Made by a program: the position numbers and the translations under genes
Notes under the pieces: generated by a model
Seen by the model: the letters and a program-made list of their open reading frames with translations, nothing else
Database searches by the model: none
What the model was told of the DNA's origin: nothing
Origin: Escherichia phage vB_EcoM_3HA11
Reading direction: 5' to 3' (one strand)
Length of the DNA: 64,000 nt
Sequence record: MN342150
In this document: piece by piece, positions 1-64,000 of the stretch
Layout of the letters: each line of letters begins with the position of its first letter
Numbering within the stretch: the first letter of the stretch is position 1

Positions 1-615
1 GGATATGAACACTTAATGGTGTTTATTGCGATTCAGGGGGCAAAAGAAGGCATCATCAGTTCTGAATATTCTGGAACGATGCGCCTGGCTGATTATGTTG
101 CTCCCGAAGCGTTTATCAAGAAATGTATCGACGCATGGTGCCTTTATGCTATCGGCACGTATCCTACTCCTCCGGCAGGTGAGATACTGTTTACCGTTCC
201 GACCCCAGCCGCTGGCGACACAGACGCGATCTTTGCTGATATGTTGGCCAAAGGTTATCTGGCATATGATAGTGCTCACAATGTCTATGACTTCTCGGCG
301 TTGAATCGTATCTTCGGATACACCATAACATCCGAAGCCAATATTCCCGACTATGGAATTCTGGCATGGGGTATTGACGGTCTCGGCGCAACATATGCGT
401 CTTCTGATGTTGGTCCTGTATTGATTGACACAGGTGTGACAATGGAGCAATACATGTCACAATTCCCTCAGCATAATGTTACCGGAAGCGACATCATTAT
501 TGTCTATCCTGGTTCTAATGCGTTGTCCCGCCTGGTGGACGGCTGGAAGCCTCAGCTGAAGGACATCGTTGCTGGAATCAGATTTCACATCCCTGTCGTC
601 AATCCCACACCTTAA
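1..615 (+). CDS. hypothetical protein, 3' part of a gene that probably begins upstream of the window
   Basis: Frame is open from base 1 (no in-frame stop before the ATG at 16); ends at 615 followed by a hairpin terminator. Confidence 0.4.
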   Translation, partial: GYEHLMVFIAIQGAKEGIISSEYSGTMRLADYVAPEAFIKKCIDAWCLYAIGTYPTPPAGEILFTVPTPAAGDTDAIFADMLAKGYLAYDSAHNVYDFSALNRIFGYTITSEANIPDYGILAWGIDGLGATYASSDVGPVLIDTGVTMEQYMSQFPQHNVTGSDIIIVYPGSNALSRLVDGWKPQLKDIVAGIRFHIPVVNPTP

Positions 616-628
616 ATTATTCAATAAA

Positions 629-650
629 AGGGGCGTTTGCCCCTTTACTT
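629..650 (+). terminator. rho-independent terminator hairpin (GGGGC-GTTT-GCCCC plus T run)
   Basis: GC stem-loop followed by TTT directly after stop of the first ORF. Confidence 0.5.
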
Positions 651-671
651 CTTCAATAACCCACGTATAAT
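644..671 (+). promoter_or_regulatory. T4-early-like promoter (-35 TTTACT, 16 nt spacer, -10 TATAAT)
   Basis: Hexamers with sigma70-like spacing about 50 nt upstream of the ATG at 720; same architecture recurs at 7448, 13899, 33182. Confidence 0.4.
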
Positions 672-719
672 TCTAAACATAAGCAGTACGACACCAACTT
701 GAAAAGCAGGAACTACATT

Positions 720-995
720 ATGAAAATCATCCTCGACGCATATATCCGTTACGGCAGCAAATGTCTCATGGCCAAGGTTTATAACGGCGAAGAATTAGTA
801 CACGCTCAAACTGCTCCTTCTGAACAATTACGTGAAATTATGGCACGTGATTTCCCTGGCGTTGAAATTGTTGAACCCGCCAACCAAGCCGAAGTTGACA
901 AAGAATGGGAACGCGAATGGAGTCCAGCGGCGCTTACCCAGGCTGAAAAGAATTGGTCTAACCGCGAAAACGCCAACCGTCCTTTCCGTCGTTAA
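720..995 (+). CDS. hypothetical small acidic protein
   Basis: ORF track 699..995 begins at TTG; ATG at 720 is preceded by AGGAA at optimal spacing (AGGAACTACATTATG). Confidence 0.5.
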   Translation: MKIILDAYIRYGSKCLMAKVYNGEELVHAQTAPSEQLREIMARDFPGVEIVEPANQAEVDKEWEREWSPAALTQAEKNWSNRENANRPFRR

Positions 996-1073
996 GACCC
1001 TGGGGCATATAACGCCCCTTTCTTTTCGCTAATTAAGGGAAACCGCACCGATTTTATAATCAGGAGAATTACA

Positions 1074-3461
1074 ATGGCCATCCCATCTTTCTTGAACTTT
1101 CTTGAAGAGTCTAAACAATTAGACGAAGCGTTTAACTCATCCCCGTATGAATTGACTTTCGGCAAGAAGAACGCTGGCGACATTTTCTTCACATTTGTTG
1201 ATGAAGACGAAAAAGAATTCCGTATTCAATTCTATACCCCACAAGGTCTAGGCAAGAATGTTCGCCAAGTCTTTATCGGTCAGAAGCGTGGTTCAACCTA
1301 TCCAGACGCAATCGGTCGTTTCAAAAACCCAATGCGTGTCATCGCATCCATGATCGAAGCGACTAAACAATTCATGGCGACACCGCTGGGTAAAACCATT
1401 GATGGGTTTGCGATTAACTTCTCCAAGAAAGCTCTAGAACGCGGAACGACGTTACTCCCAAAAATTATTCGTCAATCTGGTCTGAAGCAGAAACTCAACG
1501 TCATGGATCTGACTTATACCCCAATCCCTGACCGCGCCTTCGTATGGGTTGTGCGTAAAGGCAAGGATCCTGCTCAGGTATTTGATGGTCCGAAAATGAA
1601 AGGTGTCACATGGGATGATCCGGACAAAGTCGGTGACGTTCCTGACCAGGCTGCTCGTGACGCCGCACTACAAGGTGACATGGATGATTTGAGCCAAGCC
1701 GTAAATGCCGATTCTCGCTGGATTCTGACCAAAGCTGATCATACTCAGCCTATGCTTGTCTGGTCTGGTAAAGAACGTGGGCGGACTATTACCGCCAATA
1801 TCGCACCTCACGCGAATGAACCTGGTGTGTATGCTGGTAGTATCATGAACGAGAAACGGATCCGCGCTCAATCCCCAGACGCTATTGTACGCCAACTGGG
1901 ATTACCGCAGATCCCTCTGAATATTCTGAATGATTTCACCAAGCAGTCGTCCATCTTCTGGAAAGAGATGACGGGGGATTCTGGAAAAATAGACATGCAG
2001 ACTCTTCCAAAAACCGGTTCTATGGATGATCTGCGCAACCAGGGTTATATCGCCCGCATCTTGGGCATCGTTGATACATATGCTCCTCAGCAAGTCGGCA
2101 TGTATGCTGGTGAAAAATTGGCTCGGGTTGGTGCTGGCAAATATCGAACTTCTGGCGGGTTGGATATTCAAGTCTATTTTTGGGGGATTGTCAACAGCAA
2201 ACTCTCTGTAGAAGTGGTTTCTGATTTATCTGGCAATGAACAGCTGATGCTGGAAGGCGACGTGAAAAACGCGGCTTTTGAAATCGTCAGTGCGATATCC
2301 CGTGCTGCTGATTCTCAGTTCAACGGTGAAGTGGAATGTCGTGTTGTTCCGATCAACGGTGCCCCATACCCGATTCAAAAGATTTCCCGTTCCCAGGGTT
2401 ATTCTTATGTCGATTGTATTTCGTTTACTTTGAAGATCGCCGATGCATTGTTAAATCGATTTACTCTGGGTAAGGCAGTCAAACTCGATCTGATAAAAGA
2501 GTTCCCTCGAACGACGTTTATTGTTCGTTATGACTGGCGCGGCAAAGATACTCTGATGGTCCAGTCTTCTGATGGGAAGACTATCTTCGGCGAAATCAAC
2601 ACAAATTCCAGTGATAACGCTGTCATCACTGCGAACCTGAAAGCCCCAAGCAATGCGAAGATATTTGGTGAAACCGTTCATGGGTTCTCTGTGGCTTGGG
2701 ACTTCCAGTTCCCTGCGGGTAGCCAGCTGCAAGCCGCACGGTTCGTTACGAACGTGACTTACGACTTCGATCGTAATAAGGCCAACATCACGACCATGCT
2801 GACAGAAAATGGCCGAAATGTAGTCAATAGCCGCGGATATGACATTCAGTTATCTGTCAAGTCTGTGCAAGATGCTTTGAATGAGACTTCACAACGCCTG
2901 AAAGACGCTGCGGCTCAATTGAGCCATCTCAGTTCATCAAACTATAACCCGAACAATCTGTTCCTGAATGATATCACCGTCAGTAAGTTTGGTGCAATTA
3001 TGTTCCAAGACAAAGATCTGGCACAGTCCAGAAACCGCACGGTAGTCATTGATGCTTTGGCTCGGGCGAAAGATCAGGTCGCTGGTGGTAAGAATGCAGG
3101 TGACCTGGCCACCTATGCCGGATCCATTCGTGACAGCGCTCCTAATGGACGAGATCTGGATTGGCAGGTATACACAGCCAGTAATGGTACAGTTCTGAAT
3201 GTTGCTTGGGATATCACTTTCCGTCGCAACACAACCGAAGGCGCATATCGTGAATTCAAAGATCAGATCAACCGTGCCAACCAATACCTGCAAACGGTAT
3301 ACAACGACGCGAAATCTAAAGGCTATAATCCCACCGAGCCAAATCTCATGACTATTGAACGCGCTCGTCAATCCGACGAATGGGCTATGAGTAATGGTGA
3401 TAGTGCATACAGTGAATATGAACAATCGCTGGGTGGTAATCTCCAGATCCGTCTGAAATAA
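1074..3461 (+). CDS. large hypothetical protein (795 aa) with capsid-targeting-sequence-like N-terminus; candidate packaged/injected protein
   Basis: Long ORF with SD AGGAG; N-terminus SFLNFLEES resembles the F-x-x-F-L-x-E pattern of T4 internal-protein targeting peptides. Confidence 0.55.
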   Translation: MAIPSFLNFLEESKQLDEAFNSSPYELTFGKKNAGDIFFTFVDEDEKEFRIQFYTPQGLGKNVRQVFIGQKRGSTYPDAIGRFKNPMRVIASMIEATKQFMATPLGKTIDGFAINFSKKALERGTTLLPKIIRQSGLKQKLNVMDLTYTPIPDRAFVWVVRKGKDPAQVFDGPKMKGVTWDDPDKVGDVPDQAARDAALQGDMDDLSQAVNADSRWILTKADHTQPMLVWSGKERGRTITANIAPHANEPGVYAGSIMNEKRIRAQSPDAIVRQLGLPQIPLNILNDFTKQSSIFWKEMTGDSGKIDMQTLPKTGSMDDLRNQGYIARILGIVDTYAPQQVGMYAGEKLARVGAGKYRTSGGLDIQVYFWGIVNSKLSVEVVSDLSGNEQLMLEGDVKNAAFEIVSAISRAADSQFNGEVECRVVPINGAPYPIQKISRSQGYSYVDCISFTLKIADALLNRFTLGKAVKLDLIKEFPRTTFIVRYDWRGKDTLMVQSSDGKTIFGEINTNSSDNAVITANLKAPSNAKIFGETVHGFSVAWDFQFPAGSQLQAARFVTNVTYDFDRNKANITTMLTENGRNVVNSRGYDIQLSVKSVQDALNETSQRLKDAAAQLSHLSSSNYNPNNLFLNDITVSKFGAIMFQDKDLAQSRNRTVVIDALARAKDQVAGGKNAGDLATYAGSIRDSAPNGRDLDWQVYTASNGTVLNVAWDITFRRNTTEGAYREFKDQINRANQYLQTVYNDAKSKGYNPTEPNLMTIERARQSDEWAMSNGDSAYSEYEQSLGGNLQIRLK

Positions 3462-3508
3462 ACCATAGCCCCTTCGGGGGCTAAATACATCAAAATCCTT
3501 AGGAGATC

Positions 3509-4081
3509 ATGATGAAACCGTTTATCGAATATTTTAAAGAACAAGCCCAGCAGCCGCAAACTCATGGCGGTATACAAGGCAAAAGTGTAACCATCACTAA
3601 ACAAGCCGATGGAACACAATGGTGCTCCGGCGCTACCGTGACCCAGATCACTCCTGACAATCAGGCCGATGTCTATAACCTGGAATTGACTAATGGCAAC
3701 ACCACTAAAGTGAAACTGACGCCGGACCAGGTTCATGCGGTTTCTGTGGGCAAAGATGTTGTTGCCGTTCATGACGGATACGAATTCTTCTTTGGTAAAG
3801 ACGCCAGCAAAGGTCAGGTCACAGAATCCTATGCTCAAGAACTAGCGAATATGGATAAGATGATCGGTAAAGCGCTGGGCGTTGGCAAATCTCGTAAAAG
3901 CGGTCGTACAGAGTTTGAATATTCCGGTATTCCTGGTATTGGAAAACCTGTCGCAATCGACTTCGGCGGCGAAGACGATCCGTATGTGATCGTCACAGTC
4001 GCTGGTAAACAGCATGACATCAGTAAGGGAAAAACCCTAGCTGTGGACATTGCCAAATATATCGGCGTGAAACCTGTCTAA
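3509..4081 (+). CDS. hypothetical protein, weak capsid-targeting-like N-terminus (KPFIEYFKEQA)
   Basis: ORF with SD AGGAG 6 nt upstream; follows a hairpin. Confidence 0.5.
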   Translation: MMKPFIEYFKEQAQQPQTHGGIQGKSVTITKQADGTQWCSGATVTQITPDNQADVYNLELTNGNTTKVKLTPDQVHAVSVGKDVVAVHDGYEFFFGKDASKGQVTESYAQELANMDKMIGKALGVGKSRKSGRTEFEYSGIPGIGKPVAIDFGGEDDPYVIVTVAGKQHDISKGKTLAVDIAKYIGVKPV

Positions 4082-4090
4082 GGAGGTTGT

Positions 4091-4330
4091 ATGAAAGGGT
4101 TCCCGGATTTCCTGAAAGAGGCGAAGGTTGACCATCGCCGCCTTGGACAACAAGGTATGTACGACATCACTGATGTTGGCCGCCCCGAAAAAGGCGAACT
4201 GATCGACTACTATGATCGTAACGGGGACAAACATCAGGGGAAAGTGAAGTCTGTGAACGCACAGAATATCATGACTCTGACAAACACCAGCACTGGTGAA
4301 ACAGTCAAACTGACTCTGATTAAGCCATAA
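4091..4330 (+). CDS. internal head protein-like small protein (N-terminus MKGFPDFLKEAK)
   Basis: SD AAGGAGG; N-terminal 11 residues match the T4 IP capsid-targeting pattern MKTYQEFIAEA. Confidence 0.55.
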   Translation: MKGFPDFLKEAKVDHRRLGQQGMYDITDVGRPEKGELIDYYDRNGDKHQGKVKSVNAQNIMTLTNTSTGETVKLTLIKP

Positions 4331-4360
4331 AAGAAACCCCGCTTCGGCGGGGTTTTTGTT
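4331..4360. terminator. bidirectional rho-independent terminator (ACCCCGC-TTCG-GCGGGGT flanked by A/T runs)
   Basis: Perfect GC stem with UUCG-type loop between convergent genes 4091..4330 (+) and 4359..4964 (-). Confidence 0.6.
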
Positions 4361-4964
4361 ACTTCACGTACATACAGACCTGGACCTTCTTGCCTTTGTC
4401 GTTCTTGACTTCTACTAATTTAGAAGCGCCATTCAGCTTGACGACAGTCCCCTTTTCCTTCCCACCACTTGGCAATTCATATTCAATCTCTTCACCAGGA
4501 GAAGGCATGCCAGCGCTTGGCCCCATAACAGCAGAGATCTTGTAACGTGCCATACCAGGGCGACCACCTTTGAAGGCATACCAGCCACCTTCTTGCATGT
4601 CTTTCCACTGTTTGTTACCGTCAACAACAATGGATGGATTACCGAAACCGGCCTTGATACCCAGCAAGTCAATTGTCTTTCCCGACTTGTTGTATTTTAC
4701 GGCAGTGTCACCATCAAACTTGTCCAGCATCTGAGTACTGGCGAACTGCCCGTCTTTGATACCAGAAGCAGCGATAACGTCCTTGGCGTTTGTCAGGACA
4801 ATCTTGCGCCCGTCTGGGGTTTCGAAAGTCACCTTATCACCAGAAACATCGGCGTGGAGGAACGTACCCGCAACGTCTTCTGTTGATTTACCGATCTTGT
4901 CAGACTTGATATGTGCAGACATCGGCGGCGCGGCTTCGGTCAAAAAGTCTTGAAAAGTTTTCAT
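4359..4964 (-). CDS. internal head protein-like protein (N-terminus MKTFQDFLTEAA)
   Basis: N-terminus nearly identical in pattern to T4 IPI/IPII/IPIII targeting peptide, with an L-x-E site as cleaved by prohead protease. Confidence 0.6.
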   Translation of the reverse strand: MKTFQDFLTEAAPPMSAHIKSDKIGKSTEDVAGTFLHADVSGDKVTFETPDGRKIVLTNAKDVIAASGIKDGQFASTQMLDKFDGDTAVKYNKSGKTIDLLGIKAGFGNPSIVVDGNKQWKDMQEGGWYAFKGGRPGMARYKISAVMGPSAGMPSPGEEIEYELPSGGKEKGTVVKLNGASKLVEVKNDKGKKVQVCMYVK

Positions 4965-5051
4965 TTCGTTCTCCAGTTATATTATTCTATATAGTACCTC
5001 ATAGACCCCATTAACACTAAATACTAGACAGTTCAACAATAGGAAACAATC

Positions 5052-5405
5052 ATGGTAAGCGCGAGTATATTCATCAACCGTGGACTGCTTGCTATAGCCC
5101 ACTCTCATGCCCTCCACTTCGTTACAACTTCCTATGCCAAGCACAAGGCACTCGGGGAGTTCTACGGGGAACTGGAGGACTTGCTGGATACCTTTACAGA
5201 GGCATATATCGGCGCGGGTGGTGTATATGTCCCAGGGTTTGAGAATATTAAACTGTACAACCCAGATCCTATATCGTATGTCAACAGCGTTGTTATCGAC
5301 GTAAACGGAATTTATGGTCAATGTGACAGCCATCTTCAAAATACGCTCGATGAAATCAAAACTTTGTGCTATCAGACCATCTACAAACTGAAGCAATTGT
5401 CTTAA
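5052..5405 (+). CDS. hypothetical protein
   Basis: ORF with SD AGGAAA upstream. Confidence 0.45.
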   Translation: MVSASIFINRGLLAIAHSHALHFVTTSYAKHKALGEFYGELEDLLDTFTEAYIGAGGVYVPGFENIKLYNPDPISYVNSVVIDVNGIYGQCDSHLQNTLDEIKTLCYQTIYKLKQLS

Positions 5406-5467
5406 CTCAATAGAACATCCTTCAGGTTATAATTTGCCCATTCGTCATCAATAGGATACAGATAACA

Positions 5468-6085
5468 ATGGGCAAAATCTTTATACCTTCTCATTCGGAA
5501 GGTTGTCAAATCGCTGCAAAATTTCTACACAAACAAATGAATTGTGGTGCTGTGTTCGTAGAACCAAATTCATTCGATAATCGTGAATCCCCTGACGCCA
5601 TCGGGTTCAGACCTGGGGGTTGTTCTATATTAATGGAAGTGAAAGTTTCTCGTTCTGATTTCCTAACCGATAAAAAGAAACCACACAGAATGGATCCTTC
5701 AACAGGAATGGGGGCATACCGATTTTATGTTTGTCCTGCTGATGTGATCAAAGTTGAAGATCTCCCACCAAAGTGGGGATTATTATATTTCACTCCTCGG
5801 AAATCATTGAAGCCCGTTCACGTTCCGAATATGCAATATTCTTCGTTATCTTCTCCGGAACATTATGCAAAATATTTGTCCACAGCATTAGGCAAAAAGC
5901 GGTCGACAGATATTCCTCCTTACCTGTTAGGATATAAGCAGATGTTGGAAGAATTCGCCCACTTTGAACGAAATCAAGTCGCAGAGCAGAATATTCTATA
6001 TGGTGCATGGAGACAGCTTTGCATAGCTCAAAGTCGCGGTGTAAATTATAATGTGACAGAAGTATTCCAAAGGCCAAATATCTGA
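5468..6085 (+). CDS. PD-(D/E)xK nuclease-fold protein (putative)
   Basis: Motif ESPDAIGF...ILMEVKVSRSDF fits the D...E-x-K catalytic core; stop overlaps start of primase. Confidence 0.45.
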   Translation: MGKIFIPSHSEGCQIAAKFLHKQMNCGAVFVEPNSFDNRESPDAIGFRPGGCSILMEVKVSRSDFLTDKKKPHRMDPSTGMGAYRFYVCPADVIKVEDLPPKWGLLYFTPRKSLKPVHVPNMQYSSLSSPEHYAKYLSTALGKKRSTDIPPYLLGYKQMLEEFAHFERNQVAEQNILYGAWRQLCIAQSRGVNYNVTEVFQRPNI

Positions 6086-7149
6086 TGAAATTCTTAGACG
6101 AACAATACATCAATTTCCTCGCCCCTCGGCTTGACAAGTTCAGCTGGGAACGCGTAGGCGCTGTCGCCAAGTTCCGTTGCCCTCTATGCGGGGACTCTAA
6201 GAAGAGTGCCAACAAACGTCGTGGTCACTTCTTTTATGATCGCGATGAAGATGTGTTTCGTTTTAAGTGTCACAACTGCAACGAGATGAGTGGTTGGTCG
6301 TTTGAGTTTTGGTTGAAGAAGTTTGATGAAAGATTGTACAACGAATATAATCTTGAAAAATTCAGAATCATGGGGGACACCAATTCACGCCCCCTACAAA
6401 AACTCAAGCCATTACAGCGCCTCACCCAAACAGCGCGTATCGGCTCCCAAGTTGCCAAAAGAGATGAAGAGCATCTCGGCAACATGATACGATTAGATTT
6501 ACTTGATCGTGACCATATTGCTCGTCGTTACGTGGAAGGCAGGGGAATGCCGGAGAGCGCGTTATCTCTTTTGTATTACAGCAAGAACTTCCGCAAGGAT
6601 CTTTTGAATTTTGAAACAGACGTTGAAAAACAGAAGAAGATCCCTGAAGATGAACGGTTGGTTATCCCATTCTGGACTCAAGACGGTCGCATGAAGATCG
6701 TTCAGGGGCGCGCATTCGGTGATAACCTTCCTGATAATGTGTTGCGGTACGCCACTGTCAAGCCCAAAAACGAGGATACTAAAATCTATGGGGAAGAGCG
6801 CATCATATGGAATAAGACCAAATTGGTCGTTGAAGGTCCAATTGATAGCCTGTTCCTCCCGAATTGTTTAGCAACTGCGGATGCTGACCTTCTGAGCGCC
6901 AAGGGGGATATCTATATCCCTGACAACCAATATCGAAACAAACAAGTTTGTGATGGTATACAGAAAATGATAGACAGCGGAGTCAAAGTCGTTCTGTTCC
7001 CGCCAGAAATTCCATGGAAGGATATCAACGATATGGTTCGCCCCGACAAGGGAAATATCCCGATACGTGATCTGCTTCAGATCATAGCCAAGAACGTATA
7101 TCAGGGGATGTCGGCGTCCTTACGATTTTCTGACTTGAGGAAGATATGA
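6085..7149 (+). CDS. 61: DNA primase (T4 gp61-like)
   Basis: Zinc-ribbon FRCPLCGDSK plus KIYGEERI, LVVEGPIDSLF and KDINDMVRP blocks matching T4 gp61; 354 aa. Confidence 0.85.
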   Translation: MKFLDEQYINFLAPRLDKFSWERVGAVAKFRCPLCGDSKKSANKRRGHFFYDRDEDVFRFKCHNCNEMSGWSFEFWLKKFDERLYNEYNLEKFRIMGDTNSRPLQKLKPLQRLTQTARIGSQVAKRDEEHLGNMIRLDLLDRDHIARRYVEGRGMPESALSLLYYSKNFRKDLLNFETDVEKQKKIPEDERLVIPFWTQDGRMKIVQGRAFGDNLPDNVLRYATVKPKNEDTKIYGEERIIWNKTKLVVEGPIDSLFLPNCLATADADLLSAKGDIYIPDNQYRNKQVCDGIQKMIDSGVKVVLFPPEIPWKDINDMVRPDKGNIPIRDLLQIIAKNVYQGMSASLRFSDLRKI

Positions 7150-7355
7150 TGGATTTGAAAGAACTGAATAGTATGGACGATGAAGAGATTCTTCGTGGGT
7201 ATATGCAAGCCCGTGAAGGATATGTCCTATCTGGCTTAGAATCTAAGAGTTTCATCCATGGTTGGAGGAACGGAATGGTGGACTTCGGTGGTTGTCCTAT
7301 CACTGAAGAACAAATGAATTTGGCTCGCCAGTATTTGAAAAAGAAGCCGACCTAA
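7146..7355 (+). CDS. hypothetical small protein
   Basis: ATGA-overlapped with primase stop (translational coupling). Confidence 0.45.
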   Translation: MMDLKELNSMDDEEILRGYMQAREGYVLSGLESKSFIHGWRNGMVDFGGCPITEEQMNLARQYLKKKPT

Positions 7356-7367
7356 AACTTTTTAACT

Positions 7368-7398
7368 CAAAAACCTTCTCTCTAGGCCTCATTCTACG
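7368..7398 (+). terminator. rho-independent terminator (AGGCCTC...GAGGCCT plus TTTT)
   Basis: Inverted repeat with T run after the 7146..7355 gene. Confidence 0.5.
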
Positions 7399-7447
7399 AG
7401 GCCTTTTAAAATACTTCAAAAATAATTTAAAAATTTATTGAAAAAGA

Positions 7448-7476
7448 CTTTACTCTTCAATAATCATGCACTATTA
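7448..7476 (+). promoter_or_regulatory. T4-early-like promoter (-35 TTTACT, 17 nt spacer, -10 TATTAT)
   Basis: Same arrangement as the promoter at 644. Confidence 0.35.
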
Positions 7477-7554
7477 TAGTTCACATAGGGCGGTACACAA
7501 CACCCCGCCGAATGAAAAGTGAAACGACCCAACTACATTATGAGGAATTACATC

Positions 7555-8043
7555 ATGGCTACTACCAAAACTCTGATCACCAACGGCACCATCTCTTTTG
7601 AACTGAACACCGAAGTTGCAAAAGTTGAAATGTTCCGCATCGCGCAGGCAGCTGGCTTCACTGGTGGCAAAACTTCCTTCATGAATCTGCTGAACGGCAA
7701 AGTGAAAGCAACCAACGGTTTCACCCTGGTAGAGCAGGTTGTCGTAGACAAAGCCGTGGTTGCCAAGACTGCTGACAAGGTTGGCATGCTGAAAGGCCTG
7801 GGTCATGATATCCACGTCGTTGAAGCCAACACAGAGACCTACGGCACAATCGTAACAGAAAAAGGCCGTGTGCAACTGAACCCTCTTAACAACGGCACCT
7901 TCTCGGTAATGGTCTTCCCTAAAAAGGGCTATGCCAACGACGACATCGTCAAGGCGGCGGGCGGCGAAGCGAAGTCCCAGTATGTCAAGATGGGCAAGCT
8001 GAGCGCCGACGCAGTAGAAACTCTGGTGAACAAACTGGCTTAA
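7555..8043 (+). CDS. hypothetical protein, probably abundant (strong promoter, optimal RBS, strong terminator)
   Basis: ATG at 7555 preceded by GAGGAATTACATC (same initiation cassette as genes at 720 and 13979). Confidence 0.5.
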   Translation: MATTKTLITNGTISFELNTEVAKVEMFRIAQAAGFTGGKTSFMNLLNGKVKATNGFTLVEQVVVDKAVVAKTADKVGMLKGLGHDIHVVEANTETYGTIVTEKGRVQLNPLNNGTFSVMVFPKKGYANDDIVKAAGGEAKSQYVKMGKLSADAVETLVNKLA

Positions 8044-8075
8044 TTGAAAGGGGGAGGTTTCTCCCCTCTTTTTCA
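8044..8075 (+). terminator. rho-independent terminator (GGGGGAGG-TTTC-TCCCCTC plus TTTTT)
   Basis: Strong GC hairpin with T run. Confidence 0.6.
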
Positions 8076-8098
8076 AAGTTTTGGTGGGAGAATGATAC

Positions 8099-8287
8099 AT
8101 GAGTAGAGCAATTATCCAAGCCTCTCCTGGCGCTCTATGGGTTGCCGACCGAATTCCCAACGCGCACTTTCCTCAGTTCCAGGAGGAACTGGAACAAGCA
8201 ATGTTGAAAATATTTGAAAAATATGGGTATGATTCCGAAGTTAGGATTTCCTTCAAAGAAATCATGCCTGTCGTCGTAGTCAGATAA
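8099..8287 (+). CDS. hypothetical small protein
   Basis: ORF only. Confidence 0.35.
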   Translation: MSRAIIQASPGALWVADRIPNAHFPQFQEELEQAMLKIFEKYGYDSEVRISFKEIMPVVVVR

Positions 8288-8356
8288 TCGACACTAAATC
8301 CTCAAGTTCGACTTTCACTTTAAATACCTTCGCATACATTGCGGAGGTATTTTCTT

Positions 8357-9151
8357 ATGGCCATTCTAAAACTTGGCAACCGAGGTTCTGAAGTCAAAGC
8401 GCTTCAACAAAGCCTCAACAAAATCGGTTTCTCCCTTACAGCCGATGGCATATTTGGTAAAGCAACAGAGAATGCTGTCAAATCCGTTCAGGCAGGTGCT
8501 GGATTGGTTATTGATGGTATTGCTGGGCCAAAGACCTTCTATGCTATCCGCAACTCTGGAGACGCTCATCAGGAACATCTGACCGAAGCGGACTTGGTTG
8601 ACGCAGCACGTGAACTTGGTGTTGAGCTGGCCAGTATGAAAGCTGTGAATCAGGTAGAATCCCGTGGCACGGGTTTTACCAAAACCGGCAAGATCAAAAC
8701 TCTGTTTGAGCGCCACATCATGTACAAAAAGGTGACGGCCAAATTCGGACAAGCAAGAGCCAATGCTCTGTACCAACTCTACCCAACATTGGTTAACCCC
8801 AATTCTGGCGGGTATATCGGCGGAGACGCGGAGTTGGAACGCCTTCAGGGTGCAATCGCCCTTGACGAGGACTGCGCTTACGAGAGTGCTTCCTACGGCC
8901 TATTCCAGATCATGGGGTTCAACTGCCAAATCTGTGGATATCCAAATGCCAAAGAGATGTTCACTGATTTCCTGACTGGTGAACGCGCTCATCTTCTGGC
9001 ATTTGTCAAGTTCATCAAGGCTGATGCCAATATGTGGAAAGCCCTGAAGAACAAGAATTGGGCCGAGTTTGCTCGTCGGTACAATGGTCCGGCATATGCG
9101 AAAAACCAGTATGATACTAAACTGGCGGCAGCATACAAGAGTTTCTGTTAA
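8357..9151 (+). CDS. endolysin: peptidoglycan-binding domain plus N-acetylmuramidase-like catalytic domain
   Basis: N-terminal repeat LQQSLNKIGF...DGIFGKATENAV / DGIAGPKTFYAI typical of PG-binding domains; C-terminal ASYGLFQIMGFN muramidase-type block; SD GGAGG before the ATG at 8357. Confidence 0.75.
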   Translation: MAILKLGNRGSEVKALQQSLNKIGFSLTADGIFGKATENAVKSVQAGAGLVIDGIAGPKTFYAIRNSGDAHQEHLTEADLVDAARELGVELASMKAVNQVESRGTGFTKTGKIKTLFERHIMYKKVTAKFGQARANALYQLYPTLVNPNSGGYIGGDAELERLQGAIALDEDCAYESASYGLFQIMGFNCQICGYPNAKEMFTDFLTGERAHLLAFVKFIKADANMWKALKNKNWAEFARRYNGPAYAKNQYDTKLAAAYKSFC

Positions 9152-9180
9152 CAAAAGGCCGGAAACGGCCTTTTTCTTTA
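9152..9180 (+). terminator. rho-independent terminator (GGCCGGAAACGGCC plus TTTTT)
   Basis: Hairpin and T run after endolysin. Confidence 0.6.
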
Positions 9181-9256
9181 TCTAACATACAGGTATGCTG
9201 GGCACGTCGCTTAATTAAAGGTGTCGACAACCCCTGTAGATATAGGAAGGTTCAAC

Positions 9257-10096
9257 ATGCAATCTGCGTCTAAAGTTGTATCCATGAAGCCAGCGAAGAC
9301 AAAATCTGCTCGTAAGAAAGACACCATCCAGAAGGAAGAAGACTGGATGAAGTTTTCCAAAGGCGATTTCAAAATTGCTCCGTTCAATGGCCTCTCAGAA
9401 AATCAGAACCTCGCATATCAATCCGCATTAAACGAACACCTCACTATCGCTATCGGTCCGGCAGGTACAGGCAAATCCTATTGTGGTGCGTCCGCTGCTG
9501 CCAAGCATCTGATTGACAAAACCATCAACAAGATTATCATCACGCGTTCTCCTTTACCGACCGGAACCACAGCGGGGTTCCGGCCTGGTGACACATATGA
9601 AAAGCTGATGCCTTATTTGATGCCGCTCATACAGACATTCAAAAAGGTTCTCAAAACAGATACGGGTTCCGACGGTTTCTTCAACTATCTGTGGGAGAAA
9701 CGGATCATAGAAATTCAAGACCTTGAAACTGTAAAGGGAATGACCTTCGATGATTGTTTTCTGATTATCGAAGAGGCGCAGGAATGCGATATGGAGCAGC
9801 TGAAGAACTTACTGACCCGTGCTTCAGATTCTTCGTACATCTTCGTGAATGGAGATATCAAACAGTCTAACAAGCGACTGCGTGATAGTGCGTTACAGAC
9901 GTATGTGGATTCCTTTAAAGACTTCAACAACAAGCTGGAAACATATTCCTTGCAAATTGACGGTGTAGAAATCGGAGATGAATATCCAGAGTGGGTTCAA
10001 CCATTCAGCATCATCGAATTCGATAAGTCTGATCGTAATGGACGCGGTAACTTCACCCGCCTGATGTTAGAAATTAACGACCTGTACAACATTTAA
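9257..10096 (+). CDS. phoH: PhoH-like ATPase
   Basis: Walker A GPAGTGKS and overall PhoH-family layout; SD GGAAGG before the ATG at 9257. Confidence 0.75.
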   Translation: MQSASKVVSMKPAKTKSARKKDTIQKEEDWMKFSKGDFKIAPFNGLSENQNLAYQSALNEHLTIAIGPAGTGKSYCGASAAAKHLIDKTINKIIITRSPLPTGTTAGFRPGDTYEKLMPYLMPLIQTFKKVLKTDTGSDGFFNYLWEKRIIEIQDLETVKGMTFDDCFLIIEEAQECDMEQLKNLLTRASDSSYIFVNGDIKQSNKRLRDSALQTYVDSFKDFNNKLETYSLQIDGVEIGDEYPEWVQPFSIIEFDKSDRNGRGNFTRLMLEINDLYNI

Positions 10097-10181
10097 ATAC
10101 CACACGAACTTCCCCGTCGCCTTCAATCCATGGAGGCGACGTATAATAACAGCCTGCATTAACACAAACCAAGGAACCGTT

Positions 10182-12464
10182 ATGATTAACATCATTAAAC
10201 GGGACGGATCTTCTGTCCCCTTTGACATTGAAAAACTCCACACTGTTCTTGAACGTGCCTGTGAAGGATTAGAAGGAGTTTCGGTGTCTGAGGTGGAAGC
10301 AGCATCGAAGATTCAGTTCACAGACAATATGAAAACCGAACGCATTCAGGATATTATCATCCAAGCGGCGGCTACATTGATTTCTGTAGAAAAACCCAAC
10401 TACCAATATGTTGCTGCCCGTCTGAAATCGTATGACCTGCGAAAAGTCGTCTATGGGCGATACAAGCCACCTCACTTGCTTGATATATTCGCTAAAAACA
10501 TCAAGCAGGGCGTTTATGATCGTGAATTCCTCGAACTCTATACGAAAGAAGAATTTGAAGAACTGAACACGGTCATCAATCACAAACGCGACAAGAATTT
10601 TACTTGGGCGGCTATGGGCCAGCTCACGCAAAAATATCTTTTGCGCGATCGCTCAGCAGACAGCAAAGTGTATTACGAAACGCCTCAAGTCATGTATATG
10701 GCGATAGCGATGGCTCTGTTCTCTGCATGGGATAAAGAAACCCGCCTGACGATGGTGAAGAAATTTTATGAATACGCCAGTACAGGTAAATTCAGTCTTC
10801 CAACACCCATCATGTCCGGCGTTCGTACCCCAACCCGCCAATTCAGTTCTTGTGTTCTTATCAAAACCGGTGACACTTTGGACTCAATCAATGCTACAGC
10901 CAAAAGTATTGTTGATTATGTATCCAAACGCGCTGGGATCGGATTTGATGTCGGAGCAATTCGCGGCATCGGTAGCCCTATCCGAAAAGGCGAAATGGTG
11001 CACACAGGCCTGGTTCCTTTCATCAAATATCTGACTGGGGCATTAAAGTCTTGCTCTCAAGGCGGTATTCGTGGCGGATCAGCAACTTGCTATATCCCTA
11101 TCTGGCATTATCAATTTGATGATGTTGTGGTCCTGAAGAATAACCGTGGTCTTGAAGAGAACCGTGAACGCCGTATCGACTATGGTATTCAGATCAACCG
11201 CGTCATGTTCGAACGTCTGGTGAACAAACAACCCCTGTATTTGTTCGATCCGAAAGACAACCGCGATATGTACGAAGCGTTTTTCGCAGATGTCGATAAG
11301 TTCCGTACCCTGTACGACAACATGGTCAAAGCTGCTGATGCTGGTTTGGTTCGTGCCAAGAAGATGAATGCGGAAGAAGTATTCCAGATGTTGTTGGATC
11401 AGCGTTCAGATACAGGCCGCATCTACATCGCGTTTGTCGACCACATGAACCAGTACAGTCCATTCAATCTAGACACAATCTATAGTTCTAATCTGTGTCT
11501 GGAGATTGCGCTTCCTACTCGTGAATTCCAACAGTACGACGATGAAGAAGGTCGGATCGCTCTGTGTACTTTGGCCTCTTTTAACCTGACGGCGTTTGAA
11601 GACCCGACAGAAATGGAAGACGTTGCATATGTCTTGGTTTCGGCTTTGGATATGCTGCTGGAATACCAAGATTATCCAGCACGTCAAGCCCGTCTGGCTG
11701 TGGAAGAATATCGTCCTCTGGGTATCGGTGTCGTCAACGTTGCACATTTCTTCGCCAAGAACTTCACGGGGTATGGATCTCCTGTTGGGTTAGAACTCCT
11801 GGACAAGTGGATGGCGCACCTGCATTTCTATCTGGTAAAGGCTTCGAATCGTCTGGCCATGAAGTTTGGGGCATGTAAGAAGGAAACCATTCATCGTTCT
11901 GGTAAGATAACAGCCGACCTTCAACCGTTGCCGCTGGATATCCTCCCCAATGGTAAAAAGCCGGAAGGTATGGCATACGGCCTTGACTGGGACGGTTTGA
12001 AAGACTCTCTGCGTTGCCATGGTATCCGCAATGCTACTCTCTTGGCGATAGCACCAACTGAAAGCTCCTCTCAGGTGCTGAACGCCACGAATGGTATAGA
12101 GCCACCCAAAGGCCTCATCAGTATCAAAGGCAGCAAGGATGGCGTTTACAAGCAGATCGTTCCGGACGTTGAAACCCTTGGTCCTCTATATGACCTGAAA
12201 TGGAATCTGTCTTGTATCGACTATTTGAAAACAGCGGCGGTCGCCCAGCGTTGGGTAGACCAATCCATCAGCGTTAATACACATTATGATCCAGAGAAAT
12301 TCCCAGACGGGAAGATCCCGCGCTCTCTCATGATGCAGGATATTCTGTCTTTCTACATGTGGGGTGGTAAAACTCTGTATTACAACACCAACAAAGACTC
12401 TAAGGAAGATGAAGAGTTGAAACAAATTGAAGATCCGAATCACTGTGACACCTGTGTTGTCTGA
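10182..12464 (+). CDS. nrdA: ribonucleotide reductase class I large subunit
   Basis: 760 aa; N-terminal ATP-cone-like region, conserved RNR core blocks, C-terminal Cys pair (HCDTCVV). Confidence 0.9.
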   Translation: MINIIKRDGSSVPFDIEKLHTVLERACEGLEGVSVSEVEAASKIQFTDNMKTERIQDIIIQAAATLISVEKPNYQYVAARLKSYDLRKVVYGRYKPPHLLDIFAKNIKQGVYDREFLELYTKEEFEELNTVINHKRDKNFTWAAMGQLTQKYLLRDRSADSKVYYETPQVMYMAIAMALFSAWDKETRLTMVKKFYEYASTGKFSLPTPIMSGVRTPTRQFSSCVLIKTGDTLDSINATAKSIVDYVSKRAGIGFDVGAIRGIGSPIRKGEMVHTGLVPFIKYLTGALKSCSQGGIRGGSATCYIPIWHYQFDDVVVLKNNRGLEENRERRIDYGIQINRVMFERLVNKQPLYLFDPKDNRDMYEAFFADVDKFRTLYDNMVKAADAGLVRAKKMNAEEVFQMLLDQRSDTGRIYIAFVDHMNQYSPFNLDTIYSSNLCLEIALPTREFQQYDDEEGRIALCTLASFNLTAFEDPTEMEDVAYVLVSALDMLLEYQDYPARQARLAVEEYRPLGIGVVNVAHFFAKNFTGYGSPVGLELLDKWMAHLHFYLVKASNRLAMKFGACKKETIHRSGKITADLQPLPLDILPNGKKPEGMAYGLDWDGLKDSLRCHGIRNATLLAIAPTESSSQVLNATNGIEPPKGLISIKGSKDGVYKQIVPDVETLGPLYDLKWNLSCIDYLKTAAVAQRWVDQSISVNTHYDPEKFPDGKIPRSLMMQDILSFYMWGGKTLYYNTNKDSKEDEELKQIEDPNHCDTCVV

Positions 12465-12489
12465 TTAGGTCTATACCACACAATCGTTT

Positions 12490-12525
12490 AATATCAGGGG
12501 TGATTCGTCACCCCTTATTCATCAG
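12490..12525 (+). other. stem-loop between nrdA and nrdB (GGGGTGA-TTCG-TCACCCC)
   Basis: Perfect inverted repeat in the 70-nt nrdA-nrdB spacer; possible attenuator or processing site. Confidence 0.35.
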
Positions 12526-12534
12526 GAAAGAAAC

Positions 12535-13638
12535 ATGAACGAACAAAAGCAATTCTCAGTATTCGATCCATCTTCAAATAATACAGGACTGCCATTCTTT
12601 GGCGACCCTGTAAGTATCCAGCGTTATGACAAAGTGGCTTGGCCTTTTGTTCAAAAATGGTATGAAAAAGGCCTCAGCCAATTCTGGCGTCCGGAAGAAG
12701 TGGATGTCACCAAAGACAAAGCGGACTTTGCCACGCTCTCCGCAGCAGAACAACACATCTACTTCAGCAACCTGAAACGCCAAACCATGCTGGACTCTAT
12801 TCAGGGCGCTGCTCCGTTCGAAGCGTTTGGCCCGTGGGCATCAACACCAGAAGCGCAATTTGCTATTCTGGAATGGACGCGCCAAGAAGCCATCCACTCA
12901 CTATCTTACACGCATATCCTTCGTAACACAGTGAATGATCCTGGTATCGTTTTTGACCATGTTCTGGACGTTCAGGAGATCGTAGATTGCGCCGGACAGA
13001 TCAGCGTATACTACGACGACATGGTGCGTTACAGCGGGATGCGTATGGCTGGACGCGCGTTCACCCGTGAAGACATCATGAACGCCAAGCGTGCATTCTG
13101 GCGTGCTCTGTTTGCTGCCAACTCCCTCGAAGGCGTCCGTTTCTATGTTTCATTTGCGTGTTCTTGGGCATTCATGCAATTCCTCAACAAAATGGAAGGC
13201 AATGCCAAGATTATTCGCCAGATCGCTCGTGACGAGCAAGATCACCTCATTCTGACACAGACTTTCCTGAATCGTCTTCCGTTGTTAGACCCTGATTTTG
13301 GTATCATCCGTGAAGAACTGCGTGGCGAAATGACCCAGATGTATGTGGATGTGGTCAACCAAGAGAAAGAGTGGGCGAACTATCTGTTCAAAGACGGATC
13401 CATGCTGGGTCTGAACGCAAATATCTTACACCAAATGGTTGATTGGCTAGCAACACATCGTATGGGCGCGATTGGCCACCCGTACCCTGGGCAAGCCCGT
13501 AAAGACAATCCGGTTCCATGGATAAATGAGTGGCTAGATAATAAAACAATGCAATACGCATTACAGGAAGCGGAAGCCCCTGATTATCTGACTGGTGTCC
13601 TTACTGGATCAGTCTCCGACGGTCTGAAATTTGTTTAA
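12535..13638 (+). CDS. nrdB: ribonucleotide reductase class I small subunit
   Basis: 367 aa; di-iron/tyrosyl-radical family pattern, adjacent to nrdA. Confidence 0.88.
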   Translation: MNEQKQFSVFDPSSNNTGLPFFGDPVSIQRYDKVAWPFVQKWYEKGLSQFWRPEEVDVTKDKADFATLSAAEQHIYFSNLKRQTMLDSIQGAAPFEAFGPWASTPEAQFAILEWTRQEAIHSLSYTHILRNTVNDPGIVFDHVLDVQEIVDCAGQISVYYDDMVRYSGMRMAGRAFTREDIMNAKRAFWRALFAANSLEGVRFYVSFACSWAFMQFLNKMEGNAKIIRQIARDEQDHLILTQTFLNRLPLLDPDFGIIREELRGEMTQMYVDVVNQEKEWANYLFKDGSMLGLNANILHQMVDWLATHRMGAIGHPYPGQARKDNPVPWINEWLDNKTMQYALQEAEAPDYLTGVLTGSVSDGLKFV

Positions 13639-13647
13639 AGGTGAGAA

Positions 13648-13872
13648 ATGATTACGATCTATTCCAAACAAGGTTGTGCGCAGTGTTTACAAGCCGAAAA
13701 CATCTGCCGCATTCGCGGTATTGAACACCAAATTCTGAAGCTAGACAAAGACTACAAGCTGGAAGAATTACAGAAAATCACTGGTAAGCAACGCATGTCT
13801 ATGCCCGTGATTGTTCTGGCTGACCAAACCGTGACCGACGTTACTGGACTCGCCGCAAGTTTGAAACGCTGA
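13648..13872 (+). CDS. nrdC: glutaredoxin/thioredoxin-like redox protein (NrdC/NrdH-like)
   Basis: 74 aa with CAQC active-site motif immediately downstream of nrdB. Confidence 0.7.
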   Translation: MITIYSKQGCAQCLQAENICRIRGIEHQILKLDKDYKLEELQKITGKQRMSMPVIVLADQTVTDVTGLAASLKR

Positions 13873-13902
13873 TCTTTCAAAGCCCCTGATCTAGGGGCTT
13901 TA
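13873..13902 (+). terminator. rho-independent terminator (AGCCCCT...AGGGGCT plus TTT)
   Basis: Hairpin after the glutaredoxin gene. Confidence 0.5.
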
Positions 13903-13927
13903 CTTTTGAAACCTTTCCGCCTATACT
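13899..13927 (+). promoter_or_regulatory. T4-early-like promoter (-35 TTTACT, 17 nt spacer, -10 TATACT)
   Basis: Same architecture as 644 and 7448. Confidence 0.35.
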
Positions 13928-13978
13928 TCCCAGTAATTCATTGGCAAACGCCACAAATTGAATAGCAGGAACTATATC

Positions 13979-14212
13979 ATGACCAACTCTGAAATATATC
14001 ATGCTTCTATGCATTATCACGACCTACGCGCCCGTCCAGGACACGCCAAACAAAAAGCATTCTGGGTGGCAGAACTCAGATTACGCCGTGCTGTCGTTAA
14101 CCACCAAATAATCATGAATCGGAAAAACGACAAATCACCGTTGTTGGCAGATTCTTATCTTGAACTCCGCACAGCCTATGAACAAGCCAAACAGCACGTA
14201 ATAGGAGCATAA
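13979..14212 (+). CDS. hypothetical small basic protein
   Basis: ATG preceded by AGGAACTATATC (shared initiation cassette). Confidence 0.45.
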   Translation: MTNSEIYHASMHYHDLRARPGHAKQKAFWVAELRLRRAVVNHQIIMNRKNDKSPLLADSYLELRTAYEQAKQHVIGA

Positions 14213-14213
14213 T

Positions 14214-14675
14214 ATGTCCAACAAATTACTCACCAACCCCCGCCACAACTTTGGTTATATCCAATTACCAGAAGTGATAGACACGTTGTTTGCTGAAGAC
14301 AAGGAAGAAGTTTGTTGGGCACCAGCGACCCTTATTGAACGCGAAATTTTCAAATCTGAAGTAGACGTGATGTTCCGCATCGGTTCATCCGGAGACCTTC
14401 ATTATTTGGGGAAAGTGACCGAGTTAAAGACCTGCCATGCTCAAAGATTTTTGCGCATTGACACCACTCAATGTGAAGACATTTCATTTAGCATTCTGCG
14501 TGAATATGTTCAGGTCAACCGTCCTGTGTATCAGCACCGTCCTTATTTGACGTCGATGCACATAGACAATTATATTTCCGACATTCATTTACGTGCATCA
14601 ACTATCCATGAAGAAGATTCTGGTATCGCGGTTGATACAGTACTCAATATGATCGTCATTACTTTGGTGCCGTGA
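14214..14675 (+). CDS. hypothetical protein
   Basis: ORF, tightly packed with neighbours. Confidence 0.45.
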   Translation: MSNKLLTNPRHNFGYIQLPEVIDTLFAEDKEEVCWAPATLIEREIFKSEVDVMFRIGSSGDLHYLGKVTELKTCHAQRFLRIDTTQCEDISFSILREYVQVNRPVYQHRPYLTSMHIDNYISDIHLRASTIHEEDSGIAVDTVLNMIVITLVP

Positions 14676-14676
14676 T

Positions 14677-15015
14677 ATGTACAAATTCCCGATATTCGAA
14701 ACAGTGTACTCTGTTCACAAAAAGGAAGGTCCATTATTTGAAAATTTGGATATTCTGTTAAAGGAAAAAGTCCGTATCCCTCTGGTTCTAAAGGGAAAGC
14801 AAATAGGATATAGCCATGACTGCCAAATAATGCGTTCTGAAGGCACCGACGTCTTACGCATCCGTCTAACATTTGTGTTGACGGGGAGACTAGATGGTGT
14901 GGTGGTTAACCTAAAGCCAACCACCATAGTCCACAGAACGGGTGGGAAAATATTATATCGTTTATTAACTCATTTTGAGTTGGTGACAAAATGCTCTGCC
15001 ACGGACGTTCTTTAA
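14677..15015 (+). CDS. hypothetical protein
   Basis: ORF. Confidence 0.4.
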   Translation: MYKFPIFETVYSVHKKEGPLFENLDILLKEKVRIPLVLKGKQIGYSHDCQIMRSEGTDVLRIRLTFVLTGRLDGVVVNLKPTTIVHRTGGKILYRLLTHFELVTKCSATDVL

Positions 15016-15429
15016 TCAATTTGTCCGTTTCAACCATATCGTGTCTGTTATCGGCTCTGGGTTGTTGACCACATAGAACGTGATGGTTACGCCCAGAGAA
15101 TGATAATCGTCAGACAATGACACATCAACTGATTGTATCTCCGCTCTCGGTTCAAATAAAGCAATCGCGTCTTCAACTTTGTTTTTAACATCAACCTGAA
15201 TTGTGGGATTCGTATTTTCCCCCAGCATGGTATACAGCCCAGCCCCGATACTTGGGTATGTCGGCCAATCCCCAACTGTTGTCATCACGATATTTCGTAC
15301 GGATTGCAACACGGCATAGACACCTGTTTTCTTTGTGACATCTTTGGTGACCGGATGCATGCCAAACTTCAGGTCAATGTCCTTGTACTCTTTCATGTTA
15401 ATCCCCTTTGGATATTGCCTCTCCGGCAC
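15016..15429 (-). CDS. 25: baseplate wedge protein (gp25/GPW family)
   Basis: 137 aa, pattern typical of gp25-like lysozyme-fold baseplate proteins; directly downstream of the gp5-like gene. Confidence 0.6.
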   Translation of the reverse strand: MPERQYPKGINMKEYKDIDLKFGMHPVTKDVTKKTGVYAVLQSVRNIVMTTVGDWPTYPSIGAGLYTMLGENTNPTIQVDVKNKVEDAIALFEPRAEIQSVDVSLSDDYHSLGVTITFYVVNNPEPITDTIWLKRTN

Positions 15430-15460
15430 GAGAGGGCATTATCTACCCTCGCCAGTGTAA

Positions 15461-17086
15461 TCATGCGTCTTTACCACCAAAGTTGCCGCCATTATCCTCC
15501 AGTTCCGGTTTTATATCAATTGGACCAGGACCAGAAGTAGATACTGGAGTTGCCCCAGCGCGTGATGCAGCACGACCAGCACCTTCAGCATATTTGATGT
15601 TGCCTTCAATAGTCTGCGCCACCGACAACTTATCACAAACTATTTCACTAGCCAGTATTTTAGGCACTTTTAAAGTATTGGAAACTTCCAACATCTCACA
15701 GATGATACGCATCACGTTTTGCGCTTGAATTTCGGCCAGCTGTGAAAATTTCATCAACGCCGTGCCAGCAACCACATTGGAGTAGTTCGATGAATGTAGA
15801 TGATAGACCTCACCTGTCTTGCGCTGAACTTCAGTCCCACCAATGGTCAGGTTGTGATCACGACCAACATAGTAACGTTTGTCAAACATCGTCAGATCAT
15901 AATGATCTTTGACTGATTTATTGACCACGTCCCCGTCAGGAAGCATCTGCTTATAAGACCCCGAGGAGTGCATCCAATGGAGACGTTCCCCGCCTGGTGT
16001 GTCATCAACCTCCATAATATGCCCCGACCGAGATGCCATGACATTGTTGTAAGGATAACGAGACCCGCCAGCAGAAGGAACCGACACCTCTCCTGTGTTA
16101 TCAATATCTTGAACACGCCCAGAAGGAGGCGGAGTTTCCTGAACTTTTGGTGTACGATCAGGGATTGGCTCAGACCATTTACCATTTTGTTGCGCAGGAG
16201 CCGCCGATGCTGTCGTAGCAGGACCAGGCCAACGATAACCCAACACAGATGAGCGGCTGAAGCGACTCACCTTCACAGAATCTGATTGGTTGCCTCCAAT
16301 ACACCAAACATAATTGGCATCGAATTTCTGCACGAACGCAACGTGTCCGAATGTTGGGTTGTTGCCACGCCGGAATACAACAACAGCGCCGTAACGGGGT
16401 TCTGACAAAGGGGAACCCCATTGCAAATATGAACGAGCCAAAGCCGAGCGCGTTGAAGTGTATCCTGCTTGGATCAACACCCATCCCACAAATGAAGCGC
16501 ACCAGCTGACTTCATCTTCCGAAGCGCCCAAAGATGTTGTCTTGTGATATTCCAAAATCCTTGGGTTATTATTGAATTTGCCAGAATATTCTTTGACACC
16601 TAATTCACCACGAGCCACTGTCATCCATTTCTCGGGATCATAACCGTCCACAGGCGGTTGAGGTTCTGGTTGTGGGTCGTCTTCAATCTTGACAGGAACA
16701 TTTTCAACGGCGTTATATTTCTGTCTTTCTATAGATTGAACAACCTGGCCCAGCGCCAACGGGTTTGTGTCTGAACCATCCGTTGGTGTCGCCGCTGGCC
16801 AAACCCAGGCGATACGAATATTTTGGTATGCTTCATCCAAAGCAAATCCCATAACATCCGACCCGACTGTAATACCCGTTGGAGACCAGCCTAAACCTGC
16901 CGAGGAGGCGTTAGATGCTGGCATGAGCATTTTACCCCAAGGCAATAATTCGGTAGGTAAGAGAGTGGTATCTTCCGTGTGTACACCATAGATGCGCACA
17001 GCGACGCGCCCGTTCTGGTCGGGATCATTCACGTCTTCAACGCGCCCGTAAAACCAACGCATGTTGTCTAACATATTGAAACCCAT
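15461..17086 (-). CDS. 5: baseplate central hub/spike protein (gp5-like) carrying a CHAP/NlpC-P60-type peptidase domain
   Basis: N-terminus FYGRVEDVNDPDQNGRVAVRIYGVH resembles the gp5/VgrG OB-fold; central Cys...His block (CASFVGWVL ... GHVAFV); C-terminal repetitive beta-rich region. Confidence 0.6.
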   Translation of the reverse strand: MGFNMLDNMRWFYGRVEDVNDPDQNGRVAVRIYGVHTEDTTLLPTELLPWGKMLMPASNASSAGLGWSPTGITVGSDVMGFALDEAYQNIRIAWVWPAATPTDGSDTNPLALGQVVQSIERQKYNAVENVPVKIEDDPQPEPQPPVDGYDPEKWMTVARGELGVKEYSGKFNNNPRILEYHKTTSLGASEDEVSWCASFVGWVLIQAGYTSTRSALARSYLQWGSPLSEPRYGAVVVFRRGNNPTFGHVAFVQKFDANYVWCIGGNQSDSVKVSRFSRSSVLGYRWPGPATTASAAPAQQNGKWSEPIPDRTPKVQETPPPSGRVQDIDNTGEVSVPSAGGSRYPYNNVMASRSGHIMEVDDTPGGERLHWMHSSGSYKQMLPDGDVVNKSVKDHYDLTMFDKRYYVGRDHNLTIGGTEVQRKTGEVYHLHSSNYSNVVAGTALMKFSQLAEIQAQNVMRIICEMLEVSNTLKVPKILASEIVCDKLSVAQTIEGNIKYAEGAGRAASRAGATPVSTSGPGPIDIKPELEDNGGNFGGKDA

Positions 17087-17429
17087 TAGTCAATTAGAAT
17101 CATGGGTTATTTATGGCGGGGATTTGAAATCTGTCGAATAGTAATATTATAGGAAGCTCTGCTTCCGTTCAACTTTATTCTTTTCGTTTCTACTCGCTGA
17201 AGCTCGTAACACCGCCTTGACAGGCAGTCCCATTCCAATGCCATGGAGGCATAAAGGCGAGGAAAATACTGTACACCTCAGAACATGCGTAGAAAAGGAT
17301 TATTTTTGCTTCAAAACAAATTCAAACCCCAATTCACACAACACTTACTTCAGCAACAACGGTGTTATAGCAATTTAAGGTTAAATGTTCCTGTCTTAAC
17401 CTATAAAACAGGTAAGCAAAGAAAACCCC

Positions 17430-17457
17430 ACATTACGTGGGGTTGGAAGATTTCTTG
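17430..17457 (-). terminator. rho-independent terminator on minus strand (CCCCACGTAATGTGGGG plus T run)
   Basis: Hairpin downstream of the 17594..18397 gene. Confidence 0.55.
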
Positions 17458-17593
17458 GACAAACGTATCTTTAGTGTCTCTGTTAGCAAATCAAGATGCC
17501 AAGGCATCGACTCGCTTATTTCAAATATGCTATAGCCATGTGCCTTTAATTCGTCACACATCACAAAGTAGGAGAGTAAATCAATTTCAAAAA

Positions 17594-18397
17594 TTAAATG
17601 AAAATTTCAGTGACACTGTTAAATTTGACTTCATGTTCTTTCCCACACGAAGGACATTTAATTTTCGTCGCGTAACGGATACGAGGAATCTTTTTAAAGA
17701 AATCGTCGGATATATCTTGAACAATCTCAGATTCAATATTTTCCCCCACCCATTTAACAAATTCATCTTTGACACGTTGACGTTCTTTAGCAACATCAGG
17801 TGCTATGCCAGGCTCTGCCGGATTCTCTACTTTCCAAACCTGACCATCATCGTCATACAAACAATCAATAAATGTCGCGATCATTTGCTCCACAGATGAT
17901 GCTTCGTTGAGCACTGAGGCGTCCGAGAAGGACGGTTGACGCATCTTGATGTGATAGCCACCAGGGAGGTCAAATGTTTCCCTGAAGCCTTCTGGGGACA
18001 CGCATTTCACTTGGTTGAGGGGGATCGGTAAAACAAGTTCTTGACCACATTCTTTAAGGCCAGAAACTGGTTCTTCACCTTCATTTGTGTCGGATGGAAC
18101 TTTGTTGTTACATTTGTATCGTATCTTCATGACCTCGCCGATAGATATACAGCGCATCTTTAAAAATACTTCTTCAGTAACACCGATTGGCAGTTTACTA
18201 AAGGGAACCCCAGCGTCAACACAACTATCAAACAGTTGCTCCAGCGTCGCTACACGTTCACTCATAGGAGTGTTCGGATCAGCAACCTGAAGTAGCATGG
18301 TCTGTTGCCCAGCTGTGAAAGCGCGGTATTTAATCACCGTCGGCCAGAAATCACTTTTGTGTGTTCTCTCAGTTTTGGGCAATGATGGTAAATTCAT
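17594..18397 (-). CDS. late-expressed hypothetical protein with C-terminal zinc ribbon (CPSCGKEH); possibly baseplate/assembly
   Basis: Start moved to ATG at 18397 (SD GGAGAT); TATAAATA late-promoter motif about 25 nt upstream on the minus strand. Confidence 0.5.
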   Translation of the reverse strand: MNLPSLPKTERTHKSDFWPTVIKYRAFTAGQQTMLLQVADPNTPMSERVATLEQLFDSCVDAGVPFSKLPIGVTEEVFLKMRCISIGEVMKIRYKCNNKVPSDTNEGEEPVSGLKECGQELVLPIPLNQVKCVSPEGFRETFDLPGGYHIKMRQPSFSDASVLNEASSVEQMIATFIDCLYDDDGQVWKVENPAEPGIAPDVAKERQRVKDEFVKWVGENIESEIVQDISDDFFKKIPRIRYATKIKCPSCGKEHEVKFNSVTEIFI

Positions 18398-18424
18398 AAT
18401 GTATCTCCACGGTATATTGTAACC

Positions 18425-18433
18425 ATATTTATA
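18425..18433 (-). promoter_or_regulatory. T4-type late promoter core TATAAATA (minus strand)
   Basis: Exact TATAAATA on minus strand upstream of the ATG at 18397. Confidence 0.45.
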
Positions 18434-18446
18434 ATGAGGACCGAAA

Positions 18447-18971
18447 ATGCACGCGTTCTGTTTCAGTAAAGTTGGAGAACAACTTACCATTAATTATCCG
18501 GATACAAATACGGATTTCTTTGTATTGCTAACGGATTTCGCAAATAAATTGGGGATCAAGAATATCGCCATGACTGTGGACGATATGAAATTTGGTCGTC
18601 TGGGTGTAAAAGATTTATTGAATTACGGATTCAACGTAATCATCGTCGATCAGACATACAGCCCAATTGACGAGGAAGATGTTATTCCAGTTTGGGTTCA
18701 ACGAGACATAAACACTCTGGATAAGCATTATCCCGATTGTGTCATCATTGGCGAATTAATACCATATTTTCATAAACGTCGTCGGCTTGAATCAATTAAA
18801 AGTTATTTTCAAGATAGCGATGACGGATATAAAATGGATGTCCTTACGAGCGGTTGGGTTGTGAAGAATACCACAGGCAATGCCGACCGAATTACTTCCC
18901 GTCTTTATGAATATGTTAAAGAACGGGATTATGAACTGGAGAACAATAATGCCAAACGTAGAACGCGCTGA
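18447..18971 (+). CDS. hypothetical protein
   Basis: ORF with SD GAGGA. Confidence 0.45.
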   Translation: MHAFCFSKVGEQLTINYPDTNTDFFVLLTDFANKLGIKNIAMTVDDMKFGRLGVKDLLNYGFNVIIVDQTYSPIDEEDVIPVWVQRDINTLDKHYPDCVIIGELIPYFHKRRRLESIKSYFQDSDDGYKMDVLTSGWVVKNTTGNADRITSRLYEYVKERDYELENNNAKRRTR

Positions 18972-19434
18972 TATTCAGCAGGTACAAGACGTCATCCTTC
19001 AACGCCTCCGCGCCGTGATCACAAATGAAAAGGGAGAAATTGCGCCAGGGTTTGAAGGCGCATTCGACGGTTTCGTTGCCGATGATCAGGGGAACCCCGT
19101 TGTACAAACGATCGCTGGCATGATTATGCTGAATAGCGAATTTATGGCTGATGGTAAAATCCATTATTCTCCCAATCTCAGTGTTGACGGAGAATCTTTG
19201 GCTTCCGAAGTGGTTGATTTAACGGTTGCCGTTGGTGAGTTGGGTTATGTTTTGATGGTTTGCACCGCGCATTATGTGGACGCCAACGGCCATGTGTCAT
19301 ATGGTGATGAAGCGCGGGGAATCAAACGTCATGTAGATACTGCGGCGGTTCTGCAGCAGATCCGTCAGATGCAAGACAATATGGATTCCAAACCCCGCCT
19401 GATTTTGCCAGATAGTAAAATCGTGACAAGATAA
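18949..19434 (+). CDS. hypothetical protein
   Basis: ATG at 18949 with SD GGAG; overlaps the upstream gene's end. Confidence 0.45.
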   Translation: MPNVERADIQQVQDVILQRLRAVITNEKGEIAPGFEGAFDGFVADDQGNPVVQTIAGMIMLNSEFMADGKIHYSPNLSVDGESLASEVVDLTVAVGELGYVLMVCTAHYVDANGHVSYGDEARGIKRHVDTAAVLQQIRQMQDNMDSKPRLILPDSKIVTR

Positions 19435-19471
19435 TCCGGTCTAAATACCCATAACACAATGAAACTTCGTT

Positions 19472-20083
19472 ATGGGTATTTTTATGAAATTTTGCGGAAT
19501 CGACTATTCTTATGGCTGTCCTGCCATGTGCTTCTGGGATGATAAAGATCCTTTGGATTTTGACCATCTTCATTTCTATGCGCATCATACTGTAGAAAAA
19601 CATTGTCGTCAGGTACGGCATAACATCCTCATTTTACGCCAGCCGAAATATGAATCCCCAGAAGAACGCTTCTACAATATCTCCAAATGGGCCGAAGCTG
19701 TTCTTCTAACCGAGAAGCCTGATTTCATCACCCTTGAGGGGTACGCAATGGGCAACTCGAAGAATTCCAATAACATATGCCAGACTGCTGAAAATACATC
19801 TTTATTGAAGCAAGCAATGCGCCGGAATAATATGGAATTCCAGATCGTCACTCCTTCTTTCGTTAAAAAGCATTTCTGTGGTAAAGGAAACGCCGATAAA
19901 TTGGTAATGATCGATCATTTCGAGAAGCTGTTCAACGTTAAGATGCGTGGTATAATGGACATGTTGGACGTGAAGGATCCAAAGCCTATCGATGATCTTG
20001 TAGACTCATTCGCAAACATGGTGTCTGGACCTTACTTCATAGAAAATTATCCCGATTTCAATAGAGGTGTAAGAAATGATTAA
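19472..20083 (+). CDS. RuvC-like Holliday junction resolvase (putative)
   Basis: N-terminal CGIDYS, central ITLEGY, and GKGNADK...MIDHFEK blocks resemble RuvC-fold acidic catalytic residues. Confidence 0.5.
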   Translation: MGIFMKFCGIDYSYGCPAMCFWDDKDPLDFDHLHFYAHHTVEKHCRQVRHNILILRQPKYESPEERFYNISKWAEAVLLTEKPDFITLEGYAMGNSKNSNNICQTAENTSLLKQAMRRNNMEFQIVTPSFVKKHFCGKGNADKLVMIDHFEKLFNVKMRGIMDMLDVKDPKPIDDLVDSFANMVSGPYFIENYPDFNRGVRND

Positions 20084-20372
20084 TTACTGGCTGTTGGCAG
20101 ACATACTGCTTTTCGCCTTGCTGTTGATAACGGCATTTATTTGGGTTAAGGGATTTCTGACATTCCTACACTCGTTGAGTGCCATGATATCTTTCTATGC
20201 TGTGTCCCCCCATAGTGACGTCAATGTACGAGCGGCAAATCAATCTGACATGTTGGCTGAATACGTCATGATGCGTGATAAAGCATCCAGGATCGTCCTG
20301 TTTTCTACACTGGCGGGGGCGGTTATTATATTCATACAACACGTCTTGGAGGCAACTCATGCCGTTTTATGA
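20076..20372 (+). CDS. small membrane protein (two predicted TM helices)
   Basis: Hydrophobic segments LLADILLFALLLITAFIWV and AGAVIIFI. Confidence 0.45.
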   Translation: MINYWLLADILLFALLLITAFIWVKGFLTFLHSLSAMISFYAVSPHSDVNVRAANQSDMLAEYVMMRDKASRIVLFSTLAGAVIIFIQHVLEATHAVL

Positions 20373-20604
20373 TTATGCCTGTACAGGTTGTGGTAATTCT
20401 TTCAGTACCAGAAGGTCTTGTGCTGAACGCCATACGCCTGAATTAGATCCATGCGCTGAATGTGGCGGTGAAATCAAAATGGTCATTGGAGCACCAAAGA
20501 TCGTATCTGGTGTCCGTGGCCCACAATCCGCACCTGATGGCTTCAAAGACGTATTGCGTCATATTAAGAAGCAGTCTGGTAAGGGGAATACAATCGATGT
20601 CTGA
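20359..20604 (+). CDS. zinc-ribbon protein (FmdB-like CxxC...CxxC)
   Basis: MPFYDYACTGCG...CAECGG motif; SD GGAGG before the ATG at 20359. Confidence 0.5.
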   Translation: MPFYDYACTGCGNSFSTRRSCAERHTPELDPCAECGGEIKMVIGAPKIVSGVRGPQSAPDGFKDVLRHIKKQSGKGNTIDV

Positions 20605-20839
20605 CCAACAAATAGCACAAGTCCTCACACCTGATTCATTCTCAGAATTGGTGTTGATGCGAGCGAGCCAACGCAAGGAATCAATCCTTGAAACAATGGC
20701 CAGTGTTTGTGAAGAGTATGACATCGAAGAAGCAAAGGTCAAAAAATTGATCACGCCCCCTCTTCTGTCAAGGCTAACAGCTGAATGTTCTGATGCTCGG
20801 TTGTTGAAGGGTGAATTGAAATCTAAAAAACTCATTTAA
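20597..20839 (+). CDS. hypothetical small protein
   Basis: ATG at 20597 overlapping the upstream stop. Confidence 0.4.
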   Translation: MSDQQIAQVLTPDSFSELVLMRASQRKESILETMASVCEEYDIEEAKVKKLITPPLLSRLTAECSDARLLKGELKSKKLI

Positions 20840-20848
20840 GGTTGTAAC

Positions 20849-21088
20849 ATGAGCAAAGAGCAAATTTATAAATTGTTGAAGGCGCAAGAGTATCTGCCAG
20901 GTTCTATCCGCTGGCGTCACGGTAGCCTCAATGAACATGCTGATGATATGGATCGCGTTCGTTTCACAACGCCGGAAGGTAAATCCTATGTCATTGAGTA
21001 CCATACATTCTTGGAAGGTCATAAAACCTTCTCGGATGTGTACGACATTATTGAAATAAACCCAGCAAAACAAATGATTGCAGGTTAA
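20849..21088 (+). CDS. hypothetical small protein
   Basis: ORF. Confidence 0.4.
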   Translation: MSKEQIYKLLKAQEYLPGSIRWRHGSLNEHADDMDRVRFTTPEGKSYVIEYHTFLEGHKTFSDVYDIIEINPAKQMIAG

Positions 21089-21184
21089 CTCAATAGCAAA
21101 ACGCAGTATAATTACACCGTCGGAATAATTGACAAATACATTTACAGAATAGCCCGAAGGGGCGGATTATAGAGGAATATTAAA

Positions 21185-22222
21185 ATGGGTAATTTATTTG
21201 ATCGTCTTAAACAATCTCGTGGCCAACAAGCCGAAGCTATGCAACAGCGACTCGCTCAGCAAGGCCAGCGTGTTGGTGGCGGTCGTGACCCACGCATCTG
21301 GAAGTGGACCTGGAATGAAAAGGGTACTTCCGAAAACATCATTCGTTTCCTGCCGATCCCTTTAGTGGACATGAAGGCTCAAGAAGAAGGCACCATCCCT
21401 GAAGATGCTGTGTTAACTCCGTGTGCCATGATCATGAAACACGCATTCCAGGGTGCTGGTGGTTGGTATATCGAAAACTCACCTCAGACTTTCGGTAACG
21501 ATGATCCGGTTCGTGACCACGATCGTCCTCTGTGGGCACAACAGAAAGAAACGAACGATGAAAAACTGAAGACAGTCTTGAAAAAACGTCTGCCGGACAC
21601 CAAATACTACGCCAATATCCTGGTGATCAAAGATGGCAATAATCCGGAAAATAACGGCAAGGTCTTCTTGCTGGAATTCGGTAATGCCGTCAAGAAAATC
21701 CTGGATTCGGCTCAGAATCCTAAGTTCTCAACCGACCCGAAATTCGACCCGTTCGATATGTGGGAAGGTGCGAATCTGATTCTGAACCTGTTTGGTGAAG
21801 AGAAAGAGTTCGGAAACTGGAAAGGCCTGGTTGCCAACTTCACCAACGTGAAGTGGGATAGTCCGGCACCGCTGGGAACCGACGAATACATTGAAGAGAT
21901 CTGGGAAAAAGAGCACAGCTTGTTTGAGTTCTTTAATCCGGCCAACTTCAAATCGTACGAAGATCTGGAAAAACGTTTGCGCAAAGTTCTGTCCATCCCT
22001 GATAATCAGCCTCTGGTTGAAGGTGGTGCTTCTACTATGGCACATGCGCCTACCCAGTCTCAGGAACCCCAGCGCCCGACAGCGCAGGAAAGTCTGAACC
22101 AACAACAATCTCAGCCTTCTAATGCACAGCAATCTGTTCCAGCCAATAATGGTGGTGCGGGTGCCGATGCGAAACAGACGGCTTCCATTGATGAGTTCGA
22201 GCAGTTCCTGAAGCAAGACTAA
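21185..22222 (+). CDS. 32: single-stranded DNA-binding protein (T4 gp32-like)
   Basis: Blocks NIIRFLP, GGWYIENS and DRPLWAQ match T4 gp32; Gln/Ser/acidic C-terminal tail. Confidence 0.85.
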   Translation: MGNLFDRLKQSRGQQAEAMQQRLAQQGQRVGGGRDPRIWKWTWNEKGTSENIIRFLPIPLVDMKAQEEGTIPEDAVLTPCAMIMKHAFQGAGGWYIENSPQTFGNDDPVRDHDRPLWAQQKETNDEKLKTVLKKRLPDTKYYANILVIKDGNNPENNGKVFLLEFGNAVKKILDSAQNPKFSTDPKFDPFDMWEGANLILNLFGEEKEFGNWKGLVANFTNVKWDSPAPLGTDEYIEEIWEKEHSLFEFFNPANFKSYEDLEKRLRKVLSIPDNQPLVEGGASTMAHAPTQSQEPQRPTAQESLNQQQSQPSNAQQSVPANNGGAGADAKQTASIDEFEQFLKQD

Positions 22223-22225
22223 TTT

Positions 22226-22252
22226 CACTAAAGCCCCTTCGGGGGCTTTTTA
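22226..22252. terminator. bidirectional terminator (AGCCCC-TTCG-GGGGCT plus TTTTT)
   Basis: Hairpin between convergent gp32 gene and the minus gene at 22250. Confidence 0.6.
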
Positions 22253-23194
22253 GTTTTTAACGACGTCCTGTAACAATCCGAGTAAACTACTCTTCTCAGA
22301 CGCCGTCAGGTTATCATTGCCTAATATATCCCTCTGGATGCCGATAGAGATCCTTTCGAAGTCTGCCAGGCTGATACCCGCCAAATTATTTACAAGCTGA
22401 TCGAGTTGCTTGTAGGCCAGTAGGGCTTCACCTGTAAAGTTTCCTTCCTTAATCTTTTTATACAGCTGTCCGGCTTTTGACGCTGCGGTTTCCCAATCTC
22501 CGGAAGCAAGAGCATCAGCAATGCCCAAAGGAAGAAAATCGCTGGCGAGGCTGCGCGTTTCATATTCAGTCTCCGATAATACTTTATTGTAAGAGAACGA
22601 TATATTGTACTGGTTAAATTGGTCGGCGGCACTTTTGTCGAGGTCGATGGAACTGAAGTTAATAGGATGAGCCTCAGTCACATAAACGCGATGAACAACC
22701 TGATCTTCCGTATCCATCTGCTCTATACAAATGTCTGTAACGAAGTCTTCATAATAACCCATCTTGGTTGTGTATGGGTCGAATATCAGGTTCTTCCATT
22801 TGTCCATGACCGACTTTTCATAATAATCGTTGGCGAGGAGGAACGACAACTCCAGATCAACGTTCGTCTTGTTATTTGGCATTTTAATGTGGTTGCCGTT
22901 GTTGGTCATGGGAGTAGTGTCAATCCCTGTACCAGGTAAAGATGCGACCATACACATCATTTGTAAGGAACGAGACGTCTGGTTTGTCCCTCCAAAGAAA
23001 GCGTTTACAATACGGGCGCTTTGTTTGAACAGATCCCCAAATGATGAAGATGAAGGATATGCGTTGCCGTCATTGGATAGAGTCGCATTAGAATCGAAAA
23101 TACCAGGCGGCAACGGGATTGTAACACGAAATCTGTTCTTGCGGGAAATCCCCCGCTGAAGCAATTGCGTTAGAAAATTGCGATAGTCTTCCAC
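22250..23194 (-). CDS. late-expressed hypothetical protein (probable virion/structural); start uncertain
   Basis: ORF runs to 23389 but then overlaps the divergent plus gene; a minus-strand TATAAATA lies at about 23229-23236 and GGAG-N8-GTG gives a start at 23194. Alternative starts 23389, 23350 or 22960. Confidence 0.4.
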   Translation of the reverse strand: MEDYRNFLTQLLQRGISRKNRFRVTIPLPPGIFDSNATLSNDGNAYPSSSSFGDLFKQSARIVNAFFGGTNQTSRSLQMMCMVASLPGTGIDTTPMTNNGNHIKMPNNKTNVDLELSFLLANDYYEKSVMDKWKNLIFDPYTTKMGYYEDFVTDICIEQMDTEDQVVHRVYVTEAHPINFSSIDLDKSAADQFNQYNISFSYNKVLSETEYETRSLASDFLPLGIADALASGDWETAASKAGQLYKKIKEGNFTGEALLAYKQLDQLVNNLAGISLADFERISIGIQRDILGNDNLTASEKSSLLGLLQDVVKN

Positions 23195-23228
23195 GATGAG
23201 GACTCCATTTAAATAATATATCTGCTGA

Positions 23229-23236
23229 TATTTATA
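23229..23236 (-). promoter_or_regulatory. T4-type late promoter core TATAAATA (minus strand)
   Basis: Exact TATAAATA on minus strand in the divergent intergenic region. Confidence 0.4.
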
Positions 23237-23248
23237 AGGAGTTGACAA

Positions 23249-23953
23249 ATGGCCAAGAACGCTATGGGTGAAGAAGACCCGTTGTTGCTTCCTGCCGAGA
23301 TGGACGCCCCAGAATTGGTCAAGCGTTACATCCGCAAATATCGTCAACATTTTGGACCAGAAGCGAAACGTAATATCCGTCGGTCTCACGTGTGGTTTAT
23401 GGAACGCGTATCGAAAGATGCCAATTTATCCCCCAACCACATGATGAAGGCGTTTGCTGAAAATAAACGTCCTGTTCAGGGTGTGCGCTATATTGTTGGT
23501 CGCATGTACTATTTCAAATATGATGCGCTGACCAAAGATGAACTCCCGTATTGGGATATGTATCCTCTTGTATTCTTCTTCAATTTTGTGAAGGGTGACG
23601 GGGTAAAATTTGGGGAACGTGGTGTGACCTATCTTTATGGTCTCAACCTTCATTATTTGCCACCAAAGCTCAGATTATTAGTGTTTGAAGATCTTATCAA
23701 GTTGAGGAACGAAAGAGCGTATCGTTCTAAAACTCGTTTGAGACTTACTTGGGATGCCCTGAAACGGTTCGCCAATCACCCTCTATACAACCATTGTGTG
23801 AAACTGTACCGCGCTGATCAATTTCGTTCACAGCTTTATGAGATTGAGCCTCAATACTGGGAAGTTGTTTTGTTTATGCGCACTGCTCGATTCCAGAAAC
23901 AGAGCCAGATGTCTGTTTGGAAAGACGCTCGTCGTAAACACAAAAATGGTTAG
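23249..23953 (+). CDS. hypothetical protein (late region; possibly head completion or DNA-end associated by position only)
   Basis: SD AAGGAG 8 nt before ATG; divergent from a late-promoter gene, an arrangement seen for T4 genes 4 and 53. Confidence 0.5.
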   Translation: MAKNAMGEEDPLLLPAEMDAPELVKRYIRKYRQHFGPEAKRNIRRSHVWFMERVSKDANLSPNHMMKAFAENKRPVQGVRYIVGRMYYFKYDALTKDELPYWDMYPLVFFFNFVKGDGVKFGERGVTYLYGLNLHYLPPKLRLLVFEDLIKLRNERAYRSKTRLRLTWDALKRFANHPLYNHCVKLYRADQFRSQLYEIEPQYWEVVLFMRTARFQKQSQMSVWKDARRKHKNG

Positions 23954-23954
23954 T

Positions 23955-23995
23955 TCTAAAAGCCGTTCTATGGGATAATTCGCGAACGGCTTTCT
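23955..23995 (+). terminator. terminator-like hairpin (AAAGCCGTTC...GAACGGCTTT)
   Basis: 10-bp inverted repeat followed by T-rich sequence. Confidence 0.45.
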
Positions 23996-24015
23996 ATAAA
24001 CATGAGGTTCCATAT

Positions 24016-24747
24016 ATGTCATATCTACACAGAATTTTTGGTATTGAATTCGGTTCCAACAGCGTTCGTTATGACCGCACTCACAAAGACTCCGGCGGCA
24101 AGACTGGTTACGAACTTGGATCTCGTTTGGGGTATACTGAAGAGCGCCGCCTGAGTGAACAAACTCTTTTCACAGCTATGGGTATTGAATTTGAATCCGA
24201 GGCTGCTTTAGATCTGGGGGATGAGGTTCGTTTTGGTAAGCCTGAAGTCTTAGAATTTGTTGAAGACTTCGTGACAGGTTATACCCATGCCGCTAACAAT
24301 CGTCGCGCCGCCAATGATGCTGTTGGTAAATTTCATTTTGCTGTGAAATACCTTGCCGACAAGCGTATTCAAATGGAAGCCGAATTCAGTGAAGAAAACT
24401 TGAAAGCAGTTTTCGGAGAGACTGGCGATTTCCTATTGACAGAAGAATCCGGCACTTCTTCCGCTCGTCATTTCTTTAGTCAACCGTTTATCGTGAAGGG
24501 ATGTAAAATTCTGATTGATGAAGAACATGTTTTTGGTATTCATCCGGATGTTGTATACGATGAAGAGACGTGTCTGATCATTTCCAGATTGTTTAACAGC
24601 CTGGCGTACACTTCATATTCATTGATCGAACGCTGTATGGAAGAAGAGCATCGCCAAGTTGTTGTCAACAAAATTCGCTTACATGTTGAGCAGAATTTTA
24701 ATGGATTCCATTGCGCGTCTGGTGAGATTCCAAACTTCTACATGTAA
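24016..24747 (+). CDS. hypothetical protein
   Basis: ORF with SD GAGG. Confidence 0.5.
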   Translation: MSYLHRIFGIEFGSNSVRYDRTHKDSGGKTGYELGSRLGYTEERRLSEQTLFTAMGIEFESEAALDLGDEVRFGKPEVLEFVEDFVTGYTHAANNRRAANDAVGKFHFAVKYLADKRIQMEAEFSEENLKAVFGETGDFLLTEESGTSSARHFFSQPFIVKGCKILIDEEHVFGIHPDVVYDEETCLIISRLFNSLAYTSYSLIERCMEEEHRQVVVNKIRLHVEQNFNGFHCASGEIPNFYM

Positions 24748-24764
24748 AGATATCAGGGGGCTGT

Positions 24765-25052
24765 ATGAAGAAATATGTTCGTCTGAACACTGTACTTGAA
24801 TCAGTTATAGAATATTTCATAATGCAGCACCTCAGAGCAGAAAATGATCATGTGAGCGATGCTTTGACTTATGACCACAGGATAGTGGTTCATTCCGTCG
24901 AAATAGTGGATGACGAATTGTTGATTGCCAATGTTGAGCATGCTCTCTGGGATGAAGTGTTAGATCAGTATGTTCAACCGAAGTTCACACAGATCGAGTT
25001 ATCTGCCATGTGGCCACCTGAAACAGTTTTCAATATTGATATACAAAGTTAA
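24765..25052 (+). CDS. hypothetical small protein
   Basis: ORF with SD GGGGG. Confidence 0.4.
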   Translation: MKKYVRLNTVLESVIEYFIMQHLRAENDHVSDALTYDHRIVVHSVEIVDDELLIANVEHALWDEVLDQYVQPKFTQIELSAMWPPETVFNIDIQS

Positions 25053-25129
25053 TATTCACGTCAGTCCGCGCTGTTCCAGCGTTCCGTTGTCTAACACAGA
25101 AGTGTTAACCAACTTTTCAATAAAAAGTG

Positions 25130-25158
25130 GTTTACATCTTCTAAAAAGGCAGTATATT
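25130..25158 (+). promoter_or_regulatory. T4-early-like promoter (-35 GTTTAC, 17 nt spacer, -10 TATATT)
   Basis: GTTTAC is the T4 early -35 consensus; located about 70 nt upstream of the gene at 25226. Confidence 0.4.
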
Positions 25159-25225
25159 AATGTTCCAGACGCACAGTTGAACATTAAACTGCCAAAGAAG
25201 GTTACTACACAAAAGGGTTTTTATT

Positions 25226-26185
25226 ATGTCCTATATTCTTCATATCGAGTCCGGCCTGAAATTTGAAATTGATGGTAAAACCGCTGCTGATCTTCAAGCA
25301 GAAATCAAAGGTGCAGACCTTATCATCGGCAACGTCACGTTACGCCGTATGATGGAAGGCGTCCTCCAGTCAGCCAACGGCTTTGAACTCATTGAAGGTC
25401 TGAGCCAGGAAGAGAAAGAAGAGACTCTCGAAGCTCTTGACCGCGCTGAAGCCGAAAAAGTTAAACCGACCGAAGATGCGGGGGTTAAACAGGGCGACGG
25501 TGAATCAAATCCGGTGATTGACGCTGAAGAAACGGTTGGGCAACCTGCCGGTGATCAAAATTCCCAGACCGTCGAAGACGGTTCTCTTGAAGTCAACAAA
25601 GACGGTTCCATTTCCCTGGTAGTTGAAGGCGAAGAAGTTCTTGACGAAGAAGCGCAAGCCCGTGCTGAAGAAGTTCGCCGTCGTATGCTGGGCACAACCG
25701 TTGCTGAAGCAATCGCCGACGTTGAAAATCCGAAGGATGATCAGGCTTTAGCGAACGCGAAGGCGGTTCTGGCCAAGAAATCTTCTGAAATGCGTCCTGC
25801 GTCTTCTACTGAAGAACGCAAGCGTCGTCATAACAAACGTGAAGAAATGGTTGACGCCGCTCGTGCTTCTAACTATGGTCCAATCCTGGCGGCGGTTGAA
25901 GCAGGGGTTACTCCTGAAGTATATTTGAGTTATGTGAACCCTGATATGCGCTGGTTCCAGTTCCCTGTCACTGAATTGGCAGACGAAGCCAATCCGCATG
26001 CCCGCACCAACACCTATGTTGATCTGGCACCTATCGTTTCCGGCGGCTGGGGTTTCAGTCTGTATGTGAATGGTAAGTCATTCACCAAGCGTCAGAAAAT
26101 CAAAGAAACTGACGCTGAATCTCTGGTAAAGGCTATCAACGAATGGTTGCCTCAGGCGTTGGCCGAAGCGAAAGCTGCTGCGTAA
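25226..26185 (+). CDS. hypothetical acidic protein (319 aa)
   Basis: ORF, Glu/Asp-rich central region. Confidence 0.5.
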   Translation: MSYILHIESGLKFEIDGKTAADLQAEIKGADLIIGNVTLRRMMEGVLQSANGFELIEGLSQEEKEETLEALDRAEAEKVKPTEDAGVKQGDGESNPVIDAEETVGQPAGDQNSQTVEDGSLEVNKDGSISLVVEGEEVLDEEAQARAEEVRRRMLGTTVAEAIADVENPKDDQALANAKAVLAKKSSEMRPASSTEERKRRHNKREEMVDAARASNYGPILAAVEAGVTPEVYLSYVNPDMRWFQFPVTELADEANPHARTNTYVDLAPIVSGGWGFSLYVNGKSFTKRQKIKETDAESLVKAINEWLPQALAEAKAAA

Positions 26186-26257
26186 TTTAACTCAGAAGCA
26201 TTCAATAGATGAAGGGGTTGCTATAATAGCAGCTCCTTTTGTTTATTGGAGCATGTC

Positions 26258-26920
26258 ATGTCTTATTCGCTCAAAGGGCTGTTGAAGCGCCCTGTGCATT
26301 TGTTTGTCAAACCACCTGCTGTAGAAGGGGAATATTCGGCACGAGGAGAGTTGTATTACATTAAAGGCTCCAATGGTAGTGGTAAGTCTACTGTGCCCTC
26401 TTATTTGGCGGAGAATGATCCTCAGGCGTATGTCGTAACCCATAACAGTAAGATCATGCTCACGGTTTGTCCATCTTACAATATTGTCTGTGTCGGTAAA
26501 TATGACAAGTCTAAGTCCAAAGGGGTTGATTCTCTGAAGGATACTGAGCAGATGTTGTTCGCGTTGTCTATTTCTGACCAACCAGAATACCTGAAATATG
26601 ATGTGATTTTCGAAGGCATCATTCCGTCTACATTATTGAGTTCTTGGATCCCCCGCCTGACACGCCCACCACGTGAATTGGTCGTCCTCTTTATGGATAC
26701 CCCTCTTGAAACCTGTATTGCCCGTGTTAAATCGCGTAACGGTGGCGCAGACTTCAATGAAAGTCTGGTGGTCGAGAAGTGGGAGCGCGTTCACAACCAT
26801 CGGGGGCGGCATAAAGAGTTGTTCCCTACCGTGTGTGCGGGTATGATGAAGTCTCACGGTCTAACTGTAGACCAAGCTGTAATGGCGTTCCTCCTCCGTG
26901 ACTTTGGGAGCATTGACTAA
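26258..26920 (+). CDS. P-loop kinase (candidate nucleotide or DNA-base kinase)
   Basis: Walker A GSNGSGKST; first gene of a translationally coupled operon; its stop overlaps the start of the hydroxymethylase gene. Confidence 0.55.
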   Translation: MSYSLKGLLKRPVHLFVKPPAVEGEYSARGELYYIKGSNGSGKSTVPSYLAENDPQAYVVTHNSKIMLTVCPSYNIVCVGKYDKSKSKGVDSLKDTEQMLFALSISDQPEYLKYDVIFEGIIPSTLLSSWIPRLTRPPRELVVLFMDTPLETCIARVKSRNGGADFNESLVVEKWERVHNHRGRHKELFPTVCAGMMKSHGLTVDQAVMAFLLRDFGSID

Positions 26921-27966
26921 TGGAAATTAAAGCTATCAATAACAACGACATGCTGAAACAGGCTGTCTTGGCTATCCGTGAATACGGGATTGAATCTGAT
27001 CCTGGCAACGCGGAGATCAACACTGACGGCACCCGCTTTCTTGATGGTGTGACTATCACCGTCAGTGATATCCGTGACCGCTGGTTATCCGTTGAAGGTC
27101 GCAACTCATCGGCCATCGCAGCTATCGGTGAGACTTTCTGGGTGCTGGCTGGGCGCAATGACCTGAAGTTCCTGTCACGTGTCCTGCCCCGCGCTGCCAA
27201 CTTCTCCGACGATGGCCTAACATGGCGAGCCGCTTATGGGCCGCGCCTGTACGCCCATGGTCAGTTACAGAGCGTCATCAACCGTCTCCGCAAAAACATC
27301 AACACCCGTCAGGCGTATCTCACCATCTATGATCCGTCTCTGGACTCTGATGTTGGTCTGGCCAAGCACAACGGCTCAAACGAAGCGAAGACCAAAGACA
27401 TGGTGTGTAACCTGGCTCTGTTATTTGCTGTCGTTGAAGGTCGTCTGAACCTGACGGTCATCAACCGCTCACAAGATGTCCTGTGGGGTATGAGTTCAAT
27501 CAACTTCATTGAGTTCTCTATCCTTCAGGAAGTGATCGCGCAGGTGCTGGATGTAGACGTCGGCCAGTACAAGCTGTTCTCTAACAATCTTCATTACTAC
27601 AACAATGAAGTCAGCCAGAAGCAGCTGGGTAAGATCACGAAGGACACCAAAGTAGAAGCTGGGTTCATCAACTCCATGATTCACTTCACGAACGTGACCA
27701 ACCAGAACCATATCCGCAATCTGTTCACTGGTGTGCTTCATCACTGTGATATCGGTAGCCCGTGGGAAACTGTGGTCGCCCACCTGAAGGAGTACGATGC
27801 TGATCGCGGCCTGATCGTACAGATGGCATACTGCCTGTACTGCAAGCTGAACGACAAGCTCATCAACATGAACCTGATTCAGGATCATGGCCTGAACATT
27901 GCACTCACTCACTCTCCGGTTGACCGCAAGATCGTTGATCCAAAGTTCCTGGAAGGTGCGTTATGA
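26920..27966 (+). CDS. thymidylate synthase-family pyrimidine hydroxymethylase (gp42-like; base specificity uncertain)
   Basis: Blocks GETFWVLAGRND, DMVCNLA (catalytic Cys without the P-C-H of true TS, as in T4 dCMP hydroxymethylase DFMCTNT), NRSQDVLWG and GQYKLFSNNLHYY; 348 aa. Confidence 0.65.
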   Translation: MEIKAINNNDMLKQAVLAIREYGIESDPGNAEINTDGTRFLDGVTITVSDIRDRWLSVEGRNSSAIAAIGETFWVLAGRNDLKFLSRVLPRAANFSDDGLTWRAAYGPRLYAHGQLQSVINRLRKNINTRQAYLTIYDPSLDSDVGLAKHNGSNEAKTKDMVCNLALLFAVVEGRLNLTVINRSQDVLWGMSSINFIEFSILQEVIAQVLDVDVGQYKLFSNNLHYYNNEVSQKQLGKITKDTKVEAGFINSMIHFTNVTNQNHIRNLFTGVLHHCDIGSPWETVVAHLKEYDADRGLIVQMAYCLYCKLNDKLINMNLIQDHGLNIALTHSPVDRKIVDPKFLEGAL

Positions 27967-28532
27967 TGTATCCAAACCTTGAATTCTTTACGGGGCGTAA
28001 GCGCTCCGGCAAGGACTTCTGTTTGGAGTCCCTGATCAGCTACCACCATCTACAGGGAGACAAGGACATTCAACGCCTGTCTTTCTCGGATGAGCTGCGC
28101 CGTGTTGCCAACTACATCTACCCGTGGCTGCCTGAGGAGGTGGAGGATGCTGTGAAGGACGTTTCATTCATACACCCCGATAACCCCAAGGGCTTAACTC
28201 CACGGCAGATCTGGCTTCATCTCGGCAGCGATACGGGCTTGCGTTACGTACAGCCTGATCTGTTCCTGGCGTTCTTCAAGCGCTTCCAGCTTCCTCTGGT
28301 AGAGCAGAACCCTCACGTCCATTATATCGTGAGCGACCTGCGCACCCCCCAGGAATATGAATGGGCGCTGAGTACGAAATGTCCTATCACCCGCATTTCA
28401 AAGGCCGACCGCGCTGGTATCATAGAGGACGATATAGAGGCTTTCATTGATAAGATGGAAGTTGATTATGAATTTGTCAATCCGTTTGAAGGTTGGCAAC
28501 CGTTCGTCAAATTTTATAGGGATCGGAAATGA
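27963..28532 (+). CDS. 1: deoxynucleoside monophosphate kinase (T4 gp1-like)
   Basis: P-loop GRKRSGKDF matches the T4 gp1 GVKRSGKDT pattern; ATGA overlap with the upstream gene. Confidence 0.65.
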   Translation: MMYPNLEFFTGRKRSGKDFCLESLISYHHLQGDKDIQRLSFSDELRRVANYIYPWLPEEVEDAVKDVSFIHPDNPKGLTPRQIWLHLGSDTGLRYVQPDLFLAFFKRFQLPLVEQNPHVHYIVSDLRTPQEYEWALSTKCPITRISKADRAGIIEDDIEAFIDKMEVDYEFVNPFEGWQPFVKFYRDRK

Positions 28533-29077
28533 TCACAACAGAGCATATTAAAAGTCTGCTCGAACTTCAAAAGGCCACCAACGTGGCCTATTTTGGGGAA
28601 GAGTGGAAGAATGTATGGAGTCAGAACGCGATCATCAACTCCATCTATCGCGAGTGGGCGGAGTTCCTTGACGAAACCACCCGCGACTGGAAGGTCTATG
28701 GTAACGACATCGGGTTTCACCATGCGAACGCAGTCTATGAACTGGTGGACGTGGTTCACTTCATGCTGTGTTTCATCCTCGTCGATCGCACCAAAGGAGA
28801 GATTGAAGAAGAAATGGAGAATCTTGGCCGACGGCTCGTCCCAGGGACGAGTTCAGTAGGGCATCGCAATGTTACGTATCGCCTTGGGCAGTTCATGAAC
28901 GATCCTTGCGTCGAGACTCTCATGGTCTTCCTATCGACTGTGTGTTCTTACATGGAGATCGACATTGAGACCTACATGCTGGCACACAAGCGCAAAAACG
29001 ATCGCAATCGGCTGCGTGCTGCTGGCGGCGCGAATTACGATAAGTCCGCAGAAACCCCTCTGACCCTGGAGTTCTAA
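28529..29077 (+). CDS. 56: dCTPase/dUTPase-type all-alpha NTP pyrophosphatase (T4 gp56-like)
   Basis: ELVDVVHFMLCFIL block matches T4 gp56 ELVDIFHFVLNMFV; 182 aa. Confidence 0.65.
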   Translation: MITTEHIKSLLELQKATNVAYFGEEWKNVWSQNAIINSIYREWAEFLDETTRDWKVYGNDIGFHHANAVYELVDVVHFMLCFILVDRTKGEIEEEMENLGRRLVPGTSSVGHRNVTYRLGQFMNDPCVETLMVFLSTVCSYMEIDIETYMLAHKRKNDRNRLRAAGGANYDKSAETPLTLEF

Positions 29078-29607
29078 TGTTTACAGTTGTCGTATCATAT
29101 TATGCGGAACATGCCCCGCAAATGGCAGAGAACTTTGCTGAGTTTATTAAACCTGGCAGACATGTCGTTATCGCGACCAAATTCAACAAAGAACCAGATG
29201 GTGCGGCTACTGTAACGCAACATATTACAACTCCAGAGCCGGAAACCCTTTTCAAACGTATTGAAGATTTTGCTTTTGGCGGGGAAGAAATTCCAGAGTC
29301 ATTACAGCATATCTATTTTGAAGATGCGATATATTATGTTCATGCTATTCCAAAGGATGTTACAACTGAACAAATGATGTATATCCTGAATATCGCATTG
29401 AATGTTTCTTGTGTCAACAGGGCACAGCACAATCGTCTGCGTAATATGTATTTAACAGAACGCGGGGGTTCCGAAATTAACGATGAAAAACTCCCGTCAA
29501 TAATGGCGATTCACGAAGCAATCAATATATTGTCCAAGAAAGTCTTGGGCACCGATTTATTAATTACGATCAACAAGCAAGAGGAAACGAAATGGCCGAT
29601 TCATTGA
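29077..29607 (+). CDS. hypothetical protein (176 aa) within the nucleotide-modification operon
   Basis: ORF coupled to dCTPase (TAATG overlap) and overlapping the uvsX start. Confidence 0.45.
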   Translation: MFTVVVSYYAEHAPQMAENFAEFIKPGRHVVIATKFNKEPDGAATVTQHITTPEPETLFKRIEDFAFGGEEIPESLQHIYFEDAIYYVHAIPKDVTTEQMMYILNIALNVSCVNRAQHNRLRNMYLTERGGSEINDEKLPSIMAIHEAINILSKKVLGTDLLITINKQEETKWPIH

Positions 29608-30677
29608 TGGCTCGCATGCTCAAGACAGCAAAGAAACTGGACCCGAATGCCGAAGTGCTGTCAAAGACCGATGCGCTGAAGCCTGACATTATTTGCAGTA
29701 CGGGTATTCCTATTCTGAATTTGGCCTGGTCCGGTCGTATTGATGGTGGTCTGATATCAGGCATCAAACAGTTGGTGGGGGATTCTCGTACATTCAAAAC
29801 CATGTTTGGGCTGGTAGATGTTAAGGCTTACATGGATAAGTTTCCTGATGCAATTTGTATCTTCGCGGATTCCGAAGGCGGTGCGAATGAAAACTACTGG
29901 ACATCTATGGGTATTGACATGGACCGTGTCTTGTATCTGCCGATTGAAAACGTTGAAAAGACGAAGATCAAGCTGACACAGCTTCTGAATGATGCTCAGA
30001 AAGGTGACAAGATCATCGTATTCATCGACTCAATCAGCCAGTTGCCGTCTACCAAAGAAGTTGATGATGCTATCGCGGGCAAAGACACACAAGATATGAC
30101 TCGCGCTCGCGCTCTCAATAGTTTTTGGCGTGTTATCACTCCGTTGGTCACTGAAAAGAAATTCGTTTTGGTATGGATCAACTCGTACTATGATGAAATC
30201 GGGAACCAATACGCCGAGCCGAACATCAAAGGCGGTAAACAGGGGTTCCTGTCTTCTAACCAATTGTGGTTCATCACGCGTTCTCAAGTAAAAGAAGACA
30301 AAGACCTTTTGGGATGGCAGTTTACAGTCAACATCATGAAAGGTCGCTTTGTCCGTGAAAAATCCAAGTTCCCTGTCACTGTGTTGTATGAAGGCGGTAT
30401 TGACCGTTGGTCCGGTATGTTAGAAATTGCGCGCATGCTGGGGTATGTGGATTTGGTGAGTGGTTCTTGGTATCAACGTACTGCCAAAGGCGGGTTTGAT
30501 CCAGAAAAAGAAAAGAAATATCGTAAGGCAGAGCTGGGGGATGACTTCTGGTATCCGTTGCTGGAAAACCCAGACTTTGTTGACGATGTGAACAACATGT
30601 TCGGTATCTCTCAGAGTTCGGTTATGCCTGCAGATATGCTGGAGCGCCTCGATAATGTCATCAAAACAACCGAGTAA
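29592..30677 (+). CDS. uvsX: recombinase UvsX (RecA family)
   Basis: PDAICIFADSE, IVFIDSISQL, DMTRARALNSFWRVITP and REKSKF blocks match T4 UvsX. Confidence 0.9.
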   Translation: MADSLMARMLKTAKKLDPNAEVLSKTDALKPDIICSTGIPILNLAWSGRIDGGLISGIKQLVGDSRTFKTMFGLVDVKAYMDKFPDAICIFADSEGGANENYWTSMGIDMDRVLYLPIENVEKTKIKLTQLLNDAQKGDKIIVFIDSISQLPSTKEVDDAIAGKDTQDMTRARALNSFWRVITPLVTEKKFVLVWINSYYDEIGNQYAEPNIKGGKQGFLSSNQLWFITRSQVKEDKDLLGWQFTVNIMKGRFVREKSKFPVTVLYEGGIDRWSGMLEIARMLGYVDLVSGSWYQRTAKGGFDPEKEKKYRKAELGDDFWYPLLENPDFVDDVNNMFGISQSSVMPADMLERLDNVIKTTE

Positions 30678-30984
30678 TATTGCAGGGGGAGGAGACTCCC
30701 CCGTTAATTACAAAATCATCGACCCTGGTTCTGATCAGTTAGCTATTATCGAAATAACGGAAGGCAAGTTCCGCGGTGTTCAATTTCGTATAGGAAAAGT
30801 GGGTGTCCATGTAGACAATGGAGAACCTCGGTTATCCTTTACGACGGATATATTGAAGAAACCATGGCGTTTGTTATTTGTTAATTTGAAAGAAAATGAC
30901 TTGTTCACTGTGGTGTCTGGGGATATCTTAGTTGATCTGATACAGCAAAATGCTCAGGATTACAACAAAATTTTGGTGGGGTAG
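30655..30984 (+). CDS. hypothetical protein (109 aa; occupies the position of T4 gene 40)
   Basis: ORF between uvsX and gene 41. Confidence 0.4.
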   Translation: MSSKQPSNIAGGGDSPVNYKIIDPGSDQLAIIEITEGKFRGVQFRIGKVGVHVDNGEPRLSFTTDILKKPWRLLFVNLKENDLFTVVSGDILVDLIQQNAQDYNKILVG

Positions 30985-30990
30985 TTGCCA

Positions 30991-32415
30991 ATGTTACTCG
31001 AATCTGTCGTGCTTTCCCAATTAATCTACAATGAAGAATATCAAAGAAAGATCCAGCCGTATTTGAAAGCCGATTATTTCGATAACGAAGGCGAGAAGAT
31101 TATATTTGGTCTTATAGACCATTACACTTGCGAATATAATGCTCGTCCTTCGGTTGAAGCGCTGTCTATTATGCTGGAAAAGACTTCGCTCAATGAACAC
31201 GTATTTGATCAGGCCATTTCTGCTCTTGAAAATATTAATGACAATACTTTTCATCAGGACTGGTTAGTAAAAGAAACAGAAAGTTGGGCGCGTCAGAAAG
31301 CTGTTCATAACGCAATTAGACAAGCCGTTAACATATACGGCGATGAGAAACGCAAAGATGAGATGAACAACATCCCTACTTTGCTGCAAGAAGCCCTGGC
31401 GATTCAGTTTGATTCATATCTCGGTCACATCTATTGGGAAATGGCTGAGCAACAATACGACCACATGAACTCTAATGAAGCGAAGATCCCTTTCGCCGTA
31501 GAGATATTCAACAAAGCAACTCGTGGTGGTGTTGGCAAGAAGACATTGAACATCGTTACAGGCGCAATCAACGCAGGTAAGACAACAACTCTGATTGATT
31601 TGGCTGCTGGTTATGCCGAGCAGGGGTTGAATGTGTTCGTATTCACCCTCGAAGTGGCCGAGAACGTCTGGCGACACCGCCTTGATGCCCGTATGATGCG
31701 CAGGGACTTCGAGTCCTTAGAGAAGCTCTCACGGCACGAGTATATTGCCACCATACAAAAACTGAGAACCCGTCAAGACGGTTCCATGAAGGGTGATATT
31801 GTTATCAAGGAATATCCTTCGGGCGCGGGGCATACAGGTTTGTATCGTCGTGATATTCTTGATTATGCGACTGTAACAGGAATTACACCCGATGTCATCA
31901 TTATTGACTACTTGGGGGAATCTGCGTCTTCTCGCCTTCCCGCTCACTTGATGCAAAACACCAACGTGTATTATACATCCGTGGCGCGAGAATTCCGTGC
32001 TCTTGGGTTTGAGTTTGATTGCCCTGTTTGGACAGGTATGCAGTTTAACCGTGAAACGCAATCAGCAACTGATGGTAATATCAGTGACTTGGCAGACGCT
32101 ATCGGTATCCCGAAGGTCGCTGACTTTATCATGGCGTTTTATGCCCCAGACGAACTGGCGGCTGTTAAGAAAGCCAGAGCATCAATCTTGAAAAATCGTT
32201 ATGCCAACAAGCAGAAACTCAAATCATTCTTGTTTGGTATGGACCAAGATAAACAGATCTTGTTCGACTTGGACTGGAATGAAGTCAAACGAGACCTGAC
32301 TGATGAAGAAGCCCGTTATGTTGAGAACGTGCATATCAAGCATGACTTGAATAAAACGGGGGACTCAAATGATGTTAAAAAAGCCGAGACCGTCAATAGT
32401 TGGAATTTCGGTTAA
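30991..32415 (+). CDS. 41: replicative DNA helicase (DnaB family, T4 gp41-like)
   Basis: Walker A GAINAGKTT, DnaB-like C-terminal RecA fold; ATG at 30991 (track ORF begins at TTG 30985). Confidence 0.88.
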   Translation: MLLESVVLSQLIYNEEYQRKIQPYLKADYFDNEGEKIIFGLIDHYTCEYNARPSVEALSIMLEKTSLNEHVFDQAISALENINDNTFHQDWLVKETESWARQKAVHNAIRQAVNIYGDEKRKDEMNNIPTLLQEALAIQFDSYLGHIYWEMAEQQYDHMNSNEAKIPFAVEIFNKATRGGVGKKTLNIVTGAINAGKTTTLIDLAAGYAEQGLNVFVFTLEVAENVWRHRLDARMMRRDFESLEKLSRHEYIATIQKLRTRQDGSMKGDIVIKEYPSGAGHTGLYRRDILDYATVTGITPDVIIIDYLGESASSRLPAHLMQNTNVYYTSVAREFRALGFEFDCPVWTGMQFNRETQSATDGNISDLADAIGIPKVADFIMAFYAPDELAAVKKARASILKNRYANKQKLKSFLFGMDQDKQILFDLDWNEVKRDLTDEEARYVENVHIKHDLNKTGDSNDVKKAETVNSWNFG

Positions 32416-32478
32416 CTTCAATAATGGTGGTCATAGGGTATAATCTCTATGATCTGAATATTAACCCAGGAGCACATC

Positions 32479-32811
32479 ATGTCGGATGTTGCATTTATAG
32501 CTGACCTGATTCGGGCGGCACAACAGGTGTGCCAGTCTGGAGAAACCAGTCTCAAACTCACTACAGAGCAGACTCTAGAATTTTATAAGAATCGTCGGCA
32601 TTGGGGTAAGAATGTCAAGATACATTGCGAACCAGGTGAATTGGTTCAGCTTGATCTTCCGTCTTTTCCATTGCCGGTACAGACCAACACTCAGGAATAT
32701 TACAATGTTGAAGGCGTTGATATTATTCCTAAGTTTGGTTTTCACAGTATCGTTTACTTCTTCCTACGCCGTTTGGGAACCAGTATCGGCCCACTCGGTT
32801 CTCGTCATTAA
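32479..32811 (+). CDS. hypothetical protein
   Basis: ORF with SD AGGAG. Confidence 0.4.
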   Translation: MSDVAFIADLIRAAQQVCQSGETSLKLTTEQTLEFYKNRRHWGKNVKIHCEPGELVQLDLPSFPLPVQTNTQEYYNVEGVDIIPKFGFHSIVYFFLRRLGTSIGPLGSRH

Positions 32812-32823
32812 TGAGGATATATT

Positions 32824-33135
32824 ATGTCAGTTGAACAAATTGGTTTTTATCAACTCCCTTCTGATCCGAAACTGCGTCAAAAGATGATGCAGACATTGGA
32901 AAATTGCCGCGCCGCCCAGATCCGTATCAAGTCTGAACAGACATTTGTTACCGAAGCTCTGGCCGAATTGGCAAAAGAAACAGGCATCAAAGCCGTTGAT
33001 CTGCGCAAAGTCGTTACTGACCGCGCTGGCGGAACTTACACCAAGACCATCGAGACCAGCGCCAAATACCAAGATCTCTATGAGTCTCTGTATCCTAATG
33101 CAGCGCCTGATCGCGCAGCCGATCCTCAGCCATAA
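32824..33135 (+). CDS. hypothetical protein
   Basis: ORF with SD GAGGA. Confidence 0.45.
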   Translation: MSVEQIGFYQLPSDPKLRQKMMQTLENCRAAQIRIKSEQTFVTEALAELAKETGIKAVDLRKVVTDRAGGTYTKTIETSAKYQDLYESLYPNAAPDRAADPQP

Positions 33136-33136
33136 A

Positions 33137-33172
33137 TCCCCCAGAAAGCCCAACAAATTGTTGGGCTTTTTA
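33137..33172 (+). terminator. rho-independent terminator (AAGCCCAACAA-ATT-GTTGGGCTT plus TTTT)
   Basis: 11-bp stem with T run. Confidence 0.6.
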
Positions 33173-33181
33173 TTTGAAACC

Positions 33182-33210
33182 TTTACTTCAATAAAACATA
33201 CGGCTATCAT
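33182..33210 (+). promoter_or_regulatory. T4-early-like promoter (-35 TTTACT, 17 nt spacer, -10 TATCAT)
   Basis: Same architecture as 644, 7448 and 13899. Confidence 0.35.
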
Positions 33211-33253
33211 TTAACCTACTTTGAAAAGTTTCACTATATCATGAGAGGCAGAT

Positions 33254-34447
33254 ATGAAAGCCAAGACCTTCAGTATTCCTATCGACAACATTGGTCGTGT
33301 CAAGGAACGTCTGGCCAAACTTGAAAGAACGGCCAAGCGCCTGAATCTCGAGTTCCCTCTTGTCGAATACAGCGAACCATACAAAACCCAGCATCGCGAT
33401 TCTATCACTGGTGAAAAATTCTATCGGTGGTGGCAGGATTGTACACTCACTGGTGAAGGCATCGACCGCCCCGTTTCCTACGGCGGGTGGAGCATTATTG
33501 GACAATTCAATCACCAATATCCAAAAGTCATCTTGAATAAATTAGCAGATGACATCCACCCTAATTTCATTCAAAGATTCGAAGCCGAAAACGTGTCTTG
33601 GTGTGAGCATTGTAATAAATCTGTGCGTCGTCATAACACATATGTTGTTCGTAACGAACAATCCGGCGCTCAAATGTTGGTCGGCAGTAGCTGTATGCAC
33701 CATTACGTTCCTCATCAGAAATCGCTTGATGCCGTGATGTCTTATTATATGTCGATACATGAAATGTTCTCACCTGATGAAGATGACCCTGAAGGCATCT
33801 ATCGAGTGAACGAACCTGATTACGTTGACACTGAAGGTTATTTGCGGAATTGCTTTCAGGTTCTGCTGTCTGGTATGAGTATGAAGAGCGATGATTTTGG
33901 TCGAGTTCTTGGTCATATTTCTAGCGGGACTCGTCCGGAGAAAGGTTCTGACATTGAGATATTCTATAACAAGGCTGTTAAAGCCCGTGAAGATGCTCAA
34001 TCAGAAATGTACCATATGATGCTTTTCATCGCCGCGTTGTCTGAGAACAATGATTTCAACGTTCGCCTGAAACGTATGTGTGAACCTGGATATCACCTCG
34101 TTAAGGACTCCACGACAGTTCGTTGGGGAGCAGCAAAGTATTATGATTATATCCACACCCCCCGCCAAATGCGTTCTGTATCAAATTGGGTGGGGGAAGT
34201 CGGTGAAATGTTAGAAGTGCAAGTCAAATTCGAAGCAAGGATTTTCCTGCATTCATCTGATTATGGTGACACGTATCTGTATACTTTCAAAACCAAAGAA
34301 GGCAATACCATTACATGGAAGACTTCTTATATGGAAACCGAATTCCTGGAAGGTGATATGATCATTCGTGGTCGCGTCAAAGAATTGACCGAATTCAAAG
34401 ATGTTAAACAAACTCAGGTAACAAGGGCAAAACTGAGGAAATTATGA
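33254..34447 (+). CDS. hypothetical protein (397 aa) with Cys/His cluster (CEHC...CMHH)
   Basis: Long ORF, SD GAGAGG; putative zinc site around residues 115-150. Confidence 0.55.
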   Translation: MKAKTFSIPIDNIGRVKERLAKLERTAKRLNLEFPLVEYSEPYKTQHRDSITGEKFYRWWQDCTLTGEGIDRPVSYGGWSIIGQFNHQYPKVILNKLADDIHPNFIQRFEAENVSWCEHCNKSVRRHNTYVVRNEQSGAQMLVGSSCMHHYVPHQKSLDAVMSYYMSIHEMFSPDEDDPEGIYRVNEPDYVDTEGYLRNCFQVLLSGMSMKSDDFGRVLGHISSGTRPEKGSDIEIFYNKAVKAREDAQSEMYHMMLFIAALSENNDFNVRLKRMCEPGYHLVKDSTTVRWGAAKYYDYIHTPRQMRSVSNWVGEVGEMLEVQVKFEARIFLHSSDYGDTYLYTFKTKEGNTITWKTSYMETEFLEGDMIIRGRVKELTEFKDVKQTQVTRAKLRKL

Positions 34448-34560
34448 TTCTTTTACAATTTGTTTTGAAAGCATTTGCATTCGGTCTTATCGCATGCGGA
34501 GTGATCACAGCTATGCTGTTAATCATAGCCCTGATCATCCCCTTTAAGAGGAAACGCTGA
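34444..34560 (+). CDS. micro-ORF encoding a 38-aa hydrophobic peptide (MILLQFVLKAFAFGLIACGVITAMLLIIALIIPFKRKR)
   Basis: ATG overlaps the upstream stop (ATGA) and its stop overlaps the next start (TGATG); not in the supplied track because it is under 60 aa. Confidence 0.3.
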   Translation: MILLQFVLKAFAFGLIACGVITAMLLIIALIIPFKRKR

Positions 34561-34769
34561 TGGAATGTTCATGCGGAGGGCAAGGCACAAGTGCATACTT
34601 GCCATTTAACACCGTCAAGGAAGCCGAAGACGCTGGATATGCCGTGGATAAGGCTCCCTGTGTAATTGCCACCAAGGATTGTCCGTGCTGTAAGAGGCAC
34701 TCTCAGAACGTTTGGTATGCCCCAGAAGCAAAGGGCAAAATTAATTTATTGAATATGATGAGGAAGTAA
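34560..34769 (+). CDS. small Cys-rich protein (CSCGG...CPCCKRH)
   Basis: ORF with 6 Cys in 69 aa. Confidence 0.45.
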   Translation: MECSCGGQGTSAYLPFNTVKEAEDAGYAVDKAPCVIATKDCPCCKRHSQNVWYAPEAKGKINLLNMMRK

Positions 34770-34770
34770 T

Positions 34771-35112
34771 ATGACCACACTCGTAGAAACATTATTCCCA
34801 GGATGCACCCTTGGGCGCGGTGGTAGCGAAGCCAACGGGCTGGCAATTGACGCCGAACCCCAGAACTGCGTTGTTATCGACAAATTCCATGACAATCATT
34901 ATGCTCTGAATGATCGTCGCGATCATTATTTGGTTTCTGTGGGAGAATCTTTGGTTCACCTTCGAATCTGTTCTGCTTTACCAGGATATGGGTATGACGC
35001 ATTTGCTTATATCCATGATGTTTCCAACGGCGCGTTGGGGAAAGAATCCCTGATTGAAAAATTCAAGAGTTGGAAGGAGTCCTTCACCTCTGTCACACCA
35101 CCTAAGAAATAA
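34771..35112 (+). CDS. hypothetical protein
   Basis: ORF. Confidence 0.45.
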   Translation: MTTLVETLFPGCTLGRGGSEANGLAIDAEPQNCVVIDKFHDNHYALNDRRDHYLVSVGESLVHLRICSALPGYGYDAFAYIHDVSNGALGKESLIEKFKSWKESFTSVTPPKK

Positions 35113-35127
35113 TTGAGGAATATATTA

Positions 35128-35736
35128 ATGTCACTGAAAACATTTTTAAACCGCCTGTTCAGCACTGTCGAGGCCAATTTAACTGCAGGTTTGGATAAAC
35201 TCACAGATACCGAGAAGCGTTTGAATCTGGCTGCACGGAAACTATCTGATGAAATCCGGCGTTTAGAAGAAGCCCGTGTAACCAATGTCCACCATGGCGT
35301 TAAGATGAAGAAGACCGCTGATGAAAATCTGGCTGAAGCCATCAAGCGAGAAACCATTTTGAAAGATGCGATCGCTCGTGGAGTAACTCCTACCCGCGCC
35401 GAAGCTTTAATCATACTCCACCGCCGTCGTATTGGTGAAGCCTTGCTGGATAAAGTCAAAGAGATCGAATCTGGCAGCGTGAAATTGAATTCGGCGATTG
35501 TTGAATTGGGTGACAAACTGGACGCTGTTAAGTCTAATCTCGAATTGGTCCGAATTCAGAAAGAATCGAATGATCTTGGGTTAACTTTACCGGAAGACAT
35601 CGATTACGCGGCTGGAATGATTAATGTCGATGTTGATGCTATCCTTCGGGAAGCTGAAATCGCAGATTCCAATTATTCTACCAATAGCCCTTCAGCAACA
35701 GAAGCGGACAATTATCTGGCAAATTTATCAAAATAA
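35128..35736 (+). CDS. PspA/IM30-like coiled-coil protein (putative)
   Basis: N-terminal amphipathic helix MSLKTFLNRLFSTVEANL followed by long heptad-like helices, reminiscent of PspA/Vipp1; ATG at 35128 with SD GAGGAA. Confidence 0.4.
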   Translation: MSLKTFLNRLFSTVEANLTAGLDKLTDTEKRLNLAARKLSDEIRRLEEARVTNVHHGVKMKKTADENLAEAIKRETILKDAIARGVTPTRAEALIILHRRRIGEALLDKVKEIESGSVKLNSAIVELGDKLDAVKSNLELVRIQKESNDLGLTLPEDIDYAAGMINVDVDAILREAEIADSNYSTNSPSATEADNYLANLSK

Positions 35737-35773
35737 TATAGAAGGGGCATGTGCCCCTTCATTTGGGGGATTT

Positions 35774-36346
35774 ATGGTCATTATTGACTCAACAGATATT
35801 TTGATTGCTGTTCTTAGTATGGTTGGGGTCTGTATTCTCGTTATGGGAATCAAAAAATCTTTGGGAAAACAAGTTGTTGAGGCCGTCTCCTCAGATTTAC
35901 AACCAGAAAATACCACGAAAAATGTTAAAGACATAAAACTTATTCTGAGTAGCCGTGTGTCCAAAAGTTTGGTTCCGAGCATAGATGATTTCAACTTACA
36001 CTACAAAGACCCAGACACTACTCCTGAAGAATATTTTCAATATTTCATGAAAGGTTTGGGTTGGCCGTTCATAGAATCGTGTGTATCAAAATCAAATTGT
36101 TTCTATTTGAAAATAGCATGTAAAGGTGAATATCAGGCTGTATGGTTTTGGAATTACGACGACACTTACGATAAACAATTTTTGATATATCTTCACAGGT
36201 TGTTTAAAGAGTATATGAACAACGGCAATGTCCCTGTTCACAAGGTAGAAACTGTAGAATCTATCGTGGATCGTGCTCGAACTCGTAATGGAACGAAACC
36301 AGATTATCTTTCCAAGTATGGATTTGTTTGGAAGGAGGACATATGA
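35774..36346 (+). CDS. membrane-anchored protein (N-terminal TM helix plus about 165-aa soluble domain)
   Basis: TM segment ILIAVLSMVGVCILVMGI right after the ATG at 35774 (SD GGGGGA). Confidence 0.45.
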   Translation: MVIIDSTDILIAVLSMVGVCILVMGIKKSLGKQVVEAVSSDLQPENTTKNVKDIKLILSSRVSKSLVPSIDDFNLHYKDPDTTPEEYFQYFMKGLGWPFIESCVSKSNCFYLKIACKGEYQAVWFWNYDDTYDKQFLIYLHRLFKEYMNNGNVPVHKVETVESIVDRARTRNGTKPDYLSKYGFVWKEDI

Positions 36347-36510
36347 AAGACATTTCATTTTATATTTGGTCTGCAATATTATTTTTCGGGATCTTGATTA
36401 TTCTTTTTCAACCGTTTTGGGCCGAATGGATCAATAATAGAAGAATGCGCAAATATGGAGTGGATGTTCTTCAGATTGTAGATAAGGCTAGAAAAAGACG
36501 CAGCAAATAA
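36343..36510 (+). CDS. small single-TM protein (55 aa)
   Basis: SD GGAGGA; hydrophobic IWSAILFFGILIILF; ATGA overlap with the upstream gene. Confidence 0.4.
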   Translation: MKDISFYIWSAILFFGILIILFQPFWAEWINNRRMRKYGVDVLQIVDKARKRRSK

Positions 36511-36563
36511 ATCTATTGAAGTCTCTGGGGTTATAATAACAAGACGAATAACCCTGGAGACAC

Positions 36564-37991
36564 ATGATGCTTCCTCTCTTAGAAATAATCCAAAATCTTC
36601 GTGATACCAAAGGCACTAATGCTAAGAAAGCCGTGTTGACCGAAGCGTTCAGAACCAATCCGGAACTGGTTGATTTCCTTCAATACGTTTATGATCCAAT
36701 GCGTTCTTATTATCGCACCCAATTCAATCTGAATGCATTCCCTCGTATGCTTTCGCGCGGCGTTGTCGGTAGCTGGGATCAGGTTTATGACGTTCTTGAT
36801 ATGATGTCAGAACGTCGTATTGGCGGGATGAAGGCCGACCAAGAACTGGCAAAAGCCGCAACGAATATTCACTCTGATTATCACACCCTCATCCAGATCA
36901 TTCTCGACCGAGACATTAAAGCGGGGATTGCTGAGAAAGGTATCAACGCAGCATTCAACGCAGCCGGAGGCACAGGTCGCCTGATTAACATCCTCCCATA
37001 TCATCGTTATGGCAACATGACGATTGATTTGTTGAAGACGATGGACTTTAAGCGTGGCGTCTTCAGCCAGCTGAAGTCAGATGGCATGTTCGCCAACATC
37101 ATCTGTCGTTATGGAAGAGACCCAGAGATTCGTTCTCGTTCCGGTTCTCTTATTGCAGGAGGTTCTGTTGATAACCTGTCATTAGTTTTCAAAGACCTGA
37201 TCTACGATGCGGGGATTGGTGAAAGTGTATTCCATGGTGAACTCCTCGTCATTGATCTGAAAACGAATACAGTGTTGCCTCGGGCTATCGGCAATGGTAA
37301 GCTCAACAGTGTCATCCAAACGGGTGAACCCCTGGAAGATCGTTACAAGGTGATCTACCGAGTGTGGGATGTTGTGCCGTATGACAAGTGGTTCGCCGCC
37401 GAGCGCGTGGACACGCCTTACGAGCAGCGCTTCGATATCATACAGCAACTGTTTGATGAAGGCGATGGTCTGGTTCAGGTTCAGGAGACCCGTGTCGTTC
37501 ATTCGTTCGAAGAGGCGGTTGATCATTTCAAGGACGCACTGGCCCGTGGTGAAGAAGGAACGATCTGCAAAGCGGCTGATATGCCATGGGAAGACGGCAC
37601 GTCCTCTGAAGGTCTGAAGCTGAAGATGGAAGTAGAATGTGACCTTGAAATCGTTGGCTTCAATGAGGCCGACAAGAAAGGGAAACACGCCAAGACATTT
37701 GGTTCCCTCCTCTGCAAGACATCCGACGGCCTATTAGTCGTTGGTGTCTCTGGGATCTCAGATGAGCTGAGACTCCGGATGTGGGAAAACCAGGGCGACT
37801 ACATTGGCATGATAGCTGCAGTGCTCTCTAACGGTGTCCAGGATAAAACAGATGACGCCATGAAGTCCTTGTTCCTCCCGCGACTTGTCGAAGTGCGCAC
37901 AGACAAGAAAGTTGCCAACACGCTGGCTGAAGTCTATGCTATCCAGAAAGCGTACATTGAAAACATTCTGGTGTTGTTAGAGGCAGCATAG
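36564..37991 (+). CDS. 30: ATP-dependent DNA ligase (T4 gp30-like)
   Basis: Adenylation motif KSDG (LKSDGMFAN), 475 aa, nucleotidyltransferase plus OB-fold layout. Confidence 0.85.
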   Translation: MMLPLLEIIQNLRDTKGTNAKKAVLTEAFRTNPELVDFLQYVYDPMRSYYRTQFNLNAFPRMLSRGVVGSWDQVYDVLDMMSERRIGGMKADQELAKAATNIHSDYHTLIQIILDRDIKAGIAEKGINAAFNAAGGTGRLINILPYHRYGNMTIDLLKTMDFKRGVFSQLKSDGMFANIICRYGRDPEIRSRSGSLIAGGSVDNLSLVFKDLIYDAGIGESVFHGELLVIDLKTNTVLPRAIGNGKLNSVIQTGEPLEDRYKVIYRVWDVVPYDKWFAAERVDTPYEQRFDIIQQLFDEGDGLVQVQETRVVHSFEEAVDHFKDALARGEEGTICKAADMPWEDGTSSEGLKLKMEVECDLEIVGFNEADKKGKHAKTFGSLLCKTSDGLLVVGVSGISDELRLRMWENQGDYIGMIAAVLSNGVQDKTDDAMKSLFLPRLVEVRTDKKVANTLAEVYAIQKAYIENILVLLEAA

Positions 37992-37992
37992 T

Positions 37993-38020
37993 CACGATTG
38001 AATTAAGGGGGGTATAACCC
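37993..38020 (+). terminator. rho-independent terminator (GGGGGGT-ATAA-CCCCCC plus TTT)
   Basis: Hairpin after ligase. Confidence 0.5.
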
Positions 38021-38076
38021 CCTTTCAATAAATCTATGGCAGTATAATTCCAACAAATCATCACAACGGTATTGTT

Positions 38077-38340
38077 ATGAAACTTGTTGACAAACAACCA
38101 AGAAAGAATAATGACTCATTACATCTCTTAACCATTATGCGGGAGTTGGGAGTTTCTGAATTGCAAATGATGAAGATGATGAATTGTTCTGACGTTGTCT
38201 ATAATTGGACAAACGGTTATCGTCTTATCCCAAAATCATTCCGTCGTTTTATTTTGGCATTGGTGTTTATTCATCGCCAAGGAAAAACAGAAGAGTTTCA
38301 ACGTTTCGTTAAATCAGAGGAGAGATCACGTGGTTGGTAA
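38077..38340 (+). CDS. small helix-turn-helix-like protein (putative regulator)
   Basis: LLTIMRELGVSELQMMKMM resembles an HTH. Confidence 0.4.
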   Translation: MKLVDKQPRKNNDSLHLLTIMRELGVSELQMMKMMNCSDVVYNWTNGYRLIPKSFRRFILALVFIHRQGKTEEFQRFVKSEERSRGW

Positions 38341-38483
38341 AAATCCGCCGTCATATGTCAAAATCGGGATCGCTTTCCGGAACGCCATGCTTTTCATTAA
38401 AGAGAAAGGCTTGATGTCGGAGTTCAATCAGTTCTGTTCTGAACGCCGCAGATTACAGAAACAGAAAAGCAGGGAGAAACGCC

Positions 38484-39146
38484 ATGATAACTGAGTGGGA
38501 GAAAATGCAATATGAACGTGCATTTAACGTTTATTGCATATATATGGCGATCAAGTTGCATTTCACCACCAAAGATTTTGATTATGGTCTGTATGGGCCG
38601 ATGAACAATTACAAGTTTGAAACATTCTATTCTAAACAGGGTGTGGCCAAACAATTTGCCAAACTTGCTCGTCGGTTTGAATCTTCCCAGGGTGAAGTGG
38701 TGGAAAATTATATCATCGCCAACTTTGTTAAATCACCAAAAACATGGGTGACAACATTACTCACCCGTCAGGCTCAAGAAAATTATAATGAATATCGCCG
38801 CCTGTACGATAACTTTTCATATAATTTTCTTGACCATTTTGAACGTTATATGATTCCGGAAATAAAAGAAAGAGGTGTGAACTTTATCCAGTACATCAAA
38901 GGAAATGGGAATGGTCACCCACCGTTGCTGACAGACATTATCATCAAACGTTATCCGATTTGGTTTTTGGTTGGATTGAATAAAGTGGTGGGATTTATTC
39001 ATTTGTATGATACAATACTCAAGGAAGATATTTATTGGAATTCTGAGTCGTTCTTATTGAAAAAGACTAATTCTGTGGTTCCGGATGAAAATACAGAATA
39101 CACGAAAGGAAAACTCCGTGAGCTAATCCTTGCCCACGGAATTTGA
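38484..39146 (+). CDS. 59: helicase loader (T4 gp59-like, putative)
   Basis: N-terminal NVYCIYMAIKLHFTTKDFD resembles T4 gp59 VYKLYLMIKQHMNGKYD; 220 aa. Confidence 0.45.
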   Translation: MITEWEKMQYERAFNVYCIYMAIKLHFTTKDFDYGLYGPMNNYKFETFYSKQGVAKQFAKLARRFESSQGEVVENYIIANFVKSPKTWVTTLLTRQAQENYNEYRRLYDNFSYNFLDHFERYMIPEIKERGVNFIQYIKGNGNGHPPLLTDIIIKRYPIWFLVGLNKVVGFIHLYDTILKEDIYWNSESFLLKKTNSVVPDENTEYTKGKLRELILAHGI

Positions 39147-41087
39147 TTACCAATCCCAAAGAATACGACCTGCGTCAGTACGGTTGGACGGCTCCAGTTG
39201 TGAACTGTTGAAGTTGTTTGTCGTACTGACTTTCTTCGAGTTATCAACATTTTGTTGTACAGGCATTACCACACTGGCTGGCGGGTTGGCGTAGGAAGAT
39301 TTAACTTCCTCAATGTTGTTAGCCGCTCTCCCCTGAACCGGATATGCCCCACCCAGAGTACCTCCCCCGATCCCAGCATATGCATCTTTCAATTGAGAAG
39401 TGCGATCTGTTACGTTCACAGCATCCGAAGAAACCCCAGAAGGCATTGGAGTCAGCGTGCTGATATCTGCATTAGGTTGTGCTGGCGATTGACTGTTCGG
39501 TGGTGCAGAGGCATTCTCAGGAGCCTTATCGTCTTGGCTTATCAGCATAGACTGTCTTGCTTCCGCCATCTTATTCCTGGCTGCTTCACCACCCAACGCA
39601 TCGGGGATAATGCTGACAAACTTATCCACGATATCAAACATCGCATTGGTGATAGCATTCAACATGTTGAAGAAAGGTTTCTTCACATTTTCAGCAAATC
39701 CTTTCTTCATGTCTTCAACGACTTTGTTTGCAGCCGCCATGCCGTCATCTATCAGGCCAGTTATTCCACCCGTTACCCAATCAACCAATTTTATCAATTG
39801 GCCTTGCAAGTTATCTGCAAGTTTACCAGGTATTTCGGTCAGTGATGTACTCTTCCCGATACCCGCAAACAAATCGTTGGTGACCCAATCAACAATCGAG
39901 TTCAACCAACGCACGGGCGCTTCGGTCATTTTCAGCACTTGTTCACGGAACGCCTTTCCAAACCCAGCATTGTTCCATCCGAATATTTCAGCAACCCAAT
40001 CGGCGAGATCCCCGAAACTACCGACCAGCTCTGTTATCCCTGCCTGAACCCGATCAACGATCGATACTTGCGCTTTACCAAGGATTTCTTTAGCATTAAA
40101 GAACCCTTTACCGAATTCAAATACAGATGTTATTAACGCCAGAGGTCCAACTCGAAGCATCTTGGTTGCTGCTTTCAGAGGCGCAAGCAACCCGCCGATC
40201 CCAGCACCAAACCCCATGAATAATTTAATGAAGCCACCAACAAGTTTTAATGGGGACATCAGGAGTTTTAACGCGCCCAGTCCAAGGAGTGCCCCCAGCG
40301 CCGCGCCTAACCCAGAAGATTGACCATCTTGTTTAGGCTCAGACGGAGGGATAGAACCAGCCTCTGGATTGTTCTTGTTTTCCTTACCTTCTTCGCCACG
40401 ACGGAATTTCTCTTCTTCTCTATATTTTTGATCACTTTCATAGATACGTGTCAGAGTATCATTAAGATCTTCGTTCATGTATCCCAATTTGTCATCAATG
40501 CTGTCGAGGCGGGTAACAGTTTCGTTACTGGCATCTTTATTGAAATCTAGCGTGTCCTTATGCGTTTGAAGCATTATGTCAGTCAGGTTTACGATCTTCC
40601 CTCCGACCAACGCCAGCTTATCCTTTAATCCATCAAGGCGTTCAAGACTATCTTCGTTGGCCGCGCCCAATTGATCTGATATCATGTCAAGATATTCAAC
40701 TGACATGTCGTCAACCGGACCATTCGCTGCTTCACCAAATTTTTCGATCTTGGTGGCGATACGCATCAGTTCTTCATTGCCATCCTTTGTTAGACTGACG
40801 GTGTCTTTCATCCAAGTGCTGTAATCCCTTGTGAAAATAGGACTGACGCGGACAAACCCACCAACAATATCATTCACCGATGGGAATTTAATTGGCGGGA
40901 CTTTCTGCTCCTGATTAGACGCCTGGCGTGTCTTCAGAGATTGCAGTTGTTTGTTGACATCGGCGAGCTGTTTATTCGTCTCGGATTGGGCGCGCAATTG
41001 CTTGCGCTCCATCATTTCTTTTTTGATTTTATCCAAAACCTTGACGATGTCTTGCTGCCCTGGTGTCGGTTGATTGTTATCTGCCAT
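39147..41087 (-). CDS. 29: tail tape-measure / baseplate hub protein (T4 gp29-like)
   Basis: 646 aa; N-terminal coiled coil, central Gly/Ala/Leu-rich hydrophobic stretch, last gene of a baseplate operon. Confidence 0.6.
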   Translation of the reverse strand: MADNNQPTPGQQDIVKVLDKIKKEMMERKQLRAQSETNKQLADVNKQLQSLKTRQASNQEQKVPPIKFPSVNDIVGGFVRVSPIFTRDYSTWMKDTVSLTKDGNEELMRIATKIEKFGEAANGPVDDMSVEYLDMISDQLGAANEDSLERLDGLKDKLALVGGKIVNLTDIMLQTHKDTLDFNKDASNETVTRLDSIDDKLGYMNEDLNDTLTRIYESDQKYREEEKFRRGEEGKENKNNPEAGSIPPSEPKQDGQSSGLGAALGALLGLGALKLLMSPLKLVGGFIKLFMGFGAGIGGLLAPLKAATKMLRVGPLALITSVFEFGKGFFNAKEILGKAQVSIVDRVQAGITELVGSFGDLADWVAEIFGWNNAGFGKAFREQVLKMTEAPVRWLNSIVDWVTNDLFAGIGKSTSLTEIPGKLADNLQGQLIKLVDWVTGGITGLIDDGMAAANKVVEDMKKGFAENVKKPFFNMLNAITNAMFDIVDKFVSIIPDALGGEAARNKMAEARQSMLISQDDKAPENASAPPNSQSPAQPNADISTLTPMPSGVSSDAVNVTDRTSQLKDAYAGIGGGTLGGAYPVQGRAANNIEEVKSSYANPPASVVMPVQQNVDNSKKVSTTNNFNSSQLEPSNRTDAGRILWDW

Positions 41088-41097
41088 TTGTCACCTC

Positions 41098-42486
41098 TCA
41101 GACCTTCTGGGCTTGTCCTTTCTCTATTGGCGTCGGAGTTGGTGTAGAAGCCACAGTTTGACCAGTCTGAGGCGGTAAGACCTTCTGGATCATACTATCT
41201 TTGGCAATCTCAGCGACGCATTGATAATCATTTGTCAGGCGTGAAATCTTGTGGCGTATCTTTGTGACGATATAATGGCCTGTTGATAACTTACTTAACT
41301 CGGCAATGTTTTCATTAGATTTCGGGCGGTTCGACAAATCTTCAATATAATAAACCTGCCCAACATTCAGACGGTTATCCCCCACGACCAGCAAACGCAT
41401 AACCGTTGACGCGAGGCTGAATTCTATAACGCGTCGTGCGTAATCTATTTGTTCGGCACCATCCGGTTGCGCTTCAATGTACCTAACGTTCTCACGGTCG
41501 AATTGATCAGAGAACAAAGGGAACGGATCAAGGTGAGCAGTGCTGTCAAACCATTCTGAATAAATGCGTTGGGTCGCTGTCGTGGATTTTGTACTAAAGT
41601 CATACACGCGCTCGTTCACTGCCAAGATATCCCGATAATTCGCCATGTACTGATCACGCGCCAGTTTCTTTTCAGCCTTGATGATCGTCCGCATAAAACG
41701 TTCGGAGTTGAAGTTATTGTCTTGCATCAACGGGGCATCTTGAGGATCACGGAAGAATTTCTTTTCCGCGCTTGCCTCTTGTTTCTCTTCGGCAGTCATG
41801 GACTGATTGCCCTGGTTGAACAATGTCGTCATGCTCTTGAAGTGATAGCCTGTGAAGTCTTCATAGAAAACAAATGGCATAAACAATTCGTCGTATGCGC
41901 GGCTGGCCATATAATCGATGGAACGAAGTACAGGCCAAAGAGGAGTTGCGAATCGTTCTTGCACGCCATACGACGGATCTATGTCTTCAAATTTGGTTCG
42001 AGAATTTAACTGCTCAAAAATCTTGGCCGCCATTTCTGAATAAGAACCGTTCAGACCGATAGACTTACGCAGCATGCTGTCACGGTACGCATCTGTTGTC
42101 ACCAAGTGCAGCCAAAATGCTTTTTTAGATGATGAATTGGATTCATCCGCAACTCTACCCACCCGACTCACGCGCAATGAGAGAGTAGTGTAATCAGAAG
42201 CCGCTGGTGATTTGAATGACACCACTACTTCTTCACCGCCAAGTATCGGCATTGTGTCCAATATATCCCAACCTTCTTTTATCAAGATATTGGCTGTCAG
42301 TGAAGGAGAAGCATTACCTTCCAAACCAAGATCTTGGTAGACGTTGAATTCTTGAAATAAAGAAGACAGGTCATATGGTCTTGGCGTACCACCTTCTGGA
42401 GTATGTGGTAGGATCGCCATATACTTCAAATCAAATGTGGTGGACGGTGTTAAAATACCGTCTTGAGATTCTTTATTTTCGATCAT
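41098..42486 (-). CDS. baseplate hub protein (gp27-like, putative)
   Basis: 462 aa, immediately upstream of the tape-measure gene in the same operon. Confidence 0.45.
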   Translation of the reverse strand: MIENKESQDGILTPSTTFDLKYMAILPHTPEGGTPRPYDLSSLFQEFNVYQDLGLEGNASPSLTANILIKEGWDILDTMPILGGEEVVVSFKSPAASDYTTLSLRVSRVGRVADESNSSSKKAFWLHLVTTDAYRDSMLRKSIGLNGSYSEMAAKIFEQLNSRTKFEDIDPSYGVQERFATPLWPVLRSIDYMASRAYDELFMPFVFYEDFTGYHFKSMTTLFNQGNQSMTAEEKQEASAEKKFFRDPQDAPLMQDNNFNSERFMRTIIKAEKKLARDQYMANYRDILAVNERVYDFSTKSTTATQRIYSEWFDSTAHLDPFPLFSDQFDRENVRYIEAQPDGAEQIDYARRVIEFSLASTVMRLLVVGDNRLNVGQVYYIEDLSNRPKSNENIAELSKLSTGHYIVTKIRHKISRLTNDYQCVAEIAKDSMIQKVLPPQTGQTVASTPTPTPIEKGQAQKV

Positions 42487-43040
42487 TTGGTCAGCTCCTG
42501 TTCCAGCTGATTAACAAAGGAAGAAACATAATCTGGATCGAGCACTTGGATGTTACGTTTGGCTTCGTTTTTGTTTATTGCATCATCGTGATATGTAATG
42601 CCAGTCAGCCCGTAATTCGCGATGATTGTCGCGTCGTCCATAGCGCCAAGGCCATATGCCAAACGGATAGCGCGGGGATCTGTTTCATTCCCAAATTCGT
42701 CAACGTAGTATTTTACGTCCCACATCCCATCGAGTCCATAACGAGCAGTTAGCTCTTCAATGATTCTGCGTTCTGGTTTTGGCCAGTCTTCTGTGATATC
42801 CATGATACCATTGATAAGACATGGTATCCAGAACAACTCGAAGGAACCATAGACCCGTTCCGCAAAAGACCTTGGGGTTTCCCCATCAAAAACAGTATAA
42901 GGCAGGAGAAGCCCTTCTATGTCCCGAATTTTCTTAACAACCATAACCCGTCGTGTCAAGTTTTGCAACAGGACTTGGTCATTTTCTTTGACACCAATTA
43001 GTTGATGCCATACGAGTGGAAATTTCTCAAAATATTTCAT
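42483..43040 (-). CDS. baseplate-associated protein (putative)
   Basis: 185 aa, coupled within the hub operon. Confidence 0.4.
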   Translation of the reverse strand: MKYFEKFPLVWHQLIGVKENDQVLLQNLTRRVMVVKKIRDIEGLLLPYTVFDGETPRSFAERVYGSFELFWIPCLINGIMDITEDWPKPERRIIEELTARYGLDGMWDVKYYVDEFGNETDPRAIRLAYGLGAMDDATIIANYGLTGITYHDDAINKNEAKRNIQVLDPDYVSSFVNQLEQELTK

Positions 43041-43052
43041 GGCATCTTCCCC

Positions 43053-44021
43053 TTAGAAGCTGTCGCCTTCGGTATCAAAGCGGCCTTTGTGCAACGGTTC
43101 CAGTTCGATAAATGTCATATCAATCTGGGTTGACACGATGCTGTCATCTTTGTGGACAGCATATGAAGAATCCGGCGTCTCGTTGACAAACATGTTTGAC
43201 AAAACACAAGTCGATATCCGATGCAACCATTTGTTGCGTTCCCCCTGCACCATGAACGTGATGTCAAATGTGGAAGGGTGTAGATAGAATGCACTGGAAT
43301 TCTTGTTGTATTTGTATTCGGGGTACATATGCATCTTGAACAGACGAATGATTTCCCTCACCATTTTCGCCTCTTTTTGCGATCTTGGAGTGAATTTGAA
43401 TGTGAACGGGATTTCTCGGTTGCGCACCCCTTGGAAAATCATTTCCACATACGGGTTGGTCATCGTACCTGTAAACAATTCTAATGTATCATGAGCATTA
43501 ATTGTCGGCAAGAAAGGAATTGCTTCCGAAGCAGATTGGATGGCCTTTGTCGCCGCAAATCTCCCCATTTCTTTCCCAACATTCAAAGCATCCCCAAGTT
43601 TGAATTGACTCATATCTTGGGCGGCGCGTGATAAGAATTGGGCACCCATACCTGCTAATCCCAACTCGGAGCCGTTCCAGCCAACGCCATAGTTGGTTGT
43701 AATGGATTCGGGCATACACAACACGATTGATTCGTTAGAGCGGACGTGACGCGCCCAAGCATATTTGCTAATAGAACCCGATTTAGAACCATAAACCACA
43801 GGAGTCTTACCCAATGGATTTTGTATCGGATTTTCGACGGTTTGGGTTGTGGTGTCCCCATATGAAGAACCGGATATTCGGTTGATGTTGAATAGAACAT
43901 AATGGCCGAGGGTTTTACCCCCTGTTATGTCTAATGGATAGACCAATTGCTTCTGAGACTTGGCCAAGCCTTTTGTGTTCAGAACTTTGATCTTATCGAT
44001 GGTCGACTTGAAATTCGCCAT
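43053..44021 (-). CDS. baseplate/tail-tube junction protein (gp48/gp54-like, putative)
   Basis: 322 aa, first gene of the hub operon. Confidence 0.45.
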   Translation of the reverse strand: MANFKSTIDKIKVLNTKGLAKSQKQLVYPLDITGGKTLGHYVLFNINRISGSSYGDTTTQTVENPIQNPLGKTPVVYGSKSGSISKYAWARHVRSNESIVLCMPESITTNYGVGWNGSELGLAGMGAQFLSRAAQDMSQFKLGDALNVGKEMGRFAATKAIQSASEAIPFLPTINAHDTLELFTGTMTNPYVEMIFQGVRNREIPFTFKFTPRSQKEAKMVREIIRLFKMHMYPEYKYNKNSSAFYLHPSTFDITFMVQGERNKWLHRISTCVLSNMFVNETPDSSYAVHKDDSIVSTQIDMTFIELEPLHKGRFDTEGDSF

Positions 44022-44074
44022 GGTCTGAAGCCCTTTAATTAGAATAGAGTGATGACACTATTTAGGACTAGAAT

Positions 44075-44695
44075 ATGGCTATGTATTTGCAGGGGAAGTA
44101 TGTTCCCGTAAATCCCAAGAAATATAAAGGCGACGTGAACAAAATAGTATTTCGTTCTTCGCTAGAACTTGTCGCCTTTAAATTTTGTGATATGAATCCT
44201 GCTATCGTCTATTGGTCTTCAGAAGAAACTGTAATCCCTTACATATCTCCGGTTGATGGTCGCGCCCATCGTTATTTCATGGATTTGAAGGTTTGGACTC
44301 GTCGGCAGGATTCCGATGAATTACAAATTACTCTTATTGAAATAAAACCCAAAGACCAGATTAAAGAACCTCGCAAAACTAAAACGATGAAGGAATCAAC
44401 ATTCAATAATTCAATGCGCACTTGGTTGGTAAATCAGGCAAAGTGGACAGCAACTAAAGAACATTGCGCGAAGGTAGGTTGGAAATTCATTATCTGGACA
44501 GAAGAACATTTGGTGCCAGGTGAAGACCCAGAAGTTAAAAAACAATTTGCTCTTCGTTCTAAGAAAAAGCGCGAAGTCGAAATGGAAGATCGACGCCGCG
44601 CTCAAAGGATTAATGCGTTGAAAGAGCAAATGAAGAAGGAAACTGCTAATAAACAACCAACGCAATTGAAAGATGATGGTTTGTTATTACCCTGA
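44075..44695 (+). CDS. PD-(D/E)xK-like protein (possibly head-completion-type nuclease fold) with basic C-terminal tail
   Basis: YFMDLKV ... LIEIKPK resembles the D...E-x-K core. Confidence 0.4.
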   Translation: MAMYLQGKYVPVNPKKYKGDVNKIVFRSSLELVAFKFCDMNPAIVYWSSEETVIPYISPVDGRAHRYFMDLKVWTRRQDSDELQITLIEIKPKDQIKEPRKTKTMKESTFNNSMRTWLVNQAKWTATKEHCAKVGWKFIIWTEEHLVPGEDPEVKKQFALRSKKKREVEMEDRRRAQRINALKEQMKKETANKQPTQLKDDGLLLP

Positions 44696-44905
44696 TTTCC
44701 TTGGATGTCCAGGGGCAAAGCAAGTTTGTTTGTCCCTGCATATCATCCACCCATCAGCACGGGCTTGTCTAGCACAGTCTCCCCAAGATTCACCAGCATA
44801 AGACTTCATCCCACATCTGGGGTGATGCTCTTGCCAAGCCCAATCACAAGATTTGCATTCCACACATTCACAATACAAATCTATCGTGTATCCTGCGGTA
44901 ATCAT
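44687..44905 (-). CDS. small Cys-rich protein
   Basis: 9 Cys in 72 aa (CECVECKSC, CRDKQTC). Confidence 0.35.
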   Translation of the reverse strand: MITAGYTIDLYCECVECKSCDWAWQEHHPRCGMKSYAGESWGDCARQARADGWMICRDKQTCFAPGHPRKSG

Positions 44906-45313
44906 TTAATCCGCCAGGCGTTCGTAAATTTTTTGACGGAACTCATTCCCTTTTGCACAACCTGTGGCCAGCAAACGAGTACCGCCTGTCCCGATGACAC
45001 TGATAGTTGAAAATCTTAAAATACGGCCTGTAATGGACTGATCCACTTTGATGGTCTCAACTTTACCCAGGCGAAGTTCATCAGCATCACGGCGGATAAA
45101 TCCTCGTTTTACGATAACCCGTTTGTTGGTGACTGCGAATTCCGTGGTCATCACATTCAAGATAGTTGGGATCAGGAATAACAAACTGAAACCAAATGTT
45201 GGAATAATCGTTAAAGCGACGAGAACATAAATCCAGAATCCACTCCACCAAGTCGGACGAGTGAATGCAACCACATATTCATTTTCGCTCAGCATACGAT
45301 CGACGTAACGCAT
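44906..45313 (-). CDS. membrane protein with bacterial PH-like domain (YdbT/DUF304-like)
   Basis: Two N-terminal TM helices followed by a PH-like beta region. Confidence 0.45.
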   Translation of the reverse strand: MRYVDRMLSENEYVVAFTRPTWWSGFWIYVLVALTIIPTFGFSLLFLIPTILNVMTTEFAVTNKRVIVKRGFIRRDADELRLGKVETIKVDQSITGRILRFSTISVIGTGGTRLLATGCAKGNEFRQKIYERLAD

Positions 45314-45314
45314 T

Positions 45315-45836
45315 TTAATTCCTTACTTTGTCAGGATTAGATAATATTTGTTCGTATCCGACTTCTCCTTGATAGTCGAAAACATGCTGAAGAATCGCCA
45401 TATCGTCTACCATCCGATAAACTTCAATTCCAGCGTTCATCAATTTTTTGATTCCATCCATAATACGATATGGCTCACGATAATATACTTTATCGATTTT
45501 ACCGCTATCTATTATCTTTTGAGTGCAATTAGGGCAAGGACTATGTGTCACAAACATAACCAACCCTGTGAAATCATCTGCATTTTCGGGGATACGCATT
45601 AGAGCATTTTCCTCCGCATGAACAACACACGGGTTTGTAACAATTTGCCCGTGTTGCTCCATCTCACAAACATTCGGCATGCCAGGAGGCGTTCCGTTCC
45701 ATCCGATAGCCACAGGCTGATCAGTTTCAGGGTTTACGATAACACAACCGACTTGCAGACGCCGAGCATAACTGGTTACACCATATGCTGCAGCTGATCG
45801 CATATGAGCAAACATCATACGTGGTTTGATAGCCAT
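45315..45836 (-). CDS. cd: dCMP deaminase
   Basis: Zinc-binding motifs VHAEENA and SPCPNC. Confidence 0.8.
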   Translation of the reverse strand: MAIKPRMMFAHMRSAAAYGVTSYARRLQVGCVIVNPETDQPVAIGWNGTPPGMPNVCEMEQHGQIVTNPCVVHAEENALMRIPENADDFTGLVMFVTHSPCPNCTQKIIDSGKIDKVYYREPYRIMDGIKKLMNAGIEVYRMVDDMAILQHVFDYQGEVGYEQILSNPDKVRN

Positions 45837-46153
45837 TATTTTATCAGAGCCTTTTCAAGTAAAAAGATCATGTCATCCTGGTCGGCGCGGCCAAAGATCT
45901 GACCGAGGGACACCATGGAATGAACCTCTTTGACAATCAGGTCTTTGCCTGTTACACCGCTGTTGTCCAATTCGAGAATTGTAGACATGCGCTCAACCAT
46001 ATGAGGTGGATGATTGATATAACGTTGAAGATACTTTTCACGCAACGCAATTTTTTCGATAAGATCTGACATTTCTGCATTCTCTTCTGAATACAGACGT
46101 TCTTTAGATTTCAGTTCTTCGAGGCGTTCGTACATTTCTTTTAATGAAATCAT
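45836..46153 (-). CDS. hypothetical protein
   Basis: ATG at 46153 with SD GGGAGAG. Confidence 0.4.
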   Translation of the reverse strand: MISLKEMYERLEELKSKERLYSEENAEMSDLIEKIALREKYLQRYINHPPHMVERMSTILELDNSGVTGKDLIVKEVHSMVSLGQIFGRADQDDMIFLLEKALIK

Positions 46154-46215
46154 GTTTATCTCTCCCAATAAATTAAGGGGAAGTATACCTTCCCCTTCTT
46201 CAATAAAATAAATTA

Positions 46216-46566
46216 TTATTCAGTACAAGCTCGACCAAGTTCAGTCAGGCGGTAGAATGTTACTTCTGATTTCGGCCAATGCTTATACTCTTCAGAGTCA
46301 TCATGAACCATTGTAAACGCAGGTTCGATCAGACCTTTAGATAATAATGATTGCCCTGAACGTGTATCCCACGGATCACCTTTTACAGAACGAAACCCAC
46401 CAGCAATCGGAGGGGTATGGAATGTCCATACTGTCTTGCCCTTTTCATTCGTCCAAGACTTCGGATTGAAATACCAATGACAAAGGCGTCTGGCTTCACC
46501 CTTTTCAAAATTTAACATTCCTAAAAGGACGCAGAGTTGATGTCCTGTGATTCTTGGCTTTTTCAT
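46216..46566 (-). CDS. hypothetical protein
   Basis: ORF. Confidence 0.4.
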   Translation of the reverse strand: MKKPRITGHQLCVLLGMLNFEKGEARRLCHWYFNPKSWTNEKGKTVWTFHTPPIAGGFRSVKGDPWDTRSGQSLLSKGLIEPAFTMVHDDSEEYKHWPKSEVTFYRLTELGRACTE

Positions 46567-46895
46567 AAGATCCCCAAGTCAGTAAGGTAACGATAAGACA
46601 GGACTACAGATAGAAATCCAATTAACGCCCAAGACGACAGAATAGGCTTGCAATTTAGCGTAGTCTTTCCATTGGGTATGTTGGGACTTCCAGTAATAAC
46701 AACCGAATCCGTTTCAGCTCTCAGTGTCATGACAGAACCCATGAGAATGATTGGGCGCACATAATATCCTTCATTATTGCGCTTTACGATACATGGTGAA
46801 GAAAATCGCAGGAACGGATCACCGCTTTTATAACCGAATAACTCGACCTTTTCTATTTCTTCGGGTACTTTCTGACCAGGAAAGAATATTTTCAT
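46563..46895 (-). CDS. hypothetical protein
   Basis: ORF, ATGA overlaps with neighbours. Confidence 0.4.
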
Positions 46896-47470
46896 AATGC
46901 AATTCCTAAATTTGTGTATAACAACTCAGCCAGGGTGACAGGACGCTTGAATTGTTCCCAACTGCAGTTCAGGTATTCGCGCTCTTCGCGAATATTTTCG
47001 TGAAGATGGCCATGGATATTATACGCCCAACGGTCTAATTGATAAGGAACATGTGTTGTCAACACACGGCCAACAGGCGTGTCACGTTCGTACATAGCGC
47101 CGAAGGAGCTAATCCAGCCGTCCATATACAAAGACAACAGCATCTTAAAGCTGTCGTGGTTGCCCTGTGCCACCCTGATGATAAAGTTCGGACGCCAGTC
47201 ATCGGGGACGGGGCGTCGCTTAAACTCATCAATGTTTCGCTTGGCACCCTCCCGCATCAGGCGAATGAACCCTTCAGCCCCGATGAAGCATATATCACCA
47301 GCCAGTTCAAGGACGTCCCGAGACTTCAGCCCCTGGAAGATCGTGTCGATAACCGCAGCGTCATGCGCTTCCTGTGTATCAAATCCACGCGGTTTAAAGA
47401 CCTTCTTATGCCCAAGGTGAGTGTCACCAAGGTACTTTACGATTCCCGCCATTATGGTTTCCTCAGCCAT
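46892..47470 (-). CDS. calcineurin-like metallophosphoesterase
   Basis: Motifs GDTHLG, GNHD and GHLH. Confidence 0.6.
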
Positions 47471-47793
47471 TCTAAAATTGGTACGTTCACAAACCCTTTG
47501 TGCCAGCGGTGTGGGTTGTGGCCTCTGTTATGATCTAGTAAGCACGTATCGGGAGGAACACTGAAGTGAATGCCTTCGATGTCATAATAATTCCCATCAA
47601 TCAGGGTGTATACATGACCTTCAATCTGGCTATAATGGATCTCTGCTTGGGGATACACATGCTTCAGAACCAGAGCAACCTGATAGCACTTTCCGTTCTT
47701 CCCGATATACTCGACATCGACCTGTTGTGGGAACACGTCTTTGATAAGATTTATCAATCTCGTGATATCATTTACAACAACCGAACGTTTCAT
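47452..47793 (-). CDS. hypothetical protein
   Basis: ORF. Confidence 0.4.
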
Positions 47794-47795
47794 CT

Positions 47796-48458
47796 CTATG
47801 ATAACTCATGGCGGTGTCGAACACACGCAGGGCAATTACAATTCTTTTTCAAAATTGGCATTTCACACCATGTCATTAAGTCATGTATTGGGGACATGTG
47901 ATGATAGAACCAAGATTTCTTGAGACTAATCAATGGATATAAAATTTCAATAGGTCTTTCCCCGTCTCTGGTCATCATGTTGTACCCTTCAATGACTTTA
48001 TTAAAAGCGGGTATCCAGTGTATTGCGTCATCGCCGTTAACATATGCCAATATATACGTGGACGGCAAGCCCCTGCCTTTAAATTGCGTGTTTAATAACC
48101 ATATCGGGGCTTGTGCTAAACAAGCGCGAAAACCACCGTCAGGGACGTTGATGCCACTGATAGGTTCTTGATGATGTGTCCAACGATACATAAGAAGTGG
48201 GGCATTTTTATTAATCCAGTTGTGAATTTTATTCCTCGCCCAATTTTCGCGTTTAGATTTGCATTTATTATTTTCGAGGTGGCAATACACAGTATGAACT
48301 GAATATCCTTTCGATAACAACCAAATCAACATGTATGTGCTATCCACCCCACCAGACCAGAACAACGTCACTTCTTGATTATTCTCCGGCAATGGAGCAT
48401 CCCCTTGAAGAACACGGTATACAAAATCACAATCAGATATTGAGACAACAATTTCCAT
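47796..48458 (-). CDS. queC: QueC-like PP-loop ATPase (7-cyano-7-deazaguanine synthase family, putative)
   Basis: PP-loop SGGVDST near the N-terminus and a C-terminal Cys cluster C-x8-C-N-C-P-A-C as in QueC zinc sites; 220 aa. Confidence 0.55.
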   Translation of the reverse strand: MEIVVSISDCDFVYRVLQGDAPLPENNQEVTLFWSGGVDSTYMLIWLLSKGYSVHTVYCHLENNKCKSKRENWARNKIHNWINKNAPLLMYRWTHHQEPISGINVPDGGFRACLAQAPIWLLNTQFKGRGLPSTYILAYVNGDDAIHWIPAFNKVIEGYNMMTRDGERPIEILYPLISLKKSWFYHHMSPIHDLMTWCEMPILKKNCNCPACVRHRHELS

Positions 48459-48534
48459 TAAAATATTCCTCTTAAAGAATCATTTGTTGTGCGCCATAAA
48501 GATATGATGGTGCAATGATAATACATTATACAAA

Positions 48535-48560
48535 TAGAAAAGCCCCTTTCGGGGCTTATT
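48535..48560 (-). terminator. rho-independent terminator on minus strand (AGCCCCGAAAGGGGCT plus T run)
   Basis: Hairpin just downstream of the 48556..48846 gene. Confidence 0.5.
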
Positions 48561-48846
48561 TGTCTTCAGATTCATACAAACGCCAATTGCCGATGCTAAA
48601 CCATTCCCCTACATTATTTGAATATCTGGTTGTTCGGACTCCTCCGACTTCATACGCCCATTTGAAGAATTTCCATTTGGACGATAAAGAAGGACATTCG
48701 CTTCCGGATTTCAGAGAACACGCTGTGAGCCAACGCGTAATACTGAGAGCCTGAAAAATCGGATGGATAAATGAAGAATACAATATCCAAAGCGTTATGA
48801 CAACAAAAATAATGGTCGTGATCACCCCGACAATTTGAAAGAACAT
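48556..48846 (-). CDS. small membrane protein (N-terminal TM helix)
   Basis: SD GGAGG before ATG; hydrophobic IVGVITTIIFVVITLWILY. Confidence 0.4.
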   Translation of the reverse strand: MFFQIVGVITTIIFVVITLWILYSSFIHPIFQALSITRWLTACSLKSGSECPSLSSKWKFFKWAYEVGGVRTTRYSNNVGEWFSIGNWRLYESEDK

Positions 48847-48922
48847 TTAAGAACCTCCAAAATATTGAACACTGACTATGAAGAAAACCATGATTGTAAA
48901 CAACCATGAAACAAGGAAAGAT

Positions 48923-49555
48923 TCATCCTTCCACCTTCAGTCCCATCAGGTCTTCCATGGTTTTCTGAATGCGTAACCAATCAAGCGCCGCATCATAACG
49001 AGGATCATGATAGACCATACCTTCCAGTTCCCACGCCTTGATACCAGCATATCGATCTTGCTGCCCAACACCCTTCAGCCAGCTTACGATGTCAAATGTG
49101 TGGTGATAGTCCCAAGGTTCGTTGGAATCTTGCTTACACGTCACCTCAATGATGTGCTGAGCCTTGCGTAGGTCAAACAGATTCCTATCACACCAGTCAA
49201 CCGAGCGTGGGTCGATCCCAAGGCGATGGCACCCCTTGCGAATTTCATCGGCCAATTCGAAAATAGAAATATCCTTGTCGGTCGGATATAGACTGATAGC
49301 TCGGGCGGCGTCGCACGGGTTGCGTTTACCTGTACCCAGCCACCATTCCACAGTACCCTGGTCTTTCACACGGCCAAGTTCAATCTGTTCTTTGACATTC
49401 AGTTTGATAAATGTCGTGCGCTCTTCAACAAGCTGCTGAAGAGTATAACGCTTTGTCAGGTCGGCGATAGTCTGTGCCCAAGACAACATGACAGCATCAT
49501 CCCAACGACCGAGAGTTTCGCTATCAGCGACGGCCAAGAAATTAGATTTATACAT
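48923..49555 (-). CDS. dexA: DnaQ-like 3'-5' exonuclease (T4 DexA-like)
   Basis: Exo I motif VADSETLG (compare T4 DexA IDFETMG) and a C-terminal H..D motif. Confidence 0.55.
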   Translation of the reverse strand: MYKSNFLAVADSETLGRWDDAVMLSWAQTIADLTKRYTLQQLVEERTTFIKLNVKEQIELGRVKDQGTVEWWLGTGKRNPCDAARAISLYPTDKDISIFELADEIRKGCHRLGIDPRSVDWCDRNLFDLRKAQHIIEVTCKQDSNEPWDYHHTFDIVSWLKGVGQQDRYAGIKAWELEGMVYHDPRYDAALDWLRIQKTMEDLMGLKVEG

Positions 49556-49892
49556 CAGTTTCCCCTGCTTTCTCTAAAAGGAGTTTCAAAGGATATGTCC
49601 CACAAGCGGTGGCATACTCGACTTTGAAATATGAATTATCGTTCATGGCGAAATTTCGATGTGGGAAATATTCCCCGTCATCCAACCCGCCTAATCCCCC
49701 GCCGACGCGATATTGTTTCAACTCAACTTCGCCGCCATAACGGAGTTGGGCATATAGGCCGATAGGAGCGCGAACGTAATTCTCCAGCCATACCCAATTT
49801 CCATCGTGTAAACGTGTAGGGATAAATGCAAAACGCACCTTGGGATGAAGAACGGCTTTGGCGAGCATCTCTTCTGTTATTTCACGTTTCAT
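49548..49892 (-). CDS. hypothetical protein
   Basis: ORF. Confidence 0.4.
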   Translation of the reverse strand: MKREITEEMLAKAVLHPKVRFAFIPTRLHDGNWVWLENYVRAPIGLYAQLRYGGEVELKQYRVGGGLGGLDDGEYFPHRNFAMNDNSYFKVEYATACGTYPLKLLLEKAGETDV

Positions 49893-50509
49893 CCAATACC
49901 TTCCTCTTCGATAATATCTTCTTCACTAGCGACGACAGAGATTCCGTAGTCTACCATCTGGGAAAGTTCTTGTAAATCTTGTTCAAACCCGTCACCCTGT
50001 CGGATATAAAAGACGGGTACGACACGACGCCTGGTATCTTCGAAGATAGTCTCCGCGATTTTATTAATCTGGCTCACTACATGAAACAGTTTCAAACCAC
50101 CGATACCACAGCCGATGGCGGGTAAACCGACATAGACTGTTTCGTCGGTTTTTGCCTCAATGATATCGTGAACTTGTTCAAACATAATCTGAACTGAACT
50201 GATAATGGAAGGCATGCGTGCGTTAGGACCAGGATAGAACTGAGTGTACAAATTGAATCCCCAGACACCCGTGTCATGATCAAACGCATAGGACATGTTC
50301 CCCAAACGTTGTTCCGGACCACGTTCATCTAATTGGTCGGCTCGGTAAATTTCTGGGAAATCCAATCGAACATGGTTGGCGATACCTGCGCCCATCACAG
50401 ACCAACAATTTGCGCCATGAGCAAAGGCATTGATGAGATTGAAACTCGTGGCAGCTTTCAGTAAATCGCCGTTTGTGATAACATATGTGGTCATGCGTAA
50501 CGTCTCCAT
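49889..50509 (-). CDS. macro-domain protein (putative ADP-ribose binding/hydrolase)
   Basis: NAFAHGAN...MGAGIA and LPAIGCGIGG resemble the macro-domain NAAN...GGGV and PAI(S/G)TG signatures. Confidence 0.5.
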   Translation of the reverse strand: METLRMTTYVITNGDLLKAATSFNLINAFAHGANCWSVMGAGIANHVRLDFPEIYRADQLDERGPEQRLGNMSYAFDHDTGVWGFNLYTQFYPGPNARMPSIISSVQIMFEQVHDIIEAKTDETVYVGLPAIGCGIGGLKLFHVVSQINKIAETIFEDTRRRVVPVFYIRQGDGFEQDLQELSQMVDYGISVVASEEDIIEEEGIG

Positions 50510-50727
50510 TGTATAATTTCGTTGTTGACACAGCTAACCTGGATGATACACATATTCTGGCGATGGTCAGTGAGTGTCATAATAAAACTGTCTGGTTGTG
50601 ACATGACACGATTAACAGATATCCCGCGCGACATCAAACGAACACAGATTTCTTGATACAAACGTTGCATGTATCCTGAAACAGAAGCCGATTCATACAC
50701 ACGTTCAAATTCATATAAGTCGTTCAT
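50491..50727 (-). CDS. hypothetical small protein
   Basis: ORF. Confidence 0.35.
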   Translation of the reverse strand: MNDLYEFERVYESASVSGYMQRLYQEICVRLMSRGISVNRVMSQPDSFIMTLTDHRQNMCIIQVSCVNNEIIQWRRYA

Positions 50728-50948
50728 TTGTTCAGACCATTAATAGCATTTTCAGAGATGTATTCGACAAATTGATTGTCAGCCGCCATTTTTAAAAGTT
50801 CAAATAATTCCGTTCCGACGGTACTCCCGAACATTCCTTCCAATACGCCTTGGACATCTTCATCTATTTCTTCGATGATGAGTCCATAAGATTTCAGGCG
50901 GCGCGAAATAGCACGGAACTGGGCGATATCACCAATTTCATTTGCCAT
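50724..50948 (-). CDS. hypothetical small acidic protein
   Basis: ORF. Confidence 0.4.
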   Translation of the reverse strand: MANEIGDIAQFRAISRRLKSYGLIIEEIDEDVQGVLEGMFGSTVGTELFELLKMAADNQFVEYISENAINGLNK

Positions 50949-50996
50949 GTTATTGTCTCATTATGGGATTAGGCGGCAATTATACCGCCAATTTAT

Positions 50997-51410
50997 TCAA
51001 TAGAGGTCTTCGGAAAAGAGTTCACGGAAAGGAGTGTTCTTCAAACGAACTTGATTAGTTTGTCCGGCTTCACGGGCGACCACAGCGGCCTCTTCACGGG
51101 ACATCCATTGCCCATAGTTATCAATAAAACCTTGTTCACGAGTGTGAGTGGTTTCGATAATACCTGCTTCTTTCAATCGTTTGAGTTGCGCGTTCATCAA
51201 TTTGTCGTGATGTCGAGCGCTTACAACGATCACATCACCATATTTGTTGGCAGCAGCCACAACACGCCGATCAAACTTGGTTGGGTCAGGTATATCACGA
51301 GCATACAAGGCGATGTGAGTGTCGTCCACGTCCCCTTTCACTTCAGAGTATAACTGACACCCATTAGGAGATCCAGTAGGTAAAGAACGAAAATATCCAA
51401 GTAATTTCAT
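50997..51410 (-). CDS. hypothetical protein
   Basis: ORF. Confidence 0.4.
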   Translation of the reverse strand: MKLLGYFRSLPTGSPNGCQLYSEVKGDVDDTHIALYARDIPDPTKFDRRVVAAANKYGDVIVVSARHHDKLMNAQLKRLKEAGIIETTHTREQGFIDNYGQWMSREEAAVVAREAGQTNQVRLKNTPFRELFSEDLY

Positions 51411-51413
51411 AAT

Positions 51414-51725
51414 CTAATCTATCCATATTTCAGGTTCAGGAATATCGACCATCTCCACGGTTTGATTCTTTAATTCGTGGAAACAATCTCCAAGGAATTG
51501 TAATTTACCATCTGTCAAAAATAAATGGCAACGGCTATTTGGATCAGAATGATTCACCAACAGACTAGGAGTGAAAGTCGGTGATTCGAGATCGTGATTC
51601 CATTGCCATATTGGGCCAGGCATTTGCCCTGAAATGCGATAAGGATGAAGCATATTACAACCAGGACAATGAAAATATATGGAACCACCCATTGACAATA
51701 ATTTTGAAGTCAGCAACTTTGACAT
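51414..51725 (-). CDS. hypothetical Cys/His-containing protein
   Basis: ATG at 51725 with SD GGAGG; CPGC...H motif. Confidence 0.4.
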   Translation of the reverse strand: MSKLLTSKLLSMGGSIYFHCPGCNMLHPYRISGQMPGPIWQWNHDLESPTFTPSLLVNHSDPNSRCHLFLTDGKLQFLGDCFHELKNQTVEMVDIPEPEIWID

Positions 51726-51726
51726 A

Positions 51727-52005
51727 TTACGCCTCCACTTCTTCATCAGGAAAATAAGGGCGTAAATCCCCAATTAATTTAGGGAAGAGGGCAAACCCGA
51801 ACAGATTAAAAGAACGCATGGTCCCAACCATACCAACATCATCCAATTCGGTAACGTCAGAAAGGGCACACAACGGTATCCACACGTCTTCTTGTCCTTC
51901 GTAATTTACGAAGGCAACTTCCTCTTTGATGAATCGAGGACACAGAATATCAAACAGCCAATAGACGTATGCCAGCAATGAGAGACTGCGGAAATATACA
52001 AACAT
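51727..52005 (-). CDS. hypothetical protein
   Basis: ATG at 52005 with SD GAGGGG, downstream of a hairpin that follows gp52. Confidence 0.35.
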   Translation of the reverse strand: MFVYFRSLSLLAYVYWLFDILCPRFIKEEVAFVNYEGQEDVWIPLCALSDVTELDDVGMVGTMRSFNLFGFALFPKLIGDLRPYFPDEEVEA

Positions 52006-52047
52006 GGTGAACCCCTCACAGGTTTGGAGGGAATTCACCCTCCAGAT

Positions 52048-53379
52048 TTATAGGCTTAATACCTTTTCAAGATCATCTAAATCATCATTGTAGAGATCAA
52101 TGTCTTGTTTGTTATTTAATTCTTCTCTTTGTTCTTCCAGATTCTTTATCTGATTCAACAATCGTTCACGTGCGTCTAACGTGATTGATGATAAAGACAT
52201 CTTGAATAATTCATCAAGATCACCATCAAAATCCGGATAATCCGTTTGAAACAACGCTTTCAGTTCTGTAATGCTGCGACGCATATCCGTAACCACAGCC
52301 CAACTGATGAATAATGCACGGTTGTTCAGGCGATGAATTTTATCAGTCATCTCCTTTAACAGGTATTGACGACGGTCTTCATAACGGATCAAACGATAGT
52401 TGAAGAAGGAAAGCAGCATCTCCTTCCACCCAGAATAACGTCGGATGACACCATCTTCATCCCATGCCGTCCAGACGGGTTTGTTCGCAGAGTACAGTTT
52501 GAACATCTGCTCGATTTGTGCATCATCCAGCTTAGACAATTCACCACGTTTGAACACGACAGTAATGTCCCAGCCGTCTTCGGTCGTGTCATTGGCGTAT
52601 TCAGTGAGCAAACCCGCCTTATACAACGGCAACAGAACTTTGGTCTCATACGATTTAGCGAACCAACCAATTGGGACCTCGGTGATGTGAAGGGTTGTAG
52701 CATTGATGCGTTTGAAGATGCCGCGACTGTATGCTCTTCCTTCCTCAGTATAGCCTGTCTCTCCTTTATATCCATTCCAGTACGGTTTTAAGTCCGTAGG
52801 GTCTTCGCCACGGAGAAGTGCTCTCAGAGCGCCGAGGACTGATTTAACGCAATGGCATGGGGTGTCCGTTGAGTACCCAGATCCGATACCATTAATTCCG
52901 TTCACCAAGAACATGGGAATAACAGGCAAAAAGAACTTTGGTTCCAATTGTTCTTCACCCAAGTAGTTGTAATCCAAAATCCCCTCATCTTCCTTACGGA
53001 ATATTTTACGGATAACATCGGATACAGAAACAGAGATGTAACGAGCAGACGATGCATCACGTCCCATGATAGAACCAAATTGACCATCACGGTCAAAGTA
53101 TGGAATATTGTTCGTACCAGGAAACGCCTGAGCCATGTTCACAATCGTATTGCCCATGTTCTCACCACCGGACTTGTAGTTGGTACGAGCGGCGGCGAAC
53201 ATACCCAGACGATCAACAATCTCTTCCTTGCCATATTCTAATGCAGTGAAAAGAATTTTGCGCTGACTTGGTTTCAAACTGTCAATCAACTGAGGTATTT
53301 GACGGATGCTGTTGAACACAGAAAATGCCTTGTGATCATTATTGACATAATCCGTGACATTGATACTTTGAGCGACCAT
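52048..53379 (-). CDS. 52: DNA topoisomerase II medium subunit (GyrA-like, T4 gp52)
   Basis: Blocks IDSLKPSQR, IPYFDRDGQFGS and HITEVP match T4 gp52; ATG at 53379 (SD GAGGGAG) one base after the gp39 stop. Confidence 0.88.
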   Translation of the reverse strand: MVAQSINVTDYVNNDHKAFSVFNSIRQIPQLIDSLKPSQRKILFTALEYGKEEIVDRLGMFAAARTNYKSGGENMGNTIVNMAQAFPGTNNIPYFDRDGQFGSIMGRDASSARYISVSVSDVIRKIFRKEDEGILDYNYLGEEQLEPKFFLPVIPMFLVNGINGIGSGYSTDTPCHCVKSVLGALRALLRGEDPTDLKPYWNGYKGETGYTEEGRAYSRGIFKRINATTLHITEVPIGWFAKSYETKVLLPLYKAGLLTEYANDTTEDGWDITVVFKRGELSKLDDAQIEQMFKLYSANKPVWTAWDEDGVIRRYSGWKEMLLSFFNYRLIRYEDRRQYLLKEMTDKIHRLNNRALFISWAVVTDMRRSITELKALFQTDYPDFDGDLDELFKMSLSSITLDARERLLNQIKNLEEQREELNNKQDIDLYNDDLDDLEKVLSL

Positions 53380-53380
53380 C

Positions 53381-55291
53381 TTATTCTCCCTCTGTTTCAA
53401 ACAAACAAACATCACTAAACCAGGTTTTGCGGTAATCGGAGGCCTCATCACCGAAGCCGTTCTTCAGTGATTCTTTGTAGTTGTCATCCAACGTGACCGT
53501 CGTAGTATACGCATCCAGATTGTTTAGAATACGTTTGAAGTCTTCAGTGCTGTTACCACCAAGACCTTTCAGATATTTCTTCTTCGTAATCTTCTTGGCG
53601 TCAGGGGTTTTTAAAAATTCTTCATATTCCGTATTGCTCATAAACTCATACATCGTTTTACCACACCAAATACGCATGTATGGTGTGCGCAGGAGTTTCA
53701 GCCTACCCTGACGGACGTACTCCGGCCAATATGTGCAATACAGGGTAATCAACAAACCACGGATGTGAATGCCATCATCGTCCGCATCGGTGGCTACAAC
53801 AGTCTGTGGATAGCGGGTGATATCAATCGGCTGACCTGGGACTGCGCCTCCATGAATCGTGCAAAGATTCTTGAACTCCTCATTATTCATTACCTTTGAT
53901 CGCGGATTGTTTAAACAATTGATGAATTTACCACGCAAAGGGAATAATCCGATCTTTTTAGTATCACGGGCGTTCAGGATAGGATTGGACGCGCTGTCAC
54001 CTTCAGTCAATAACAGAGAGCACCCACTGCGATCACCACGGGCGGTCGCCGGATAATACTTCTCTATCTCACGATAATCCCGTTTGCTAATATCCTTCTT
54101 GGCCTTTTCAAATTCAGCATCATCTTGGTCGTTACGCAAGGCGGCCAATTCTTTGCTCAGGCCAGCTGTGACAAACTCCAGAGCCTTCCGGATTAGTTTA
54201 TCGCTGGGTTTATAGGTCGTACCAAACTGACTAACAGGAGTCGTCATGCGCTCCTTGGTTTGGCTATCAAAGCGTGGATTGTTGATATCCGCCGAGATGA
54301 AAAGCATCATATGGTTTTTAATCATAGAAGGCTTCAGATCAGTCTTAAACTTTTTCACCAATTGTGGGCGAATCGCATTCACGATCTGGTCAGCAACGTA
54401 ATCCACATGAGGACCACCGATATGGGTGGCAATGCTGTTCACATATGATGCATGAATAAACGCCCCCTGCGAAGGAGCAACAGCGACAGACCACTCCTCT
54501 GTTTCATCAACAGAAGAACCTTGGCAAAAGTAATCCACAAAATGGCCAAAGCGGTCGATACGGATTTGTTTCCCGTTCAGAATGACTTTCAGGCGCGGGT
54601 TACAAGCAGCCACTTCAAATGCTCGGCGATAGATCATCAACAAGTTATTTTGATCAAGACCTTTGACACCCAGACGCGCATAATCAGGTATCCATGCGAT
54701 AGACGTCCCAGGGGCATTCAAATTACTGATCACCGGATTAGAACGTTTGCTCAAATTGTCTTCAAATGTTTGAGTGTAAGACTTCTTCCCGTCATTTGTC
54801 GTGACACGGAACCATTTTGAAAATACGTTGACCAGTGAAGCCCCTTCACCGTTCTGACCACCTGATTTTTTGTTATTGTATTCTTCATCGTCGTCGTTGA
54901 AGTTGCTACCCGCATAGAGGGAGCCAAATAACATTTCAGGGAGCCATTCTTTGGTCTCCCCGTGTTTAACAACCGGAATACCCCCATTGTCAGCCACGAT
55001 GATCTGACCATTCATAGGAGAAACGGTAATGGTGATTTCTGTGAGGCTTTTACCTTCTGGCGTTTTGCTATGATCTACAGAGTTGGTGATAATTTCATCA
55101 AACTGTTTAATCAATGCAGGAGAATATTCAAAATTATCCTTGAATATAACTTGATCTTTTATTGGATCATATATCCAAGTTGTTCCAACGGATGAACGGA
55201 TACTGCCCAGATGACGCTCTGGGCGAAGAAGGATATGCTCTATGTGAGTGAGCTTTTTGTATTTTCGTTCAATATCAATCATATTAGACAT
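53381..55291 (-). CDS. 39: DNA topoisomerase II large subunit (GyrB-like ATPase plus Toprim, T4 gp39 with gp60 portion fused)
   Basis: GHKL block LIKQFDEIITNSVD, RFDSQTKERMTTP and Toprim LLLTEGDSA match T4 gp39; 636 aa. Confidence 0.9.
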   Translation of the reverse strand: MSNMIDIERKYKKLTHIEHILLRPERHLGSIRSSVGTTWIYDPIKDQVIFKDNFEYSPALIKQFDEIITNSVDHSKTPEGKSLTEITITVSPMNGQIIVADNGGIPVVKHGETKEWLPEMLFGSLYAGSNFNDDDEEYNNKKSGGQNGEGASLVNVFSKWFRVTTNDGKKSYTQTFEDNLSKRSNPVISNLNAPGTSIAWIPDYARLGVKGLDQNNLLMIYRRAFEVAACNPRLKVILNGKQIRIDRFGHFVDYFCQGSSVDETEEWSVAVAPSQGAFIHASYVNSIATHIGGPHVDYVADQIVNAIRPQLVKKFKTDLKPSMIKNHMMLFISADINNPRFDSQTKERMTTPVSQFGTTYKPSDKLIRKALEFVTAGLSKELAALRNDQDDAEFEKAKKDISKRDYREIEKYYPATARGDRSGCSLLLTEGDSASNPILNARDTKKIGLFPLRGKFINCLNNPRSKVMNNEEFKNLCTIHGGAVPGQPIDITRYPQTVVATDADDDGIHIRGLLITLYCTYWPEYVRQGRLKLLRTPYMRIWCGKTMYEFMSNTEYEEFLKTPDAKKITKKKYLKGLGGNSTEDFKRILNNLDAYTTTVTLDDNYKESLKNGFGDEASDYRKTWFSDVCLFETEGE

Positions 55292-55338
55292 CGGCCTATC
55301 CCGTCAATGGTAAACACAAGATTATGTATGGGGTCGGC

Positions 55339-55917
55339 TTATAGACCAAATTTACCGCGCCATTTCTGTACTTTGTGTTCAATGGCATGCTCAACTTTGA
55401 CTATGGTGCTTTTTAGATTATGGTTGTGATCACAAGCCAGTTTGGCAGTGTGTCGGATGACACCATTTACCAAATCGGCCAGATTATCATCTGTTCTTTG
55501 TGGTTGGTTGAGTAATCTGGTAATGCGACCTTTGTAGTGGTTGATCATCGCTAGTTGCTCGTCCAAACTATCAACCCCACCACAGAACCAATAATCTTCT
55601 AAGGTGTGTTGTGTGAGGTCACTTGTACAGTTGGCCCGAGACAGAGAGAACACGATCGAATCAAATATCTCGTCTTTGTTCATAGAGCCGTATTGTTGAA
55701 TATGCTGATATTCACAAACATACAACAAGTCCAGTGCTGAAATAATAACGTCTGCCACTTCACCATTCAGAGGTTCTGAAGCAGAAATCTCATATAACAC
55801 GTCAGACAATTCGCAAGTTTCTTCAACAAGTTTACAGAACACAAATACAGATGGGCGATTCGGTTCTTTCTGGCTGAGTTCATAAGATGTTTCTAAGATG
55901 CGACGAATAAATTTCAT
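55339..55917 (-). CDS. MazG-like all-alpha nucleotide pyrophosphohydrolase (putative)
   Basis: Acidic helix motifs LVEETCELSDV ... EVADVIISALDL. Confidence 0.5.
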   Translation of the reverse strand: MKFIRRILETSYELSQKEPNRPSVFVFCKLVEETCELSDVLYEISASEPLNGEVADVIISALDLLYVCEYQHIQQYGSMNKDEIFDSIVFSLSRANCTSDLTQHTLEDYWFCGGVDSLDEQLAMINHYKGRITRLLNQPQRTDDNLADLVNGVIRHTAKLACDHNHNLKSTIVKVEHAIEHKVQKWRGKFGL

Positions 55918-56399
55918 TTCAAATATCCTTCTAAGCGAAAGCGGTTGATATGTTGTATGATAAAGTCCATAGAGTTTTGAAAACTATATTTCCCCTGATG
56001 CTCATATGCATGAATAAGGGGAAGTCGGCTGTGAGCCAATTGGAATCGCAGTCTTGGTGGCATAGACAACAACTTGGCTGATGTCGCCGCGATAATACGA
56101 GAACGCAATATGGGGGAATCCGAATCAACGAGAGGGATTTGCGTTTTACCCAAATCCAATCCATACTTCTTGGCTTCATAACCACTCAGATGCCGAAGAG
56201 CATCATCGCGATATTTTATCCAGTACCAATAACCCTCGATAGAATCGAAGTGTCCGTCCAGGGTTTCAATCGGATGATGGGTAAAATGCGATAGGAATTT
56301 TCCCAGATCAGTCCGGCTTTGGCTGTATATGTTGTAATGATTGACACCCTCAGTTATAGGCGTCATCGCTTTCTTTGAAACATTCAGTAATATAAGCAT
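55914..56399 (-). CDS. NADAR (YbiA/DUF1768)-like protein, putative ADP-ribose-processing enzyme
   Basis: LGKFLSHF...PI...DGHFDSIEGYWYW resembles the NADAR G-x-F-S-N-F ... E-H-Y-F core; start uncertain (TTG 56414 or ATG 56399). Confidence 0.45.
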   Translation of the reverse strand: MLILLNVSKKAMTPITEGVNHYNIYSQSRTDLGKFLSHFTHHPIETLDGHFDSIEGYWYWIKYRDDALRHLSGYEAKKYGLDLGKTQIPLVDSDSPILRSRIIAATSAKLLSMPPRLRFQLAHSRLPLIHAYEHQGKYSFQNSMDFIIQHINRFRLEGYLK

Positions 56400-56439
56400 G
56401 ATATAGAGTCTCAAATCAAAATTGCTGTGTGTAATCAGG

Positions 56440-56631
56440 TCAAATCTTTTTATATGCTTTCAGGGTACAGATAATAGAGACGCCGCCAAACAGAACGAGC
56501 AATATGAATCGTTCCATCCTGAAATCAGGAAGGGAAAGCAGTCCCACAAGGCTGTCTAAAGCAATCATGAACGTTACTCCAGTCAGCATGCCTAACTTAA
56601 AGGAGTTGGAACCTCTTTTGCAACGTAGCAT
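56440..56631 (-). CDS. small membrane protein
   Basis: Two hydrophobic segments in 63 aa. Confidence 0.3.
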   Translation of the reverse strand: MLRCKRGSNSFKLGMLTGVTFMIALDSLVGLLSLPDFRMERFILLVLFGGVSIICTLKAYKKI

Positions 56632-56678
56632 AAATCACCTCCGATTCAAATGGGGAGTTTCCTCCCCATACAAATTAT

Positions 56679-57182
56679 CTAGCCCAGAAACACTACTAAA
56701 GTCAAATTTGTAAAGCAGCTGCGATTATCTTTTAACATTTGATGGGCAGCGGAAAGGCGCTTAGCATCATGCAGAGTATCTGAAAACACGATGATATTGG
56801 CCTTGTCGATTTTGGTTCCCATAAAATTGGCCATGGTCGACGTTTTCTCTTTTCGATCAAATTTTTCATACTGCTCCCCTGTGGTTACATTTTTCGATTG
56901 AGTGAAAAACGTATCACGTTCACGAGCAGTGTGAAATACACCGAATACGTCGATTTCATTTTCAATTTGGAATTTTTCAGAAAGGAGTTTCTTTAACGCC
57001 GCAGTGTGACCAGTCTGGCGAAGCATTCGATAGTAGAGCATGCTCCCACTGTCTGCGGGATCAAGGTCGTGACGAATCCGACGATCTTTTTGAATTTCAT
57101 ACACATCTAGAACCAATTGTTGTAGCATTTCAATATGCGCATTAAGGGATACTTCTACTTTTCGTTTAACTAAAGATTTCAT
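56679..57182 (-). CDS. hypothetical protein
   Basis: ORF. Confidence 0.4.
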   Translation of the reverse strand: MKSLVKRKVEVSLNAHIEMLQQLVLDVYEIQKDRRIRHDLDPADSGSMLYYRMLRQTGHTAALKKLLSEKFQIENEIDVFGVFHTARERDTFFTQSKNVTTGEQYEKFDRKEKTSTMANFMGTKIDKANIIVFSDTLHDAKRLSAAHQMLKDNRSCFTNLTLVVFLG

Positions 57183-57242
57183 TGTTGTAGCCTCGAATTT
57201 ACGTTCCGCTCATGGGGAACATAAAAATTATACCCTTAGACA

Positions 57243-57270
57243 CAACAATGAAAAAGAGGCCGAAGCCTCT
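57243..57270 (-). terminator. rho-independent terminator on minus strand (GAGGC-TTCG-GCCTC plus T run)
   Basis: Hairpin after the gene at 57271. Confidence 0.5.
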
Positions 57271-57492
57271 TTAATCGTCATATTTGCCTGTCCTGAAATT
57301 CCATTTCCTGGCCTTGGATAGGTCAAGATCTTTGAATATATTACCGAAGATCTTTTTAAACCCTGACTCTTCTTCAAGATCTTTCGGTCTCTTGACAGGT
57401 TCTTGAACCATACCGCCTTCGGGTTTCCCCACATCAGCGGTAGTGGTGGCCGGAGCAGAAGAGTCTTCGAGGTAATCCTGGAAGCTCTTCAT
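57271..57492 (-). CDS. small internal-protein-like protein (N-terminus MKSFQDYLEDS)
   Basis: Capsid-targeting-like N-terminus; directly downstream of the Hoc-like gene. Confidence 0.5.
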   Translation of the reverse strand: MKSFQDYLEDSSAPATTTADVGKPEGGMVQEPVKRPKDLEEESGFKKIFGNIFKDLDLSKARKWNFRTGKYDD

Positions 57493-57495
57493 AAA

Positions 57496-58305
57496 TTACA
57501 CCACAGCCAGTTCACAACGGGCGGAAGTTACAGAATGGCCGTCCGCGTCTTCTACAACACACCAGTACTCACCCTCAGAAGCAGCGGTGACAGCGTGGTT
57601 GACCAGAGACGCAGTCGCTGCTGTTGGGTTAACACCAGCATCAATCACCACACCTTCGCCGCCAGGGGTGTCAGAGTAATACCACACATAAGAGTACGGC
57701 GCGGTGCCGCCAGCAGCAACGATAGTGAATGTCGCATCAGCGCCGTCGGCCACGTCCTGAGAAGCAGCCAGATCGGTTGTCAACGACAACAGTCCTGCGA
57801 TGGTAATGACGGTAGAATCGGTGTGATTTCCTTCTACAGTAACACCATAAACTGTAACAGAACCAGACTGAAGCAGTTTGAATTTACCACCGCCGATATG
57901 GATCGCCTTCGCCAGGTCGCCAGAATACCAGTTCACTCCTTGATATGTTGCGTTCACAGGAGCAACAGTGGCCAGCAATTCAACGATTTGGCCTATTTCC
58001 CCGCTGGCAGTAGCCGGAGTAATGGTCAGACCCGTGGTCAGAACAGCAGTCGGATCATGGATTTCATAAGAAACCTGGAAACCTACTGGCTTGGTCGGAT
58101 CAACTTTGGTGACACCGTCCGCTTGCAGATTGCTTTTGGTCAGCAATGCATCAAGACCTTTACATTCGGTCAGGATCTCATCAGGATCTTGATTTAGGCT
58201 GGTTTTTTGCCAACCCTTTGCAACACCCGTCACGACATGATTGCGTTCGGTTTCCGGTTTGTTGCGGACAACTTCCGGCGCGACTAATACTGTGATTGTT
58301 GGCAT
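57496..58305 (-). CDS. Ig-like domain capsid decoration protein (Hoc-like)
   Basis: Ala/Thr/Val/Gly-rich beta repeats with C-terminal I-set-like signature GEYWCVVEDADGHSVTSARCELAV; ATG at 58305 with SD GGAGGA. Confidence 0.5.
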   Translation of the reverse strand: MPTITVLVAPEVVRNKPETERNHVVTGVAKGWQKTSLNQDPDEILTECKGLDALLTKSNLQADGVTKVDPTKPVGFQVSYEIHDPTAVLTTGLTITPATASGEIGQIVELLATVAPVNATYQGVNWYSGDLAKAIHIGGGKFKLLQSGSVTVYGVTVEGNHTDSTVITIAGLLSLTTDLAASQDVADGADATFTIVAAGGTAPYSYVWYYSDTPGGEGVVIDAGVNPTAATASLVNHAVTAASEGEYWCVVEDADGHSVTSARCELAVV

Positions 58306-58676
58306 GGTTTCCTCCACTCATCCAAATCGTTGTTCAGAGCCATCATCAGCTCGTTATCTGGTTCGTATGAACCGGAACATAAATCATCTCTCCAAACTCC
58401 TAACGTCAACAGTGCTGCCTTTAGACGAGGATGTTGGTTCTTATCCGTTTTCAACACCAGCATTCGACACACAGCTTCAGTTTCGAAAGTATTGAAAAGA
58501 ATAATCAATTGATTGATAAGCACACGAGGACTTTTCCCTGGCACAAATCTCTTCAATGATTGATTAATTAGCGAAATTCGCTGAATGTCTACCATCAAAT
58601 CATCCCGTGAGACACCAGCAGTGATATAGTGTCTCAGGGCATATTCCATCAAATTGCTTTCGTCAACGATAGCCAT
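58284..58676 (-). CDS. hypothetical protein
   Basis: ORF. Confidence 0.4.
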   Translation of the reverse strand: MAIVDESNLMEYALRHYITAGVSRDDLMVDIQRISLINQSLKRFVPGKSPRVLINQLIILFNTFETEAVCRMLVLKTDKNQHPRLKAALLTLGVWRDDLCSGSYEPDNELMMALNNDLDEWRKPCQQSQY

Positions 58677-58708
58677 ATTGAATTATAATCAGCAGTTATA
58701 CACTGGGA

Positions 58709-59122
58709 TTATTTAATCTGGAGTTTTTCAGTCAATTGAGCAATAATTTCATTCCGGTCGGTAGAAACAATTCCCAAAGGTTCGGCCAATGTTTTAAGAT
58801 CATTGATGTCAAGCAAGAGAAGGACTTCAACCGTAATATCGGTGGATACCACAGTGCCTGGTTTCATAGGCTTACCGAACTTGTCTAACCCATATCGACG
58901 TAAAGTACCCGCCAGCCCCGTAAGTTCCTCCAGAAGCTCCTTCGTGCCGTCTTTGTATTCACAGACCCAACCGTAGTCACCAGCATAAACTACGCCACCG
59001 TCGCCCCCCTGAGGGATGTTATCCACCACACGCTGGAGATAACTTGGAAGTTTGTTTTCTTCCTGGGCGGTGATTTCCTGGGAAGTTTGGGTATTTTCAA
59101 TTTTCTTTGGTGTCTTCGCCAT
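58709..59122 (-). CDS. hypothetical protein
   Basis: ATG at 59122 with SD GGAGAA. Confidence 0.4.
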   Translation of the reverse strand: MAKTPKKIENTQTSQEITAQEENKLPSYLQRVVDNIPQGGDGGVVYAGDYGWVCEYKDGTKELLEELTGLAGTLRRYGLDKFGKPMKPGTVVSTDITVEVLLLLDINDLKTLAEPLGIVSTDRNEIIAQLTEKLQIK

Positions 59123-59396
59123 GATCAGTTCTCCTATAGACTGTAATGTATTTACCACAGCAATTGCAGCAATAAACGTGCATGGAATATCCGTCGTCAT
59201 TGAAATCACACCCACCACAACGACAGAACAATTTCACAAACTGGTCACCACTGACTTCTCTTGGAGGAAAATTCTTAAACGAGTATTCTCTGAGTTCACC
59301 CTCAAATTGGAATGAATCAACAAGGAACTTTGTTTTTCGGCGCAGTGATCCAAATGCCTGTTGCTCATACACGAAGTAAACATCTCTGGTTTCCAT
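59097..59396 (-). CDS. small Cys-rich protein (CRCGGC ... CCNCCGK)
   Basis: 8 Cys in 99 aa. Confidence 0.4.
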   Translation of the reverse strand: METRDVYFVYEQQAFGSLRRKTKFLVDSFQFEGELREYSFKNFPPREVSGDQFVKLFCRCGGCDFNDDGYSMHVYCCNCCGKYITVYRRTDHGEDTKEN

Positions 59397-59407
59397 ATTA
59401 ACCTCAA

Positions 59408-59438
59408 AGAAAAGGAGGCCGAAGCCTCCTCTTTTATG
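59408..59438. terminator. terminator hairpin (GGAGGC-CGAA-GCCTCC flanked by A and T runs)
   Basis: Perfect stem between rIIB and the downstream small genes. Confidence 0.55.
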
Positions 59439-59449
59439 TCAGTTCGCGG

Positions 59450-61033
59450 TTACTTGTACAGACCGTCAACGTCAATAGATTTATGTTGGCGGTTGTATTC
59501 CGTGGTATAGTCATCCATCACGAGATATTCACAGCAACGGATTTTACTAGAACCGTAATCATCAGTGATAGACACGATGTCTTTCGGGTTCAGTTTACAA
59601 CGCACAACCCGCTGGCCCAGGCTACCGAAACATTGTTTCAGATACGCCAGAGAACAAACGTGAAGACCATAGGAGCACAGGTCTTTGTTGTTATCGTTCA
59701 CGAATGAGCGAGCCATCCGGACGATAGTGCCAGGTGCGTTGCTGACTTTACCTGTGCGCTTATCCATATAATTTCCGCGAACGGATTTGTATAGAATAAT
59801 GTCGCCGTCTTCATGAATCTCAATGTCTGAGTATGCCATGAATTCATAGATCCGACCAGACTGAACCAGCGCGGCGCTCGGGTTTTGGAACATCTTGTCA
59901 AGGAAACGGCCCAAGCGTTCCAAGTTCGGATAATCGCCTTTTAATGCCAAAGCCAAAATGCGTTTGGCAACGGAAGTTCCGGTGATATCATAGCCACCCC
60001 AGCGAACACGGTTGTCTGAAAGATCAACCATGCCTGTAGTGAATTGTTTGATGGCTTCACGCGGTTTCATCAGAGTGTAAGCTGTTTTGACGTCACGATT
60101 TTTAATCGCTTCAACAATACGGTCATACGCCTGGTGGCTCGTTGTGATCGTTTCCGGTTTACCATCGACCACAATCACGATACTTTCCGGCAAAATCATG
60201 ATCTGGTGTTCGTTCAGGAACACAGACAGTTCTTTTTCATTAAATGAATTCTGAGTTTGCTTGTCGCCTGTTTCTTCAACAACTGCAACCGTCTTGACCA
60301 CGAATAATACGGATGACAATGCCAGACGAAGTGTACGGCCTAAAATTGCATCAAAGTAACCCACGCGCCGACGGGCATCAAGGGAACCGCGCATCGGATA
60401 TGTTTCACCGTCATGCTGTACGCTGATTTCCACACCATCATTGACTTTAACCACGCCATCAACCAATGCAGTAGCCAGTTCTGCTAACGGCGAAATATTT
60501 TCTTCATTGAAGCGGCTTGACCGAGTTTCTAACGGTTTCAGTTCTTCGCTTCTGAAAAGTTTGGCCTGAATAGCAGCAGAGCTATCATAACGCATACAGA
60601 TAAACACTGTTTGGTTTTCCAGGAAACGGCCAACATACCATTCTTCGCCTTCAGAATCGACAGACACCGAACCTTCCAGAACTTCATAGGTGTCGGGGAT
60701 TTTGCCTTCTTCAGTCAATTCTTTAATTGGCGAAATCACGACCACGTTATTAGATTCTTTGATGATACGAACCATCAGGGCGCGGGCAATTGTTTTGGCA
60801 CTGACACCATAAATTGATGCCAGAGAAGAATTGCTTTCACCTTTGCTGCTCTTGGTTTGTATTTCTTGAATCTGTTCTGTGGTCAGAGACTTAATCGAAG
60901 CCGGATCCACTCCCAGTTCTTTATCCGACACGCGTTGTATCATTGAGCGCGGTACGCCCAATTCACTGGCTATTGAACTTTGACTTCTGTTCTCATTCAA
61001 CAGCTTGAGAATACGTTTTTCTATAGCATTCAT
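59450..61033 (-). CDS. rIIB: rIIB-like protein (membrane-associated rII protein B)
   Basis: N-terminal HTH-like region plus C-terminal block CSYGLHVCS...RVVRCKLNPKDIVSI matching T4 rIIB; 527 aa, directly downstream of rIIA. Confidence 0.8.
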   Translation of the reverse strand: MNAIEKRILKLLNENRSQSSIASELGVPRSMIQRVSDKELGVDPASIKSLTTEQIQEIQTKSSKGESNSSLASIYGVSAKTIARALMVRIIKESNNVVVISPIKELTEEGKIPDTYEVLEGSVSVDSEGEEWYVGRFLENQTVFICMRYDSSAAIQAKLFRSEELKPLETRSSRFNEENISPLAELATALVDGVVKVNDGVEISVQHDGETYPMRGSLDARRRVGYFDAILGRTLRLALSSVLFVVKTVAVVEETGDKQTQNSFNEKELSVFLNEHQIMILPESIVIVVDGKPETITTSHQAYDRIVEAIKNRDVKTAYTLMKPREAIKQFTTGMVDLSDNRVRWGGYDITGTSVAKRILALALKGDYPNLERLGRFLDKMFQNPSAALVQSGRIYEFMAYSDIEIHEDGDIILYKSVRGNYMDKRTGKVSNAPGTIVRMARSFVNDNNKDLCSYGLHVCSLAYLKQCFGSLGQRVVRCKLNPKDIVSITDDYGSSKIRCCEYLVMDDYTTEYNRQHKSIDVDGLYK

Positions 61034-61065
61034 CTTGTAGTTCTCACTGTGGGGTAATGGGGCTA

Positions 61066-63807
61066 TTATGCCCCGAGAATACGTTTTGAAATAGCCTTCA
61101 CAAATCTAGTGGCATCTTCAATCGCATTATGCGCCGTTGGCTGATATTTTGACATCATGAATTTCACCAAACGATGACATTCAACTCGGTATCGGTTTTT
61201 GGCCTTTTGCTTTTGAGATATAGTGCTAGTGACCTTTATCTCATCAAATCCTTCAGTAGTTAATTTTTCATTCAATAAATCAACAACTTGAGTTAACTGG
61301 TTACAGGCGCGGAAAAATCTCGTAGTTGAGAAAGGCATTTCTATACGATAATGTAATTCCTCAACAGCCTTGCGGAAATAACCGTACCCCGATCCAGACG
61401 GGTTTCGTTTGGCCAGCATACGAACAACCTTCCATTCTTCTTCAGTGATTTGTTGTTTCGCATAACCGATGATTGCTTTTGCCCTGTGTTGATGATGAGC
61501 ATAGCCATCCGTAACTTCTCCATGGGAATCAATCAACAGCTTGGCACCATAATCAATGCGATGAGACATGATGTTTATGCCCTTGCGAAGTTTCAGGAGT
61601 TTCTTAGATTCAAGCGCCTGAAATTCATCTTTATAATGCTCAAGCAACATATCAAACACTGCGTCAATGGGGATGAATACTTCTGGGAATTTCTTCATCA
61701 TCGGAACAGATTTACGACGCGCAAGAACGATTGTTGGATGCGCTCCCAGCAAATCAAACATGTTTTCGTTTCCATTCTCGCCGAACTTCGTTCTTTCCAT
61801 CGCTTCACGCAAATGTCCAGCCGTGGATTGTCGTAAGGTATTACCATGAATTTTATGGATACCTTCTCGGCCAGATACTTCGATGTATACGATCTTTTTG
61901 CCTGAATCAATAATATCTGAAACGGTTTTTCCATCCAATTCATAAACGCTGTCGAAGTTAAATGAATTGTAATGGAAACTAAACATCCCAGGATCTTTTT
62001 CAACGGTCGGGCGAACATATTCCATTTCATGCATGAAATAAACTTCATCCGGATTGAATAAATCGCCAAAAACCTCGATCAGTTTATCGGCAAAGACCAG
62101 GTAGTCCGGTGTTGTTTCTTGTACACCGATCCATGATTCAAAATAAGACTTCAATTCCTCATGGTTGGTGAATGATTCTTTATGTGCCGCCAGCTGATTC
62201 CGATTACTGAAATAATTTTCATTCGGTTTGACGACGATAACGACATTGAAGTTATTGCGTGCTGTTTGTATCTTCAGGTTTCGAGCACGATTCGAGTTAT
62301 CAATAATAACAGCAATTTTTGATTTAGATTTCAACCAATTTCCGACAGAGTTCACATAAATGCTGTCGTGTACTACACCGTCGTCGTGTACTTCAATTTC
62401 GTAAGGACTACCAATAGACCGGAAAGGTGCATCCACAGAGTAATCGCGCACGACGTCCGGCGCTCCGATATAACGGAACGTGCCTTTGTAGAAACGGTTA
62501 TCTGCAGGAAATTCTCGCTCCACTAATTTACGGAAACCACTACCGAACATATCGGTCAATTGAGCCTTCTTCATATAAAGCATAAGAGGACCCATAGATT
62601 CGGCCTGGCGAAGTTCATACATCTTCGCCTGCATAATATTGTCAGCCACATATTTGAACACTCGGTTCAGGCTTTCACGGGTGAACTCGTCATATGACAA
62701 GTCTTCACGTGATGGAGGAACATTCAATTCTCCAAGTTCAAAGAATGTATAGGAACTCGGGAATTTCTCCAGCACCGAACGTATTTCAGAATCCAATTGC
62801 TCAAGATCTATCGGATAAGAAACCCCGCCCATAACGGCATAGTGGGTATTATCAGAATCAGACTTCGGCTGAATATACGTGTTGCCCACACGGTTTTCAA
62901 AATTGATGTCCTGCCAGCGGAAAGAATAACTGGCATTTTCAACCTTCGGGCGCATTGATGGGCGCATAACTCGACCCAGACGGACCAGTTCTTGTTCAAA
63001 TGCGGTAAATCGCTGATTCTTTACAGGCACTTTAACAGTCAGACCATTGAACTCATCAGTGTCTTCTGGTTTCGGATCACGGGTATCCAAATCCTTGGTG
63101 ATCAGGTCCACAGTAGGAATCCTGTCCGCATTCAGATACATAAGGAAGCGATACAGTTTACCTTCATAACGACTTTCTACAGTAAATGAGTCCGACACTG
63201 CAAATGGGGATTTAGAACCCAGACCAAACGCGCCGATCTGCCCGTCGTCGTCCTCTTTGGTGCTATGGAAGAGTGTGGTGTACAAACCAGGTCCACGGAT
63301 GATCTCGCCATCCTCAGCGCGGAATACCAACACCCCATTGTAATAACCAGGCGTCCCAATAACAGCAGTGCTGTCAGGGATCTCATCTTCCTTTACAACA
63401 ATGTTGCCTTCGACAAGCACTTCATCTTCCCGCGCTGCGATAGGTTCCCCGATAATCATTTCTAACGGAAGGCCAATCCCATAATCCTTGATTTCCAACC
63501 ATGGTTCCATAACATCAGGTAAATGGACCACAACGGGCGTCCCTTTGGGAGCAAGATGCTTGCTGTATCTTTGGGGCATAGGGGTAAGAGGGGCATAATG
63601 GGACGGCAACCAACGCTGTTGGCGATCGCGCATATTATGCGAGTCTATACCGTTACATAACGTCTCACGCAAAGATGCGGCCTCTTTATATTTGTAGAGA
63701 CTTGAGAACAATGTTTCAAATAATTTATCCGTCATCTTGACATTAAATGTCTGTCCGACGATAGTGGAAGAAGAGCGCACGAAATGCTCAGACTTGCGCA
63801 TTTTCAT
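61066..63807 (-). CDS. rIIA: rIIA-like protein (GHKL ATPase-fold rII protein A)
   Basis: N-terminal LFSSLYKYKEAASLRETLCNGIDSH matches T4 rIIA [25 protein letters not shown]; 913 aa. Confidence 0.82.
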   Translation of the reverse strand: MKMRKSEHFVRSSSTIVGQTFNVKMTDKLFETLFSSLYKYKEAASLRETLCNGIDSHNMRDRQQRWLPSHYAPLTPMPQRYSKHLAPKGTPVVVHLPDVMEPWLEIKDYGIGLPLEMIIGEPIAAREDEVLVEGNIVVKEDEIPDSTAVIGTPGYYNGVLVFRAEDGEIIRGPGLYTTLFHSTKEDDDGQIGAFGLGSKSPFAVSDSFTVESRYEGKLYRFLMYLNADRIPTVDLITKDLDTRDPKPEDTDEFNGLTVKVPVKNQRFTAFEQELVRLGRVMRPSMRPKVENASYSFRWQDINFENRVGNTYIQPKSDSDNTHYAVMGGVSYPIDLEQLDSEIRSVLEKFPSSYTFFELGELNVPPSREDLSYDEFTRESLNRVFKYVADNIMQAKMYELRQAESMGPLMLYMKKAQLTDMFGSGFRKLVEREFPADNRFYKGTFRYIGAPDVVRDYSVDAPFRSIGSPYEIEVHDDGVVHDSIYVNSVGNWLKSKSKIAVIIDNSNRARNLKIQTARNNFNVVIVVKPNENYFSNRNQLAAHKESFTNHEELKSYFESWIGVQETTPDYLVFADKLIEVFGDLFNPDEVYFMHEMEYVRPTVEKDPGMFSFHYNSFNFDSVYELDGKTVSDIIDSGKKIVYIEVSGREGIHKIHGNTLRQSTAGHLREAMERTKFGENGNENMFDLLGAHPTIVLARRKSVPMMKKFPEVFIPIDAVFDMLLEHYKDEFQALESKKLLKLRKGINIMSHRIDYGAKLLIDSHGEVTDGYAHHQHRAKAIIGYAKQQITEEEWKVVRMLAKRNPSGSGYGYFRKAVEELHYRIEMPFSTTRFFRACNQLTQVVDLLNEKLTTEGFDEIKVTSTISQKQKAKNRYRVECHRLVKFMMSKYQPTAHNAIEDATRFVKAISKRILGA

Positions 63808-63875
63808 AGTATAGAATTCCTATTCAGTTTCAAAGGGAAACACATTATTGGGTAATGGGTATGATACTGGTGGGA

Positions 63876-63904
63876 GACTCAATAGAAAAAGCCTCCAAAA
63901 GGAG
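63876..63904 (-). terminator. rho-independent terminator on minus strand (GCCTCC-TTTT-GGAGGC plus T run)
   Basis: Hairpin between a truncated upstream gene and rIIA. Confidence 0.5.
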
Positions 63905-63916
63905 GCTTAATCAGGT

Positions 63917-64000
63917 TTAACTCTGGTCTACATTTACAACGGCAGCGTTAAAGTTGAATGTCGGATGGGTAGCGCCTGGCTCTAACGTTTCTTCCAGATA
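63917..64000 (-). CDS. 3' end of a minus-strand gene that starts beyond the window
   Basis: Open frame from the window edge ending at a TAA near 63917 (translation ...VVNVDQS). Confidence 0.25.
   Translation of the reverse strand, partial: YLEETLEPGATHPTFNFNAAVVNVDQS

Follow-up and report, generated by a model that had tools for sequence, protein, structure and literature searches.

The locus raises the question of whether one large gene and two very small ones, which overlap end to start, form a single functional unit or are separate genes that share an operon. The window, which is the whole 64,000-nucleotide stretch of Escherichia phage vB_EcoM_3HA11 that was analyzed (sequence record MN342150), belongs to a Vi01-like Kuttervirus (Ackermannviridae). 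It has 99.3% identity to Salmonella phage KE27 over the trio region. The original prediction described a large Cys/His protein followed by two translationally coupled micro-genes. Taken as a whole, the analyses point, with somewhat better than even confidence, to three separate modules held by shared gene order, and not to a dedicated three-part machine. The three ORFs, all with ATG starts, are as follows:

33254..34447, + strand: 397-aa protein of PHROG 2319, with an N-terminal alpha/beta domain, a zinc-ribbon-like segment, a helical middle and a C-terminal OB fold (profile match, AF2)
34444..34560, + strand: 38-aa single-pass membrane micro-protein of PHROG 6569 (profile match, hydrophobicity, dN/dS)
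34560..34769, + strand: 69-aa Cys-rich protein of PHROG 4789, with the pattern CxCGG...P(C/V)...CxxCxR...Y (profile match, alignment to the phiMAM1 ligase)

The coordinates and lengths first proposed for these ORFs match the sequence and the ORF list exactly, and all three are genuine genes. They are more than chance ORFs: counterparts of all three occur across genera, in Kuttervirus, Limestonevirus, Taipeivirus, and related loci of the Ackermannviridae, and each ORF corresponds to a separate PHROG. The profile matches are highly significant and full-length: E 1.3e-169 for PHROG 2319 (residues 1-396 aligned to positions 1-398 of the 399-position profile), E 2e-27 for PHROG 6569 (positions 1-38 of 38), and E 8.3e-44 for PHROG 4789 (positions 1-69 of 70). 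The window proteins are ordinary members of these families, which are families of unknown function and carry no functional information. Pfam, NCBIfam, and PADLOC scans of the trio proteins and their neighbours gave zero matches for the three. An Rfam scan of 32900-35300 returned a sub-threshold rimP match alone (E 0.45). Literature searches on these PHROGs, the locus tags, Ackermannviridae transcriptomics, and zinc-ribbon ligases gave nothing relevant. As an observation the locus is ordinary: a compact phage operon, with small genes that are already in GenBank.

The trio forms the promoter-proximal part of an operon conserved in the Ackermannviridae, with the replicative helicase gene on one side and the ligase gene on the other. 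The order is terminator, promoter, the 397-aa, 38-aa, and 69-aa genes, further genes, DNA ligase, and the gp59 helicase loader. The upstream signals are:

33143..33171, + strand: intrinsic terminator hairpin with a 13-bp stem, an AAU loop and a following U-run (folding, annotation in relatives)
33182..33210, + strand: candidate sigma-70-like promoter at the head of the operon, TTTACT, 17 nt, TATCAT (consensus scan, conservation)

The terminator closes the upstream, helicase-side transcription unit. Its folded energy is -17.5 kcal/mol (z -5.55), none of 200 shuffled sequences was equally stable, and the stem has compensatory changes across genera. The hairpin is labelled as a terminator in the Mooltan and LIMEstone1 annotations. 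The promoter candidate has 9 of 12 consensus matches in the scan. Across 8 phages from 5 genera CTTTACTT does not vary and the -10-like element is kept, and the LIMEstone1 annotation places a "putative middle promoter" at the equivalent position. These features suggest that 33182..33210 might function as the promoter of the operon.

The trio shows conserved gene order, and any functional unit would be putative. The ribosome-binding sites of the three ORFs are:

33243-33248, + strand: Shine-Dalgarno of the 397-aa ORF, GAGAGG
34435-34438, + strand: Shine-Dalgarno of the 38-aa ORF, GAGG, 5 nt upstream
34546-34554, + strand: Shine-Dalgarno of the 69-aa ORF, AAGAGGAAA

The 397/38 junction is ATGA, a 4-nt overlap at 34444-34447; the 38/69 junction is TGATG at 34558-34562, with a 1-nt overlap at 34560. 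At both junctions the downstream ribosome-binding site, at 34435-34438 and 34548-34551 respectively, lies within the upstream ORF. The stop/start overlaps are kept across genera in the Ackermannviridae loci examined, which would fit coupled expression, and this part of the coupling argument stands. As evidence for a special coupled unit the overlaps are weak: they are usual in this genome. Of 89 crude gene calls in the window, 12 end with an ATGA overlap and 6 with a 1-nt overlap, the next ORF being 30 aa or longer in each case (about 20%), and in 10 kb of the KE27 annotation 9 of the 19 junctions overlap. A Shine-Dalgarno also precedes each ORF, and many Kutterviruses, as well as the Ackermannviridae contig L021, have a 66-aa gene inserted after the 38-aa ORF and before the 69-aa ORF. 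The junction RNAs, compared with shuffled sequences, gave z values of +0.59 and -0.04, with no sign of sequestration of the ribosome-binding sites. A programmed -1 frameshift that would fuse the 397-aa and 38-aa products was rejected: the peptide frame is closed by a TAA at 34405-34407, and a slippery heptamer is absent. Translational coupling of the trio is plausible, not special, and our view is that it is not obligate. The ATGA and TGATG overlaps are the compact packing normal for the genome; ribosomes may re-initiate across them, but every ORF carries an accessible Shine-Dalgarno as well.

The trio might alternatively be one dedicated unit made in fixed ratios by obligate coupling, for example a membrane-tethered nucleic-acid-handling complex. 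The order of the three genes, with overlaps, is kept in Kuttervirus, Limestonevirus, Taipeivirus, and three further Ackermannviridae contigs (L019, L021, and L022). In all Ackermannviridae genera sampled, the Vibrio phages included, the next gene after the big one always encodes a transmembrane (TM) protein. However, the inserted 66-aa gene splits the two small ORFs, every ORF has its own ribosome-binding site on unstructured RNA, and many phages carry the PHROG 2319 protein without the 38-aa and 69-aa genes. The Cys module of Bue1, Miltonvirus, and the Vibrio phages is found beside the ligase or fused to it, at a distance of several genes from the big gene. A dedicated unit is considered unlikely.

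With the three genes regarded as separate modules, the 38-aa product MILLQFVLKAFAFGLIACGVITAMLLIIALIIPFKRKR is a predicted single-pass inner-membrane micro-protein, and its amino-acid sequence is under selection. The peptide is strongly hydrophobic (Kyte-Doolittle 17-residue maximum 3.0), and its C-terminus is KRKR. A hydrophobic stretch of at least 19 residues, a charge bias, and amino-acid-level conservation were all found, as in single-pass proteins. An N-out/C-in topology in the inner membrane is predicted because of the KRKR tail, which would lie in the cytoplasm. A TM ORF of 37-46 aa with the ATGA overlap and a basic C-terminus is present in all the Kuttervirus, Limestonevirus, and Taipeivirus loci examined and in the three contigs. 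It had been argued that the tiny hydrophobic ORF is a real gene, and this is borne out by its conservation across genera and by purifying selection on its amino-acid sequence. The comparison of the window with LIMEstone1 gave pN 0.09, pS 0.49, and dN/dS 0.12, a constraint equal to that on the DNA ligase gene in the same comparison; dN/dS was 0.07-0.15 against Limestonevirus-type sequences. The further claim that routine annotation would miss the peptide does not hold. All three genes already carry hypothetical-protein annotations, and the peptide is a CDS in many GenBank relatives, among them KE27, GEC_vB_N6, Mooltan, LIMEstone1 (labelled putative transmembrane domain), Menlow, and Ag3 ("hypothetical membrane protein").

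The substitution pattern also bears on whether the 38-codon ORF could be non-functional as a protein, either a chance frame or a spacer translated for coupling of the next gene. The ORF is very short, its own PHROG is its sole domain match, and it overlaps at both ends. However, the TM core FAFGLIACGVITAML.IIALIIPFKRKR is identical in Kuttervirus and Limestonevirus with about half of the synonymous sites changed, and the TM character and the basic tail survive sequence divergence in Taipeivirus and Miltonvirus. Judged by these substitutions, the non-functional reading appears largely refuted and is very improbable. A holin or lysis-cassette identity was also rejected: the neighbours are helicase-side and ligase-side genes, no endolysin lies within the 10 kb examined, and the peptide has 38 aa compared with the usual holin size of at least 60 aa.

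Small bitopic proteins, such as T4 Imm or Sp and E. coli PspB, have a positively charged cytoplasmic tail. The 38-aa peptide resembles them in being short and bitopic, with a basic tail and a place in an early or middle operon, but it is much shorter and has no sequence similarity to them. A role in a membrane-maintenance cassette together with a PspA/IM30-like (T4 e.6-type) protein, like the PspB/PspC partners of PspA, was considered. The same operon encodes a PspA_IM30-like protein (E 3.9e-8) as well as membrane proteins of 240 aa and 60 aa (the latter a TM protein), and the PspA-like gene is directly preceded by a 30-aa TM ORF in Miltonvirus and by a TM or signal-peptide protein in Bue1. 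However, Limestonevirus and Taipeivirus retain the TM micro-ORF at this locus without an adjoining PspA-like gene, which is found in just ~44 Salmonella-phage records against ~160 with the micro-ORF region. Similarity of the peptide to PspB or PspC was not detected at the sequence level. Such a cassette has a low probability, and a separate membrane micro-protein remains the preferred reading of this ORF.

The 69-aa protein keeps company with a different gene. C3, C5, C41, and C44 are invariant in 13 sequences of its family, including those of Vibrio phages, which suggests that the protein is probably a Cys4 zinc-binding module. PDB sequence and profile searches with it found nothing significant (best profile match E 0.19, to the unrelated PerR). 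A weak match was found to positions 1-61 of the DNA-ligase PHROG 114, and the ligase of the window is:

36564..37991, + strand: T4 gp30-type ATP-dependent DNA ligase, 475 aa, without an N-terminal Cys module (alignment to phiMAM1, KE27 annotation)

The whole length of the 69-aa protein aligns to residues 1-72 of the 565-aa ligase of Serratia phage phiMAM1 (gp164, YP_007349143.1), with 47% identity (E 5e-22), and this N-terminal domain shares the CxC...CxxC cysteines. Residues 87-565 of gp164 are orthologous to the 475-aa ligase of the window over its full length (51% identity). The in-frame fusion of the Cys module to the ligase N-terminus is present in five Miltonvirus genomes (phiMAM1, 2050H1, KNP4, vB_SmaA_3M, and Kevin). 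In these ligases the module is covalently fused, whereas the window encodes it separately, 1.8 kb upstream of the ligase gene. All 11 database homologues of the 69-aa protein are free-standing (51-73 aa). In LIMEstone1, Bue1, and Vibrio phages D503 and YC the homologue directly precedes the ligase gene; in the more distant Ackermannviridae it keeps with the DNA ligase gene, not with the 397-aa gene. A family termed the ligase-associated Cys4 module is proposed, and its two features were both found: an invariant CxC...CxxC, and a gene adjoining, or fused to, that of a gp30-type ligase. Some GenBank records label the 69-aa ORF itself as an ATP-dependent DNA ligase. This label was rejected, as the ORF aligns to residues 1-72 alone and the catalytic core is the separate 475-aa gene.

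Since the 69-aa gene adjoins the ligase gene family-wide and is fused to it in the five Miltonvirus genomes, its product probably serves as an accessory domain of the ligase. What the fusion indicates is a pathway and not a mechanism. Bacterial NAD-dependent LigA has a Cys4 finger and eukaryotic DNA ligase III an N-terminal PARP-like zinc finger, and these fingers help DNA binding or nick sensing. By analogy, the phage arrangement might be similar, with a small Cys-rich module joined to a nucleotidyltransferase/OB ligase core. However, neither sequence nor profile similarity to these fingers was detected, the cysteine spacing differs, and the phage module is N-terminal to, or detached from, a T4 gp30-type ATP-dependent ligase. 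The 69-aa product is a free-standing, probably zinc-binding Cys4 module, the counterpart of the covalent N-terminal domain of the Miltonvirus ligase. It would most likely work with the gp30-type ligase in trans, or share its pathway, with DNA binding, nick binding, or recruitment as examples of its role.

The 397-aa protein has a much wider distribution. It is 99.7% identical to the Vi01 protein, and a library of 1.8 billion proteins contained ~3,900 clusters at E <= 1e-10. PHROG 2319 is also matched by distant homologues from KVP40, Ruegeria V10, Salicola SCTP-2, and metagenomes, and a word-indexed profile search with the distant alignment gained one protein. The original prediction called the protein unknown, and the searches agree. 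No Pfam match was found at E <= 0.1, and no NCBIfam or PADLOC match; a Pfam scan of 51 diverse members found no shared family. PDB sequence and profile searches, with the protein and its 51-sequence profile, gave nothing significant, and the BFVD matches were exclusively uncharacterised phage proteins. A 664-aa member, P0167, was inspected for a fusion partner, and its N-terminal 261 residues had no PHROG or Pfam match. No consistent neighbour of PHROG 2319 was found among KVP40, phiAS5, S13, V10, Bajun, SCTP-2, and a JGI contig, and outside the Ackermannviridae the TM neighbour is not conserved.

Alignment and structure prediction were more informative. The AF2 model has a mean pLDDT of 81, and two segments were distinguished:

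33596..33706, + strand: zinc-ribbon-like segment, residues 115-151, with C117, H119, C120, C147, H149, and H150 (alignment, AF2)
34193..34441, + strand: C-terminal OB-fold domain, residues about 314-396 (predicted model)

The Cys/His cluster noted at the outset is present as W-C117-E-H-C120 and C147-M-H-H, and the three cysteines are invariant in 51 distant homologues. H119 is kept in 50 of the 51, but is D or E in some Ackermannviridae; H149 is found in ~90% of the close set, and D150 in the majority of distant members. Metal binding by residues 115-151 might use the three Cys, with H119, H149, or D150 as the candidate fourth ligand. Short beta strands are predicted at residues 115-144 (AF2), and the family consensus retains the basic residues R124, R126, and K127. 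Structure prediction, which had been proposed as a check, also showed the C-terminal OB fold. This domain is a five-stranded closed beta barrel that is superposable on known OB domains, and a fold search with the full model matched OB folds only. It resembles the RecG wedge and the RPA DNA-binding domains, although the sequence identity is just 5-13% and the protein matches by sequence no curated OB family (e.g., Pfam tRNA_anti-codon, SSB). T4 gp32, an OB-fold ssDNA binder, is absent among the listed fold matches. Compared with RPA, RecG, and T4 gp32, the zinc ribbon lies ~170 residues upstream of the OB fold, not inside it, and no structural counterpart is known for the N-terminal 300 residues. 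In Vibrio Ackermannviridae, a separate gene annotated as SSB adjoins the 397-aa homologue.

These features suggest that the 397-aa protein is probably a nucleic-acid binder. It is probably non-enzymatic, with a putative Cys3 + His/Asp zinc ribbon, basic residues, and the C-terminal OB fold, and it might serve replication, recombination, or repair as an accessory factor that binds single-stranded or branched DNA. A possible but doubtful alternative is a role in host takeover or anti-defence, for instance by sequestering nucleic acid or by binding a nuclease or defence sensor of the host. In distant phages long runs of small early-type genes have PHROG 2319 as their first sizeable member, away from the replication genes; in the window it is first after the sigma-70-like promoter, and the family is widespread across unrelated large lytic phages. 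However, it has no match to PADLOC or known anti-defence families, and in Ackermannviridae it lies stably between the helicase or SSB genes and the ligase or loader genes. An OB fold together with a conserved basic zinc ribbon is most simply read as nucleic-acid binding.

A bolder reading of the separate modules concerns the 69-aa protein and, separately, the 397-aa protein, and it is only tentative, at about one chance in four. The Ackermannviridae gp30-type ligase would be split in most genera, with the 69-aa module as a trans-acting subunit that alters DNA or nick recognition, and PHROG 2319 would be an unrecognised, widespread class of DNA-binding proteins with a zinc ribbon, an OB fold, and a new N-terminal fold. 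If the ligase is split in this way, the 69-aa module would dock on it as its fused Miltonvirus counterpart does.

PHROG 2319 comprises thousands of clusters (at 50% identity) from unrelated large lytic phages, without a Pfam model, a solved structure, or a characterised member. It is a reasonable target for structural and functional work, in particular for its N-terminal 300 residues, which have no recognisable fold. A 69-aa "hypothetical protein" of ~280 Ackermannviridae genome records is now tied to DNA ligase by a clean gene fusion. This link offers a testable function and explains the scattered "DNA ligase" labels on the ORF. The 69-aa module may be an accessory domain of the T4-type ligase, a practically important enzyme class.

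The three genes lie between helicase and DNA ligase genes, with a UvsX-like recombinase gene also upstream and a gp59 helicase loader gene also downstream. The main features are as follows, with the trio taken from the ORF list of the window.

30985..32415: gp41/DnaB-like helicase gene, upstream of the trio
33143-33171: strong intrinsic terminator (-17.5 kcal/mol, z -5.6), followed by a U-run
33182-33210: sigma-70-like promoter TTTACT-17-TATCAT, just past the terminator
33254..34447 (+): gene of the 397-aa protein
34444..34560 (+): ORF of the 38-aa peptide
34560..34769 (+): gene of the 69-aa protein
35624..36346 (+): gene of a 240-aa membrane protein
36328..36510 (+): gene of a 60-aa TM protein, in the same operon
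36564..37991 (+): gp30-type DNA ligase gene, downstream of the trio

The ORF list and the sequence contain the three ORFs and their stop/start overlaps exactly as originally described; the Cys/His cluster was found as W-C117-E-H-C120...C147-M-H-H. The first junction is ATGA (4-nt overlap) and the second is TGATG (1-nt overlap). Each start has its own Shine-Dalgarno sequence: GAGAGG for the 397-aa protein, GAGG for the 38-aa peptide, and AAGAGGAAA for the 69-aa protein. The surrounding 2.2 kb shares 99.3% identity with Salmonella phage vB_STmST313_KE27, and 93-97% with the other Kuttervirus records listed (Vi01, CBA120, Mooltan, and others; Ackermannviridae). The PHROG scan matched each protein at full length: the 397-aa protein to 2319 (E 1e-169), the 38-aa peptide to 6569 (2e-27), and the 69-aa protein to 4789 (8e-44), all labelled 'unknown function'. 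Conservation in relatives had been proposed as a check on the micro-ORF; the trio and its ATGA first junction are kept in every fetched Kuttervirus, Limestonevirus, and Taipeivirus locus, and in three further Ackermannviridae contigs (L019, L021, and L022). All three ORFs are real genes.

The overlaps had also been taken as a mark of coupled expression. Translational coupling across the trio is possible, but such overlaps are commonplace. Crude gene calling in the window gave 89 genes, of which 12 overlap the following ORF through ATGA and 6 by 1 nt; over 10 kb of KE27, the annotated genes overlap at 9 of 19 junctions. The RNA around both trio junctions is no more stably folded than its shuffled versions (z +0.59 and -0.04), which gives no hint that a ribosome-binding site is sequestered. 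As evidence for a special coupled unit, the overlaps are weak. The original observation is confirmed, and its interpretation was partly right. The trio is best viewed as three modules of different function that share a gene order. Precisely at the junction of the 38-aa and 69-aa ORFs, a gene for a 66-aa basic protein (MKREIKDVYDPGSCCPGHDKY...) was found in Mooltan (Mooltan_169; 4562..4762 of its locus, L003), in some other Mooltan-type Kutterviruses, and in one other Ackermannviridae contig (L010, L013, L014, L018, and L021, the last being that contig). The window lacks this gene between 34560 and 34561; a small gene at this junction shows insertion/deletion polymorphism.

The link between the 69-aa protein and the DNA ligase is the most informative result. 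The 69-aa family was found only in Ackermannviridae (278 phage records), and each of its 11 protein-database homologues is a separate protein (51-73 aa). The PHROG scan also gave a weak match to positions 1-61 of phrog_114, the ATP-dependent DNA ligase family. When distant relatives were scanned for ORFs, the Cys-rich sequence of Serratia phage KNP4 turned out to form the beginning of a 565-aa ORF, a gene annotated as DNA ligase in phiMAM1. The whole 69-aa protein aligns to residues 1-72 of the phiMAM1 ligase (47% identity, E 5e-22), and the whole 475-aa window ligase aligns to residues 87-565 (51% identity). The fusion is present in five of five distinct Miltonvirus genomes (phiMAM1, 2050H1, KNP4, vB_SmaA_3M, and the more divergent Kevin). 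Other genera have the module directly 5' of the ligase gene, as in LIMEstone1 (143 nt), Bue1 (41 nt, with the 397-aa gene four genes away), and the Vibrio phages D503 (5 nt) and YC (52 nt). A family HMM built from enterobacterial-phage members (enterobacterial-type homologues and the phiMAM1 ligase N-terminus) picked up the Bue1 (2e-13) and two Vibrio (1e-6 and 1.4e-5) members among 6,201 ORFs, with no further matches.

An alignment of 13 sequences showed that C3, C5, G6, P33, C41, C44, R46, and Y53 are invariant (CxCGG...CxxCxR), and C34 is not. This motif is a probable Cys4 zinc site. The 69-aa protein is probably a detached N-terminal zinc module of the ligase. In Kuttervirus, four ORFs would have come to lie between the module and the ligase gene, encoding a 113-aa protein, a PspA-like protein, the 240-aa membrane protein, and the 60-aa TM protein. 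The 69-aa protein itself was rejected as a DNA ligase, being without the catalytic domain. Several GenBank records (GEC_vB_N6 gp048c-gp046c at 5434..6102 of its locus, L002; MT499896; PP974339; MT974436) give the 38-aa TM ORF the name 'putative HNH homing endonuclease', and name both the 69-aa and the 113-aa ORF 'putative DNA ligase'. The Miltonvirus fusion explains why the 69-aa ORF is called a ligase; the other mislabels look like shifted annotation transfer.

The 38-aa peptide is a real single-pass membrane micro-protein, with one hydrophobic helix and a KRKR tail. Within its ORF, 49% of synonymous and 9% of non-synonymous sites differ between the window and LIMEstone1 (dN/dS 0.12; 0.07-0.15 over pairs). 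The DNA ligase gene is under matching constraint (pN 0.11), the 397-aa gene under looser constraint (pN 0.20). The Taipeivirus peptide is divergent (34% identity; 38 or 46 aa), with the TM helix and basic end retained. In all Ackermannviridae genera sampled, a TM protein of 30 to 167 aa lies directly 3' of the 397-aa gene; most phages outside the family do not keep one there. The peptide was not missed by routine annotation as supposed: it is already a CDS in KE27, GEC_vB_N6, Mooltan, LIMEstone1, Menlow, and Ag3, with notes such as 'putative transmembrane domain present' (LIMEstone1) and 'hypothetical membrane protein' (Ag3). A micro-ORF truly overlooked was observed in Miltonvirus, where an unannotated 30-aa TM ORF (MFSTIYSVEFWAGFSVGISVIALIITFAKR; phiMAM1 L006 3722..3814, KNP4 L037 373..465) occupies the same place, directly 3' of the PHROG 2319 gene.

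Further down the operon is a PspA/IM30-like coiled-coil protein (202-207 aa; 35113/35128..35736, +), which scored 33.6 bits against Pfam PF04012 (E 3.9e-8; cut-off 33.9 bits). It is homologous to the T4-type gene e.6 (RB43 'e.6', Ag3 'e.6 conserved hypothetical'), and the genes of the 240-aa membrane protein and the 60-aa TM protein come after it in this operon. The peptide could possibly be linked to this protein; however, at this locus Limestonevirus and Taipeivirus retain the peptide without an adjoining PspA-like gene. The stretch varies among Kutterviruses, since the PspA-like gene occurs in only about 44 Salmonella-phage records.

The 397-aa gene appears to be the first of a transcription unit, because the terminator and then the promoter lie directly 5' of it. 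In a spacer alignment of eight phages from five genera, the terminator stem carries compensatory changes, CTTTACTT is invariant, and the -10-like element is conserved. The spacer (33136..33253) also has a conserved block, TTGAA..G...CTA.ATCATGAG, right before the start codon, which may be an element of a 5'-UTR or of a second promoter. Small CDSs in relatives (KE27 CDS0133, equivalent to window 33098..33214; GEC_vB_N6 gp050c, L002 4120..4275) overlap the terminator, promoter spacer, or gene start, and look like spurious calls.

The 397-aa protein has no match in Pfam, NCBIfam, PADLOC, or PDB sequences. Its Ackermannviridae homologues cover Kuttervirus, Limestonevirus, Taipeivirus, Miltonvirus, Nezavisimistyvirus, Campanilevirus, and Vibrio members. 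Homologues with 22-28% identity were found in Straboviridae (KVP40-like, phiAS5, S13), Caulobacter/Brevundimonas Dolichocephalovirinae, Ruegeria V10, and Salicola SCTP-2 (440-kb genome); those in isolated phages are all labelled 'hypothetical'. In Vibrio phage 1.244.A (L029 2989..4217) the annotation splits the homologue into two CDSs (2989..3390 and 3474..4217), which suggests a frameshift, sequencing error, or disrupted gene. In the T4-like Aeromonas phage phiAS5, a 60-aa CxxC...CxxC protein (ORF0023, L030 4131..4313) lies directly 3' of the homologue; it does not match the 69-aa family HMM and is a different protein. Searching 1.84 billion representative proteins with a profile found 8,013 clusters at E <= 1e-3, of which 3,935 reach E <= 1e-10. 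Nearly all of the top 150 are full length (370-420 aa), and distant members still hit PHROG 2319. Across 51 family members, which share no common Pfam domain, C117, C120, G144, C147, K376, and R391 are invariant; H119, R126, G314, G338, W355, Q386, and T387 are nearly so.

The AlphaFold2 model (mean pLDDT 81, pTM 0.52) has four predicted parts: an N-terminal α/β domain (residues 1-100), a short β zinc-ribbon-like segment (115-150), a helical domain (158-301), and a C-terminal β barrel (319-396). The protein is probably a non-enzymatic nucleic-acid binder, combining a zinc ribbon with conserved basic residues and an OB fold; the N-terminal two-thirds are left unexplained by this reading. In Ackermannviridae the gene is stably placed between helicase/SSB and ligase/loader genes, and an accessory factor in replication or repair is preferred. 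Outside the family the homologue heads runs of small early-type genes, and a host-takeover or anti-defence factor is a serious rival. A literature search found no published study of the three genes, and we infer every function assigned to their proteins. Two points are worth following up: the fusion of module and ligase, and how large the unannotated PHROG 2319 family is.

Follow-up and report, generated by a model that had tools for sequence, protein, structure and literature searches.

What would a virulent phage do with a relative of PspA, and does that gene belong together with the two genes for membrane proteins that follow it? PspA was named after phage-induced stress; today it is regarded as an ESCRT-III protein of bacteria whose task is to seal leaky membranes. 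Psp systems typically pair in the genome with small inner-membrane proteins (PspA-PspBC, LiaH-LiaI). We analysed a stretch of 64,000 nucleotides (the window) from Escherichia phage vB_EcoM_3HA11 (MN342150), a Kuttervirus (Ackermannviridae) of the Vi01 group. An earlier note, made from the letters of the window, had pointed to three consecutive open reading frames and had read them as a PspA/IM30-like protein followed by two membrane proteins, together a membrane-stress or lysis-timing module far from the endolysin gene. The three reading frames are present where the note had placed them, all on the plus strand. In Table 1, we report the features of the locus.

Table 1. Features of the locus, in positions of the window.
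Feature	Position	Strand	Evidence or description
Presence/absence cassette, holding genes 1-3 (approximate limits)	~35096..36511	+	Comparison with Salmonella phage SeSz-1
Gene 1, PspA/IM30-like, 202 aa, T4 e.6 orthologue by profile comparison (phrog_1203)	35128..35736	+	Pfam PF04012, PHROG, hhalign, AF2
Predicted N-terminal amphipathic helix of gene 1, residues ~3-23, counterpart of PspA/Vipp1 a0	35134..35196	+	FLNRLFSTVEANLTAGLDKL, in register with PspA
GC-rich stem-loop, 5 nt past the gene 1 stop	35741..35760	+	GAAGGGGCAUGUGCCCCUUC, -16.1 kcal/mol
Gene 2, membrane-anchored, 190 aa (phrog_11433)	35774..36346	+	TM residues 8-26, predicted cytoplasmic a/b domain, C-terminal motif
Motif IVDRAR, gene 2 residues 164-169	36263..36280	+	Translation
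Gene 3, small single-pass membrane protein, 55 aa (phrog_37830)	36343..36510	+	TM residues 4-22, basic tail
Motif IVDKAR, gene 3 residues 45-50	36475..36492	+	Translation

Gene 1 begins at an ATG with a GAGGA Shine-Dalgarno, and MSLK opens all of its homologues. For gene 2, some GenBank records use a longer start (35624 or 35630); conservation of the N-terminus M[VI]II[DS] between genera makes that start unlikely. The ATG of gene 3 overlaps the stop codon of gene 2 and has an AAGGAGG Shine-Dalgarno upstream; the gene matches phrog_37830 with an E-value of 1.1e-41 and is carried by 41 phage records.

The case for gene 1 as a PspA relative comes from several kinds of comparison. Its residues 7-146 match positions 3-143 of the Pfam profile PF04012 (PspA_IM30) with an E-value of 3.6e-8, and the profile also picks up 29 of 30 orthologues at E <=0.01 (best E 3.8e-12). 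When the profile of the gene 1 family is run against the PDB, Vipp1 and PspA chains rank first to fifth, and the register is the same. The hhalign comparison of the gene 1 family with an alignment of 65 enterobacterial PspA sequences gives a probability of 88% and an E-value of 2.9e-6 over 152 columns. The AlphaFold2 model (pLDDT 74.6) has a long hairpin made of helices 18-83 and 90-149 (pLDDT 73-97), while the equivalents of a4 and a5 are short (helices 169-176 and 190-201) and of low confidence. The best Foldseek matches in the PDB are VIPP1 structures (7o3w and 7o3x; best E 0.018); they are not significant alone, which is no surprise for a helical hairpin. In BFVD, once family members are set aside, the list is headed by a PspA/IM30 protein of a phage and a Snf7 of a giant virus. 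Outside the family, E 0.001 is not reached by any of these fold matches. The N-terminal 18-mer has a hydrophobic moment of 0.418 (p 0.022 against shuffles), next to 0.489 for helix a0 of E. coli PspA; this helix has low pLDDT in the free monomer, and the N-terminus is amphipathic at p <=0.05 in 20 of 41 members of the wider family that includes T4 gene e.6.

We have to weigh the reading in which gene 1 is an unrelated helical protein and its likeness to PspA an artefact of composition or of coiled coils. In its favour are the fold searches just given, the Pfam score of 33.7 bits, which is 0.2 below the gathering cut-off of 33.9 bits, the single-sequence phmmer search of gene 1 against the PDB, which finds nothing, and the fact that PF04012 is matched individually by just 12 of the 41 diverse family members (and not by the other 29 or by T4 e.6). 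We nevertheless regard an artefact as very unlikely, because the match starts at residue 3-7 of both partners and spans 140-150 columns with every method, other coiled-coil families score gene 1 at least five orders of magnitude worse than PF04012 does, reversed-sequence controls of the PspA comparison fail (E 0.27-0.51), and an independent HHpred analysis agrees (PMC9409062).

These comparisons uphold the resemblance to the PspA/IM30 group (ESCRT-III superfamily) that the earlier note had seen in the letters, and they make gene 1 a probable divergent, short (~200 aa) member of that superfamily. As in bacterial PspA/Vipp1 (IM30), an N-terminal amphipathic helix is followed by a predicted a1/a2-3 hairpin, in register over ~150 residues. 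Bacterial PspA/Vipp1 differ in length (222-260 aa against 202 aa) and in sequence (~17% identity), and the C-terminal third of gene 1 (LGLxLPEDIDY...DVD...NYLASL) is specific to the phage family. Unlike bacterial PspA, gene 1 is encoded by a virulent phage, and it is far from the PspA of the host: identity is again ~17%, and a narrow HMM of enterobacterial PspA scores gene 1 at just E 2.3, and on these grounds we reject a recent capture of host pspA. Neither the three proteins nor T4 e.6 have a PADLOC match at E <=1, and their NCBIfam matches are all at chance level.

The PspA link itself already appears in GenBank annotations and in Gendre et al. 2022 (PMC9409062). These authors reported, by HHpred, PspA homology for gp125 of Salmonella phage SeF3a and proposed, without experiments, an anti-abortive-infection role; gp125 is gene 1 itself, and identity between the SeF3a region and the window is 98.8%. 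They treat gp125 as a peculiarity of one phage, and e.6 orthology, co-inherited membrane proteins, cassette limits, topology and motif have no part in their account. What is new here is the orthology with e.6, the 1.4-kb cassette, the predicted N-out/C-in topology, and the motif shared by predicted cytoplasmic parts.

By full-length profile alignment, gene 1 is an orthologue of the uncharacterised T4 gene e.6 ('msp3' in GenBank L13089). The gene 1 family aligns with T4 e.6 over 197 columns (hhalign probability 100, E 1e-39), and both proteins match phrog_1203: gene 1 with an E-value of 4.2e-66 over 198 of 200 positions, and T4 e.6 with 8.1e-88. The two are similar in size (197 aa for e.6, 202 aa for gene 1), with identity of ~23%. 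The e.6 family has more than 1,100 phage records, both T4-like and Vi01-like, from many host genera. The surroundings of the gene vary. The T4 copy is in the e-tRNA region, where the next genes are the soluble e.5 and the two-TM e.4 and e.3 instead of genes 2 and 3; in Pseudotevenvirus the gene is between nrdD and nrdG, and in Ackermannviridae its neighbours are the replicative helicase on one side and the ligase/helicase loader on the other. T4-like phages retain e.6 but lack both partner genes and the motif, so the partners are not obligatory for e.6 function. In T4, e.6 has an early RNA and a detected, middle-class protein, and is non-essential in two genome-wide screens, CRISPRi-ART and HIDEN-SEQ. 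Our search of the literature outside subscription journals found no paper tying T4 e.6 to PspA or ESCRT-III and no experimental account of a phage-encoded PspA. If the relationship is true, the model phage T4 has an unrecognised ESCRT-III-type protein, and a long-orphan gene of the best-studied phage acquires a testable function in a tractable system.

Genes 1-3 are an accessory cassette of 1.4 kb that is gained and lost as a unit and is syntenic across genera of Ackermannviridae, so their description as a module holds. The homology between the window and SeSz-1 ends after 'tctgtca' (~35095) and restarts at 'tctattgaag' (~36512); in SeSz-1, a 113-aa gene runs straight into the ligase leader without the cassette. 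All three genes are jointly missing from SeSz-1 and PhaxI. Carriers number ~40 of ~225 related records: 37 of the 225 cover at least 80% of positions 33254-38000, the majority ~70%. Within Kuttervirus, the record counts for the three proteins are nearly equal (42, 41 and 41 in the relevant identity bands). About 80% of sequenced Kutterviruses are without the cassette, yet they are lytic phages. Taipeivirus, Agtrevirus and other Aglimvirinae share the order PspA-like gene, ~180-aa TM protein, small TM protein(s) and ligase. The cassette sits inside the replication gene block, and the endolysin gene (Muramidase PF11860, E 3.6e-58) is at 8339-9151, ~26 kb away, in agreement with the distance that the note had remarked on. 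The natural presence and absence of the cassette among near-identical Kutterviruses provides ready-made isogenic comparisons. Kutterviruses are used in biocontrol of Salmonella and E. coli O157.

Behind gene 1, two single-pass proteins are found as described, with one TM segment each. Their topology was predicted from hydropathy and the positive-inside rule alone. In 18 of 18 members of the gene 2 family, the residues ahead of the TM segment are few and neutral or acidic in charge, and the flank behind it is basic (+1 to +7). These charges predict an N-out/C-in protein with its large domain in the cytoplasm, the opposite of the extracytoplasmic domain that the note had assigned to gene 2. The same pattern, acidic or neutral before the TM segment and basic after it, is seen in all small TM proteins examined, and a cytoplasmic position is predicted for the C-tail of gene 3, of charge +7. 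Genes 2 and 3 are thus both predicted to be inner-membrane proteins, N-out/C-in, on the same side of the membrane.

The predicted cytoplasmic parts of genes 2 and 3 have in common the motif I-[IV]-x-[RKQN]-A-[RH], which in gene 3 is at the end of the tail. Among 18 gene 2 sequences, I164, R167 and A168 are invariant and R169 nearly so. The strict motif I[IV]x[RKQN]A[RH] is confined to genes 2 and 3 among the 343 six-frame ORFs of the window (35,556 aa), and the six-frame ORFs from 92% of the closest genome, 79,944 aa in all, contain it three times. It is at the C-terminal end of 8/8 small TM proteins examined, three of which are tandem paralogues of phage Ag3, and it provides a handle for interaction and mutagenesis work. 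As a side observation, one locus (L003) has after gene 2 a 46-aa ORF with neither TM segment nor motif, probably mis-called. In Taipeivirus IME250, a motif-bearing small protein occupies the position of that ORF, and the IME250 copy of the L003-like ORF has 38 aa and runs, in a different frame, over the last part of gene 2.

Several candidate relatives of the two membrane proteins were tried and rejected. Gene 2 is not a relative of T4 e.5, the gene that follows e.6 in T4 (hhalign probability 1.2%), and its match to a SUKH/SMI1_KNR4 immunity-type domain has a profile score below threshold and no fold support. The gene 2 family does not compare with PspC (hhalign probability 0.6%). Gene 3 is like PspB in its size and its topology, and BLASTP aligns the two over the full length, but with an E-value of 0.08. 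HMMs of PspB and PspC, made from 61-62 enterobacterial species, fail to rank genes 2 and 3 above background ORFs of the window, and we found no PspF-like gene in the region. The cassette therefore differs from the enterobacterial Psp system (PspF-PspABC), which has PspF together with PspB and PspC: it is without PspF, and the partners are non-homologous. It shares with Psp systems the pairing of a PspA-type gene with small inner-membrane proteins, and we propose the likeness of genes 2 and 3 to PspB/PspC as a functional analogy, not a homology.

Our preferred reading, which we hold tentatively and at a little less than even odds, is that the cassette may be a phage version of a Psp-type membrane-maintenance system, a "mini-Psp" module guarding the host membrane during infection. 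Gene 1 would bind the cytoplasmic face of the inner membrane by its N-terminal amphipathic helix and polymerise through its helical hairpin, like PspA and Vipp1. Genes 2 and 3, as putative functional analogues but not homologues of PspB/PspC or LiaI, would anchor, recruit or regulate gene 1 at the membrane. By analogy with T4 e.6, the cassette is probably made early to mid infection, a time at which host transcription would be shut off and the host unable to induce its own psp operon; induction of host psp by T4 infection is weak. The module would then prevent leakage through the membrane and sustain the proton-motive force against depolarising abortive-infection effectors, superinfection damage and premature holin firing. 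In function alone, the cassette can be likened to T4 rIIA/rIIB, which are membrane-associated, counter Rex abortive infection and are thought to protect from membrane depolarisation; there is no sequence relationship between the two, and the closest genome encodes both rIIA and rIIB. A wider and more specific proposal seems doubtful to us: that the e.6 family is a virus-specific ESCRT-III/PspA branch that polymerises on the inner membrane, to which the Ackermannviridae anchors recruit it via I-[IV]-x-[RKQN]-A-R, for membrane repair against depolarising abortive-infection effectors. If the preferred reading is true, a virulent phage with its own PspA and membrane partners would mean that phages take an active part in keeping the host membrane intact while they infect, which bears on phage escape from the many defence systems that kill by membrane depolarisation.

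An alternative that we consider unlikely is that gene 1 has a true PspA fold but serves as a cytoplasmic or membrane-proximal scaffold, for instance for replication or assembly sites attached to the membrane, and does not protect membrane integrity. ESCRT-III-fold proteins are versatile polymers, and the neighbours of the gene in Ackermannviridae (replicative helicase and ligase/helicase loader) and in Pseudotevenvirus (nrdD and nrdG) would suit such a role. The neighbourhood is inconsistent across families, however, with the T4 copy in the e-tRNA region; e.6 is dispensable in T4, and most Kutterviruses have intact replication genes without the cassette.

The lysis-timing (holin/antiholin) or superinfection-exclusion module of the earlier note, with a gene 2 like T4 holin T, now looks highly improbable. 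It can count on the presence of two small inner-membrane proteins, on the position of T4 e.6 five genes from the endolysin gene e, and on superinfection-exclusion proteins such as T4 Imm and Sp being small, early and membrane proteins. Holin T, a class III holin, is also comparable in size (218 aa) and has a single TM segment. The analogy with gene 2 lacks support, since in holin T the N-terminal 29 residues are cytoplasmic and the C-domain is periplasmic, the reverse of the topology predicted for gene 2, and the two have no sequence relationship (hhalign probability 0.4%); no holin family is matched by the genes in Pfam or PHROGs searches. Also speaking against a role in lysis timing are the many lytic Kutterviruses without the cassette, its location in the replication block 26 kb from the endolysin, and T4 e.6, which is early/middle-expressed and dispensable for plaque formation. 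Superinfection exclusion may keep a small likelihood.

Finally, gene 1 could be a regulatory mimic that binds host PspF or PspB/PspC and silences or hijacks the phage-shock response without acting on the membrane. The aligned region includes, in register, helix a1, the part of E. coli PspA that contacts PspF, but such mimicry has little likelihood: the ~17% identity and the E-value of 2.3 with the narrow HMM argue against an imitation of host PspA, these phages shut off host transcription anyway and T4 induces psp weakly, the family spans many host genera, and the co-inherited membrane proteins would be left unexplained.

Returning to the DNA of the cassette, the counts of promoters and terminators around it are not above shuffled expectation (13 against 11.9 and 7 against 5.0, respectively). 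The stem-loop past gene 1 has no clear T-run after the hairpin. An equivalent hairpin is found 3' of the e.6 homologue in 7/7 folded loci, T4 among them, where it is likewise GC-rich and lies past the stop codon.

Gene 1, the first of three consecutive genes on the + strand, is very probably a divergent branch of the PspA/IM30/ESCRT-III superfamily, and it travels with two membrane proteins as a co-inherited cassette. The three open reading frames proposed in the earlier note are all found as described. They lie far from the endolysin gene, as it had claimed, at a distance of about 26 kb. We favour 35774 as the start of gene 2, since different genera share the N-terminus M[VI]II[DS] that it gives; the alternatives at 35624 or 35630 used by certain GenBank records, which would share more than 100 nt with gene 1, are improbable. 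Genes 2 and 3 have one strong hydrophobic segment each (residues 8-26 and 4-22), as expected of the two membrane proteins proposed to follow gene 1. The trio lies within the DNA replication block: a DnaB-like helicase and several small genes precede it, and ATP-dependent DNA ligase and then the helicase loader follow.

Features of the cassette, its surroundings and the compared loci (window positions unless a locus is named)
Feature	Position	Strand	Description
Gene 1	35128-35736	+	202 aa; ATG start with GAGGA Shine-Dalgarno upstream
Stem-loop after gene 1	35741-35760		-16.1 kcal/mol
Gene 2	35774-36346	+	190 aa; GGGGGA upstream
Gene 3	36343-36510	+	55 aa; ATG overlaps gene 2 stop; AAGGAGG upstream
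DNA ligase	36564-37991		ATP-dependent; PF01068
Endolysin	8339-9151		Muramidase and peptidoglycan-binding domain
Cassette junctions	about 35096 and 36511		from comparison with SeSz-1
Cassette end, left	35117-35134		GAATATATTAATGTCACT
Cassette end, right	36508-36525		AAATCTATTGAAGTCTCT
Variable spot	34771-36563		between the 113-aa gene and ligase
Hydrophobic ORF	34444-34560		38 aa; 'HNH endonuclease' in phage sal1 annotation
Cys-rich protein	34560-34769		69 aa; C..C...CPCC; phrog_4789; adjoins the hydrophobic ORF
rIIB and rIIA	about 60840-64000	-	transferred from KE27 record 123232-127589
Stem-loop, locus L005	5613-5635		
Stem-loop, locus L003	5616-5633		
Stem-loop, T4 (locus L008)	about 9290-9307	-	
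Stem-loops, loci L012, L013, L014			
Tandem proteins, Shigella phage Ag3 (locus L099)	1743-2241		three single-pass proteins; 61, 55 and 50 aa

The resemblance of gene 1 to PspA, already noted from the sequence, holds at several levels. Residues 7-146 align to positions 3-143 of the Pfam PspA_IM30 profile PF04012 (E 3.6e-8; 33.7 bits, which is 0.2 bits under the curated cut-off), and generic coiled-coil families come next in Pfam, none of them better than E 0.016. PF04012 is also matched by 29 of 30 orthologues (48-88% identical), with a best E of 3.8e-12. Searched against all PDB sequences, the orthologue profile returns Vipp1/PspA as its top five matches (E 0.027-0.046) in the same register, 6-145 against 3-143. 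An exhaustive profile search, in which just 39 representative clusters reached E 0.001, supplied a wider family alignment (41 sequences, identity down to about 18%); almost every full-length member has 195-209 aa. Compared with E. coli PspA, the wider alignment scores E 3.2e-5, and with a 65-sequence enterobacterial PspA alignment E 2.9e-6 (probability 88%, 152 columns from residue 1), while reversed-sequence controls give E 0.27-0.51. That the similarity is a coiled-coil artefact is therefore improbable. The AlphaFold2 model (pLDDT 74.6) is a long hairpin, H18-83 and H90-149, followed by a loop and two short helices, with low confidence over the N-terminal 20 residues. VIPP1 structures rank first in Foldseek against the PDB, yet at an E of just 0.018; in a viral structure library, the family itself fills places 1-5, and next come a phage PspA/IM30 protein and a giant-virus Snf7. 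The N-terminal amphipathic helix described in the earlier note is also recovered: the first 18-mer has a hydrophobic moment of 0.418 (p 0.022), compared to 0.489 for the PspA N-terminal helix a0, whose signature it aligns with residue for residue. A recent copy of the host gene we reject, at about 17% identity and E 2.3 with a narrow enterobacterial PspA HMM, of which gene 1 is the top ORF in the window despite that E-value.

The PspA reading is thus supported, but it is already in print for this very gene. GenBank names include 'PspA/IM30 family protein' (sal1) and 'shock protein A' (SeF3a), and Gendre et al. 2022 (PMC9409062) report PspA homology of SeF3a gp125 by HHpred and put it forward, as a proposal without experiments, as an anti-abortive-infection factor. 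Phage Ag3 annotates its copy as 'e.6 conserved hypothetical protein'. In the literature searched we found no paper joining the PspA and e.6 threads, or testing either. Added here are the T4 e.6 orthology, the co-inherited three-gene cassette, the predicted cytoplasmic orientation of the partners and their shared tail motif.

By tblastn, the gene 1 protein finds 391 phage records, many of them T4-like Straboviridae with the gene annotated e.6. The family profile matches T4 e.6 (197 aa) over its full length (probability 100, E 1e-39), the two are in the same PHROG (E 8.1e-88), and T4 e.6 as query matches 1,107 phage records. T4 e.6 alone is below the reach of Pfam PspA, which may be why the relationship went unnoticed for T4. 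Its RNA is classed early and its protein middle, so the protein was detected (supplement of PMC9697503). Knock-down by CRISPRi-ART leaves fitness unaffected (supplement of PMC11879866), and in HIDEN-SEQ all 43 of 43 sites tolerate insertion and the gene is called non-essential. In the old T4 record L13089, where e.6 is named msp3, a promoter is annotated immediately upstream of the gene and a stem-loop immediately downstream. A GC-rich hairpin 5-15 nt 3' of the stop codon of the e.6 homologue is present in 7/7 folded loci, which span Straboviridae and Ackermannviridae; stem sequences vary while the structure is kept, and several of the hairpins outside the window have CUUCGG loops. The stem-loop may be a transcript 3' end, or a stabiliser through which gene 1 is expressed more strongly than the genes after it.

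For the membrane partners, the earlier note had placed the large domain of gene 2 outside the cytoplasm; the positive-inside rule predicts the opposite. All 18 members of the gene 2 family have a net charge of 0 or -1 before the TM segment and +1 to +7 in the 15 residues after it, and the small TM proteins are charged likewise, their tails carrying +4 to +7. By this rule both the gene 2 domain (160 residues) and the gene 3 tail would be cytoplasmic, on the side of the PspA-like protein. A cleavable signal peptide is unlikely in gene 2, since a basic n-region is absent. In the structure model, the cytoplasmic part of gene 2 forms a small a/b domain (core pLDDT 76-93, overall pLDDT 66), with no significant match in sequence or fold. 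Its most conserved element, I164-V-D-R167-A168-R169, follows the pattern I-[IV]-x-[RKQN]-A-[RH], which recurs near the gene 3 C-terminus (IVDKAR) and C-terminally in every downstream small TM protein of other genera, as in Klebsiella phage T751 (IIKQAR), CRW-SP2 (IVNRAR), IME250 (IVARAR) and three tandem paralogues of Ag3 (IVHNAR, IVSKAR, IISQAR). Among the 343 six-frame ORFs of the window (35,556 residues) only genes 2 and 3 have it; the closest complete genome (92% covered) has three occurrences in 79,944 residues (about one chance hit). Unlike genes 2 and 3 here, the T4-like loci lack the motif. The Ag3 tandem proteins each end in I-[IV]-x-x-A-R-x-R, and therefore point to local duplication of the gene 3 type.

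The window region is closest to Salmonella phage vB_STmST313_KE27 (99.2% identity), with GOT, N6, SeF3a and sal1 at about 98.8%, all of them Kuttervirus (Ackermannviridae, Vi01-like). Coverage of 33254-38000 reaches 80% in just 37 of 225 related records; in most of them it is about 70%, and the missing part matches the trio in size. Phage SeSz-1 has the ligase directly after the upstream 113-aa gene, and PhaxI lacks the trio. The idea of a module gains from the Kuttervirus records, of which 42, 41 and 41 have genes 1, 2 and 3, and from the same locus and order in Taipeivirus, Agtrevirus, another Aglimvirinae phage and an unclassified 156-kb contig. In these other Ackermannviridae the PspA-like gene is followed by a single-TM protein of 177-191 aa, by one to three small proteins that also have a single TM segment, and then by ligase. 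Because order and locus are conserved in other genera, the cassette is ancestral at this site, and roughly 80% of sequenced Kutterviruses have lost it. Sequence change is much quicker in genes 2 and 3 than in gene 1: relative to the Mooltan type, gene 1 is about 88% identical, gene 2 about 65% and gene 3 about 76%, and relative to Klebsiella phages the figures are about 75%, 35% and 31%. The variable spot is empty in SeSz-1, and PhaxI has other small genes nearby (gp09, gp010). Carriers and non-carriers have different final codons in the 113-aa gene. The cassette ends have weak direct similarity (13/18), which could be microhomology behind the deletion in cassette-less Kutterviruses, or chance.

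In bacteria, PspA homologues are typically paired with small membrane proteins (PspB/PspC, LiaI) by which they are brought to the membrane; the phage partners have no homology to these. As the best-supported reading, we tentatively favour the trio as a phage-encoded analogue of the Psp system, a directly testable three-gene phage system in which a PspA/ESCRT-III-type protein would act with membrane anchors or regulators bearing a common cytoplasmic peptide; membrane binding, polymerisation, partner binding and physiological target we infer throughout. Infection by these phages stops the expression of host genes. The host's psp operon is only weakly induced in T4 infection, so the host psp response would be unavailable. 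Several observations favour a conditionally useful host-maintenance or counter-defence function over a core step like lysis: the T4 orthologue is an early-to-middle gene and is dispensable, and the cassette is accessory in Kuttervirus and occupies a variable spot. rIIA and rIIB are membrane-associated and in T4 counter the Rex abortive-infection system; as the closest genome encodes them, the phage may have two systems against membrane-level defence. A PspA-fold scaffold serving some other membrane-proximal process is rather unlikely, and we give little credence to a regulatory mimic that binds PspF. The lysis-timing or exclusion module of the earlier note is improbable, and its holin-like reading is not supported: similarity to holin T is lacking, the predicted topology is opposite, T4 e.6 is early and dispensable, and most relatives do without the cassette.

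Several homologues are misleadingly named in public records. The e.6/PspA-like homologue is labelled 'tail completion protein' in Klebsiella phages PWKp5 and UPM 2146 and 'host specificity protein' in Kosakonia Kc304; the gene 2/3 region is '1-acyl-sn-glycerol-3-phosphate acyltransferase' in ISTP3 and STP55. The 'HNH endonuclease' label on the 38-aa hydrophobic ORF of sal1 looks like a mis-annotation. In Serratia phage KNP4 the Cys-rich protein is the N-terminus of a 209-aa ORF. The ligase is intact in the window; in the close relatives N6, ISTP3, pertopsoe and STP55 its annotation is split into two or three parts separated by an HNH homing endonuclease. Finally, OR844942.1 ('Enterococcus phage Efm 3-10', 111 kb) is 91% identical to this Kuttervirus region and is probably a mislabelled or contaminated record.

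Follow-up and report, generated by a model that had tools for sequence, protein, structure and literature searches.

The hyperplastic regions of phage T4 (Straboviridae) are composed of small non-essential early genes lying between core modules. Knockout of tk.4 sensitised T4 to DarTG2, and Tk.4 (AdfM), an anti-DarT factor macrodomain, is required only when DarTG2 is present (bioRxiv 10.1101/2025.11.20.689424). The chimallivirus AdfM strips DarT2-made ADP-ribose off DNA (PMC13309987). The substrate or catalytic motifs of canonical QueC are YxQxHxxE, VPxRN and YPDC (PMC13329287). Annotated genomes for comparison with the locus studied here are those of Salmonella phages SeSz-1, bering and vB_SenM_UTK0005 and Escherichia phage CBA120, and viable mutants of phage selz have been reported to lose 'genes 107-117' as a large fragment (CiPGr paper).

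The window, a stretch of 64,000 nucleotides from Escherichia phage vB_EcoM_3HA11 (MN342150), belongs to a Kuttervirus (Ackermannviridae, ViI-like); the label T4-like used in a preliminary description of this DNA does not hold in the strict sense. The window contains a minus-strand chain of 18 ORFs at 44687-52005 with a coding share of 96%. Most neighbouring ORFs lie end to end or share 1-8 nt; intergenic gaps occur at only four places and measure 48-97 nt. The chain is flanked by the genes of the gp48 tail-tube cap and gp4 head completion protein on one side and those of the medium and large subunits of topoisomerase II on the other. The tight array of about 18 small minus-strand genes between conserved core modules that had been described is real, and its start at 44687 is correct. 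However, the end given at 51773 stems from an ORF extended too far, to a TTG; the actual start of the DUF6527 gene is ATG 51725, and the chain ends at 52005 with a gene that had been missed. The segment is very probably a vertically inherited Ackermannviridae auxiliary block between the gp48/gp4 morphogenesis and the topoisomerase II genes, stable in the genus and with a dispensable centre. Its genes and terminator-like hairpins are as follows.

44687-44905, minus strand: 72-aa Cys-rich protein (8 Cys), phrog_926 (E=2.9e-26)
44906-45313, minus strand: membrane-flanked bacterial PH domain protein, bPH_2 (Pfam PF03703 E=1.2e-12, phrog_3707 E=4e-74)
45315-45836, minus strand: dCMP deaminase, T4 Cd-like (Pfam dCMP_cyt_deam_1 63.9 bits, cutoff 25; phrog_174 E=4e-64)
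45836-46153, minus strand: 105-aa protein, phrog_4059 (E=1e-57)
46175-46197, minus strand: GC-rich hairpin followed by a T-rich tail, terminator-like, within the 62 nt that separate the gene at 46216 from that at 46153
46216-46566, minus strand: 116-aa protein, phrog_4677 (E=8e-65)
46563-46895, minus strand: DUF7618 protein with a hydrophobic segment at the C-terminus (Pfam PF24594 E=3e-54)
46892-47470 (likely start ATG 47452), minus strand: calcineurin-type metallophosphoesterase (phrog_547 E=9e-44)
47452-47793, minus strand: YunG-like protein (Pfam PF24591 E=9e-44)
47796-48458, minus strand: QueC-superfamily PP-loop ATPase of the phage-specific phrog_1550 clade
48540-48557, no strand assigned: strong bidirectional terminator hairpin (GCCCCGAAAGGGGC and a T-run), in the 97-nt gap
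48556-48846, minus strand: 96-aa membrane protein, phrog_2531 (E=3e-38)
48923-49555, minus strand: DexA-type exonuclease (phrog_255 E=1.5e-54; named DexA in the annotation of relatives)
49548-49892, minus strand: 114-aa protein, phrog_5613 (E=1e-70)
49889-50509 (likely start ATG 50494), minus strand: orphan DarG/TARG1-type macrodomain, T4 Tk.4 (AdfM) homologue
50491-50727, minus strand: DUF7234 protein, 78 aa, fast-evolving (Pfam PF23881 E=1e-38)
50724-50948, minus strand: 74-aa acidic protein, phrog_5924 (p5924; E=1e-50)
50997-51410, minus strand: p839 (phrog_839, 'Arn.3-like'), a widespread phage domain
51414-51725, minus strand: DUF6527 Cys-containing protein, 103 aa (Pfam PF20137 E=1.9e-13)
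51727-52005, minus strand: 92-aa membrane protein, phrog_2241, the final gene of the block (E=6e-38; bering gp158)

All 18 ORFs match PHROG families (E 3e-26 to 6e-80) and are intact in other genera in the locus comparison, indicating that they are genuine genes rather than chance ORFs. The plus-strand ORFs over the block are not genes: of nine tested, eight had no family match, and the ninth (48560-48754, phrog_38818) was rejected because in-frame stops interrupt it in Agtrevirus and Taipeivirus, where the antisense phrog_2531 gene is unbroken. The GC content of the block (43.5%) matches that of the window (44.7%), showing no sign of recent import. On the minus strand, a TATAAT box follows the hairpin at 48540-48557, and the gap holding this hairpin is the site of an extra 297-bp ORF in some Kutterviruses (EP75 ORF23). 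The block would comprise several transcription units that run in one direction, with hairpins at ~46.19, 48.55 and 48.9 kb between them; by analogy with their T4 counterparts cd, dexA and tk.4, the units are probably expressed before the late genes. The literature searched yielded no Kuttervirus expression data, and both the timing and the operon arrangement are inferred.

The left end (the Cys-rich protein, the bPH protein and dCMP deaminase) appears to be the most stable part of the block. The 72-aa protein occurs in Kuttervirus, Agtrevirus, Limestonevirus and Taipeivirus with identities of 44-97%; a homologue in an Stx1 phage is situated in the lambdoid early-left accessory region. The bPH protein and dCMP deaminase, the latter with HAE and PCxxC motifs, were each found in 11 of 11 natural Ackermannviridae loci examined. 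The start of the phrog_4059 gene was set at ATG 46153, following the annotation of phage bering. Among the loci compared, the DUF7618 gene is limited to Kuttervirus and Aglimvirinae.

The five enzymes proposed earlier (dCMP deaminase, metallophosphoesterase, QueC-like protein, exonuclease and macrodomain) were borne out by Pfam and PHROG matches, motifs and DarG profiles. They are the only confident enzymatic assignments among the 18 genes, and functional evidence is absent for 11, in agreement with the many unknowns noted before. The Cys-rich proteins mentioned there correspond to the 72-aa and DUF6527 proteins, and the membrane proteins to bPH_2, phrog_2531, phrog_2241 and the C-terminus of DUF7618. 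The metallophosphoesterase sequence shows the full set of five calcineurin-type motifs (GDTH, GD, GNHD and GHLH among them); a Pfam search of this protein gave nothing at E<=0.01. Its identity is 93% to Agtrevirus and only 51% to Taipeivirus. Conservation in the block is highest for DexA, with identities of 90-95% in Agtrevirus and Taipeivirus and 72-74% in Nezavisimistyvirus and Miltonvirus. DUF7234 shows identities of only 30-51% in other genera, and the phrog_5924 gene is absent from allotria, EspM4VN and AV101. No solved structural relative of p839 was found.

The QueC-like protein shares with canonical QueC (7-cyano-7-deazaguanine synthase, PF06508 cluster 1) a PP-loop SGGxDS motif (here SGGVDS), a length of ~220 aa and a C-terminal four-Cys motif (C198-x8-C207-x-C209-x2-C212) downstream of a conserved CE. 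However, it lacks all three canonical motifs and falls in the phage-only phrog_1550 clade, and its identification as canonical QueC was rejected. A profile search gave 474 clusters at E<=1e-10. In a sample alignment of the window protein and 41 of the matches (n=42), phrog_1550 was matched by all 42 sequences and PF06508 weakly by 41, and scoring by the QueC models is confined to the N-terminal 30-60 residues of the window protein. Neither queD nor queE is in the block.

The macrodomain protein matches the macrodomain part only of the DarG profiles (NCBIfam E=2.5e-9, PADLOC E=2.8e-10). Its AF2 model has a pLDDT of 95.9, and the best Foldseek matches are the TARG1 and DarG macrodomains. Sequence comparison with RB14 Tk.4 showed 37% identity (E=2e-18), and the motifs AHGxNC, NLYTQFxPGPN and PxIGxGIG are common to the window protein and T-even Tk.4. 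Like T4 Tk.4 and chimallivirus AdfM, it is a phage-encoded orphan of the DarG/TARG1 clade without a DarT-binding domain, and the model predicts the same fold. In contrast to T-even Tk.4 (155 aa), the window protein has 206 or 201 aa, with ~45 additional residues at the C-terminus that are modelled as extra strand-helix elements. The position of the DarG catalytic Lys (K80, Thermus aquaticus) is aligned with Gly/Pro in the window protein, and the Gly/Pro-containing motif is also present in T-even Tk.4. Thus, its chemistry may differ from that of DarG. The macrodomain would most likely remove DarT2-made ADP-ribose from phage DNA, by analogy with its homologues. Bering carries the macrodomain gene broken into two CDS and the window carries it intact, indicating that it is not always maintained. 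Judged by sequence homology, it is a likely counter-defence gene, the one member of the block with homology to an anti-defence factor validated by experiment.

A true hyperplastic region in the T4 sense, or an anti-defence island, would be a recombination hotspot with rapid gain and loss of unrelated small genes, most of its ORFs being host-specific counter-defence genes; we consider this unlikely. Such a region would agree with the position between core modules and the single anti-defence gene validated by homology. However, several members of the block are ordinary metabolic enzymes, its GC content is native, and the homing endonucleases nearby insert outside it, between gp48 and gp4. The region is matched by 249 phage records; at least 161 of them cover 80% or more of it in colinear order, most with a nucleotide identity of 94-98%. 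For the concatenate of the 18 proteins, 182 records encode 80% or more. The only differences seen within the genus, both consistent with a hyperplastic region, are two optional small ORFs and a replacement/deletion in phage allotria, where the DUF7234 allele is swapped (50% identical) and p5924 is lost. Across genera, the slot ranges from 2.2 kb to 9.9 kb and holds genus-specific inserts in phiEa2809 (an adhesin and an HsdR fragment) and EspM4VN (four extra genes). Identity to Agtrevirus is mosaic, with the phosphoesterase, YunG and DexA genes at 90-95% beside neighbours at ~60%. These features also favour turnover, but Agtrevirus and Taipeivirus keep 15-17 of the 18 genes in unchanged order. 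The slot, the gene order and a skeleton of the bPH protein, dCMP deaminase, DexA, macrodomain, p839 and usually the QueC-like protein are retained in these two genera, Nezavisimistyvirus and Miltonvirus, with variable small ORFs. The hyperplastic character claimed earlier therefore fails among close relatives and holds in part across genera, where small ORFs come and go. Gene-for-gene conservation in distant relatives with housekeeping roles, which the preliminary description set against its island, is found in part, as conservation in close and sister genera, but not as housekeeping.

The accessory character of the block is well founded for its central part, which appears dispensable from genome comparisons: Limestonevirus has lost genes there naturally, and so has a laboratory mutant of the related phage selz that is viable on one laboratory host. 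In Limestonevirus, a single deletion removed 12 genes, among them those for DexA, the phosphoesterase, the QueC-like protein and the macrodomain. Limestonevirus XF4 has no equivalent of 46405-51555, with the C-terminal half of the phrog_4677 gene and an N-terminal part of the DUF6527 gene left at the junction, and no copies of the missing genes are elsewhere in its genome. The mutant selz_8t2 has no equivalent of 45890-50334 and lacks 10 or 11 genes, which suggests that burst size and DNA base composition would be normal after such a deletion in the present phage. An essentially housekeeping nucleotide-metabolism operon needed for the modified phage DNA, its small ORFs encoding subunits or regulators, would suit the ubiquity of dCMP deaminase and the bPH protein, both spared by the two deletions, the adjoining topoisomerase genes and a conservation of DexA exceeding that of the flanking gp4, but is highly improbable in view of these losses, the absence of the QueC-like gene from AV101 as well as Limestonevirus, and the conditional requirement for T4 Tk.4.

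The auxiliary block would encode two groups of products, namely helpers of nucleotide and DNA metabolism (dCMP deaminase, which would supply dUMP, DexA, the metallophosphoesterase and the divergent QueC-family ATPase) and host-interaction and counter-defence proteins, the clearest of which is the macrodomain. The central dozen genes would be dispensable on a permissive host yet kept by selection in nature. Rather than by fast turnover, the block would evolve slowly between genera as single genes are gained or lost and alleles are exchanged. It is ordinary, known and already annotated in relatives, and provides a modestly useful list of candidates.

The block closely resembles the gp4-topoisomerase II interval of the annotated Kutterviruses, with identical genes, order and flanks and 94-98% nucleotide identity. 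Unlike EP75 and SenM-2, it lacks the optional genes ORF28.1 and ORF23, being a minimal version, and, unlike in some Kutterviruses, no homing endonuclease lies between its gp48 and gp4 genes. As in the T4 hyperplastic regions, its genes are small, dense, co-directional, mostly of unknown function and dispensable, and include homologues of the T4 early genes cd, dexA, tk.4 and arn.3-like. However, the block differs from those regions in having no compositional anomaly and a content that is nearly fixed within Kuttervirus and for the most part syntenic in sister genera.

The island of small minus-strand genes is real. From 44687 to 52005, 18 ORFs of 72-220 codons follow one another without a break on the minus strand, with a coding density of 96%. 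At thirteen junctions neighbouring ORFs touch or share 1-8 nt, and intergenic gaps, of 48-97 nt each, occur only four times. All 18 ORFs match PHROG families (E from 3e-26 to 6e-80), and ten of them match Pfam families in addition. The preliminary description placed the island at 44687-51773. The left end stands, whereas the right end does not: position 51773 results when DUF6527 is read too far, to a TTG, whereas the gene actually starts at the ATG at 51725, and a further gene carries the block on to 52005. The location between conserved core modules, the gp48/gp4 genes and the topoisomerase II genes, was found in every genus examined.

Flanks and right end of the block
43053-44021, gp48 tail-tube cap gene, left flank
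44075-44695, plus strand, gp4 head completion gene, left flank
51727-52005, last gene of the block, before the topoisomerase medium-subunit gene
52048-55291, topoisomerase II medium and large subunit genes, right flank

The functions named at first reading (dCMP deaminase, metallophosphoesterase, QueC-like PP-loop protein, DexA-type exonuclease and macro domain) were all recovered. The Cys-rich proteins correspond to the 72-aa ORF and DUF6527, and the membrane proteins to bPH_2, phrog_2531, phrog_2241 and the C-terminus of DUF7618. The GC content is 43.5% in the block and 44.7% in the window, with no outlier gene outside 39-50%, and this comparison revealed no atypical composition as a mark of recent horizontal import. 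No tRNAs were found in the window, and no Rfam family was found in a scan of 43900-52200 at E<=1. The plus-strand ORFs were rejected as genes, eight of the nine having no family at all. The plus-strand ORF at 48560-48754 matches phrog_38818 (E=3e-48), and it is regarded as an antisense annotation artefact because it contains in-frame stops in Agtrevirus and Taipeivirus, where the membrane-protein gene antisense to it is intact. The tiny family phrog_38818 itself appears to have been built from mis-annotated antisense ORFs. An alternative minus-frame ORF at 48650-48907 has no family match and was likewise discarded.

Over its full length the block is 94-98% identical to Salmonella and E. coli Kuttervirus phages such as SeSz-1, bering and vB_SenM_UTK0005, and the source phage is a member of the genus Kuttervirus (Ackermannviridae, Cvivirinae). 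ViI-like phages have T4-type core genes in common, yet strictly speaking they do not count as T4-like. The T4-like framing of the preliminary description thus gives way to a ViI-like one. At least 161 of the 249 matching records are colinear over at least 80% of the 8.1-kb query, mostly at 94-98% identity. A tblastn search with the 18 concatenated proteins showed that 182 records encode at least 80% of them, 174 at an identity of at least 90%. The size classes within Kuttervirus result from three discrete insertions, all of which are absent from the window.

Optional insertions in some Kutterviruses
between gp48 and gp4, outside the block, 741-bp HNH homing endonuclease gene
between the genes at 46216 and 46563, 372-bp ORF
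in the 97-nt gap at 48458-48556, 297-bp ORF

Within Kuttervirus, the only differences found in the block are the two optional ORFs and one replacement/deletion; phage allotria carries a replacement allele of DUF7234 that is 50% identical and is missing the next gene. With this degree of colinearity, the proposed hyperplasticity does not hold among close relatives. About 180 deposited Kuttervirus genomes contain the block in annotated form, so the segment adds nothing new; it is a compact candidate list rather than a new kind of element. Two neighbouring sites also vary in these phages. The ~741-bp HNH/homing endonuclease lies exactly at the gp48-gp4 gap in many Kutterviruses, among them EP75, SenM-2, selz and PhiSH19, and in Dickeya Limestoneviruses, and the 53-nt gap at 44021-44075 of the window is the endonuclease-free allele. 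The topoisomerase medium and large subunit genes abut in the window (53376-53381), and an optional small ORF occupies this junction in bering (399 bp, gp160), AV101 (447 bp) and Limestonevirus XF4 (573 bp).

Between genera, the picture drawn from gene order and protein identity is an intermediate one. Gene content differs between the genera of the family, as in a hyperplastic region. Slot length varies between 2.2 and 9.9 kb, with 7 to 17 of the 18 genes in common plus genus-specific inserts. Agtrevirus EspM4VN retains the order of 17 of the 18 genes and has four genes of its own, AV101 has 15 with the QueC-like gene absent, and Taipeivirus keeps 15-16. The skeleton in Nezavisimistyvirus and Miltonvirus consists of the bPH protein, dCMP deaminase, QueC-like protein, DexA, macro protein and p839, in part with p5613 and p2241; the phosphoesterase belongs to the skeleton of Miltonvirus 3M only. 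These loci have their own inserts, for example an adhesin and an HsdR fragment in phiEa2809. Each of the 11 natural loci that were examined encodes the bPH protein and the dCMP deaminase. Divergence is fastest in DUF7234 (30-51% identity), phrog_2531 (38-59%) and the Cys-rich ORF (44-72%). The phosphoesterase, YunG and DexA (46892-47793 and 48923-49555 in the window) are 90-95% identical in amino acids to their Agtrevirus/Aglimvirinae counterparts in EspM4VN and AV101, whereas the genes between or beside them are 38-73% identical and the adjacent ones ~60%. This mosaic of identities suggests exchange between genera, with recent recombination between the subfamilies. Homologues of the 72-aa Cys-rich protein (44687-44905), 35-46% identical, occur in Stx-converting lambdoid phages and in one Klebsiella siphophage; in the Stx1 phage the homologue is situated between exo/bet and int, within the early-left accessory region.

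The centre of the block was removed by two independent deletions, one natural and one made in the laboratory. Limestonevirus XF4 has no equivalent of window positions 46405-51555. Remnants of two genes persist at the junction, N-terminal for DUF6527 and C-terminal for the 46216 gene, and no copy of the missing block genes was found elsewhere in the XF4 genome; for these reasons the Limestonevirus arrangement is a secondary loss of 12 genes. The genome-reduced laboratory mutant selz_8t2 of Kuttervirus selz (OL964747) is missing the equivalent of 45890-50334, and viable selz mutants have been reported to lose 'genes 107-117' as a large fragment (PMC9825161). Both deletions leave the Cys-rich ORF, the bPH protein and the dCMP deaminase in place. 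These database records support the accessory reading and show that genes of the block are dispensable for lytic growth; this applies to the central 10-12 genes only. Because these genes are deletable, they offer space for payloads, and the block has practical value as a short, experimentally tractable list of candidates. Kuttervirus phages are in wide use in Salmonella and E. coli O157 biocontrol.

Three of the four intergenic gaps in the block contain hairpins followed by T-runs.

Hairpins with T-runs in the gaps of the block
46197-46175, hairpin with T-run
48540-48557, strong bidirectional hairpin with T-run, TATAAT box after it
48932-48888, hairpin with T-run

These hairpins and the TATAAT box after 48540-48557 suggest that the block would be read as four or five co-directional transcription units. 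The T4-type late promoter motif TATAAATA was not found on either strand of 40-57 kb. A scan for the sigma-70 consensus yielded 35 sites where 25 +/- 5 would be expected, none of them convincingly placed, so that the TATAAT box is the only promoter element proposed. No usable Kuttervirus transcriptomics was found in the literature. T4 cd, dexA and tk.4 are pre-late genes, and by analogy with these homologues alone the timing of the block may be pre-late. The block is best read as a stable auxiliary module in which helpers for the nucleotide pool and for DNA processing stand beside a few host-interaction proteins, a module not needed on a permissive laboratory host, yet kept in nature.

Among the helpers, the dCMP deaminase matches PF00383 with 63.9 bits (cutoff 25), and its VVHAEENA and SPCPNC segments represent the HAE and PCxxC motifs. 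The enzymes of Nezavisimistyvirus (locus L007, 16565-17506) and Miltonvirus (locus L008, 15133-16068) are ~312 aa long, nearly double the 173 aa of the Kuttervirus enzyme, and so probably carry an extra domain. The DexA-type exonuclease belongs to phrog_255 and is annotated as DexA in relatives. The phosphoesterase matches phrog_547 (E=9e-44) and has five legible metal-binding motifs (GDTHLGH, AGDICF, GNHD, THVP and HGHLH); it gave no Pfam Metallophos match at E<=0.01 and no PDB sequence match. In BFVD, the core of p839 (50997-51410, minus strand) has its matches solely among uncharacterised proteins from many unrelated phages, apart from weak matches to domains within 'large polyvalent' phage proteins. 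A solved structural relative of p839 was not found, and the hydrolase label is unsupported. Selection is clearly at work on three conserved proteins of the block, the QueC-like ATPase, p839 and DexA.

The QueC-like gene (47796-48458, minus strand) was compared with 18 close homologues. The PP-loop S35-G-G-V-D-S40 is invariant in these 19 sequences, and four cysteines are conserved as C198-x8-C207-x1-C209-x2-C212, in which one of the spacings is shorter than in the C(x)8CxxCxxC zinc motif of QueC. Canonical QueC is defined by the motifs YxQxHxxE, VPxRN and YPDC (PMC13329287), none of which is present in the 19-sequence alignment; the phrog_1550 clade has its own motifs, NNxxKxxRE and YVNGDDA. 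A profile search of 1.84 billion representatives gave 474 clusters at E<=1e-10. When the window protein was aligned with 41 of these matches, all 42 sequences belonged to phrog_1550 and 41 of the 42 weakly touched PF06508. These alignments place the protein in a phage-specific clade of the QueC superfamily. Because this clade is without the canonical motifs, the gene does not point to a 7-deazaguanine pathway, and a canonical QueC was rejected on motif grounds. Earlier surveys set lone QueC matches of this kind aside for the same reason (PMC6884629). Neither the block nor its syntenic counterparts in other genera showed linkage to queD/queE/folE or dpdA. Type IV CBASS (Cap9) and QatABCD immunity use QueC-family protein-deazaguanylation. 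As the phrog_1550 ATPase seems to keep the ATP and zinc sites with all QueC substrate motifs replaced, it could interfere with or mimic this reaction. Overall, a new counter-defence activity in a conserved uncharacterised enzyme of the block, with the phrog_1550 ATPase and p839 as candidates, is quite improbable. PADLOC gave no matches on ten block proteins apart from DarG and QueC.

Of the anti-defense genes proposed for the island, one is supported, the macro gene (49889-50509, minus strand). Its product has 206 aa, probably 201 aa from the ATG at 50494, and its matches to the DarG antitoxin profiles in NCBIfam (E=2.5e-9) and PADLOC (E=2.8e-10) are confined to the macrodomain part. The best matches in a PDB sequence search are DarG macrodomains. 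A confident AlphaFold2 model built from 36 homologues (pLDDT 95.9) has the predicted macrodomain fold of the TARG1/DarG clade, with TARG1, the T. aquaticus and M. tuberculosis DarG macrodomains and Poa1p as top Foldseek matches (E about 1e-8, target-normalised TM 0.75-0.80). The glycine-rich ADP-ribose-binding loops MGAGIA and IGCGIGG show little or no variation among the 36 homologues. RB14 Tk.4, a T-even orthologue of T4 Tk.4, is 37% identical over 112 aa (E=2e-18) and has the motifs AHGxNC, NLYTQFxPGPN and PxIGxGIG in common with the macro protein. A T4 tk.4 knockout turns DarTG2-sensitive, and the gene has been renamed adfM (2025 preprint, 10.1101/2025.11.20.689424). A chimallivirus macrodomain, likewise called AdfM, strips DarT2-made ADP-ribose off DNA (PMC13309987). 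The DarG profiles, the model, the Tk.4 homology and the published AdfM results together indicate that the macro gene is very probably an orphan-antitoxin counter-defence gene; it probably decides phage growth on DarTG2-carrying hosts. The window, EP75, SenM-2 and allotria have the gene in one piece, and in bering (locus L001, 8891-9491) it is split into two CDS, gp152 and gp153, through either a frameshift or an error in sequencing. The catalytic lysine of DarG (K80 in T. aquaticus) has no aligned counterpart in the macro protein, where DarG FPTKKHW is opposed by YPGPNA. At this place the phage family, with T-even Tk.4 among its members, shows NLYTQFxPGPN, which separates the family from DarG, but not from T4 AdfM.
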